Of a DNA stretch of 38,380 bases, positions 1 to 38,380 are shown in pieces; position 1 is the stretch's first letter; every line of letters starts with the position of its first letter. The notes beneath the pieces are model-generated. The model was not told the origin of the DNA and did no database searches. It was given only the letters and a program-made list of their open reading frames with translations. The translations under genes were made by a program, and so were the position numbers. Location: IMG/VR virus record IMGVR_UViG_3300038696_000181, positions 1 through 38,380 of that record; one strand, given 5' to 3'. This DNA is from a virus. Taxonomy: Duplodnaviria; Caudoviricetes.

Positions 1-682
1 CGATCCAAGTGGCGTCGATGTCCGCTCGAAAAGATTTGATCCTTTTATCCTCTGGGATGCGATCGTAATTAATACGGAGCTCGAGGAGCTCTTGTTGTCG
101 AATATACTCAGGATCGTAAGGATCAATCTCGTTTGGACCGTTGGGTCCTCCGACTTTATAAATTAAAGAGTTTCTCTCCCTCTCCGCTTGCTCCTCTGGA
201 TGGGAGACAAGGACTTTATCGATTTGTCCCTTTTTTACTCCTAAGATCCATTGATAACCCTTTATTTGCTCGGAGTTGTCTCTCAAGAGGCTCGCGTTTA
301 TAAAGGTGTCGAGATCATAAGAGGATTTAATGTCGTGGACAATATCGCCTCCAGAGGGAAAAAGATCCCAAGTCCCAATAACAAACTCGTTTTGACCTCT
401 CTCCTCGTTTTTTAAATGCGGATACTCGTTGTAATACATTTTATTTACAATCCCGATCGACTCGGACTCGACCCGATTTCCCTTATCGGTTTGCTTGGAG
501 GAGAACTCCTTTACAAATCCCCAAACCTCTTTGAGATAGATTTTTTGTAAAGCGGTTTTTTGCGTTGTCTGGAGGACTCCCAATTTTCCTCGGGGCCCAG
601 GTAATAAGGCCCCAAGGGAGGAGCAACGAAATTTATAATCGTCCCAATTTACCTTGATAGGATACTCAATCTTTTTACTCAT
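1..682 (-). CDS. Phage exonuclease, YqaJ/lambda-exo-like (3' end runs off the window)
   Basis: Not in the ORF track; translated by hand from ATG at 682: MSKKIEYPIKVNWDDYKFRCSSLG...KQTDKGNRVE...GTWD...DIKSS...EQIKGY. It has FRCSS, KGxxxE, D...DIK and QxxGY motifs and lies downstream of recT. Confidence 0.75.
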   Translation of the reverse strand, partial: MSKKIEYPIKVNWDDYKFRCSSLGALLPGPRGKLGVLQTTQKTALQKIYLKEVWGFVKEFSSKQTDKGNRVESESIGIVNKMYYNEYPHLKNEERGQNEFVIGTWDLFPSGGDIVHDIKSSYDLDTFINASLLRDNSEQIKGYQWILGVKKGQIDKVLVSHPEEQAERERNSLIYKVGGPNGPNEIDPYDPEYIRQQELLELRINYDRIPEDKRIKSFRADIDATWI

Positions 683-870
683 AACACTTTTTTAATATTG
701 GTTATTGCTTTGTCGTAAGAGACCGCAAAGGATCTCCCTCCGAGAATATCGTCGAGGACCAATATCTCGTCCCGTTGGCCATTGGTATTAACTCGAGCCT
801 TAATAATTTGGCAATTTGGGGCTTGGTACAATACAACGGCCCCCTCTTTTAATAGGTTTAAATTAATCAT
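679..870 (-). CDS. Hypothetical protein (63 aa)
   Basis: 4-nt overlaps with both neighbours suggest translational coupling. Confidence 0.6.
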   Translation of the reverse strand: MINLNLLKEGAVVLYQAPNCQIIKARVNTNGQRDEILVLDDILGGRSFAVSYDKAITNIKKVL

Positions 871-1772
871 TTGGAGAGCTCTGTTTGTCGGTTTCTAACA
901 ATATCTGCGAGCGGGCTTTTTCTATTTTCCAGGTCAACAAGTAAAAGATCAAGCTCGTCCGCTTGCGTTGCTTTGGCGCAATGGTTCTCAATTTGCTTTT
1001 TTTGCGTCTCGAGCTCGGTCTCCGCAACGGATCTCCCGCTCGATTGACTCGTCCCGTCGATATAAGTAATGTCCTCCGTATCGAAGTCGTTAACAATTGA
1101 TTGATCGACTCTCATTGCCGTATTCATTTCCGTACTCATTGGGCCAAATCTGGAGAGGAGAGACTTGAGGACGGTCTTTAATGCCATTTTATCAAAATCG
1201 GTTTTCCAAGGTCCAGAAGTAAAGCTCTTGGAGTACTTTTTACCGTGTCCCTCCGCCTCCGCTTTGGTCATATAATAACGAGCCTCAAAACCGTTGAGGA
1301 GTTGAAAATACGCCATATATCCGACGGTCTTTGCTTTGACTCGTTTATCGTCTTGGAGCCAATCAAACTCCATGTCTCCCGATACCCGATCGTAAGAAAG
1401 GATCTCTCCCTCTTTAACCGTTGTTGTATTGATACGCTTATAAAGTCCGCTCCGTTGAGCGAGTTGGACAAGTCCTTTATATCCTAATTGGAATTGACAT
1501 TTATCCTTATAAGGGACGAGATAAGCGTATCCGAGATTTTCGTTTATATCGAGATCCAGAGTTGCGGAGGCGACCGCGGCGTAAAGTACCGACGCGGGAT
1601 CACAATTGGCGAGTCTTGCGTTGTTTTTAACCGCGTTAATTAATGCACTCGAGAAATTTTTTGCGGCTCTTGGGGATCCAACAAGCTCTCGGATATTTTT
1701 TTGGACGTCCTCTTTACTGAGGATTGTCTTGATCGTCGCCTTTTGCGTGGCGGGCGCGTTTGGTGTACTCAT
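867..1772 (-). CDS. recT: RecT-family ssDNA annealing protein
   Basis: LANCDPASVLYA, LGYAYLVPY, QFQLGYKGLVQLAQRSG and W.TDFDKMALKTVLK are characteristic RecT motifs; paired with the exonuclease. Confidence 0.92.
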   Translation of the reverse strand: MSTPNAPATQKATIKTILSKEDVQKNIRELVGSPRAAKNFSSALINAVKNNARLANCDPASVLYAAVASATLDLDINENLGYAYLVPYKDKCQFQLGYKGLVQLAQRSGLYKRINTTTVKEGEILSYDRVSGDMEFDWLQDDKRVKAKTVGYMAYFQLLNGFEARYYMTKAEAEGHGKKYSKSFTSGPWKTDFDKMALKTVLKSLLSRFGPMSTEMNTAMRVDQSIVNDFDTEDITYIDGTSQSSGRSVAETELETQKKQIENHCAKATQADELDLLLVDLENRKSPLADIVRNRQTELSK

Positions 1773-2008
1773 TTTTTATTTAATTGGTTTAGTAAATTCT
1801 TAAATCCTCTCCCGTCCTTTACGGAGGGGCCCGAAAACCATTCGGAGAGAGGCCAATAAACAACCTCAAAATCTTTATCGATAAAGATTAACATCTTGGA
1901 GTCGGTTTCCATGACATTCTCAAAACCAAGATCCGACAAACGGATCCCCGCTTGGATTGCTTTATTTTCTTGCAGCTTTAACGCCGCGGGGCTTTTTTTT
2001 CTACTCAT
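1769..2008 (-). CDS. Hypothetical protein (79 aa; start revised to MSRKKSP)
   Basis: ATG at 2008 overlaps the MTase stop; its own stop overlaps the recT start. Confidence 0.6.
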   Translation of the reverse strand: MSRKKSPAALKLQENKAIQAGIRLSDLGFENVMETDSKMLIFIDKDFEVVYWPLSEWFSGPSVKDGRGFKNLLNQLNKK

Positions 2009-2693
2009 CAAATATAGAAATTTGCGCGGTATTATTCGAGTTATATATCCCAAAAACGGTCTCAAGGATTGTTTTTCCCTCCATATAATCAACCATGTTT
2101 CTAAGGACTTGATCTTTGTCAAGATCTCCATTGCTTCTTTTGAAAGAGTGATAAAAATCTCGGTCGATTTCGTGAAACTTTAAGAGCTTGTCGATATAAC
2201 CTTTTCCCTCCTTTATAAAATCCTTTGTATCTCTGGAGTTAAGATTGTTTGGGAGGTTAAAGTTGGTCCAATAGTAATGTCGACCTCTCTTGATTGGAGC
2301 AATCAAAGGATTGTAATAAGAGATTACGTTTTCGACGCAATATTTACCTTTAAAAAAATGCTCGAGAAAAATTATCTCTTGATAAAGTCTCATATCTGGA
2401 AAAGTCGCGGGAGACTTTCTCTCTCCCTTTCCCGTGTTAACCTTTCTCATTTTTGAGTGCGTAGGACACGGAGGAGAGCTCCAAACAAAATCGAAATCCT
2501 CGTATCTCTCAAGTAAAACAACCGCGGCGTCTCCGATCACAACCTCATCGTTTGGAAATCTTTCGGAGTACGCGTCCGCTAAATACGGATCGAGCTCGAC
2601 CGCGACAATCTCCAAATTATCGGAGACCTCGTCCCATTTGTAACGGTTGCCTCCGAGACAAGCGTAAAGATTTAGGACCCTAAATTTTTCCAT
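2001..2693 (-). CDS. DNA (cytosine-5)-methyltransferase, phage type (start revised to MEKFRVLNLY)
   Basis: Motif I-like LNLYACLGG, catalytic motif IV SSPPC and motif VI VENV. Confidence 0.85.
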   Translation of the reverse strand: MEKFRVLNLYACLGGNRYKWDEVSDNLEIVAVELDPYLADAYSERFPNDEVVIGDAAVVLLERYEDFDFVWSSPPCPTHSKMRKVNTGKGERKSPATFPDMRLYQEIIFLEHFFKGKYCVENVISYYNPLIAPIKRGRHYYWTNFNLPNNLNSRDTKDFIKEGKGYIDKLLKFHEIDRDFYHSFKRSNGDLDKDQVLRNMVDYMEGKTILETVFGIYNSNNTAQISIFDE

Positions 2694-3135
2694 TGTGGCG
2701 TCTCTCTTGGGAATTAAAAACCGACGCGTCGACTCCGACCCAATCAACGTCGTCGTCTTTATTTGCCTCCTCTGGATAATGCTCAACGAGGCAAGGATCG
2801 CAAACCCAATTTTCGCCAAAGTCGACCTCATTTAAAGTATCCTCCAGGGAAAACCATTTTTGACACTTTGGACACTTGGTCGCAAAATTTCCCTCCTCTC
2901 CGATTTCAGCAAAGAGCCAAAAACTCGGAGACCAAGTTTTTAATTGAGACAAATTACGCGGCGCCAACTCCTCCGCCTTTTCCTTGGTTGAGTAGTACTC
3001 TCCCATATAATACCGATCGGTCGTTACGTTGTAAAATTGGACTTGATAAGGACGGATCCCCGTATGAGGATCGTTTACGGGTCTCTCGCTAATATGTATC
3101 GAGATATGATCCCAATTGTTTGGAGCTTTTATCAT
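2680..3135 (-). CDS. Hypothetical protein with Zn-ribbon-like CPKC...CDPC
   Basis: First gene of the leftward operon; two CxxC pairs. Confidence 0.6.
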   Translation of the reverse strand: MIKAPNNWDHISIHISERPVNDPHTGIRPYQVQFYNVTTDRYYMGEYYSTKEKAEELAPRNLSQLKTWSPSFWLFAEIGEEGNFATKCPKCQKWFSLEDTLNEVDFGENWVCDPCLVEHYPEEANKDDDVDWVGVDASVFNSQERRHNGKI

Positions 3136-3158
3136 AATTTACTTTATTTTTGGTTTGA

Positions 3159-3166
3159 CAAATATA
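3159..3166 (-). promoter_or_regulatory. Bacteroidota -7 promoter box TATATTTG (leftward operon)
   Basis: Matches TAnnTTTG, about 24 bp upstream of the ATG at 3135, in a divergent intergenic region. Confidence 0.55.
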
Positions 3167-3210
3167 GAAATATAAGATACCAAGAAACACCTTTTAGCAA
3201 ATTTTAACAA

Positions 3211-3501
3211 ATGGGATACTCCAAGAGAAACGCAAAAAAAGACGGCAATCAAACTCGCCTCGTAAATCAATTGAGAGCTTGCGGGATATCGGTTGCAATT
3301 ACTCATCGGCTCGGAGACGGTTTTCCCGACATTGTGGCGGGTTGGCAAGGTAAAAATTACCTCTTGGAGATAAAGGATCCCGCTCAAGTACCAAGTAAAA
3401 GAAAGCTCTCCAAGGACGAGGAGATATTTCGCGACGCCTGGAAAGGTCAATATGATATTGTCGAAACTTTGGACGACGTTTTACAGATAATTAAAAAATA
3501 A
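3211..3501 (+). CDS. PD-(D/E)XK nuclease, VRR-NUC/Holliday-junction resolvase-like
   Basis: DGNQ..LV..LR..G, GDGFPDIVAG and LLEIKD motifs. Confidence 0.75.
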   Translation: MGYSKRNAKKDGNQTRLVNQLRACGISVAITHRLGDGFPDIVAGWQGKNYLLEIKDPAQVPSKRKLSKDEEIFRDAWKGQYDIVETLDDVLQIIKK

Positions 3502-3504
3502 CGC

Positions 3505-3512
3505 TACATTTG
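3505..3512 (+). promoter_or_regulatory. Bacteroidota -7 promoter box TACATTTG
   Basis: TAnnTTTG directly upstream of a structured leader and the replication gene. Confidence 0.55.
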
Positions 3513-3518
3513 GACCGA

Positions 3519-3604
3519 GAGGAGGTCCGATAATTTCCTCAGACAATACTCAAAGGCTCTTAATTGACGCGAAAGTCGGACCTCGCAGATATTAAGGGCC
3601 TTTG
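3519..3604 (+). promoter_or_regulatory. Structured 5' leader: two hairpins with complementary loops
   Basis: Stem AAAGGCTCTTAAT (3552-3564) pairs with ATTAAGGGCCTTT (3591-3603). Loop TCGGACCTC (3576-3584) is the exact reverse complement of GAGGTCCGA (3522-3530). Confidence 0.55.
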
Positions 3605-3624
3605 TAATGACCAAAAATAATTTA

Positions 3625-4374
3625 ATGGCTTTATTTCGTAAGATTCACGTCTCTTTCTGGAGCGATCCTTTTACCTCTGAGCTCGACCGAGATCAAAAGC
3701 TCTTTTACCTTTATTTATTAACCAACGAAAGGACAAGCCTTTGCGGGATTTATGAGATTACCAAGAGGCAAATCGGATTTGATCTCGGATATAATATCGA
3801 TAGTGTATCAAAGCACTTGAAATACTTTATCGATATGGGAAAAATCGCGTATAATTCGCAGACTTGCGAGGTTGCGATTAAAAATTGGGGCAAATATTAC
3901 GGATCGGAAAGTCCAAAAGTCAAAACCCGCGTAAACAAAGAGATCGAGGAGGTTAAAGATACCTCATTGATTGAGTATATATATAGTAAAGATACTGTAT
4001 CGATACCTCCTCACGTACGCGTGCGCAAGAAAGAGAAAGAGAAAGAGAAAGAGAAAGAGGAGAGAGAGAGGGTTAAAGTTGATGAGGAAAAACCTCCTCA
4101 ACACAAACTCCAAATCTTTATTGAGACCAATTGTCCAAATATTGGAAAGCTCCAAAAACAACTAACTCTTGAGGAGGCCGAAAAATTAACCGCAATTTGG
4201 ACGGGCCTCCAGATCAAGGAGAAAGTCCAAAACCTCGAAAACATACCCGCGGCTCAATTAAAAAAGCGCTATTCCTCGGTTTATTTAACCTTGCGTAATT
4301 GGCTTAACCGCGATTTCCCAGAGAGAAATAAAACAGTTTCCAAACCTAAAGCAATTTCAAAACCAAATAAATAG
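3625..4374 (+). CDS. Phage replication initiation (replisome organiser-like) protein
   Basis: N-terminus FRKIHVSFWSDPF...KLFYLYLLTNERT..CGIYEI, KEKEKE linker, C-terminal Y.TLRNWL. The start may be 3607 or 3625. Confidence 0.75.
   Translation: MALFRKIHVSFWSDPFTSELDRDQKLFYLYLLTNERTSLCGIYEITKRQIGFDLGYNIDSVSKHLKYFIDMGKIAYNSQTCEVAIKNWGKYYGSESPKVKTRVNKEIEEVKDTSLIEYIYSKDTVSIPPHVRVRKKEKEKEKEKEERERVKVDEEKPPQHKLQIFIETNCPNIGKLQKQLTLEEAEKLTAIWTGLQIKEKVQNLENIPAAQLKKRYSSVYLTLRNWLNRDFPERNKTVSKPKAISKPNK
4030..4059 (+). repeat. (AAAGAG)x5 in-frame microsatellite encoding the KE linker
   Basis: Read directly from the sequence. Confidence 0.8.
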
Positions 4375-4383
4375 AGAAATGAA

Positions 4384-4665
4384 ATGAGAAAGTCAATTTT
4401 TATTATCGCTTTGCTTGCGTTGAGCTCGTGCCAAATGGCCGTCGTAAACAACGCAAGAGCAAAAAAAACAGCAATTGACGGATCGAGTTATATCGTCTGG
4501 AGTGTCTCCGAGTTGTCAGAGACTAATATCAAGCCTTGCGAGACTTGCGATCCTCATTGTTTTATTATTGAGGCTTACAATCAAGCCCTCCCAAATAATG
4601 CGATTTATTTAACCACGTACACGGCTCCAGAGGTCGGAGATACGCTTAAAATCAATATCCAATGA
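4384..4665 (+). CDS. Putative lipoprotein
   Basis: MRKSIFIIALLALSSC signal peptide with lipobox. Confidence 0.6.
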   Translation: MRKSIFIIALLALSSCQMAVVNNARAKKTAIDGSSYIVWSVSELSETNIKPCETCDPHCFIIEAYNQALPNNAIYLTTYTAPEVGDTLKINIQ

Positions 4666-5132
4666 TAAGAGAGATAATTTTCCGAGGATTACCAAAGGAT
4701 CCGAGTTGCTTTGGGGTTGAGTTTGTTTACGGATCATTGAGGCAAGAGCAAAAAGATCTCCCAGACACTCATCTTATTTACACCATTGAGGGCGATATCG
4801 TTCCAATAATCCCAGAGAGTCAGGGTCAATTTATCGGGAATAGCGACAAAGAAGGAAATCGCCTTTTTGAGGACGATTATTGCGAGATCGAGGCGTTTTG
4901 GCAAGAGGGCAACTCTTTTGATGGAAACGACGAGGATAACCATGTCACGGACTTTGGAGTCATTAAATACACTCCCTCGGGAGGGTTTTATTTGAAAGTT
5001 GAAAAACGATTTAACGAGATATCGGGGATTTTTGAGATCGCTCCAGATTACAAGCCGATCGTATTCTCTCGGATAAAAAGACTCGGGAATATTCACGAAA
5101 ACCCGTTACTCTCGACGATATGGAAACTATAA
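4662..5132 (+). CDS. YopX-family phage protein
   Basis: REIIFRG...FVYGSL...GQFIG..DKEG..LFEDD...LGNIHENPLL is the YopX pattern. Confidence 0.85.
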   Translation: MIREIIFRGLPKDPSCFGVEFVYGSLRQEQKDLPDTHLIYTIEGDIVPIIPESQGQFIGNSDKEGNRLFEDDYCEIEAFWQEGNSFDGNDEDNHVTDFGVIKYTPSGGFYLKVEKRFNEISGIFEIAPDYKPIVFSRIKRLGNIHENPLLSTIWKL

Positions 5133-5455
5133 ACCTCTTAAGCGAAAAAGACTTTCTCCAGAAATACGCGGACGATAACGGACAAATCGGGATCGTTGAG
5201 ATCAAATCCTTTTTCGATAACTTTGAGTATCCAAAAAATCACGAGAGCTCTTTTGGAGGTTTCACCAATTACGGACTTAAGGAATTTGTCGAAAACCATA
5301 TTATTTGCGCGGAAAGGACGGAGATAAAGAACGCAACGAGAGCGGAGATCGTAGACCTCCAGATAATAGCTTTAACGCGTTTGATTCGCGTAATGAGTTA
5401 TTTGTCGACGGGTCGGGAGAGTTATCGCGTATCGAGAAAATTACTCAAACGATGA
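5120..5455 (+). CDS. Hypothetical protein
   Basis: Overlaps the YopX stop and continues the operon. Confidence 0.55.
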   Translation: METINLLSEKDFLQKYADDNGQIGIVEIKSFFDNFEYPKNHESSFGGFTNYGLKEFVENHIICAERTEIKNATRAEIVDLQIIALTRLIRVMSYLSTGRESYRVSRKLLKR

Positions 5456-5542
5456 GGATCCACGGAGCAGAGGAGATTAAAATAGAGGTCTCTTTTTGTA
5501 CCAAAATTTCTTAATTTATTGACTCACTTAAAGTAAAAAAAT

Positions 5543-5719
5543 ATGCCTTGCAAATGCGGAAATAAGAGAAAAAAAAGTACGTCGTCCCTTGAAAATTTAT
5601 CGGATGAAAAGGTTTTACAAATGCTTAACGGATCCATTGCGAGAGAGGATTACGAAAAAGCCTCAAAGCTAAGAGATATCGCGATTAAAAGAGAGATCCT
5701 CGAGACGGTAAAGGCTTGA
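5543..5719 (+). CDS. Small protein with UVR (UvrB/UvrC)-like motif (58 aa)
   Basis: Below the ORF-track cutoff: MPCKCGNKRKK...LNGSIAREDYEKASKLRD; A-rich upstream region. Confidence 0.6.
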   Translation: MPCKCGNKRKKSTSSLENLSDEKVLQMLNGSIAREDYEKASKLRDIAIKREILETVKA

Positions 5720-5723
5720 TTAT

Positions 5724-5993
5724 ATGCTTTGTCGCGAAATATGTCCCAGAGGGCTCGATTGCGAGCCAATAAGCAACGTTGTATCGGATAACGATAAAAC
5801 CTTTATTTGTGTCGGATATCACAACGAGAAAGACAAGGAAATCCCTCAAGACCGTTTCCGACATTGTTTCAAGAGCTCCGCAAATACGGACTCGATGTTT
5901 GATTACGATACTTACGACCTCCTTTCGGTTGTATCGGTTATGAGTGACGCGTTATTAATTGATAATTTGAAAAATGGCAGCACCAAAGAATAA
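5724..5993 (+). CDS. Hypothetical Cys-containing protein
   Basis: Operon context; overlaps the terS start. Confidence 0.55.
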   Translation: MLCREICPRGLDCEPISNVVSDNDKTFICVGYHNEKDKEIPQDRFRHCFKSSANTDSMFDYDTYDLLSVVSVMSDALLIDNLKNGSTKE

Positions 5994-6423
5994 TAAATTT
6001 TGGGAGTTACGCTCCTCGCACGGGAGAAACCTCATTTTTTCCTCTCCTCAAGTCCTTTGGGAGGCTTGTAAAGAATATTTCGAGACAACCTCCGAGAGAG
6101 TTTGGATAAAAAAGGATTGGGTCGGGAAAGACGCTTACGAGGTCGACCGAGAGACCTCCGCTCCTTTCACAAAGCAAGGGTTATATATATTTCTTGATAT
6201 TGATCGGAGTACATGGGACGAGTACAAGAAAAGGAAAGATTTTTCCCCTATCTGTACGCGTGTCGAGGAAATTATATACCTCCAGAAATTCGAGGGAGCC
6301 GTTGTCGGAGCTTTTAATCATTCCATAATCGCTCGAGAGTTGGGCCTTGCGGACAAGAAAGAGGTCTCTCGTAAAAAGATCGTTGTTACAACAAAGAAAA
6401 GGATATCCGAGACGGACGATTAA
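5974..6423 (+). CDS. terS: Terminase small subunit, P22 gp3-like DNA packaging protein
   Basis: MAAPKNNKFWELRSSHGRN..F..P..LWEAC.EYF...QKFEGAVVGAFN.SIIARELGL. Confidence 0.88.
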   Translation: MAAPKNNKFWELRSSHGRNLIFSSPQVLWEACKEYFETTSERVWIKKDWVGKDAYEVDRETSAPFTKQGLYIFLDIDRSTWDEYKKRKDFSPICTRVEEIIYLQKFEGAVVGAFNHSIIARELGLADKKEVSRKKIVVTTKKRISETDD

Positions 6424-6428
6424 TTGCG

Positions 6429-6561
6429 TCCCAACGATTGACGGTAAACTCTCGTTGCCGTCCTAAATACGAGAGATGAATTTTCAAAACAGTAGAAACT
6501 ATGAGCGAAGCAGAAAAGTTTGATAACAAACAAGGCAATGGAGAGTTACCGTGTGTTAGCG
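6429..6561. repeat. attC-like site 1 (133 bp)
   Basis: TCCCAAC-gattg-ACGGTAAACTCTCGTTGCC ... GGCAATGGAGAGTTACCGT-gt-GTTAGCG; contains the ATG at 6501. Confidence 0.78.
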
Positions 6562-6707
6562 GTAGTGATTCTAAAGAATGTAAAAATTGCCTATACTATA
6601 ATGTTCAAAAAATTGGTTGTAAACACCCAAGCTGGAATAAGTGTATTGTTAGAGATAGTGATGAATTTGTGATTGATTATTTATATCACGAATATCATTA
6701 CCGCTAA
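6501..6707 (+). CDS. Cassette 1: small Cys-rich hypothetical protein
   Basis: Starts inside attC-1; CKNC...C...C; the TAA stop lies in the CGCTAAC box of attC-2. Confidence 0.6.
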   Translation: MSEAEKFDNKQGNGELPCVSGSDSKECKNCLYYNVQKIGCKHPSWNKCIVRDSDEFVIDYLYHEYHYR

Positions 6708-6761
6708 CGGTAAGCATAAGGTGCGTATGGCGCAGCCTATGCACTTTATGCAATGTTGTAT
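6702..6761. repeat. attC-like site 2 (60 bp)
   Basis: CGCTAAC-ggtaa-GCATAAGGTGCGTATGG cgcag CCTATGCACTTTATGC-aat-GTTGTAT. Confidence 0.8.
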
Positions 6762-6813
6762 TCAGTGGTTTTTGGGCGGGTTTACTAAATAAGTTAAATA
6801 AATTGCTTTTTTC

Positions 6814-6844
6814 TTTGCTGGTTACAATTTATGTTGTATATTTG
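6814..6844 (+). promoter_or_regulatory. Bacteroidota -33/-7 promoter inside cassette 2
   Basis: TTTG (6814-6817), 19 nt spacer, TATATTTG (6837-6844), then an A-rich leader to ATG 6875. Confidence 0.65.
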
Positions 6845-6874
6845 GAGTATAGAAACAAACAAATAACACACAAA

Positions 6875-7201
6875 ATGGCCTCAAAATTCCAACTTAAAGA
6901 TTACCTCGCAGCAAACAGAGAAGTAGTAATTGCAAAATTTCAAGACCTGCAAAAAGAAAAATTCTACAACGGTATAAGCTTGAAAAACTTCATGATAGAA
7001 GTCTTTCAGCAAATGGCTAACAACAATCCTAAAAGCGATAAAAAAGCAACTAGCCTACTTCCTTTTGTGGTGTCTGCCGTATCGAATAGAAATTGCAAAA
7101 TCGGCGCAACACATACAAAGCCTTACTCTGAAAGTAACCACGCAAAAGCGGTTAACTACTTCGGAGCCGATAAAGTAAAATCAATGTCTAACGCTAAATA
7201 A
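6875..7201 (+). CDS. Cassette 2 gene A: hypothetical protein (start revised to MASKFQLK)
   Basis: ATG after an A-rich leader downstream of the promoter. Confidence 0.65.
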   Translation: MASKFQLKDYLAANREVVIAKFQDLQKEKFYNGISLKNFMIEVFQQMANNNPKSDKKATSLLPFVVSAVSNRNCKIGATHTKPYSESNHAKAVNYFGADKVKSMSNAK

Positions 7202-7209
7202 TTAAAACC

Positions 7210-7458
7210 ATGTCAAAACTACGAAGCCCAAAAAACAAATTTCGTATTGAGTTCAATTACTCAAAGCCAGTTAAAGGACTAGGAAGCTCTTGCTCCATTA
7301 CGAGTAACGAAGTAGAAAAATCTTCAAACATGATAGACCACTATATTGAAATAGCTAAAAGGAATAATGTGAGCGTGAGTATTACGGTAAAGGAAAATAG
7401 AAAGACCTATCCTGAATTTGATTGGCAAATAATTGACCAATACACTGTAAATAAATAG
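7210..7458 (+). CDS. Cassette 2 gene B: hypothetical protein
   Basis: Tight operon spacing. Confidence 0.65.
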   Translation: MSKLRSPKNKFRIEFNYSKPVKGLGSSCSITSNEVEKSSNMIDHYIEIAKRNNVSVSITVKENRKTYPEFDWQIIDQYTVNK

Positions 7459-7460
7459 AT

Positions 7461-7652
7461 ATGCCTTACTGGTTTTTAAACAAGCAGACAAACGAAGCGC
7501 GAGTATTTGGCTCGCGCTCTCCTATTGTAGAATGCACTGATATCACTGATAACGAACTTGACTACGCATTTTCTCGGAAAAAGCAATCTGAATACGAGAA
7601 TGAAAAATACAGGATAGTTCGAGTTGATTTAGAGCGGGGAGGCAAACATTGA
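7461..7652 (+). CDS. Cassette 2 gene C: small putative DNA-binding protein
   Basis: TGA stop abuts the attC-3 ATACAAC box; loosely resembles ORF 10578-10760. Confidence 0.55.
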   Translation: MPYWFLNKQTNEARVFGSRSPIVECTDITDNELDYAFSRKKQSEYENEKYRIVRVDLERGGKH

Positions 7653-7781
7653 ATACAACGATTTGGGTATGAAGTGTGGCGGATTGAAAACCGAAACCTT
7701 CCAAACTAAAACAAAACTTTGATAATGGATAAAACTTTGAATACAGGCGAAACCCGCCATAATTTACACCCTGTGTTATGT
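7653..7781. repeat. attC-like site 3 (129 bp)
   Basis: ATACAAC-gattt-GGGTATGAAGTGTGGCGG ... CCGCCATAATTTACACCC-tgt-GTTATGT; contains the ATG at 7725. Confidence 0.78.
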
Positions 7782-8435
7782 GCTGGGCGGCCTAAACTAC
7801 TGGACTTATTTTGTTGTGCTGGTGGTGCTGCAAAAGGTTATTATAATGCAGGATTTGAAGTGGTGGGAATTGATATTGAACCACAACCGCAATATCCTTA
7901 TAAGTTCATTCTTTCTGATGCGCTCGAATATCTTGAAAAGCACGGAAGCGAGTATGATGTAATACACGCAAGTCCACCGTGCCAAGGATATAGCCACCTT
8001 ACACCAAAAGAACACAAGGGCGACCACGAAAAACTCATTGATAAATTGCATGTATTACTTGTACGGGTTGGAAAGCCTTACATAATCGAAAATGTAGCTG
8101 GCGCAAAGAATGAACTTATAGAGCCTATAAAATTATGTGGCTCAATGTTCAATTTGAGATGCCAGCGACATAGATTCTTTGAAACCTCTTTTGCTTTAAA
8201 TGTAGAAATGAAATGCGACCATAGCCAAATACCATTATTAGTAACCACAGCAAGCAAGGCAAGCAGGGAATTAAGGCAAAAACTTGGGATGAAACCAAAA
8301 ACGGTTAAAAATGCACCGCTGGCATACGGCATTGATTGGATGAACTTTAATGGATTGAAAGAGTGTATTCCGCCAGCTTACACCCAATGGATAGGCGAAC
8401 GTTGGATTGAAGCACAAGCCCAGCCTTGCACATAA
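7725..8435 (+). CDS. Cassette 3: DNA (cytosine-5)-methyltransferase
   Basis: LLDLFCCAGG (motif I), HASPPCQ (IV), IIENV (VI), QRHRFF (VIII-like). Starts in attC-3; the TAA stop lies in the ACATAAC box. Confidence 0.85.
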   Translation: MDKTLNTGETRHNLHPVLCAGRPKLLDLFCCAGGAAKGYYNAGFEVVGIDIEPQPQYPYKFILSDALEYLEKHGSEYDVIHASPPCQGYSHLTPKEHKGDHEKLIDKLHVLLVRVGKPYIIENVAGAKNELIEPIKLCGSMFNLRCQRHRFFETSFALNVEMKCDHSQIPLLVTTASKASRELRQKLGMKPKTVKNAPLAYGIDWMNFNGLKECIPPAYTQWIGERWIEAQAQPCT

Positions 8436-8487
8436 CGCATAGCTATGTGTAGTGGCTTTTCGCCATTCCATATAGGTGATGTTGGGC
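8430..8487. repeat. attC-like site 4 (58 bp)
   Basis: ACATAAC-gcatag-CTATGTGTAGTGGC ttttc GCCATTCCATATAG-gtgat-GTTGGGC. Confidence 0.78.
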
Positions 8488-8515
8488 TTTCGTTTTACAT
8501 TTAAAAACACACACT

Positions 8516-8797
8516 ATGAATATACAAGATGAAGTTGCAAAAATTCACGCTAAATACTCGACAACCGAAATGGCAAATTACAAGATTCAGATTTTGTTTG
8601 ATTCTGAAATTGACAAAGCCATAAATGATAACAACGAAATTTGGGCGAAAAGAAGGGAAGAAACCGCAAGAGCAAGGGAGGAGATTGCTATATGTTTCAT
8701 GCTAAGATATTATGTTGATGAAGATCATACAGAAAAAAGCGAACAAGATGCAATAGCAGATTACAGAATAAGAGGTTATCGTCTTCGCTCTCAATGA
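8516..8797 (+). CDS. Cassette 4: hypothetical protein
   Basis: Own ATG with an A-rich leader; TGA ends just before the GCCCAAC box. Confidence 0.65.
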   Translation: MNIQDEVAKIHAKYSTTEMANYKIQILFDSEIDKAINDNNEIWAKRREETARAREEIAICFMLRYYVDEDHTEKSEQDAIADYRIRGYRLRSQ

Positions 8798-8798
8798 A

Positions 8799-8934
8799 GC
8801 CCAACGTGTAGGATAAAGTGAGTGGAGGGGTCGCTTCCAAGAGGGCTGATACCTCAGATTTGTTAGGTAACGAGCTTGGACAGTATTACCGAAGCACCTG
8901 AGAGCCTCCATTCATTCTTTATCAACTGTTGGAC
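8799..8934. repeat. attC-like site 5 (136 bp)
   Basis: GCCCAAC-gtgtag-GATAAAGTGAGTGGAGG ... CCTCCATTCATTCTTTATC-aact-GTTGGAC. Confidence 0.75.
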
Positions 8935-8952
8935 GCTTTTTAAATTTTGATA

Positions 8953-9936
8953 ATGGAAAATAAAGTACATCATTGCAATTTTCTGGATAATGCTTTACCC
9001 GATAAAAGTGTAAATCTCATTATTGCGGACCCTCCTTATTTTGAGGTTAAAGGAGATTTCGATTTTGTCTGGAGTAGCTTTAACGATTACCTAAAAGACG
9101 TCGAGAAATGGGTTATTGAGTGTAAAAGGTTGCTCTCCGATAACGGGACTCTCTTTTGGTACGGAAACTCTAAAAAAATCGCATATTCTCAAATAATTCT
9201 CGACCAATATTTTAATCTTGAAAACTCCTTGACCTGGAGAAAAAAAGATAGTATCCAATACCAATATTACAGTCCAGATCTTGCAAGAAGTTTTAACACT
9301 CACAACGAGCGCATTTTAATGTATTCAAACGAGGTCGGATTAACGGGCTTGGAAATGATAACGGAGGAGTTTATCAAGCCTCGAAATCCCTTTTCTCTTT
9401 ACTTGAGGGAGGAATTTAAAAAAGCGGGAGTAACGAATAAGAAAATCGCGGCTCTTTTTCCGAGTAAAACGGGAGGATTGACGGGTTGTGTTTCAAATTG
9501 GTTAAATGGAGATAGTATTATCACGGAAAAGCAATATTTATTAATACGTGATTTTTTAAACGGCGAGTATCTCTGTGAGGATTACGATTATCTCCGTAAG
9601 GAATACGACGAGATCCGACAAGAGTATGAGGACAAGAGGAGGTTTTTTTATAACCCGTTAAAACTCGACGAGGTTTTGGAGTTTTCTCAAGAGGCTCACA
9701 TTAGTAAGAAATACGATCACGAAACCCAAAAAGCCGAGACGCTTACGAGGTCTTTGATCATTACTTGCAGCCGAAAAAACGCGCTTGTATTAATCCCCTT
9801 TGCGGGATCTGGGACGGAGTGCGCGATGAGTGCAAAAGAGGGGAGGCGGTTTATTGGATATGAGATCAACAAGAGACACGTTGTTACCGCAAATAAAAGA
9901 TGCAAAGAGTATTTGTCTCAAACAAGTTTTTTTTAA
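8953..9936 (+). CDS. DNA N4-cytosine/N6-adenine methyltransferase (beta class)
   Basis: IIADPPY near the N-terminus, HETQK, and LIPFAGSGT near the C-terminus. Confidence 0.9.
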   Translation: MENKVHHCNFLDNALPDKSVNLIIADPPYFEVKGDFDFVWSSFNDYLKDVEKWVIECKRLLSDNGTLFWYGNSKKIAYSQIILDQYFNLENSLTWRKKDSIQYQYYSPDLARSFNTHNERILMYSNEVGLTGLEMITEEFIKPRNPFSLYLREEFKKAGVTNKKIAALFPSKTGGLTGCVSNWLNGDSIITEKQYLLIRDFLNGEYLCEDYDYLRKEYDEIRQEYEDKRRFFYNPLKLDEVLEFSQEAHISKKYDHETQKAETLTRSLIITCSRKNALVLIPFAGSGTECAMSAKEGRRFIGYEINKRHVVTANKRCKEYLSQTSFF

Positions 9937-9938
9937 AA

Positions 9939-10349
9939 ATGGGCTATATCTCCAAGAAAGACCGAGAAATTGTCAAGAAAAAGTTTAACGGCCTTTGCGC
10001 GTACTCTGGGACTCCTCTCGAGGACGATTGGCAAGTTGACCACGTAAAGCCCTTGATCCGTAATCGATGGGTCGGAGGTTGCCTTAATCCAGACGATCAC
10101 AAATTGGAAAACCTCTTTCCAACTCAAAAGATTATCAATCATTATAAGGGATCTCTCGACCTGGAAACCTTTCGGTCTTGGTATCTTGGGGGATTGGATA
10201 CTCGGTTAAAAAAGCTCCCAAAAAAGACGAGGGTCGAATCAACCAAGAGGAGGAAAAAGTACCTCCATAAAGTTGCGGAGTATTTTGATATATCGGAGGA
10301 CAAGCCTTTCTCGGGAGCTTTTTACTTTGAAACCTTGCAAGACTCGTAA
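9939..10349 (+). CDS. HNH endonuclease (start revised to MGYISKK)
   Basis: CAYSG...WQVDHVKP...NL.P....NHYKG. Confidence 0.8.
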   Translation: MGYISKKDREIVKKKFNGLCAYSGTPLEDDWQVDHVKPLIRNRWVGGCLNPDDHKLENLFPTQKIINHYKGSLDLETFRSWYLGGLDTRLKKLPKKTRVESTKRRKKYLHKVAEYFDISEDKPFSGAFYFETLQDS

Positions 10350-10380
10350 AATTTACCCTATATTTACACAAAATTGAAAA

Positions 10381-10581
10381 ATGAAAGTCACTTTCTCGGA
10401 AAGGTTAACCTTGAGGTCTGGAGATTGTCTTGCGGCGGATTTAATCAGGTTGCGGGTCTCCTTTATTAAACTCAAAAGAGAGGTAATTAAGCCTCTCAAA
10501 AGCCTTTATTTAAGGGTTTTTCTGTACACCGAGTACGATTGCGACTTGGACGTTTTTTATAGTAAAGAAAAAAATAAATGA
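10381..10581 (+). CDS. Hypothetical protein
   Basis: A-rich start; overlaps the next gene. Confidence 0.5.
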   Translation: MKVTFSERLTLRSGDCLAADLIRLRVSFIKLKREVIKPLKSLYLRVFLYTEYDCDLDVFYSKEKNK

Positions 10582-10760
10582 AATCAGTAATAATAGTCAA
10601 GAAAGGAGAGGATCTTGAGGCTTGGGGATCATTGACCGAGCTTTGCGATAACCATAAAGAGAATAAATTCTCTTACAACTATCTCAAGGGTCTAAAGTTT
10701 CCGTTTGATTACAAGGGCTTTTCTTTTCGGAAAGTACCTTATCGCAAGAGATCTATCTAA
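10578..10760 (+). CDS. Small putative DNA-binding protein
   Basis: EAWGSLTELC...SYNYLK pattern. Confidence 0.55.
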   Translation: MKSVIIVKKGEDLEAWGSLTELCDNHKENKFSYNYLKGLKFPFDYKGFSFRKVPYRKRSI

Positions 10761-10777
10761 TAACCAACAATTAAAAA

Positions 10778-10918
10778 ATGAAAATAGCAATTGTAATTAT
10801 ATTAATCGTTGTCGCGATTATGATCATACGTTGGACCGCGGCTTGGTTTCTCCGTATCGATGAAGTTATCGACGAGCTCAAGAAAGCCAACCGCAATCTT
10901 GAGGATTTAAAGGAGTAG
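10778..10918 (+). CDS. Small membrane protein (46 aa)
   Basis: Not in the track: MKIAIVIILIVVAIMIIRWTAAWFLRIDEVIDELKK. Confidence 0.6.
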   Translation: MKIAIVIILIVVAIMIIRWTAAWFLRIDEVIDELKKANRNLEDLKE

Positions 10919-10942
10919 GAAACCCAAAAACCCAAAAATAAA

Positions 10943-11197
10943 ATGTTAGATTTTACAATTGATTCGATTGAGATATCGATGCACGACGAGGAGGAGTATA
11001 ATAATAAGAGAAAGGCTTATGTTAAGTTGAGGGCTCTTACAAAGTCCGAAAAAGAGGAGCTCAAAAATATCATTAAAAAAGCCCAAAATCGAGACACTCA
11101 CCGAATATACAAGGAGAGCGTCGAGAGGCTTGAGATTGAGCTCAGATCAGCAAAAAAGCAATTACACAATTACCAAACCAAAAATATAGAGAAATGA
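10943..11197 (+). CDS. Hypothetical protein
   Basis: A-rich leader; 4-nt overlap with the next gene. Confidence 0.6.
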   Translation: MLDFTIDSIEISMHDEEEYNNKRKAYVKLRALTKSEKEELKNIIKKAQNRDTHRIYKESVERLEIELRSAKKQLHNYQTKNIEK

Positions 11198-12498
11198 GTA
11201 AATCAAAAAATTTAGTTGAGATCAAGGAGATTAATCTCGAGGCTCCAGAGTTAAAAGAAATCGAGAAAAGCAGAGCGGACCAGATCCGAGAGACTTTCCT
11301 CCCAATGGCAAAGCAACTCAAGGATTTTGAGGAGCAAGTTATTTCCGTTCAAAAAGAGTACGACTCCGCGGAGGTAATTACGCCGTCTCTTATCGCAAAA
11401 GCAAAGCGTCTCCGACTCGATATCGCAAAGATTAGAGTCGCGACGGGCAAAGTCAAGGACGAGGAAAAGAAACAATACCGAGTCGCTGCAAACGCGATCC
11501 AAGGAGTCCACAACGTCCTCGTTTGGGCCGTGTCCGATCAAGAGAAAAAACTCAAAAAGATTGAGGATCATTACGCGGAGCTTGAGAGGATCCGTATTGA
11601 GGAGCTCCAAGAGGAGAGATCTCGATTAATCGCTCCGTATGTCCCAGAGGATTACGATAGAGACTTTACCTCAATGGAGGAGGATATTTGGGAGGCTTTT
11701 TTCGGTAAAAAGAAAAAGGACCACGAGGATAAGGTCGAGGCGGAAAAGCGAGCCCAAGAGCGACAAGATTTAACCGATAAACGCAAGGCTCTTATTTTTA
11801 ATAATGGCTTTATGTTTAACGGTCGGACTTATACCTCTCACGGAGTCGAGGTCGATATCTCTCCAGGTAACGACGAGGACGAGAAATATTGGGGGAAATA
11901 TTTTCACGACAAAATTAAACTCCGCGACGCCGCGATTGAGAAAAAGAGACTCCAAGAGAAAGAGGAGCGTCGGATTGCAGAGTTGAGACTCGAGAGAGAG
12001 AAAGAGGTTGCAAAGTATGAGTCGTACAAAAACCCGATCGGGCTTGATCTTGGAAAGATTACCGAGGAAAATTATCAAAACATTGTTGAGGCTTGTAAAT
12101 CCGACGATAAGGCCCTCCAGGAAAAGAGAGTGAAAGAGCTCAAAATCGACGAGAGGGTTAAAGCCTGGAAAACTCTTAAGGAGTTTGATCTTGTCGAAAA
12201 GTCAAGAGAGGACCTTGCAAAAATGACTCTCAAAGGCTTTGAGAAGTTGATCAAGGATCTTGAGGAGGTTGAGTTTAATAAGAGGCTTGAGTATGAGAAA
12301 GAGAAAGAGGTTGAGGAGCGCAAAGAAAAGGGAGACTCCGAGGTTTGGGACGAGTTTACATTTTGTCTTAAAGCGTTTAAAAAAGACTTTGACTTTAAGT
12401 CTCAAGAGTCGGTAAACTTAAAGTCTAAAGTCGATAAAAAAATCGACGATATTTTATCTCTTGTTGATTTTTATACAACCTTAAAAAAGGATGAGTAA
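11194..12498 (+). CDS. Long charged coiled-coil phage protein
   Basis: E/K-rich helical sequence; AKRLRLDIAKIR motif. Confidence 0.7.
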   Translation: MSKSKNLVEIKEINLEAPELKEIEKSRADQIRETFLPMAKQLKDFEEQVISVQKEYDSAEVITPSLIAKAKRLRLDIAKIRVATGKVKDEEKKQYRVAANAIQGVHNVLVWAVSDQEKKLKKIEDHYAELERIRIEELQEERSRLIAPYVPEDYDRDFTSMEEDIWEAFFGKKKKDHEDKVEAEKRAQERQDLTDKRKALIFNNGFMFNGRTYTSHGVEVDISPGNDEDEKYWGKYFHDKIKLRDAAIEKKRLQEKEERRIAELRLEREKEVAKYESYKNPIGLDLGKITEENYQNIVEACKSDDKALQEKRVKELKIDERVKAWKTLKEFDLVEKSREDLAKMTLKGFEKLIKDLEEVEFNKRLEYEKEKEVEERKEKGDSEVWDEFTFCLKAFKKDFDFKSQESVNLKSKVDKKIDDILSLVDFYTTLKKDE

Positions 12499-13096
12499 GC
12501 TCCAGAAATCAAGCGAGGTAAAAGGCCCGATCGAGGTCGGTAAATTTTACCTCGTACCCTTCGCGATTGGGGACGATTTTGATATCCCCGTTACTTTACC
12601 CGTACACTCCGACTCCGATCTTTTTAAATCGACTCATCCCGCGGGAAAAGATCATTACCACAACGACTCGAGGTTTGTCAAGGATTATTACCCGAGACCC
12701 GTTTATCGAGACCATTATGTCGTCGGAAATAAAAGAGTCCCGATTACGGGTCTCCTCGCCAATAAATTAATGGAGGACTCAAACCCGGGCCAATTGATAA
12801 GAGCCTCGGACGTTATAAAGATCGTTTGGAAACGTCGAAAAGCTCGGAGAAATTTTCCAGAGTTTGACAAGACTCAACCCGATCGAAATAAAGCATTTCA
12901 CTCGAAACTCTACGAGATCGGCGTAAAAGATGGATATTGTCTTAAGTCAAAAAAGATTTGTCCTCATCGAGGTTTTAATCTCGAGTCAGTACCTCCAGAC
13001 GCCAACGGGATAATCGAATGTCCGCTACATGGCCTCAAGTTTTACGCGAAAAGCGGTAAATTAGTAAACGAAAATTTGGAATTATGCGAGGTTTAA
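12491..13096 (+). CDS. Protein with C-terminal Rieske-type [2Fe-2S] motif
   Basis: CPHRG-x15-CPLHGLKF...SG, which is C-x-H-x17-C-x2-H. Confidence 0.7.
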   Translation: MSKLQKSSEVKGPIEVGKFYLVPFAIGDDFDIPVTLPVHSDSDLFKSTHPAGKDHYHNDSRFVKDYYPRPVYRDHYVVGNKRVPITGLLANKLMEDSNPGQLIRASDVIKIVWKRRKARRNFPEFDKTQPDRNKAFHSKLYEIGVKDGYCLKSKKICPHRGFNLESVPPDANGIIECPLHGLKFYAKSGKLVNENLELCEV

Positions 13097-13278
13097 GCCC
13101 GATTGATGAGGAAATGAGAGAGTCGTCTCGGTTAAGATCTCGTAAAATTGTAGATTCCGAAAAGCGAAAAGATATTGAGCGTAAAAACGACGACATTTAT
13201 TATACTCTGGAGGAGGAGTTTTCCTTTCAAAAAAAATTAAATGACCGAGATCGAATGGGACGAGGAGGTACACCTTAG
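13084..13278 (+). CDS. Possible hypothetical protein
   Basis: Fills the gap before terL but overlaps both neighbours. Confidence 0.3.
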   Translation: MRGLSPIDEEMRESSRLRSRKIVDSEKRKDIERKNDDIYYTLEEEFSFQKKLNDRDRMGRGGTP

Positions 13279-14599
13279 AGCGTACGACAAGATCCGCGAA
13301 TCAGACGCGGCGGTTAAATTGTATTGGGGCGGTCGAGACTCTGGAAAGAGTTACGAGATCGCCCTTTCTCTCGTTAAGAAGTGTCTAACGGCCTCTTATT
13401 TTAAATGTATCCTTGTCCGAGAGCACTTTAACTCTATCAAGGAGTCCCAATGGGAATTATTCCAAAAGGTTGTCCAAGATTTCGATCTCGAGGATCAATT
13501 TGATTTTAAACTTAGTCCTCTTGAGATTGTGTGCGTTAATGGAAATCGATTTATTGCGAGAGGTTGCGATAATCCGAGCTCGATTAAATCAGTCAACGAG
13601 CCGACGGACGCTTGGTTTGAGGAGGCGGACAAGATCAAGAGGAGTCAATACCAGACGATCGCGACGACTCTCCGATCCTCCGAGGTCCAGGTTGTCCAAT
13701 GGATATCTTTTAATCCAGAGAGTGAGGGATCTTACGAGGATCATTGGCTTTTTGAATTGGTTCAAGATCAATACGGCGGGACCTGGGAATGGTCTCAATA
13801 TTACATTGTCGACGGAAAAGAGGTTGAGGTCAAATATTGCTCTTGTCATACAACCTTTGACGATAATCGATTTTGCCCTCCTGAGAGAAAGGCTAATTAC
13901 ATGGCAACGACTGAGGGAGACGATTATTATTACAACGTCTATATTTACGGGTATTGGGGAAATCGTAAAGCTCAAAATCCTTTCCTTACTGCATACGACG
14001 ACAAGAGACACGTCGGAGACACTAAGTTTGATCCGAGGCGCCAATCGATCGTCCTCATCGACTTTAACGTTGTACCGTTTACCGCTAACATTTATCAAAA
14101 TTGGTTTGACGATGAGGGATCTCATTATCACCAAGTCGCCGAAATATCAATCCCAAATGGGACGATTGAGGAAATGTCCGAAAGGATCAAAGGTATCCTC
14201 GGAGATTCTGTTTATACGGCTCAATTTGGAGGGGATTACAACGGCTCTCAAGCTAAGATCGGGAGATATGACAATAAGAGCCTTTACAAAGAGTTGAGAA
14301 AGGCCCTCAATATTGCTTGGGCGCAATTCAAGTTAAAGGCCAATCCTCCGCACAAAACGAGTCGGGTCGACTGCAATTATTTTTTAACTCACTTTCCAGA
14401 CTTTTTAATCGACTCCGCTTGTCGAGAAACGCGTCGCGATTGTCGATCGGTACAAGTCGACGCTTACGGATCGATCATTAAGAAAAACCGTAAAGACGAG
14501 TCCCAGAGAGCCGACAATATTGATAATTTCCGATACCTCATCAACACCTTTTTAAAAGGCGCAATCGAAAAACATAAAAAGACGGGGACATGGTTTTAA
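13241..14599 (+). CDS. terL: Terminase large subunit (PBSX-like)
   Basis: Walker A GGRDSGKS, Walker B WFEEAD, SFNP coupling motif, nuclease IDFN and DNIDNFRY. Confidence 0.9.
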   Translation: MTEIEWDEEVHLRAYDKIRESDAAVKLYWGGRDSGKSYEIALSLVKKCLTASYFKCILVREHFNSIKESQWELFQKVVQDFDLEDQFDFKLSPLEIVCVNGNRFIARGCDNPSSIKSVNEPTDAWFEEADKIKRSQYQTIATTLRSSEVQVVQWISFNPESEGSYEDHWLFELVQDQYGGTWEWSQYYIVDGKEVEVKYCSCHTTFDDNRFCPPERKANYMATTEGDDYYYNVYIYGYWGNRKAQNPFLTAYDDKRHVGDTKFDPRRQSIVLIDFNVVPFTANIYQNWFDDEGSHYHQVAEISIPNGTIEEMSERIKGILGDSVYTAQFGGDYNGSQAKIGRYDNKSLYKELRKALNIAWAQFKLKANPPHKTSRVDCNYFLTHFPDFLIDSACRETRRDCRSVQVDAYGSIIKKNRKDESQRADNIDNFRYLINTFLKGAIEKHKKTGTWF

Positions 14600-14847
14600 C
14601 TTGTCCGAGATCGTCGTCCAAACTTTGCCGAAAAAAGCGTCTCTCCTTTGTTCTAAACAACCGCGGGATTATATCGATTTGCTCCAGACTTGATAACACT
14701 CACAAAGGGTATAAAAAAAGCCTTGGAAAGATCCTAGTTTACAAAGCGCGGGTTGATCTGGGTTACTCTCCAAAATCTTACTCGGGAGACATTTATTATC
14801 AACTCTTAAAAGACTTGGATCGATTGGGTTTAAAAAAAGAGAGGTAA
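14590..14847 (+). CDS. Hypothetical basic protein
   Basis: Overlaps the terL stop. Confidence 0.45.
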   Translation: MVLTCPRSSSKLCRKKRLSFVLNNRGIISICSRLDNTHKGYKKSLGKILVYKARVDLGYSPKSYSGDIYYQLLKDLDRLGLKKER

Positions 14848-14865
14848 AATATATTTCCTTTTCCC

Positions 14866-14896
14866 TTGCGTGTTAAAGTAATATATCTTACCTTTG
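14866..14896 (+). promoter_or_regulatory. Bacteroidota promoter (TTG, 20 nt, TACCTTTG)
   Basis: Consensus -33/-7 boxes followed by an A-rich leader to ATG 14920. Confidence 0.65.
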
Positions 14897-14919
14897 GGTA
14901 TATCAAAAAAGAAAAAGAA

Positions 14920-15234
14920 ATGAATATCTCAAATCAAGTAATCGCCCCAAGACAATTTGGAAACCCTTATTTTGATCGTATGTCTTGCCCTCTGGACATT
15001 TTACCCGAGACTTTTACAATACATTATCGCACGGGCAACGGTGTAATTGTAAAAATTGATTTACCAACTAGAGAGTGTGCTCATCAAGGAAATTTTATAT
15101 CTCGCAAATATACGGGAGTCTCTTTCAAGGCAATTGAAAAGGCTCTAAACGCTCGAGGGATATTTTACAAGAGCGTAATATACAAGCCTGGAGACGGGAT
15201 TGATATTGTCGCGGATCCAAGTTATAAAAACTAA
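14920..15234 (+). CDS. Hypothetical protein (moron-like; start revised to MNISNQ)
   Basis: Has its own promoter. Confidence 0.6.
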   Translation: MNISNQVIAPRQFGNPYFDRMSCPLDILPETFTIHYRTGNGVIVKIDLPTRECAHQGNFISRKYTGVSFKAIEKALNARGIFYKSVIYKPGDGIDIVADPSYKN

Positions 15235-15277
15235 AAAACGGGGCCTCGAGAGGGGCCCCTTTAAAAGCTCCAAAAAG

Positions 15278-15484
15278 ATGAACACGTCAGAAATTTACAA
15301 CCTCGCCAAAAAATTAAACCATACCGAGGCAAACGCAATCCTTGGAGCAATGTCTCTCGAGAATAAGGCAAGAGTAAGAAGTTTAAGAAACCTCGGAGAC
15401 ACTTTGTCTCTCGCGATTGCTACCGTTGCCGCAATGGGAGCCCCGAGAGAGGCGACGGATCTCGAAAAGTTGCAAGAGGCGTAA
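15278..15484 (+). CDS. Hypothetical protein (start revised to MNTSEI)
   Basis: A-rich leader; followed by a terminator. Confidence 0.55.
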   Translation: MNTSEIYNLAKKLNHTEANAILGAMSLENKARVRSLRNLGDTLSLAIATVAAMGAPREATDLEKLQEA

Positions 15485-15547
15485 AAAATATGACTATATT
15501 TAAACTCCTTTTGATTTAAGCGTCTGGAGGATTGGTTAATGAAAGAG

Positions 15548-15579
15548 CCCGCGGATTGATATCCGCGGGTTTTCTTTTT
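15548..15579 (+). terminator. Intrinsic terminator
   Basis: CCCGCGGAT-tgat-ATCCGCGGG followed by TTTTCTTTTT. Confidence 0.75.
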
Positions 15580-15619
15580 GAGAAAAATTAATACCTTAGC
15601 CCAAACAAAACACAAAACA

Positions 15620-15949
15620 ATGAAGTTACAAACCCTTTTTTCTCTGTTTTTCGTTTTGCTTTTCTCCTTTTCCCAAGGGAGCGGAGTAGAGTCGGAGCAA
15701 GACCATGTATCAATTGAGCAAGCCTCAATAATTACGGCGCAATACATGGTCGTCGATCTTAGCGTCGAGGATTTCGCGATCCCCTCGTTTTACTCTTATC
15801 AATATCGCTCCAAGAGCTTTGATTATTTGAGTCGAAATCATACGAGAATCGCCAAAGAAAAGGCGAAAAAGTATTGCATATTAAAGAACCCAAGAAAACA
15901 CGGAAAGACGACGATCCGTTGGTTTAGGCGGGACAAATTGGAAGTTTAA
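15620..15949 (+). CDS. Putative secreted protein (start revised to MKLQTL)
   Basis: Signal-peptide-like N-terminus MKLQTLFSLFFVLLFSFSQG. Confidence 0.55.
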   Translation: MKLQTLFSLFFVLLFSFSQGSGVESEQDHVSIEQASIITAQYMVVDLSVEDFAIPSFYSYQYRSKSFDYLSRNHTRIAKEKAKKYCILKNPRKHGKTTIRWFRRDKLEV

Positions 15950-15977
15950 AATATCTTGCCAAAAGGCAAACAAAAAG

Positions 15978-16007
15978 AAATCCTCTTGAAGTCCAAGAGG
16001 ATTTTTT
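15978..16007 (+). terminator. Intrinsic terminator (possibly bidirectional)
   Basis: AAATCCTCTTG-aagtc-CAAGAGGATTT followed by a T-run. Confidence 0.7.
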
Positions 16008-16018
16008 AATTTTGACTT

Positions 16019-17743
16019 ATGTCTATCTGCAATATTTTTGATCTTGGTTGCTTTGATAAATGCGACGAGGTCGTAATAAACTTGATTACAACGGAGACAA
16101 TCGTCGTTAACACTCGGACGGGACTCTCTTTTACTTTCTCAATCCCAAACCTTGGGCTCCTCAACCCTGGAGTTTATTGTTTCTCAAGATCTGGACAACG
16201 TTACCAATTTATCGTAAAAGACTCCGCGGATTGCTCGACATACGAGCCCGCATTACCTCCCGAGGGCGTTTATCTGGATATCGCGGCGTATCGTTTCGGA
16301 GACCAATTGCAAGAGGCGGGAGTACCTGGAACCGTCCCGAGGACTTTCGTTGATGCGATCGGGCAACCCGCGGGCTTAATGTACGATCGCGGATCCTCCG
16401 TCCTCGCAATGCGATCGAGTACAAATCGACCAACAATTGAGGCGTTTGGAGATATCGACGCCGCTTGGGATTTCACGGGAGCGAGCAAGAGCGGGATAAC
16501 GTACTCTTATCTCCCTCTCTCTCTTAATCCTTTCTCTTTTTTACATGGTATTGATAACTCTTACTCGTTGAGGGCGACTTGTGGATTTCCCGTTGGATCC
16601 AATGGGAATAACATAACGATCTTGACGACAAACGGAGTCGGAAACTCGACGACAATTGGTTTTACTTTGAGAAAGAGCTCCGCAAATGCAATCCAAGTAA
16701 TTGCTCAGAGGGGGACCTCTGGAGTATCGAAATACTTTTATACCCATACGGAGCCAATACTTGATAACGACGTTGCGAGGATCGTTTTAAATATCAACGG
16801 GACGGGAGTCGGAGCGGGATCTTTAACGGTCAACGGAGTTACGGAGACATTTGACGTAACAACGGGAGTCGACTCTTTACCGAGTCCAAACAACGGGATT
16901 ATTATCGGAGGAGCTCTTTTAGCAAGTCCCGACGATATCTTGATACAAGACGTTAAGATTACGTCCGATTTAATGACAACTCAAGAGATCTCCGATTACA
17001 TGGCAGCGCGGCCCGAGGTCTCCCTTGATCCATTTCCTCCCGTTTCAAAGCTCCGATTTAACGCTCTGGATACGGACTTTGTCTTAAACTCTGGGGGATC
17101 TCCCGCAAACGATGGCGAGGAGGTCGCTCAATTACGTAATCAAATCCCAAACTTGCTCGACGCAACGGCTTGGAGATTTCAAAATCCGACGGGAGGAGAG
17201 AGACCCTCTTTCCAAGAGGCAATCCAAAACGGAGAAAACGCTTTACAATACGACGGATCCAACGATGAGTTGGTTAATGATCAATCTTTAATCCCAGAAA
17301 AGGGAGGGGTTTACGCTCTTTTTGTTTGTCAGTTTAACCAAGACTCCGCGGACGGGTCGCACGTTATGAGCGGAGAGGATTATATCGCAATCACGGGAGA
17401 GGATTACGTCGGAGCCTTTTCCGTGCCTTACGGCGTTGCTCACTTCGATACCCAAGTCCCCACGGTTGTCGGGACCGATATCAATAATAATGTCGAGGCG
17501 TATTGTTTAAAACGAGTCGGAGAGAGTTTGACCATGTTTAACGCCAACGGAGAGAGAGACGATCAATCGGATAATATACCTTTCGATCTGGATAATATGG
17601 GTCGACCAAGCGGAGGAGGCGGTTTCGTTAATTGGTGGATGGACGGTCTTGTTTTTCACGTCGAGAGGATCGTTGGAATTGTTTCGGACGAGGATTGTAT
17701 CGCTTACACAAAGCAATTGAGAGATAAATATTTGACACCATGA
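16019..17743 (+). CDS. Tail fibre/adhesin-like virion protein with concanavalin A/LamG-like domains
   Basis: Beta-rich G/T/S/N composition; repeated RP...A..(F/Y)(T/D)G pattern typical of phage LamG-like modules; Cys-rich N-terminus. Confidence 0.55.
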   Translation: MSICNIFDLGCFDKCDEVVINLITTETIVVNTRTGLSFTFSIPNLGLLNPGVYCFSRSGQRYQFIVKDSADCSTYEPALPPEGVYLDIAAYRFGDQLQEAGVPGTVPRTFVDAIGQPAGLMYDRGSSVLAMRSSTNRPTIEAFGDIDAAWDFTGASKSGITYSYLPLSLNPFSFLHGIDNSYSLRATCGFPVGSNGNNITILTTNGVGNSTTIGFTLRKSSANAIQVIAQRGTSGVSKYFYTHTEPILDNDVARIVLNINGTGVGAGSLTVNGVTETFDVTTGVDSLPSPNNGIIIGGALLASPDDILIQDVKITSDLMTTQEISDYMAARPEVSLDPFPPVSKLRFNALDTDFVLNSGGSPANDGEEVAQLRNQIPNLLDATAWRFQNPTGGERPSFQEAIQNGENALQYDGSNDELVNDQSLIPEKGGVYALFVCQFNQDSADGSHVMSGEDYIAITGEDYVGAFSVPYGVAHFDTQVPTVVGTDINNNVEAYCLKRVGESLTMFNANGERDDQSDNIPFDLDNMGRPSGGGGFVNWWMDGLVFHVERIVGIVSDEDCIAYTKQLRDKYLTP

Positions 17744-18501
17744 AAAAAAAATGTTGCGGTCCCAATTGGTTGAGACGTTTGTATTTAAGTAAAACGGGAG
17801 GAGGAGGGACGCCTGCTATCCCTTCGCTCGGCTATGGGCTGCTTTATAACTGGTACGCTGCCACGGATGCAAGAGGCGTTGCTCCTAGTGGTTTTAGGGT
17901 TCCGCTTGATGCTGATTTTTTGGCTTTGATAAATCAATTTGGAGGTGTAAATAATGAGGGGGCAAGAAATTCACTAATGGGAACCAGAAGGTCTTCAGAT
18001 GGTCATCCGTACTGGGATGGAGGCTCAACAACTGCTAACGGAACAAACAGTAGTGATTGGGCTTTTTACGGCTATGGTAGGAGAGACGGTTTTAACGGCT
18101 TGTTTGCAGTGGAAACGGGGCCTTTTAGTGCTCAATTTGGATATTGGTACGTATCAGATTTAGATAGCACATCATCAAATCCTATTAATTATTATCTGAG
18201 TTCAGGGTTATCTCCAAGCAGAGACTCAAACTTTGGCGGTTTTGCAAATTCTGCAAGAAATGGTTATAGCGTTCGGTGCGTTTCCGACACAGAGCCACTA
18301 ACCCCGACAGTAGTCGATGCTGACGGAAACCTTTACACATGGGTTCAAATAGGAGCGCAGTACTGGTTACAACAAAACCTCAAAACAACTACCTACAACA
18401 ACGGAGACACTATTCCAACAGGATTAGATAACTCAGCTTGGGCCGCAACAACCGACGGGGCTTGGGCTTATCCAAACGGTGATTCAAATTTACCAATATA
18501 A
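17740..18501 (+). CDS. Fibrobacter succinogenes major-domain (Fib_succ_major/FISUMP) protein, apparently circularly permuted
   Basis: YGLLYNWYAA..P.GFRVP, GYSVRCV, then DADGNLY..VQIGAQYWLQQNLKT..YNNGD.IP. Confidence 0.8.
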   Translation: MKKKCCGPNWLRRLYLSKTGGGGTPAIPSLGYGLLYNWYAATDARGVAPSGFRVPLDADFLALINQFGGVNNEGARNSLMGTRRSSDGHPYWDGGSTTANGTNSSDWAFYGYGRRDGFNGLFAVETGPFSAQFGYWYVSDLDSTSSNPINYYLSSGLSPSRDSNFGGFANSARNGYSVRCVSDTEPLTPTVVDADGNLYTWVQIGAQYWLQQNLKTTTYNNGDTIPTGLDNSAWAATTDGAWAYPNGDSNLPI

Positions 18502-18513
18502 AAACAAGATAAA

Positions 18514-18849
18514 ATGACAACGCTCTTAATTTGCGCCGCTTTTGTTTACGGCGTCTCGACTGTAATTGATTTAACAACGAGCTTTTTTGGCTTGGATCTG
18601 GATAAAATTTACGAAGGGAAAAAACCTCCTCGATCGTCTGCATTTGATCGAGACCCGATTGATTACAAGGAAAATCCTTTATTTCTCAAATTTATATATA
18701 GACCTCTTTTTTATTGTAATGTCTGTATGTCCTCGGTCTGGGGATCGATTTATTACGTCGTCTCTTTTGGCTTTGTTGATCCTTGGAGTTGGATCCTCCA
18801 TTGTGTAATCTCCGCGGGTTTAATTCAAATTGTCAACCGTTATGTTTAA
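18514..18849 (+). CDS. Small membrane protein with PLFYCNVCMS motif
   Basis: Several hydrophobic segments and a CxxC. Confidence 0.6.
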   Translation: MTTLLICAAFVYGVSTVIDLTTSFFGLDLDKIYEGKKPPRSSAFDRDPIDYKENPLFLKFIYRPLFYCNVCMSSVWGSIYYVVSFGFVDPWSWILHCVISAGLIQIVNRYV

Positions 18850-19504
18850 GCTATTAATCAAAAAGATTGTTGAGGCTTACCTTAACTCAACTCCGAGATC
18901 AATCAAAAAAGAGGGTCTCGTACCTATTGGCCTCGACTCCGAGGGAAATCGATATTACTCTTGGGAGGATCTGGAGTCAATCCCAAAGGCCCGGGTCAAT
19001 CAATTACAAAACTTTGCGATTTTCGACGATCTTAAAATGACCGTCGACAACCTCTTTGATTTGACCAACAAAATAATTGAGATCAATCAAAAGCTCGCGT
19101 CTAATAAAAACGAAAAGAGCAAAGCCCGACTCCATGCACAAATCGGAGCTCTTGCCTCGGAGATGCAATGGAGGACCCAAGAGGATACTCCTTTGGATAT
19201 TATTCTCAATATCGCGTCGGTCCTTGCGGTCCGAGAGGACGAGGATCCCAATCAATTTAAGCAGACGATCCACGAGGAAAAGGTAAAGCAACTTTCCAAA
19301 GAGGAGAAAGACGGTAATTTTTTTTTCTTAACTCACGAGGTTTTCGGAGCCTTAAAACCCTCCTTGATTATGTCGGGCGGCGAATGGAGGGAGCACTCAA
19401 ACCGCTTGATTTACCGAAAAGCCCAACTCGAAAAACGTTCGGGGATAATATCGCGAGAGACGTCGTCAAGAGGAGAGAAGAATCCGACGACGAGCTCGTC
19501 GTAA
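18842..19504 (+). CDS. Probable tail assembly chaperone (gpG-like)
   Basis: Directly upstream of the tape measure gene; contains a slippery T9 run at 19318-19326. Confidence 0.6.
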   Translation: MFKLLIKKIVEAYLNSTPRSIKKEGLVPIGLDSEGNRYYSWEDLESIPKARVNQLQNFAIFDDLKMTVDNLFDLTNKIIEINQKLASNKNEKSKARLHAQIGALASEMQWRTQEDTPLDIILNIASVLAVREDEDPNQFKQTIHEEKVKQLSKEEKDGNFFFLTHEVFGALKPSLIMSGGEWREHSNRLIYRKAQLEKRSGIISRETSSRGEKNPTTSSS

Positions 19505-19605
19505 TGGTCTCGGGATCCCTGGACATTAACGCGAAATCAATTCGCGAATGGTTAACTTTGTTTGCGATGTACTGTAAAAAACAGTCCAAACAATCAAAAC
19601 GTTAA
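19318..19605 (+). other. -1 programmed ribosomal frameshift site and gpGT-like extension
   Basis: AAT TTT TTT TTC; the -1 frame opens immediately after a TAA at 19315-19317 and runs stop-free to 19605. Confidence 0.7.
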
Positions 19606-19608
19606 CAA

Positions 19609-21792
19609 ATGACCGTTGATCCAATTATCCTCCAGATACAAGCGGAGACTCGTAAAATAAAGCAAGATCTCGACAACCTCGACAAGAAAGTCGACCAGAC
19701 TCAAAAGTCGTTTGATCAAGCGGGAAAATCGGGAAAAAAAGCCTTTGACGATACGGGAAAATCCTCAGACAAAGCAAAAAGGAGTATCAACCAACAAGAC
19801 AAATCGGTTGATCGTCTGGAGAGAGGATATAAGAGACTTGAGAGTCGAATTATCGCGGCCTTTGCAATTGATCGCCTCGCGCGATTTACGGGAGAGGCAA
19901 TAAAACTCGCGGGAGAGGTTCAAGGAGTCGAGGCGGCTTTTGGGCGGATCTCCCGACCTGGACTCCTCCGAGAATTGCAAGACGCAACCCGTAACACGGT
20001 CTCCGATCTCGAGTTAATGAAACAAGCCGTCCGAGCCAACAATTTCCAAATCCCTCTCGATCAACTCGCCAGTCTTTTTGACTTTGCGAGACGTCGAGCC
20101 AAAGAGACGGGAGAGGAGGTTGATTTTCTCGTTAACTCGATTATTGCGGGTATTGGACGAAAGTCTCCTCTTATCCTTGACAACCTCGGGATTTCCGCGG
20201 TCCGTCTCCGAAAAGAGCTCAAGGGAGTAGGAGTCCAATCCGCGGATATTGGAGAGATTGCAAAAGTCGTCGGAGACATTGCAACCGAGGAAATGGAGAA
20301 AATGGGAGAGGAGACGGTTACGACAAAAGATCGGATCGACGCCTTAAACGCCTCTTTTGAAAATATGCAAGCGGAGATCGGCGCCGCGTTAATCCCCGCG
20401 GTTGAGGACTTAATGGGAGCTCTCGAGGGTCTTAGTAATCGGTTTGATTATATCGCAGCGGCGGGACTTGATGCTTTTGCGGGAGGATTTTACACTCCCG
20501 AGCAAATCGAGGGTTTAAAGGTAGTAAATAGGTCGATCGATGATCTTATTGTTGAGACGGGTAAATTACTCAACTCCGTTTCGGACGATGGAATCGAGGG
20601 AGCTTGGGAGCAAGTGAGACAAAAAGTCCAAGAGAATATCGTCGAGACTAAAGAGTTTAAGCGACTCTCGGAGCAATTAAAACAAAGAGTCCTCGAAAGG
20701 GCGGACGGCGAACTCTCCGCGATTCGATTTAAGAGAGAGCAAAAAGTTATTACAGAGGAGGAGATTAAATTACAACAGCAATTAAATAAAACGACTCAAG
20801 AGAGAGTCGGTATAATAAAGGGTCTCAAAGACGATATAAAAGCCCTCAACGAGGAGCTCCCGGACGCTCAAAGTCAAGGCGAGATAAATCGAATACTCGA
20901 CGCGAGAAACGCCAAAGAGATACAATTAAACGCGATCCTTAATCAAAGAAAAAATCTCCTTGATTTTGAAAATGACGACACGGATCCGACTATTGATTTG
21001 CCTACCTTTCCCGAGGATCCTTTTGGAATTGGTGCAACTTTACCCGAGAGTCTCCAAAAAGCGGAGGAGGACTTTGAGACCTTTTACGATAATTTATTAA
21101 TGCAGAGAGCGGAAAACGCTCAAAGCGAGGCGGATTGGGCTCAATTTGTAACGGATCAACAAACACAAGCCTTTCAAACAAGACTTGCCCTAGCAAATGA
21201 TTTCTTTTCCGCTCTTATTAGCCTCCAAAGGACAAGCGGTAAAAACGCAAAAGAGCTCGCAACCTTTCAAGCCTTTCTCAACTTTTTCCTTGCAGTTTCG
21301 GACGCTCTCGCTCAACCATTGGATCCGATTACGAAAGCAATTTACGTCGCCTCGATTACGGCTCAATCCGCCGCTCAGATTGCATCGATACAAGCTCAAG
21401 AGCCCCCCTCGTTTTTTAAAGGGACTCCTTTCTTTTCGGACTCACCGTCCAAAGGGCGTAAAAAAGACGACGGTTGGGCGCGTTTACATTACGGAGAGGC
21501 CGTTATACCGTCAGAGGCCAATAAGAGATCGAAAGGACTCTCCGAGGCTTGGATCAACGGGAAAGAGGACGCTTGGATTTATACAAATCATATTTTACCC
21601 GCAATTGTACAAGATCGCACGGATCGAAAGGATCAAAGAGATCGATCCTTTGCTCAAAATATAGCTCGATCAATGTCTCTTAATATGCCAGACGATCGAA
21701 TGGTTAAAGAGCTCAAGAGAAACCGCTTTGTCTCCGAGTTAATGCTTGATGAGATAAAGAAAAAACAACGCAAAAATCCGTATCGCGCATGA
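19609..21792 (+). CDS. Tail tape measure protein
   Basis: Long helical A/E/Q-rich protein; TRNTVSDLELMKQA and GIGRKSPLILDNLGI; C-terminal FFKGT...ARLHYGEAVIP. Confidence 0.85.
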   Translation: MTVDPIILQIQAETRKIKQDLDNLDKKVDQTQKSFDQAGKSGKKAFDDTGKSSDKAKRSINQQDKSVDRLERGYKRLESRIIAAFAIDRLARFTGEAIKLAGEVQGVEAAFGRISRPGLLRELQDATRNTVSDLELMKQAVRANNFQIPLDQLASLFDFARRRAKETGEEVDFLVNSIIAGIGRKSPLILDNLGISAVRLRKELKGVGVQSADIGEIAKVVGDIATEEMEKMGEETVTTKDRIDALNASFENMQAEIGAALIPAVEDLMGALEGLSNRFDYIAAAGLDAFAGGFYTPEQIEGLKVVNRSIDDLIVETGKLLNSVSDDGIEGAWEQVRQKVQENIVETKEFKRLSEQLKQRVLERADGELSAIRFKREQKVITEEEIKLQQQLNKTTQERVGIIKGLKDDIKALNEELPDAQSQGEINRILDARNAKEIQLNAILNQRKNLLDFENDDTDPTIDLPTFPEDPFGIGATLPESLQKAEEDFETFYDNLLMQRAENAQSEADWAQFVTDQQTQAFQTRLALANDFFSALISLQRTSGKNAKELATFQAFLNFFLAVSDALAQPLDPITKAIYVASITAQSAAQIASIQAQEPPSFFKGTPFFSDSPSKGRKKDDGWARLHYGEAVIPSEANKRSKGLSEAWINGKEDAWIYTNHILPAIVQDRTDRKDQRDRSFAQNIARSMSLNMPDDRMVKELKRNRFVSELMLDEIKKKQRKNPYRA

Positions 21793-23795
21793 GAAATTTT
21801 CGATTTAGGCTCAATAATCAATTTGTAAACGAGCCCAATAATTGGGAGGATTTTGAGGAAAACTTTATCCGTGACGAAACCAAGAGACACGTCTTTTTTG
21901 ATTACCCAATCTCCCTTGATTTTATCGGGGACGGGTATCAATATCTCGATGAGGTATATCAAGAAAATTACGACTCTCAAACTCTCTTTGAGGTTTCGGA
22001 GATTACCGAGTCCTCGGAGGTTGTGATCTTTCGGACATTTATAAAGACGTCAAATATTACGTTTGATTTGATCCGAGACATTGCAACAACGCAGATCGAC
22101 GACGTCGTTTATCAGTCCTATATTTTCAACAATTATTCCGTCGAGGTTGGTTGCGGAGCTCAAAAAAGTAAAAACGATTTCGATATTGACTCAATACCGA
22201 GCCTCGATTTATATCTCTTTACACCGTCAACGGGCGTACGCATAGAGGAGGAGGTCAGAGCTTACGACGTTAAATCCGTTATGAGTATGATCATTGATTA
22301 TGTTTCCGACGGATCAATAAATTTCGAGTCGACTTGGTACGACTCACTCCCGACAAACGAGAGACTCGCAATCGCAACGGGCCTCGAGATACGCACAAGG
22401 ACGGGGCGGACGGCCCCAATCATATCGTTGGAGGCAATGTTTGACGAGCTTTGGAAAAAGTTCAATCTTTACTTGATCGTCGAGGATCCTATCTCAAACC
22501 CGACGATCCGACTCGAGGAGGAGTCTTATTTATATGGATCTGAAAATATCCAGGTTTTAAACGTTTCAAACTTATCTCGATCGATTGACTTTGATCGTCT
22601 TTACTCGACGATTAATCTCGGGTCCAATAAAGCAATAAAGGAGAGATCCGCGACTTATCTTTTTCCATATCTCCGACTCTTTGCATTTGTTGAGGAGACC
22701 TTTAATATCTCGGGAGTCGTCAACGTAGACAATCAACTTGATCTCGTTTCCGATTTCGTTATCGATACAAATGTTTTCCAAGACGTCCTCGAGAATGGAT
22801 CCGAAAATTACGACGAGGACATATTTTTAATTCAATACGACGGGGGATCGTTGGATAATGAAGCAATCGCGGGAGATTACTTTGAGGCAACCAATCCCTC
22901 CGCTCGTTTTTACAATGAGATCCTCCTCAACTCAAACGTCGCGGACCGTTTCCAGGTTCTCGGAAATCTTGTCCTCGAGACGGGATTAATACAAACGGCC
23001 TTTCGAGCTCAACAAAACGTTGGATTAAATTATATCGGAGATCTTGGAGCAATCGGGGATTGCGAGATTGCCTTTCCTCTCCAGACCTTTATATTTCAGG
23101 ACGACACCAACCCTCCCAACTTTGATATTGGAGACGATTACGACCCTTTAACGGGAAAATATAAAGCGATTGACGAGGGGGACCATGTTTTTCGATCGGT
23201 TTTTCGGATTAATACATTTGGAAACCCTGGACAATCCGCGGGTCGCCCCGGGTTTGATTTTACTCTTACTTTGCGAGTATCAAACAACCTCGACACGGCT
23301 AACCCGACAAGCTACTTGATTACTCAAATTTTCGCGGACTCCTCAACCTCTGCCTTTTCAATCAGTCCGACGGATTCATTTACGATCCCTCTCGGAGTCG
23401 AGATAACACTTGTTGAGATAATACATACTCGAATAATGCAGATTGACGACGAGGCAACGGTACGGGCTCAAATGGAGGTTTGCTCGACCTCCGCGTTTAC
23501 TTATGCTTTTGGAGTCAATTTATCGACGTTTGAGCTTATCGCCTCTCCTCTTGCGGGAGGGACATATCAAATAAAAGATCCCGACGATTACTTTGTTAAT
23601 CTTTTGGAGTCCAATAGTATTTTGATTGATCCCGTTACTTGGGAGGACTTTAAATCCGATATCTCATCGCGGATAAATATATCGGACGACAAGGATCAAG
23701 TCCGCGTATCTTTCGCGAAAAAAATAACTCGTAAATTAGCCTCGGGAGAGTCAGATATTGAGACCCTTTTTAATCGAAAGCAGCCGATAATATAA
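21789..23795 (+). CDS. Tail/baseplate structural protein
   Basis: Follows the tape measure gene; acidic and beta-rich; FDIGDDYDPLTGKYKA..EG..VF resembles a C1q/TNF-like strand. Confidence 0.6.
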   Translation: MRNFRFRLNNQFVNEPNNWEDFEENFIRDETKRHVFFDYPISLDFIGDGYQYLDEVYQENYDSQTLFEVSEITESSEVVIFRTFIKTSNITFDLIRDIATTQIDDVVYQSYIFNNYSVEVGCGAQKSKNDFDIDSIPSLDLYLFTPSTGVRIEEEVRAYDVKSVMSMIIDYVSDGSINFESTWYDSLPTNERLAIATGLEIRTRTGRTAPIISLEAMFDELWKKFNLYLIVEDPISNPTIRLEEESYLYGSENIQVLNVSNLSRSIDFDRLYSTINLGSNKAIKERSATYLFPYLRLFAFVEETFNISGVVNVDNQLDLVSDFVIDTNVFQDVLENGSENYDEDIFLIQYDGGSLDNEAIAGDYFEATNPSARFYNEILLNSNVADRFQVLGNLVLETGLIQTAFRAQQNVGLNYIGDLGAIGDCEIAFPLQTFIFQDDTNPPNFDIGDDYDPLTGKYKAIDEGDHVFRSVFRINTFGNPGQSAGRPGFDFTLTLRVSNNLDTANPTSYLITQIFADSSTSAFSISPTDSFTIPLGVEITLVEIIHTRIMQIDDEATVRAQMEVCSTSAFTYAFGVNLSTFELIASPLAGGTYQIKDPDDYFVNLLESNSILIDPVTWEDFKSDISSRINISDDKDQVRVSFAKKITRKLASGESDIETLFNRKQPII

Positions 23796-25054
23796 TGAGA
23801 CCGACACCAAATCAACCGATTAAATTTAGACCGACGGGAGACTTTGATACCGAATCTTGCGGGCCCGTTGCTTATCAAGCGAGAATATTTCAAACCGATG
23901 TATTGCGTTGGCAATTCGACATCGACATTTGTCCCAATGCGGAGCAAGTTATCGACGAGCCTTTTTTTAATAACGTCGGATCTTGGACAACCAACGATAA
24001 CGCGACGGTTTTTGGCGGATCGATCAACCTTTGCGCTTTTAGTATTGGAGGGCAACTTTTCCAAAATATGGTCCCAGACATTACGGGCAATTGGTACGAG
24101 TTTTCCGTTGTTATTTCCGCCGTCAACGAAAACATTGGAAATTCAAAATTTAGGGCGTCGAGCTTATTTGACGCGGTCGAATTTCCCGCAACGGTCGGGA
24201 GACATACTTTTTACGTCCAAGCGACCGATAACAATTTTTTGGTTATTACTCTAATTGGTGACGCCTCTCTCAACGTTTCGGGATTTGGTCTTGCAGATAT
24301 TGACGAGGTTACAATGAGAGAGATCGATTATCCGTCTTGCGAGATATTGGATCTTGACGATAACGTCCTCTCAACTCCCTCTCCAGCGTTTGCGGCTCAA
24401 AATTTTGCAAATTGGGAGATTATCCCAGATACTTCAGAGCTCGACGCGGGTCAATTTAAAATAAGGGTTTTTAGGTCTTGCGAGGGCGACGACTCCGATT
24501 TGGAGAGTTGGACCTCGGAGTCCGTTTGTATTATCCGCGAAAACAATCGGGATATTTTAATTGGTGGGTGCGGAAATACCTCCTCTTTTTTGGGGGATTT
24601 CGATCCCGTCGCTCGTTTATCTGGAGAGCTTGCGAGAGGTACGGGTTTCCAATTTCCAAATCGATACACGTACCAAAACTCAAAAGGGCGTTTTTTTAAC
24701 GGTTATACAAGGCGTAATAAAGTGAATACTCTTAAGATCGAGCTTTGCCCCGATCACGTTCGAGACTTTATTTATATGCTCCCTCTCTTTAATACGATCG
24801 GGATAAGGGTTGGCACGGGACCCCAAGAGCAATATTTTATATCTGAGGAGCCAGACGACCCCGTATTTGCAGACGGAGAGAAAACCCTCGCGACAATTAC
24901 TTTGCAACTCGTGAGAAAATCAGTAAATGAAATCTCTAACTTTGTGCAAGATTGCGAGCCGTCACTCCCTCCCGTTGTAATTGGAGATCGAAACTTAAAC
25001 GAGGCGATACAAACGGGCAACAATCCCGCGGAGTCTGAACTTATAAAAGCGTAA
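23795..25054 (+). CDS. Tail structural protein
   Basis: Coupled (TAATG) to the previous gene; acidic and beta-rich. Confidence 0.55.
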   Translation: MRPTPNQPIKFRPTGDFDTESCGPVAYQARIFQTDVLRWQFDIDICPNAEQVIDEPFFNNVGSWTTNDNATVFGGSINLCAFSIGGQLFQNMVPDITGNWYEFSVVISAVNENIGNSKFRASSLFDAVEFPATVGRHTFYVQATDNNFLVITLIGDASLNVSGFGLADIDEVTMREIDYPSCEILDLDDNVLSTPSPAFAAQNFANWEIIPDTSELDAGQFKIRVFRSCEGDDSDLESWTSESVCIIRENNRDILIGGCGNTSSFLGDFDPVARLSGELARGTGFQFPNRYTYQNSKGRFFNGYTRRNKVNTLKIELCPDHVRDFIYMLPLFNTIGIRVGTGPQEQYFISEEPDDPVFADGEKTLATITLQLVRKSVNEISNFVQDCEPSLPPVVIGDRNLNEAIQTGNNPAESELIKA

Positions 25055-25057
25055 AAA

Positions 25058-26029
25058 ATGGATATTGTAATTAAGAATTTTTGGACTTATCCCGTCGATA
25101 CAACTACTCAAAAGGATATAGTTGTCCTCTTTGCAAAGCCCGACGGATCGGAAGGTTATGCGATAAGGCAGCAAACAAAGGAGGACCTCTTTAAGATCAA
25201 TCCCTCGATGAGTCTCGCCTTTAACCCTGGAGGAAATTATACGCCGATTGTTTTTGATACGGTATCAAACGCTCGTTTGACTTTCGACTCTGTTATTGGA
25301 CTCCTCGAGTTTATTGGAATGTCAATCGTAAAATTTGACTCAAATACCAAAATCCAATTTGAGGAAACGAGCGGAGAGATTATTAATTACGACGCTCTTG
25401 CAGACGTAAAACTCAATTATCTCGCGGGCCCAAAATTTCTTTGGTACGAAAATCTCGGATCTCTAATTATGTCGAGCAATTTCGCTAGCGCCGATTTAGA
25501 AATGAAAAACGCTGATTCTTTAGTTTCCTTGATAATGGGCGGATTAAATGCAGACACGGGACAAAAGGTTGGACGGGTACTCTTAAAAGACGCAAATAAT
25601 AACGCGATGGATTTACGCTCGAACTTAACCGAGCTTGATGAGGACGTTTTTGCTTATTTACCAAGTCCGAGAAATGATTACGACCCAATATCCGACGACC
25701 CTCTCAATTTAGCTTATCGAGAGGACGATCAATTTCGATTTACCGACAATCCGTCAAACGCGGACGTTATAACGGCTCAATCTGGGAGGCACTCGGTCCA
25801 GGTTGTCCGTATTGTTGCGCCAATAGCAAACTTAACTTTGGACTTGCCCGCGGCAAAAAATGGGGACGTTGTTGATTTTAGCGTATTCGGAGGGCCGACG
25901 ACAAGTATAACAATGACCGCGGCGGGAGGAGCGTCAATCGACTCCGCCTTAACGGGCACGTCCTCTCGACATATTCGGACATGGATTTACGACGATGGGT
26001 TGAACGCTTGGTTTCGGTTCTCCTCTTAA
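25058..26029 (+). CDS. Tail fibre-like structural protein
   Basis: C-terminal TLDLPAAKNGD...WIYDDGLNAW pattern typical of fibre tip domains. Confidence 0.5.
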   Translation: MDIVIKNFWTYPVDTTTQKDIVVLFAKPDGSEGYAIRQQTKEDLFKINPSMSLAFNPGGNYTPIVFDTVSNARLTFDSVIGLLEFIGMSIVKFDSNTKIQFEETSGEIINYDALADVKLNYLAGPKFLWYENLGSLIMSSNFASADLEMKNADSLVSLIMGGLNADTGQKVGRVLLKDANNNAMDLRSNLTELDEDVFAYLPSPRNDYDPISDDPLNLAYREDDQFRFTDNPSNADVITAQSGRHSVQVVRIVAPIANLTLDLPAAKNGDVVDFSVFGGPTTSITMTAAGGASIDSALTGTSSRHIRTWIYDDGLNAWFRFSS

Positions 26030-26101
26030 AGTATTTTGTTTAATTTTGATTTATAAAGCGGCTTATCGGGGCCAACTCGACAATAATAAAATAACAAGAA
26101 A

Positions 26102-26635
26102 ATGTCTCTTTGTGCCAACGCTTTAGAAAATTACGTTAACGCCGATTGCGAGGACACCTTTGCGGGCGGTATCCGATCAATTATCGTTTTTCAAGACGAA
26201 CTCCCAGAGGATCCGAGTAACGCGGATCAAGTCCAAGCCCTATTGGATAACGGGAGCGCCAAACTTTTAACCTCTCTAAAATGCGGATTTCCCGAGCCGT
26301 CTCCCGTAACGTCTCCCTCGATGAGATCTTGCTCTCCAGAAAGGACGATTAATTACGATCGGACAATGACCTTAATCGATGCAAATGTCATTTCGGGCAA
26401 CGTCGATTTTTACAACTCGTTAAATAATACGACGGGCTTTGAAGCGTCTGGATTGATTGCTCATCATTGCGACGTCGATCGGATTTCATTTATCACGGAT
26501 CCAATAGCATTTGAGGGAGGGTTAATTATCCCAGACGACAACATTGATCAACCTCAACATTTCGCTTATACGGGTAAATGGAAGTCCAAAGGAGATCCGA
26601 AATTATACGCAAGTCCTGGAGATATTTTCGCGTAA
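26102..26635 (+). CDS. Probable major tail tube protein
   Basis: 177 aa acidic protein with N-terminal C...AGGI motif; own TAATTTTG box near 26041. Confidence 0.45.
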   Translation: MSLCANALENYVNADCEDTFAGGIRSIIVFQDELPEDPSNADQVQALLDNGSAKLLTSLKCGFPEPSPVTSPSMRSCSPERTINYDRTMTLIDANVISGNVDFYNSLNNTTGFEASGLIAHHCDVDRISFITDPIAFEGGLIIPDDNIDQPQHFAYTGKWKSKGDPKLYASPGDIFA

Positions 26636-26651
26636 TTAATTACTCGAAAAG

Positions 26652-27512
26652 ATGGAAAAAGGCGTCCTCCTAATGGCTTTTAATAGTCCCTCATATATTT
26701 ACATGGCGGCTCAACTTGCTTTATCGATCAAATACAACGATCCAGATCTCCCGATCCAGATTGTCCACGACGGTAATATTGGGTATTTGCCCGAGGCTTA
26801 TCGTATTGCTTTTGATCATTATACACCAATCAAGGAGTCCGACTTTATTGTCGACGGAAAGTTTGAGCCGGGTCTTGCAAAACTCAAGGCTTACGATTAC
26901 TCAATTTTTGATAAAACGATTTACCTCGACGTCGACGCTCTCGCGATTAATCCGATATCGGATCTTTTCGAGGATTGTAACTCCTTTTATTTAACGGAGG
27001 TAATTGATAAAGGAGGCAAAAATGATAAAATCGGATACTCGCATTGGGCTGAAAACTCGGAGGTCTGGAATTATTTCGGACTTACTGAGGAGGCGGTTTT
27101 TTGTTCGACTCAAAGCTCGTTCCAATACTTTGAAAAAGGAGACTCCGCTCAAGGTTTATACGAGTTTTTCGATAAAAATTTCTCTTTCCCTAAAGAGAGA
27201 CTCAAAAATCATTGGGGGGGATCAATGCCCGACGAGTTGATTGTTTCGGCGTCTTGTGCACAATACGCACACGACCCCGCGATTGGAGTCCCCGTTGTGT
27301 ATTTTGGAAACGCCAACAACCGAAAAGAGATCGCAGAGATACAAGAGAATTACAAGATCTTGAGCCTCTACGGAAACGGAAACGGGACGACGCTTGTCTC
27401 GGGACGATATTTGGATTGGTACGATCGTATGACAATAAAGCGATTTAAAAAATTTGGATTGAGGCCAATTAAAAAGAGTTGGCAGTTAATGAAAGGTAAA
27501 CACGTGAATTGA
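26652..27512 (+). CDS. GT-A fold glycosyltransferase (GT8-like)
   Basis: AKL.AYDYS.FDKTIYLDVD (DxD) and PDE motif. Confidence 0.75.
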   Translation: MEKGVLLMAFNSPSYIYMAAQLALSIKYNDPDLPIQIVHDGNIGYLPEAYRIAFDHYTPIKESDFIVDGKFEPGLAKLKAYDYSIFDKTIYLDVDALAINPISDLFEDCNSFYLTEVIDKGGKNDKIGYSHWAENSEVWNYFGLTEEAVFCSTQSSFQYFEKGDSAQGLYEFFDKNFSFPKERLKNHWGGSMPDELIVSASCAQYAHDPAIGVPVVYFGNANNRKEIAEIQENYKILSLYGNGNGTTLVSGRYLDWYDRMTIKRFKKFGLRPIKKSWQLMKGKHVN

Positions 27513-28663
27513 TGAGAGTACTCGTAAATATTGCAACTCATAAGAAAAGAGAGGGTCTCCTTAAGAGGTCTCTCATTTCACTTTTAAGACAAAACTCAAC
27601 GATTGACTTGTTGACCGTCGTCTTTAATGATTACGGCCCTCCTCAATGGTTTAAAGATCTCGAGGAGGGATATCCGTACCTCCAGGGTCTTAAGGCTGCA
27701 AAGGATCTCAAGGCGGGATCCAAGTTTACCCAACTCTCCGAGGCAAAGGATAATGATATTTATTTGACTTGCGACGACGATATTTTTTATCCCGCAAATT
27801 ATGTCAAGTATATTACCGACCTCGTATTAATAACGGGAGGTCCAATCGCTTTTGATGGGACAATAATCAATAAGGACGGAGAGATTTCGCTCAAGGTTCC
27901 GTTTTTTTCAGGAAATGCAAGCCCAAGATCGGTCAATCTTGGAGGGTCCGGGACGATTGCTTTTCCCGTTCAAATATTTAAAGGGTTTAAGCCTGGAAAC
28001 AATTACGCCGATATTGATTTTGCGGCGTACGCTCAAAAATTGGAGGTCTCGTTTATTTGTCCCGTCCGTGCGGACAATTGGATAAAGCCTCTCGACGGAC
28101 ATTGGGAGACCTCAATCCAGAGAGGAGACTCTCATATAAAAAAGCTCCGAAAGGTAGTTGAGAAAAACCCTTTCAAATTATTTGAGAGACGTCATTACGA
28201 TTTTACAGACTTTGGAGGTTGGTCGATCGATTTTGGAGCGTTTAAACATATCCTTGGGCTCGATATTGGCTTTTTAGTCGAGTTTGGATCGGGAGGATCG
28301 ACAAAGTATTTAAACAGATATTTGAGCGTCTTATCGGTTGAGGAGGACGTTATTTTCCACGAGAAAAGCGAAATACCAGAGGAAAACAAAATCCTCGCTC
28401 CGATCTCTGGAGGTTGGTATGATCTAACGACCGAGGATCTCAAGAGGATTAAAAAAGCGGACGCCTATCTTGTGGACGGCCCAAAGGGAGAGAATCGAGT
28501 CGGGATCCTGGACAATTTAAACCTCCTCAATAAAAAGGCGATATTTATCGTCGACGATTGTCAAAGAAAGGAGGATCTCCAGATTGCGCGGCAAATTGGA
28601 ATGACTGTAAAGAGACCAATAAGTCTTAATATCTTTGGAGAGAAAACCATTGCAATAATTTAA
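27512..28663 (+). CDS. Fusion of GT2-like glycosyltransferase and class I SAM-dependent methyltransferase
   Basis: N-terminal IATH..R and TCDDDIFYP; C-terminal GGWSI...LVEFGSGGST...LVDGP...IVDD. Confidence 0.7.
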   Translation: MRVLVNIATHKKREGLLKRSLISLLRQNSTIDLLTVVFNDYGPPQWFKDLEEGYPYLQGLKAAKDLKAGSKFTQLSEAKDNDIYLTCDDDIFYPANYVKYITDLVLITGGPIAFDGTIINKDGEISLKVPFFSGNASPRSVNLGGSGTIAFPVQIFKGFKPGNNYADIDFAAYAQKLEVSFICPVRADNWIKPLDGHWETSIQRGDSHIKKLRKVVEKNPFKLFERRHYDFTDFGGWSIDFGAFKHILGLDIGFLVEFGSGGSTKYLNRYLSVLSVEEDVIFHEKSEIPEENKILAPISGGWYDLTTEDLKRIKKADAYLVDGPKGENRVGILDNLNLLNKKAIFIVDDCQRKEDLQIARQIGMTVKRPISLNIFGEKTIAII

Positions 28664-28674
28664 ACTCAATTAAT

Positions 28675-28797
28675 ATGTCTTGTTGCGGTAGAAAAAGAGG
28701 AGGATCAAAGAGAGCGTCGTCAAAGGCAATGCCAAAATCGACCCAAACCTTGCAAAAGAAATCCTCTTACTCAAAACCCTCGAGTAAAAAGAAGTAA
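28675..28797 (+). CDS. Small basic peptide (40 aa)
   Basis: Not in the track: MSCCGRKRGGSKRASSKAMPK...SSKKK; fills the gap before the portal gene. Confidence 0.5.
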   Translation: MSCCGRKRGGSKRASSKAMPKSTQTLQKKSSYSKPSSKKK

Positions 28798-28800
28798 AAA

Positions 28801-30639
28801 ATGGACGCGGAAAAATTCCAAGAGATAATCGATATTGATATCCGTCCCGTTATTAAGGAGATATCCAAAAAAAAACGATCGCGAAAAAAAGCCTCTGAGG
28901 AGGAGCTCTTTGTTGATGGACTGACTCCTTACTTTAACGGATGGAGGGAGACCGTTATCGAATATCACGAAAACCGCGTACACTCGGAGGAAAAGTTTCC
29001 GACGGTATTATTTAAAAACGTTGCCCCAAACCAAGGGCAAGAGGAGCTCGATTACATTAGAGATACACACCAATCGATAACCTCCGACGTTTTTCTTGAG
29101 TTTGCAAATACGGTAAAGAGGGGACTCATTAACGGTAATATTGAGTATCAAAAAGAGGACAACTCAGACGCGAAAGACTTTAAAGAATACATCGACGAGA
29201 AAATCCCTCAATACAAGTCGCTTTATGAGTACATGAAAAGTCTTGTTGATCAAAAGTTGACCGACGCAAACGCGGTCCTTGCGATCAATTACAAGGCTCA
29301 AGTTGATGAGGACGGTATAATTGAGGGACGGATCTCTCCATTTCCAGAAATTTACAACTCTCAAAACGTCGTTTATATTGATCCAGACGACTCAATTATT
29401 GTTTTAGCTCACGAGAAAAGCCTTGTAAAGGTAGGGTCTCAGAACCAAAGAAAGGGATTGATCTTTAACGGATACGCGAAAGACTTTTATTTTGTAGCGA
29501 CTCAAGTTGGGAGAAAATCGGATTACAAATTTGAGTTTACAGAGTTTGATCACGAGCTCGGATGGGTCCCCGCAATGCGGTTAATGGGATCTCCTCGGTT
29601 GGTTGACAATCGACTTTATTACTCCTCTCCATTTCATCGAGCCGTCTTTAATCTCAACCTTGCCCTTTTAGATAACGCCAATCTCTTATTGATAAAGAGA
29701 AAAGTTGGTTATCCGACGCGAGTATTTCACTCTCAAAAATGCAGACACCAACACAACGGGTCCGTTTGCGACGAGGGAGTTATCCGTTGGTCGGACGGAG
29801 AGGGACACCATGAGAGCCAATGTCCCGCTTGTAATGGATCGGGACAAGTCCAGATTTTTGGACCATTGTCGGAGCTCCATATTAACGTTGATGAGGACTC
29901 GGAAAAAAACCCGATCAAGGCCAACGACGCAATGGCTTATATTTCTCCAGATATTGCGATACCCGAGTTTTTAAGAAAGGAGATCGATCAATTTATTACC
30001 AAGGCTCTCGAGGTTTTGCATTTAAAAGCGGAGCCCCGAGGATCTGGAAACATAACCGCAACCGAGAAAAACATTGATCTCAAGGCGACTGAGGGCTTTA
30101 TCAAGCCGATATCGGATCAAGTTTGGCACTTGTACGCGTTTCTCTTAAAGACAATCGGATCTTTGTATCTGGGACAAGAGGCTTACGATAAAGTCTCTCC
30201 CAAAGTGATCCCCGCGAAAGAGTTTGATATTATCGGTTACGACGATTATATCGAGCAACTCGCAGAGGCTCGGAAAAATGATTTACCCGGATACATTATC
30301 CAAACGATCATTTATAATTTGATGAGGTCTCTCAATTACTCCGACTCGTTTAGTGAGAGAGTATTTGATTTGATCCAATACGCGGATCGCCTTTGGAGTA
30401 TGTCGTCAAAAGATGTCGCCTTGAGTCTCTCAAGAGGAACGGCGTCCAAATGGGAGGCAATCTTACACGAGTCCGCCTTGGCCTTTATATTTGAGATCGT
30501 TGAAAGTGAGGAGTCCTTTTTCGATAAAGATCTTGAGCAACAAAAAATTATCTTGATTGATAAGGCGAAATCCGTCGAGACTGCAATAAGCGCCAACCAA
30601 GAAATCGAACTCCCAAACCCTCTTAATCTTGAGGAATAG
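28801..30639 (+). CDS. Probable portal protein with Zn-finger insertion
   Basis: 612 aa; HELGWVPA..L.G motif and SG...ATEK.ID helical C-terminus typical of portals; CPACNGSG. Confidence 0.65.
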   Translation: MDAEKFQEIIDIDIRPVIKEISKKKRSRKKASEEELFVDGLTPYFNGWRETVIEYHENRVHSEEKFPTVLFKNVAPNQGQEELDYIRDTHQSITSDVFLEFANTVKRGLINGNIEYQKEDNSDAKDFKEYIDEKIPQYKSLYEYMKSLVDQKLTDANAVLAINYKAQVDEDGIIEGRISPFPEIYNSQNVVYIDPDDSIIVLAHEKSLVKVGSQNQRKGLIFNGYAKDFYFVATQVGRKSDYKFEFTEFDHELGWVPAMRLMGSPRLVDNRLYYSSPFHRAVFNLNLALLDNANLLLIKRKVGYPTRVFHSQKCRHQHNGSVCDEGVIRWSDGEGHHESQCPACNGSGQVQIFGPLSELHINVDEDSEKNPIKANDAMAYISPDIAIPEFLRKEIDQFITKALEVLHLKAEPRGSGNITATEKNIDLKATEGFIKPISDQVWHLYAFLLKTIGSLYLGQEAYDKVSPKVIPAKEFDIIGYDDYIEQLAEARKNDLPGYIIQTIIYNLMRSLNYSDSFSERVFDLIQYADRLWSMSSKDVALSLSRGTASKWEAILHESALAFIFEIVESEESFFDKDLEQQKIILIDKAKSVETAISANQEIELPNPLNLEE

Positions 30640-30897
30640 TTATTTTGAATAAATATCGACTATCCCGTATTTTCTATACTTGATCGATACCTTGTCCTCT
30701 CGGATTTTTTTCGTTGCCTTTATGAGCTTACGAGCGTTGTCGATTCCGATATAATTATGGAGTCTCCAGGCTCCAATTAATACCCTCCTCCCGAGGAGTT
30801 TTTTTACCTTCGGATCCTTGGGTTGATATACAAAGTGAAAATCTCGGTTTAGATACTTAAAATCGGGATCCTCTCTCAAGTCGTTTAAATGGTACAT
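30640..30897 (-). CDS. Hypothetical basic protein (start revised to MYHLND)
   Basis: Directly downstream of dnaB on the same strand. Confidence 0.55.
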   Translation of the reverse strand: MYHLNDLREDPDFKYLNRDFHFVYQPKDPKVKKLLGRRVLIGAWRLHNYIGIDNARKLIKATKKIREDKVSIKYRKYGIVDIYSK

Positions 30898-30898
30898 A

Positions 30899-32338
30899 TT
30901 AAAAAGGATTATCGTCGAAATCGTCTCCTCTGGATTGCATTGTAATTTTTTGGAATCGATCAAAGTCAACACTCGGAGGAGAGAAAGGAGCGACCTCTTG
31001 GTTTGAGATCTTGTTAAGCGGTCCGTCCCATTGCATTTTTATAGTTTCTTTGGGGCGCCCTCCTCTCATTTTTCCGTTGATAAACTCGAGTACTCCGTGA
31101 GTCGACTCTCCGTCCTCGTACATATCGATATCGTAATACTCTGGGCGATAAAGAAAATCGACGACGTCCGCGTCTTGCTCAATTTGTCCGCTTTGTCTAA
31201 GGTCTGATAGCATTGGACGCTTATCTCCTCCTCGAGTTTCGACGGCTCTTGATAACTGAGCGATCGCAACAACGGGGATCTCGAGTTTTTTCGCCATGAG
31301 TTTAAGTCCCTTTGAGACCTCTCCGACGTCTTGAGTCGGGTCTTTATATCCCGCTTTTGCGAGTTGCAAATAATCGAGATAGACAATATCGCAACGTCTC
31401 TCTTGTACTGCAAGCGCCGTCTCTCTCTCAATGTCGGTTAAATTGGTAAACTCGTAAATTGTCAAAAGATCCGAAATCGACAACAAGTATTTGTTTATCT
31501 TGGATTGCAAATCGGCGTCAAGATCTCGCTTTAAGATATACTCGGGAGGAGTGTTTGTTTCGAGTCCCGCGAGGCGAGCGAGCAACTCGAGAGGAGTCAT
31601 TTCCAAGGAATGGAAAAGAGGTTTAACACCTTTTTTGAGTTGAAAGTGTATCTCGTTAACGGCCCTTGCAGTTTTCCCCATACCTGGACGCGCGGCGTAA
31701 ATAATTAAGTGTCCGTCTTGATGTCCTCCCGTTATCGAGTCGTAAACTTTAAATCCCGTCGGGATGCCCGTTGTAATACCCTCGTTGTTTTTTCCCATTA
31801 CCTCCGCGAGCCTTTCCGCGACCTCTCTTGTCGAGTATGTATTACCGTCGGAGAGTCCTTTCGTCAAATTGTGGAGGCTCGTTTGAGTTTTATCCAGGAG
31901 ATCAAATGTATCAACGCTCTCCTCGTACGCGTCCCGTATATTATCGCTCGATATTCGGATTTGCTCACGGAGTAAAAATTTCTCGTGCACGATTCGAGCG
32001 TGATACTCCAGATTAGACGCGTTTGCGACTTTATTTGTCAGCATAGACACGTAATAAGCTCCTCCGCATATTTCCAAGACCTCGTTTTTTCGCAGTCTAT
32101 CAGTAACGGTAATTATATCGACGGGATCTTGGTTGTCCGTTAATTGTACAATCGCCTCAAATATTTTTTGATGAGACTCCTTATAAAAATACTCGGGCTT
32201 GAGGAGTCGGGTCGCGAGATACGTTGCTTGCTTTTGTAGCAAAGAGGCCCCGAGTACGGCCTCCTCCAAATCTAGAGCTTGCGGAGGTATTTTTCCGATA
32301 TCGTTGTCTCTTACTTTTGGGAGATCTCTTTTACTCAT
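30899..32338 (-). CDS. dnaB: Replicative DNA helicase
   Basis: PPQALDLEEAVLG, Walker A AARPGMGKT, SLEM, LDYLQL, QLSRAVETR, LSDLRQSGQIEQDAD. Confidence 0.95.
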   Translation of the reverse strand: MSKRDLPKVRDNDIGKIPPQALDLEEAVLGASLLQKQATYLATRLLKPEYFYKESHQKIFEAIVQLTDNQDPVDIITVTDRLRKNEVLEICGGAYYVSMLTNKVANASNLEYHARIVHEKFLLREQIRISSDNIRDAYEESVDTFDLLDKTQTSLHNLTKGLSDGNTYSTREVAERLAEVMGKNNEGITTGIPTGFKVYDSITGGHQDGHLIIYAARPGMGKTARAVNEIHFQLKKGVKPLFHSLEMTPLELLARLAGLETNTPPEYILKRDLDADLQSKINKYLLSISDLLTIYEFTNLTDIERETALAVQERRCDIVYLDYLQLAKAGYKDPTQDVGEVSKGLKLMAKKLEIPVVAIAQLSRAVETRGGDKRPMLSDLRQSGQIEQDADVVDFLYRPEYYDIDMYEDGESTHGVLEFINGKMRGGRPKETIKMQWDGPLNKISNQEVAPFSPPSVDFDRFQKITMQSRGDDFDDNPF

Positions 32339-32510
32339 CGTTAAGGGCTTTTAAAGTTTTCGCGGTTACTTCGCGGACCCTGTCCTCTGAGTTGTCCGAT
32401 ATTAGTATTAAAAAATCAACGTCTTGCTCTTTATAAATCGTTGAGGAATACCATTTATAAGCGGTCCCGCTTACATGGTTTGTCTTTATCGAAGTCGATA
32501 AATAGCTCAT
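32331..32510 (-). CDS. Hypothetical protein (59 aa)
   Basis: Not in the track: MSYLSTSIKTNHVSG...KALNDE; overlaps the dnaB start. Confidence 0.5.
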   Translation of the reverse strand: MSYLSTSIKTNHVSGTAYKWYSSTIYKEQDVDFLILISDNSEDRVREVTAKTLKALNDE

Positions 32511-32534
32511 ATCTTTTAATTATTTTTGGTTTTC

Positions 32535-32542
32535 CAAATGTA
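32535..32542 (-). promoter_or_regulatory. -7 box TACATTTG for the dnaB unit
   Basis: TAnnTTTG about 25 bp upstream of ATG 32510. Confidence 0.5.
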
Positions 32543-32586
32543 CGGGACTCAAATCGGAAAGTTGTCCCTTTAACGGATTTTAACAA

Positions 32587-33465
32587 ATGGCAACAAGTGG
32601 AGAGATATTGTCGGAGAGAATTAATCGAGTCGAAAATATCCCCGATCGATTTATATCCAGAGCGGCAGCGACTCAAGCTCAATTATTTAATGAGCTCTTA
32701 ACTATACTCGAGAGTCTCGGTTTGGGTCGAGAGGGAGGCGTTACAACCTCCGCCGCGGATCTTGCAAGGATAGACGCTTTAATTGATCAATATTACCAGA
32801 GAGTCCGACAAGGAGAGTACGGGGGGCTCGTTGCGGGTTTTATTGACCAAATGCAAAAGCAACAACAATTAAACGCGCAATATTACGAGGTCGAGTTTGG
32901 TTTGACGCCTGGAGCCCTTTCCGCGAGTGTATATCAACAATCCAGACAAAAAGCCCTCCGTCAACTCTTGGGGGACGATTTTAAAACAAATTTTATCAAT
33001 GTAATCCGAGACCAAGTTGTCCAGAGTGTCGAGGCGGGAGCCTCATTTACTCAAATGAGGTCGGATCTTTTTCCTCTGTTTACCGACGGAGAGAGATTGG
33101 GCCAACTTCATAATTGGATTTCTCAAGTAACGAGAGATATCTTTTCCGTTTTTGATAGGGCTTATAACAACTCCGTCGCGGTTGAGTTGGATCTCGAGTT
33201 TGGTCAATACGCGGGAGGTCTTGTAAAGGACTCTCGTAAATTTTGCACGGATCGAGCGGGTAAATTTTACCACGTTAAAGAGGTCGAGTCTTGGGCCTCT
33301 GAGGAGTGGCAAGGAAAATATAGAAGGACAAATGCCCGTAATATTTTGGATTGGTTGGGAGGATACAATTGTATGCACCTTTTCGCGTATCGATCGATAA
33401 TCAACGTCCCCGATTATGTTATCGAGAGAAATATCGCGAGCGGTAATTACAAAAGATCCCGATAA
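32587..33465 (+). CDS. Minor capsid/head morphogenesis protein
   Basis: C-terminal YAGGLVKDSRKFC...GGYNCMH motif; lies between portal and scaffold. Confidence 0.7.
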   Translation: MATSGEILSERINRVENIPDRFISRAAATQAQLFNELLTILESLGLGREGGVTTSAADLARIDALIDQYYQRVRQGEYGGLVAGFIDQMQKQQQLNAQYYEVEFGLTPGALSASVYQQSRQKALRQLLGDDFKTNFINVIRDQVVQSVEAGASFTQMRSDLFPLFTDGERLGQLHNWISQVTRDIFSVFDRAYNNSVAVELDLEFGQYAGGLVKDSRKFCTDRAGKFYHVKEVESWASEEWQGKYRRTNARNILDWLGGYNCMHLFAYRSIINVPDYVIERNIASGNYKRSR

Positions 33466-33596
33466 AAGTAAAGGGAGACAATGTCCCCCCTTACAACCAA
33501 AAATAAAAAAATGATAATCCGCAAGAATTGAGTAGGAATACGGACGCCTCAAAGATAGGAGGATTTTATACCTTTACTCAATAAATCAATAATAAA

Positions 33597-33911
33597 ATGG
33601 CAAAGCGCAAGTTTATACACGAAAAAAGAAAAATCATCCGCGAGCTTGATCTCTCGGATAAATTAGCCAAAGAGTACGGTTGGATCCCTTACGAGGAGCC
33701 CGAAAAACCAGAGGGGAAAGATCCAGAGGAGAAAGCCCCAGAGGGGAAAGATCCAGAGGACAAGACTCCAGAGGACAAGACTCCAGAGGCAAACGCCCCA
33801 GAGGAGAAAGCCCCAGAGGCAAACGCTCCAGAGGAGAAAAAGGTTGCTCCCGCGGTAAACGGAAAAACAACCGCAACCAAAAAAACGTCAACACGTAAGA
33901 AAGTAGATTAA
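33597..33911 (+). CDS. Small protein with PExxx repeats
   Basis: A-rich leader; coupled to the scaffold gene (TAATG). Confidence 0.6.
   Translation: MAKRKFIHEKRKIIRELDLSDKLAKEYGWIPYEEPEKPEGKDPEEKAPEGKDPEDKTPEDKTPEANAPEEKAPEANAPEEKKVAPAVNGKTTATKKTSTRKKVD
33708..33842 (+). repeat. Nine 15-bp tandem repeats (CCAGAGG-n8) encoding PE-xxx
   Basis: CCAGAGGGGAAAGAT, CCAGAGGAGAAAGCC, CCAGAGGACAAGACT, CCAGAGGCAAACGCC and variants. Confidence 0.9.
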
Positions 33912-34744
33912 TGAAACAACTTTTTGAGTATATCGGGTATAATCCCGAGGAAGGAGCAGAGCCAAAATGGGACGACGTAAAAAAGGCTCTTGAAGAAAAA
34001 TTTGTCCCAATAGCGCAAATTGGGGATCGCCCCGATTTGCTTAAACCATTTATCGACGAGTCTTTTGGTAAAAAATCTCGAAAGGTTCAAGTTGATATCA
34101 TTAAGGTAATGAAAGACAACGGTCTCGACGCTCCGCATTCGGAGTTTGAAAAGATCCCAACAATCGAGGAGTTACTCCCTCTTGCGGTTAAAAAGTTCAA
34201 GTCTCAAATTGAGGAAAAGGCCGCAAAGGACAAGACGGGAGACGAGACTCTTAAGGCAAAACTCCAAGAAACGGAGACCGAGAGAGATCGTTTTAAAAAC
34301 TTGTTTGAGAAAAAAGATAACGAGTTTACGTCTTTCAAGGACCAGACAATCCAAGACCAAACCAAAGCAAAACTCGACTCTTTCCGAGAGAAATTGATCG
34401 GGGGAGTAAAGTGGAAAAAGGATATTACGGGATTGGAGAAAGACGGTTTCCGCGTTAAATTTGGCGAGAAGTACGATATTAAGGTTAACGACGAGGGCAA
34501 GTTTAACCTCAAGGACAAAGAGGGAAAAACGGTTTACAACCCGTCAAAACCGACCGAGATATTAACTCCAGAGGCCGCAATATCCATTTTTGCAAAGGAG
34601 AATAAAGTCGACGACTCCGCTCCTTATACGGGCAAAAAGGATAAAAAGACGGGGGCGACGAAAGAAAAAGTCGATACCGATCCTCCTAAAAATCGACGTC
34701 GAGCCAATCCAAGGTTTAGCGGTCGAGTAGAGGTCGAAGATTGA
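33911..34744 (+). CDS. Capsid scaffolding protein (probable)
   Basis: K/E-rich coiled coil immediately upstream of the major capsid gene. Confidence 0.6.
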   Translation: MKQLFEYIGYNPEEGAEPKWDDVKKALEEKFVPIAQIGDRPDLLKPFIDESFGKKSRKVQVDIIKVMKDNGLDAPHSEFEKIPTIEELLPLAVKKFKSQIEEKAAKDKTGDETLKAKLQETETERDRFKNLFEKKDNEFTSFKDQTIQDQTKAKLDSFREKLIGGVKWKKDITGLEKDGFRVKFGEKYDIKVNDEGKFNLKDKEGKTVYNPSKPTEILTPEAAISIFAKENKVDDSAPYTGKKDKKTGATKEKVDTDPPKNRRRANPRFSGRVEVED

Positions 34745-34824
34745 TAAAGTAGGTCAACGGACCTTATCCGTTACGATTGCGGGCGTCGCTCCCTTAGTGA
34801 CAAAAGACAAAAACCTTAACAGAT

Positions 34825-35874
34825 ATGTCTTATTTAAGTACCCTCCTTGTACAATGCGAGGATTTCCAAGATAAATTGGGAAATGTTTGGGGAAAAGATG
34901 CCTCTTTCGTGAGAGATCCGATCCCTTTTTTAGAGTATGTTAGATCCGAGGAAAATACGAACCTTGTCGACGTCACAGTCAACGAGGGAAAAGGGAAGAC
35001 GATGAACGTCAATCTTACGTATTTCCAAAGAATCCCAGAGAGCGAAGTTGTTGAAGCCTCGGAGCGCGGTTGCGCCGTTGATAAAGAGCGCGGAAATTGC
35101 GTTGAGCAATACTCAATCGATACGACGGATCTCGTTAAGTCTGGAGAAATCATTAAGGCGAAAGCCCTCGAGAGATTTTGCCAAGATAACGACGAGTATA
35201 TTGTTGGAGTGATTATGAGACACCTCAACGCAATCGATCGAAAAGTTGCCTCTCGTACGGCGGCTCAAGCGGCGGCGTTGCTTGGAGCTTGGTCCGAGGA
35301 CGCGATTGATTTTTACTCAATTGTTGACGACAAGTTGACCGTTAGGACTAAAAACGCGGACGGATCTTATCTCCCTGGAGCTCTTGAGAGCGTTGATCAG
35401 GCGGCAATGATGTCGAGTTTTGACGGTTTCATCGGTTTCGGAGGAGCGGCGATGAATGAGTATATGAGATTAACTCAAGCGGGTTGTTGCTCAAACTCTG
35501 GACTTGACGTTTTGGCGTTGTATCAACAATACGGTTACGCGTTCGCGTACGACCGTCGATTGGCAACGGCTCTCGGAGGTCAACTCGAAAACCTTGTTAT
35601 CGAGCCTGGAGCGTTTCAACTCCTTAATTACACTCAAACTCCTTGGAAAGAGGATATTTCGATTGAGTTAAAATCGGGTTATGAGGCGATCCAACTAACG
35701 ACTCCCGCGGGAGTTGACGTTGACGTTTATATCAAAGATGAGTGTCCCGGAGAGATCTCGATCAATGTCTTTGCCAATACTAAACTTGTCGGTTTACCCG
35801 ACGATCTTTTCCCCGTTGGGGACAATTTCGACGGCGTAAATTACGCCGCTCAAGTTACGGTCGACAACTCTTAA
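34825..35874 (+). CDS. Major capsid protein (probable)
   Basis: 349 aa; follows the scaffold gene and is followed by a terminator. Confidence 0.7.
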   Translation: MSYLSTLLVQCEDFQDKLGNVWGKDASFVRDPIPFLEYVRSEENTNLVDVTVNEGKGKTMNVNLTYFQRIPESEVVEASERGCAVDKERGNCVEQYSIDTTDLVKSGEIIKAKALERFCQDNDEYIVGVIMRHLNAIDRKVASRTAAQAAALLGAWSEDAIDFYSIVDDKLTVRTKNADGSYLPGALESVDQAAMMSSFDGFIGFGGAAMNEYMRLTQAGCCSNSGLDVLALYQQYGYAFAYDRRLATALGGQLENLVIEPGAFQLLNYTQTPWKEDISIELKSGYEAIQLTTPAGVDVDVYIKDECPGEISINVFANTKLVGLPDDLFPVGDNFDGVNYAAQVTVDNS

Positions 35875-35896
35875 GAGAGTCGATTATTAATGATCT

Positions 35897-35929
35897 AAGG
35901 GGGCCCAATTATTCGGCTCCCTTTTTTTT
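35897..35929 (+). terminator. Intrinsic terminator after the major capsid gene
   Basis: AAGGGGGCC-caattattc-GGCTCCCTT followed by a T-run. Confidence 0.7.
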
Positions 35930-35940
35930 ACCTTTACCTT

Positions 35941-36930
35941 ATGGAATGTCTCAAAAATTTGGTAGGTCTGGATGGGTGCACGTCTGGGAATGAACCTTAC
36001 AAGCTAAATCAAATCGGGTTGAGCCTTGGGCAACTCGAAAAACTCCTCCCAGACGGATATAAAAACGTCCCCGATTGGTTGGAGGCGATAAAGGATCTCG
36101 CGGCTCAAGAGTTATCCAACGACGTTATAAATTACGTCTCCTCCTCTGTTAAGGTCGAGACACTCCTCGAGAATAACGTCGCGGGATATTATAACGAGAG
36201 GCTCAAGGAGACAACGGCTCCCAATTATGCGGGTCTTTATTTTGATCTCTGGAATCGGAGCGCATACGCAAAACTCAAAATCTCCTCAATCAAATTTTTT
36301 GGAAAACATACGGGAGACGTTGCGGTTAAAATTGTAAACCTCTTGAACGGTCAAGAGATTGACTCGGTAACGATCCCCGCGGAGGCGGATAAAGTTATTG
36401 AGGTCCCCGTCGATATCGAGGTTAAAAGTAAGATGAGGGATTTAAAGGTTGCCGTTATTTACGACGCCTCGTTGATTACTTCATACGAGGCGACTCTCGT
36501 TAAGTCGGGTTGTACAAATTGCGGAGGCTCCAGAGGATACCGATCAAGTATTGCCTCGATTAATCCTCTCAATATTGTTGAGCCTTTTATTGAGTCCAAT
36601 AAGACGGGGCGATCCGATACGGCGGGACTCTCGATCGATTACGCTTGGACTTGTGATCAATCGGAGTTTGTATGTAGCGTATCGGGATCTCTTGGGTTGC
36701 CTTATTTGTATCGCGTTGGTTACAACTTAATCGTTTCCGCTCTCAATGGTTTCTCTCAATGGTCGGATCAAATGACTGTAAACCGAGAGCAAAACGAGGA
36801 AAGATCAATGTTTTTTGAGGGTCGTTACGCCTCAGAAATGGAGAAATTTTTGAAAAACGCAAGGGTCCCGAAAAACGTTTGTTTTACTTGTAATCCAAAG
36901 GTCGGGATCTTAACTCGTTTACCTGGATAA
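35941..36930 (+). CDS. Head completion/adaptor-like structural protein
   Basis: Position after the capsid gene; Cys-rich. Confidence 0.5.
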   Translation: MECLKNLVGLDGCTSGNEPYKLNQIGLSLGQLEKLLPDGYKNVPDWLEAIKDLAAQELSNDVINYVSSSVKVETLLENNVAGYYNERLKETTAPNYAGLYFDLWNRSAYAKLKISSIKFFGKHTGDVAVKIVNLLNGQEIDSVTIPAEADKVIEVPVDIEVKSKMRDLKVAVIYDASLITSYEATLVKSGCTNCGGSRGYRSSIASINPLNIVEPFIESNKTGRSDTAGLSIDYAWTCDQSEFVCSVSGSLGLPYLYRVGYNLIVSALNGFSQWSDQMTVNREQNEERSMFFEGRYASEMEKFLKNARVPKNVCFTCNPKVGILTRLPG

Positions 36931-37424
36931 TGGCTTGGAAAGAGCAAATATTACAAAAGGTCTCAAACGCTCAACTTGCTCGAGCGATGGAAATTGCGGC
37001 CCGCGATGTCCTCCCAGATATGGCGGATCGAATTTTTAACAAGGGTCAAGCAACGGACGGAGGCCCGATCGGGTCTTACTCAACGAAACCGATTTACATT
37101 GAGAAAACAAGATCTCCGAGATCCGCGGGAGTCGAAAAGAAATCGACTTACTTTTTTAAAGGAGGGTACAAGGAATTTAAGTCGAGGATTGGACGCGGAG
37201 AAAAGGTCAACCTCAAAGTCTTTGGACGCTTACAACAAGACTTTTTATCTCCTCTCAAGATAGATCTCCCAAACGGGGTCCGATACGAACTTAAAAACGA
37301 GGAAAACGCCAAAAAGAAAAGCGGAGCGGAGGATCATTTCGCAAGGGTCATTTTTAATTTAACTCCAGAGGAGCGGTCGACAATAGTTAGGACCGTATCT
37401 TTTGAAATTACAAGGGATATATGA
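36930..37424 (+). CDS. Neck/virion morphogenesis protein
   Basis: Basic; RIFNKG...G..IGSYS and KVNL..FGRL pattern. Confidence 0.5.
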   Translation: MAWKEQILQKVSNAQLARAMEIAARDVLPDMADRIFNKGQATDGGPIGSYSTKPIYIEKTRSPRSAGVEKKSTYFFKGGYKEFKSRIGRGEKVNLKVFGRLQQDFLSPLKIDLPNGVRYELKNEENAKKKSGAEDHFARVIFNLTPEERSTIVRTVSFEITRDI

Positions 37425-38008
37425 TCAAGGATATTATTGATTACCTAAACGGGCGATTGGGCTCTCTTAATTATTTCTCAAAAAATTACTCTCTTTGCGA
37501 GCTCCAAACCTTTGAAGGGTCAAAAAAGATGCCCGTAATATATGAGGGTGCAAAATGGACTCCAGTCGATTTATTGGGCCTTGGGACGACTTATTGGAGG
37601 AAAGTCTCCGACGTTTCTTTTGAGGAGGTCGACACGATGGTTTCGGGCCGCGTTTTATATGAGTCAAGGTTTACGCTTGTTCTCGTTGCCTTTACAACGA
37701 GGTCCGAGTTTCCAGGCGACAATAATTTTTCTCCCGACCGATTAGCAACGGGATTGATCAAGACTTGCACAATTACGGGAGGCGATCTTATGAGATCGAT
37801 CGGAGCTCGTAAATTAAGCGTCCGTCCGAGTGGATACGCTACAAATCCAGAGGGGATAAAAGAGTCCGAGTTTGTCGGGGTTGACTTTAGTCGATTTAAA
37901 GATAAAGATCTTGCGGTTGCGATTACTTTCGACGTCGTTATTACCTCTCAAAATATTTGTCTTGAGGAGCCTTGCGGCGTCTCTTTTCCTGAAAAGACAA
38001 CGATTTAA
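37421..38008 (+). CDS. Tail terminator-like structural protein
   Basis: Size and position after the neck gene. Confidence 0.4.
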   Translation: MIKDIIDYLNGRLGSLNYFSKNYSLCELQTFEGSKKMPVIYEGAKWTPVDLLGLGTTYWRKVSDVSFEEVDTMVSGRVLYESRFTLVLVAFTTRSEFPGDNNFSPDRLATGLIKTCTITGGDLMRSIGARKLSVRPSGYATNPEGIKESEFVGVDFSRFKDKDLAVAITFDVVITSQNICLEEPCGVSFPEKTTI

Positions 38009-38036
38009 ACACTTACTTTGTAATTAAACAAAAACA

Positions 38037-38380
38037 ATGATACAACAACTTACTCCCGCGACGGATATTCCAGACGTACCCGCAAACATTAATAACGCGA
38101 TCTCTTTTCACGAGGACGTGATTTACGGCCCCGGAGATCGGGATCGATTGGACTTATATCGGCCAAAAAAAGCCCAAGGATCAACTCCTTGTCTCGTTTT
38201 TATTCATGGAGGATCGTTTGTATCTGGAGACAAAGGCGCCATAAGACGCCCAACTTATCAGTCGTTCATTACGGCCTTGCTCGGAAAGGGGATTTCCGTA
38301 CTCTCTGTAAATTATGAGTTGACTCAAACTCCTTTTGATCCGCAAGGGATAGGTCGAGCAATGAGAGGTATCGCAAAGGC
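38037..38380 (+). CDS. Alpha/beta hydrolase (HSL-like esterase), truncated by the window end
   Basis: Not in the track: MIQQLTP...DVIYGPGDRDRLDLYRP...TPCLVFIHGGSFVSGDK...GISVLSVNYEL. Confidence 0.8.
   Translation, partial: MIQQLTPATDIPDVPANINNAISFHEDVIYGPGDRDRLDLYRPKKAQGSTPCLVFIHGGSFVSGDKGAIRRPTYQSFITALLGKGISVLSVNYELTQTPFDPQGIGRAMRGIAK

Follow-up and report, generated by a model that had tools for sequence, protein, structure and literature searches.

How a phage with no integrase in view came to carry a chain of hairpin-bounded gene units, and which recombinase exchanges such units, are the questions raised by the locus described here. The window, by which we mean the whole 38,380-nucleotide stretch of viral record IMGVR_UViG_3300038696_000181, is a tailed-phage fragment in which comparison of 49 ORFs with Pfam and PHROGs identified RecT, terS, terL, tape measure, portal and DnaB. 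Five hairpins are placed between the terminase small subunit gene terS (5974–6423, plus strand; PF16677, phrog_606), the phage backbone on the left, and an N6/N4 DNA methyltransferase gene on the right (8953–9936, plus strand; PF01555), and both flanks are backbone-like in composition. Homologues of this methyltransferase in two other loci (L007 and L009) are cassettes themselves. The best-matching sequencing run is a salt-lake metagenome, possibly its source. The site family and a short match to Bacteroides phages suggest that the host belongs to the Bacteroidota.

The original prediction described this block as an integron-type cassette array lacking an integrase, and its structural elements are all in place. 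Five AAC…GTT palindromes follow one another on the plus strand, with AAC at 6433, 6706, 7657, 8434 and 8803 and GTT ending at 6557, 6757, 7777, 8483 and 8930. The unit 1 ORF has its start codon within site 1 (6433–6557, 125 bp from AAC to GTT), and a methyltransferase ORF within site 3 (7657–7777, 121 bp); sites 2 (6706–6757) and 4 (8434–8483) span 52 and 50 bp, and site 5 (128 bp; 8803–8947 with its head box) has no matching tail box downstream. Each GTT box pairs only with the AAC box of the next site, over 10, 10, 9 and 9 exact bases (11, 11, 10 and 9 of 12 when scored over 12 positions), compared with 3–6 exact bases in the other 21 pairings. A site-and-link detector, which is biased toward positive arm offsets, recovered exactly these four links across the window, and none of 30 dinucleotide-shuffled versions yielded a link. 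In every unit the last ORF stops in or beside the box (6705–6707, 7650–7652, 8433–8435 and 8795–8797), as had been predicted, and neither the Pfam and PHROGs comparisons nor tblastn detected a tyrosine recombinase in the window. The block therefore has the arrangement by which an integron or CALIN array is recognized, that is, at least two imperfect AAC/GTT palindromes bounding ORFs with no integrase nearby.

Four cassettes can be delimited on the plus strand, each beginning with its hairpin and GTT head box, continuing with one to three ORFs, and closing with a tail box that is complementary to the head and ends in AAC. Cassette 1 (6435–6707, ~273 bp; its exact cut within AAC is presumptive) combines site 1, its head box, a 68-aa Cys-rich ORF (6501–6707) of no known family in Pfam or PHROGs, and the tail box. 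Cassette 2 (6708–7658, ~951 bp) holds three short ORFs without a family (6875–7201, 7210–7458 and 7461–7652); the first yielded no viral locus and no Atlas match, and the stretch 7129–7204 is similar to Bacteroides phage genes. Cassette 3 (7659–8435, ~777 bp) encodes a C5-cytosine DNA methyltransferase-like protein (7725–8435; PF00145, E 3.9e-7; phrog_363, E 1.1e-36), and cassette 4 (8436–8804, ~369 bp) a 93-aa protein of no family (8516–8797), whose Atlas matches were all under 0.9. Some homologues of the cargo genes are not part of cassettes (L012, L013, L182 and L183).

Complementarity between head and tail boxes across an ORF arises with a cut at GTT as well as at AAC, so the chain leaves the mechanism open, and the discriminating test used was which hairpin accompanies a given body. 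Two duplicated cassettes, both from one and the same genome, are informative in this respect. The chromosomal duplicate at L162 shows 0 mismatches from the upstream AAC, left of which identity is 13/25, to offset 957, the next AAC being at 952. At L148, 14 mismatches are scattered up to offset 611 and become dense from 612, with the next AAC at 608. In the window, the unit 1 and unit 3 ORFs each begin 68 nt into the hairpin that precedes them; an ATG is found at offset 66–72 in three sites of L007/L008, and the downstream ORF starts inside the site in 12/28 phage-type and 3/42 chromosomal sites. The methyltransferase homologues in L007 and L008 have upstream hairpin arms in common, followed by different sequence. 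Since breaks and duplicates end at AAC and two ORFs start within their upstream hairpin, each hairpin is owned by the gene downstream of it. Crossover at G/TT with a cassette made of an ORF and its downstream attC, as defines integrons, is not what we find, despite a minority of breaks at GTT. The idea that hairpin-coded leaders become fused to random next cassettes was dropped, as the hairpin moves with its own gene.

The same exchange point emerges from lake metagenomes. Contigs were compared from 8 of the 24 runs listed, and with X1, the possible source, set aside, seven runs remain; all of this evidence consists of assembled contigs. In these seven, contigs carry the units beside different neighbors, mostly at 90–99% identity or more. 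In our tally of loose ends over 42 of 100 rows, which recur across runs, 22 lie no more than 4 nt from an AAC box, whereas GTT boxes account for 2; a further 5 are at 7671 (AAC plus 12 nt, in the hairpin arm), and the other 13 fall within unit 2, in loops or at 6420. Counted by distinct flanks, 1, 3, 2 and 4 other hairpins come straight after the tail AAC of bodies 1–4, and these 10 are unlike integron polarity, which would not yield them; in run X6, for example, cassette 3 is followed by two other hairpins. Pieces spanning 8434–8805/7, comprising site 4 plus body 4 and ending at the next AAC, occur in X2, X3, X4, X7 and X11. A joint of 6704 to 8433 in X2, X3, X7 and X11 sets a site-4-type hairpin after body 1; as only 8433–8501 (69 nt) follows it in X7 and X11, the joint involves a different cassette that shares this hairpin and head and sits in a different genome; it is not an excision in this phage. 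terS and the N6/N4 methyltransferase are without cover in the seven runs, and absence was not counted as evidence. Collectively, the contigs demonstrate that the units are mobile in natural populations and switch neighbors at the AAC box, and the window thereby contributes population evidence on the location of exchange.

A candidate for the enzyme comes from Bacteroidia chromosomes. From a PF13495 search of 151 genomes we extended 20 loci, our own pick of top-scoring loci on longer contigs from 150 listed and 216 further matches, with two pairs coming from shared genomes. Convergent sites lie within 6 kb of the recombinase 3′ end in 16 of these 20, sites in the other orientation in none, and sites on the 5′ side in one. 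The motif AACTNNNWTATA follows the last tail box in 12 loci, including all 4 without sites, and every one of the 20 has either convergent sites or the motif. All seven recombinases tested scored highest on the XerA-like model (208–234 bits, five exceeding the cut-off of 220) and remained below the IntI cut-off of TIGR02249 (197–224 versus 265 bits, in two stretches). Compared with VchIntIA, the linker measures 21 rather than 63 residues and ~42 residues are absent at the IntI insertion; the linked recombinase aligns gap-free to archaeal XerA structures and falls below the XerC and XerD cut-offs. An IntI with this insertion is the cognate enzyme of integrons, and the linked chromosomal enzymes are not of this kind. 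IntI recombination at G/TT, which the original prediction gave as an established footprint, thus lacks support, given exchange at AAC, downstream ownership of the hairpin and the link of such sites to a XerA-like enzyme that has no IntI insertion.

Other searches delimit this association. Screening 20 genome loci for links gave 4 positives, and in G002 a five-site phage-type array ends in a C-terminal recombinase remnant. Among 30 PF00589 loci from five genomes, examined with 1.5-kb flanks and not constituting a matched control, such a site was present only at a remnant (L074). PF00589 was detected in 0/4 viral records with arrays or sites, and recombinase matches in cultured phages reached 34–38% only. 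A short sequence pattern present in 52/301 genomes was discarded, its reversed control being about as frequent; of 16 regions retrieved with it, 2 had linked sites.

The window shares with the chromosomal loci AACG…TGTT-type hairpins, a longer AAC-side arm, chain complementarity and exchange at AAC. It contains no match to the AACTNNNWTATA docking motif and no convergent recombinase at its downstream end, and is in this sense an orphan array. The AAC-side arm exceeds its partner by 4, 2, 2, 1 and 2 nt in sites 1–5 and by 4 nt in 45/54 chromosomal sites, the extra bases adjoining the core. The common layout suggests that the linked type of enzyme acts on the window's sites, although the arm offsets differ; with offsets of mostly 1–2 nt here against 4 nt in chromosomes, the cognate enzyme may belong to another subfamily and could perhaps be phage-borne.

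We propose, with good though not full confidence, that the four mobile cassettes of the block form an orphan array with exchange at AAC, likely moved in trans by a XerA-like recombinase of the host. The gene-sense strand would fold as single-stranded DNA. IntI is known to cut at AA/C, and by analogy the cut might be made at the same position here. Units would be excised and inserted as circles by the host XerA-like tyrosine recombinase, with new cassettes potentially entering host arrays through an AAC-T docking site at their downstream end. The same recombinase could act in trans on this phage.

How the block arrived in this phage can be read from its ends. Composition is foreign from ~6420–6480 to ~8930–8950, while terS, the N6/N4 methyltransferase and HNH are backbone-like. 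In run X7, a contig aligns from 6420 onward and is preceded there by non-terS sequence, and because of this the 13 nt left of site 1 represent a foreign tail. The feature at 6420–6435 (plus strand), which overlaps the terS stop and matches site 5, is accordingly a tail box belonging to a foreign cassette, the body of which is missing here. As the ends lie beyond the boxes, at the terS stop and near the methyltransferase start, acquisition as a single block is the most economical account. The array is recently acquired, and the 2.5 kb were probably taken whole from another array, with crossovers at gene boundaries and not at boxes. The phage had been predicted to gain cassettes as such; mobile hairpin-bounded cassettes are borne out, and stepwise gain at the terS–methyltransferase junction is not, given block ends outside the boxes. 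The direct repeat TTAA, present at 6420 and 8940, might reflect microhomology used in capture or might belong to the box stem.

The terS relative L001 has no array at this position. In the contig whose terS is closest (71%), an array after terS is likewise absent, and the locus L023 of that contig carries the same nested layout after dnaB, with hairpin 2 identical. The comparison revealed no closely related genome in which the terS junction is empty or varied, and 8 terS loci (44–71% identity; L179 and L180, which duplicate the contigs of L003 and L004, were excluded) have no site within 1.5 kb. The leftmost box (6426–6435) matches the rightmost GTT box (8928–8936) with one extra C, a match expected by chance at ~2e-4 (6-mer, three registers), and a multi-cassette circle opened within one cassette would explain such nested outer boxes. 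Searches for a body downstream of site 5 or upstream of site 1 gave 0 matches, and a further search 8 matches in unrelated contexts.

The alternative that survives best, a serious contender although we favor it less than an active array, is that the system is the same and the array was captured once and is now frozen in this phage, the mobility seen in the runs belonging to other genomes. Block ends outside the boxes would be expected from such a history, as would a window without docking motif or recombinase, and the contigs of the possible source run X1 show no joint at any box. Contigs, however, lose rare variants, and with four head–tail pairs intact and units mostly 90–99% or more identical elsewhere, the sites should remain substrates. 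This alternative is compatible with our preferred explanation except on the matter of present activity.

A further alternative, rather unlikely in our estimation, is dual use of the sites, whereby a Xer-like enzyme cuts at AAC and an occasional cut at GTT, by IntI or the same enzyme, re-pairs hairpins with bodies. The GTT-side exceptions, which count against exchange at AAC, comprise the two GTT-box loose ends, both at 6758 and with one flank (X3 and X6), the loci L019/L023, and records starting at 6553 (X4 and X11). In favor of dual use, hairpin 2 heads three bodies, in the window, in L019/L023 and in runs X3/X6; a search with the site-2 pattern returned 12 loci, with the whole hairpin in L019/L023 only. 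IntI1 also recombined the antisense strand of the second site of phage P12002L (P12002L_attC2), according to the accessible part of PMC9892861, and this site overlaps a tail box of the present type. Shared hairpins would, however, equally be given by a common site template for new cassettes, and in X7 and X11 site 4 plus ~18 nt of head precedes another body, a break that lies beyond the box.

Far less probable is a classical CALIN, in which attC sites are recombined by a host IntI at G/TT. The AAC…GTT cores, the stops in the AAC box, the extra bases on the AAC-side arm and the few breaks at GTT all resemble this situation, and the accessible part of PMC9892861 describes 17 phage CALINs with methyltransferase cargo and IntI1 activity on 5/6 phage sites. 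In the same part of that study, on the other hand, P12002L_attC1, the one clear tested site of the present type, has no verified IntI1 junction. Loose ends of 22 at AAC versus 2 at GTT in the 42 of 100 rows, AAC-to-AAC duplicates and linked recombinases without the IntI insertion likewise argue against it. Geometry points in the same direction, as attC sites have aligned spacers and a single extrahelical L-box base and the window sites do not; two IntI1-validated TJE1 sites used as controls showed aligned spacers with one extra base after 8 nt. DNA folding of the integrated sites on the gene-sense strand gave z = −2.4, −3.5, −1.2, −1.5 and −3.4 for sites 1–5, making sites 3 and 4 weak by energy alone, and reconstituted junctions fold with z of −1.8 to −6.3 under both polarities, which folding does not tell apart.

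A role of the hairpins as terminators or RNA elements, with ordinary phage mosaicism moving the units, can practically be dismissed: the hairpins are intergenic and cargo homologues exist without sites, but promoter and terminator scans remained at chance level with no terminator call on the gene strand, an Rfam search gave no relevant match, box complementarity spans ORFs instead of one hairpin, and breaks cluster on a 3-nt core.

The matching outer boxes, also present in L023, invite a bolder proposition, which we regard as speculative and improbable. Loss of the four cassettes would leave one complete site, making an integrase-less phage genome a giant cassette that could be docked into a host array by the host enzyme, and Bacteroidota and their phages would possess a second, XerA-like integron lineage of reversed polarity that trades cassettes between unrelated lake phages. 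Independently of this proposition, recombination of folded hairpins in the opposite polarity by a XerA-like enzyme that lacks the IntI insertion would, if confirmed, be a second form of integron-type gene capture, missed or mis-oriented by IntI-based surveys and reaching phage genomes, with a pool of accessory genes such as methyltransferases common to Bacteroidota phages, and it would bear on the origin of IntI from Xer-type enzymes. Hairpins and heads common to different ORFs also provide a handle on cassette genesis, which is called unknown in the accessible part of PMC4889954.

Among the closest known systems is one phage site. attC1 of Polaribacter phage P12002L has the present layout on the gene-sense strand, with a 9/9 match to its head box beyond the methyltransferase gene, and very likely belongs to the same system; P12002L_attC2 overlaps the tail box that gives this match. 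It is filed as an attC with ‘divergent directions’ in PMC9892861, the accessible part of which assigns no recombinase, polarity or docking site to it. In the literature searched, which covered few subscription papers, we found no description of a XerA-like system of reverse polarity.

On the side of the enzyme, the Xer family is also among them. XerA, XerC and XerD act on a conserved dif target, and some elements exploit the Xer proteins of their host. A XerA-like enzyme and the use of a host enzyme in trans are the features in common with the system proposed here, whose targets are variable, arrayed hairpins and not dif.

Integrons and CALINs offer the closest parallel in organization, with AAC…GTT hairpins, cassette-specific complementary boxes, a stop in the AAC box, orphan phage arrays and methyltransferase cargo. 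In contrast to these, exchange here takes place at AAC, and the hairpin moves together with the gene downstream of it, whose start codon it often contains. One to four extra bases lie next to the core, versus one after 8 nt in TJE1. The linked enzyme, devoid of the IntI insertion, is encoded convergently at the array's downstream end, next to an AAC-T motif. The extra bases of an integron attC are on the same arm as here, and it is the exchange point that is reversed. The array thus works like an integron array and fails three defining tests of one.

Contigs from other lake metagenome runs break within cassette 2 (6708-7658, three short ORFs) at gene boundaries, at window positions 6870 and 7448-7460, and these ORFs are therefore exchanged without the boxes as well. 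The hairpin heading this cassette (hairpin 2, 6706-6757) recurs in identical form in a related phage, where it is located after dnaB (L023, minus strand, 6001-6330; the same in L019) and lies nested in an older site with outer boxes that agree at 12/13 positions. Run X1, a possible source of the window, contains a joint, 8836-10243, linking window segments 8815-8844 and 10243-10272; it is carried by one 52-nt record with a short side of 22 letters, below the trust limit of the tool, and probably represents a short repeat.

Besides the cassette block, a composition scan marked a sole foreign stretch in the window, ~17800-18500, at an ORF with a Fib_succ_major domain (PF09603; 17740-18501). This stretch is a module swapped in recently, and a search around the ORF for linked hairpin sites found none.

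The window encodes three DNA methyltransferases (2001-2831, 7725-8435 and 8953-9936), and in a composition count its backbone is poor in CA/TG and AC and rich in CG and GA/TC. The second gene, the C5-methyltransferase-like ORF of cassette 3, has ACATAAC at or just past its stop. The same motif is similarly placed in two non-cassette C5-methyltransferase homologues (L012, ~810-820; L013, ~960-970), where it may be an eroded tail box.

Among chromosomal arrays with a linked recombinase, two in a single Bacteroidia genome (L148 and L162, G426), each with a different recombinase, have a 9.3-kb near-identical stretch in common upstream of the recombinase. Polaribacter phage P12002L carries further sites of the window's hairpin type on its minus strand (38935-38036, 31313 and 30060), adjoining methyltransferase and Mom-like genes; these are additional to the two P12002L sites tested in PMC9892861.
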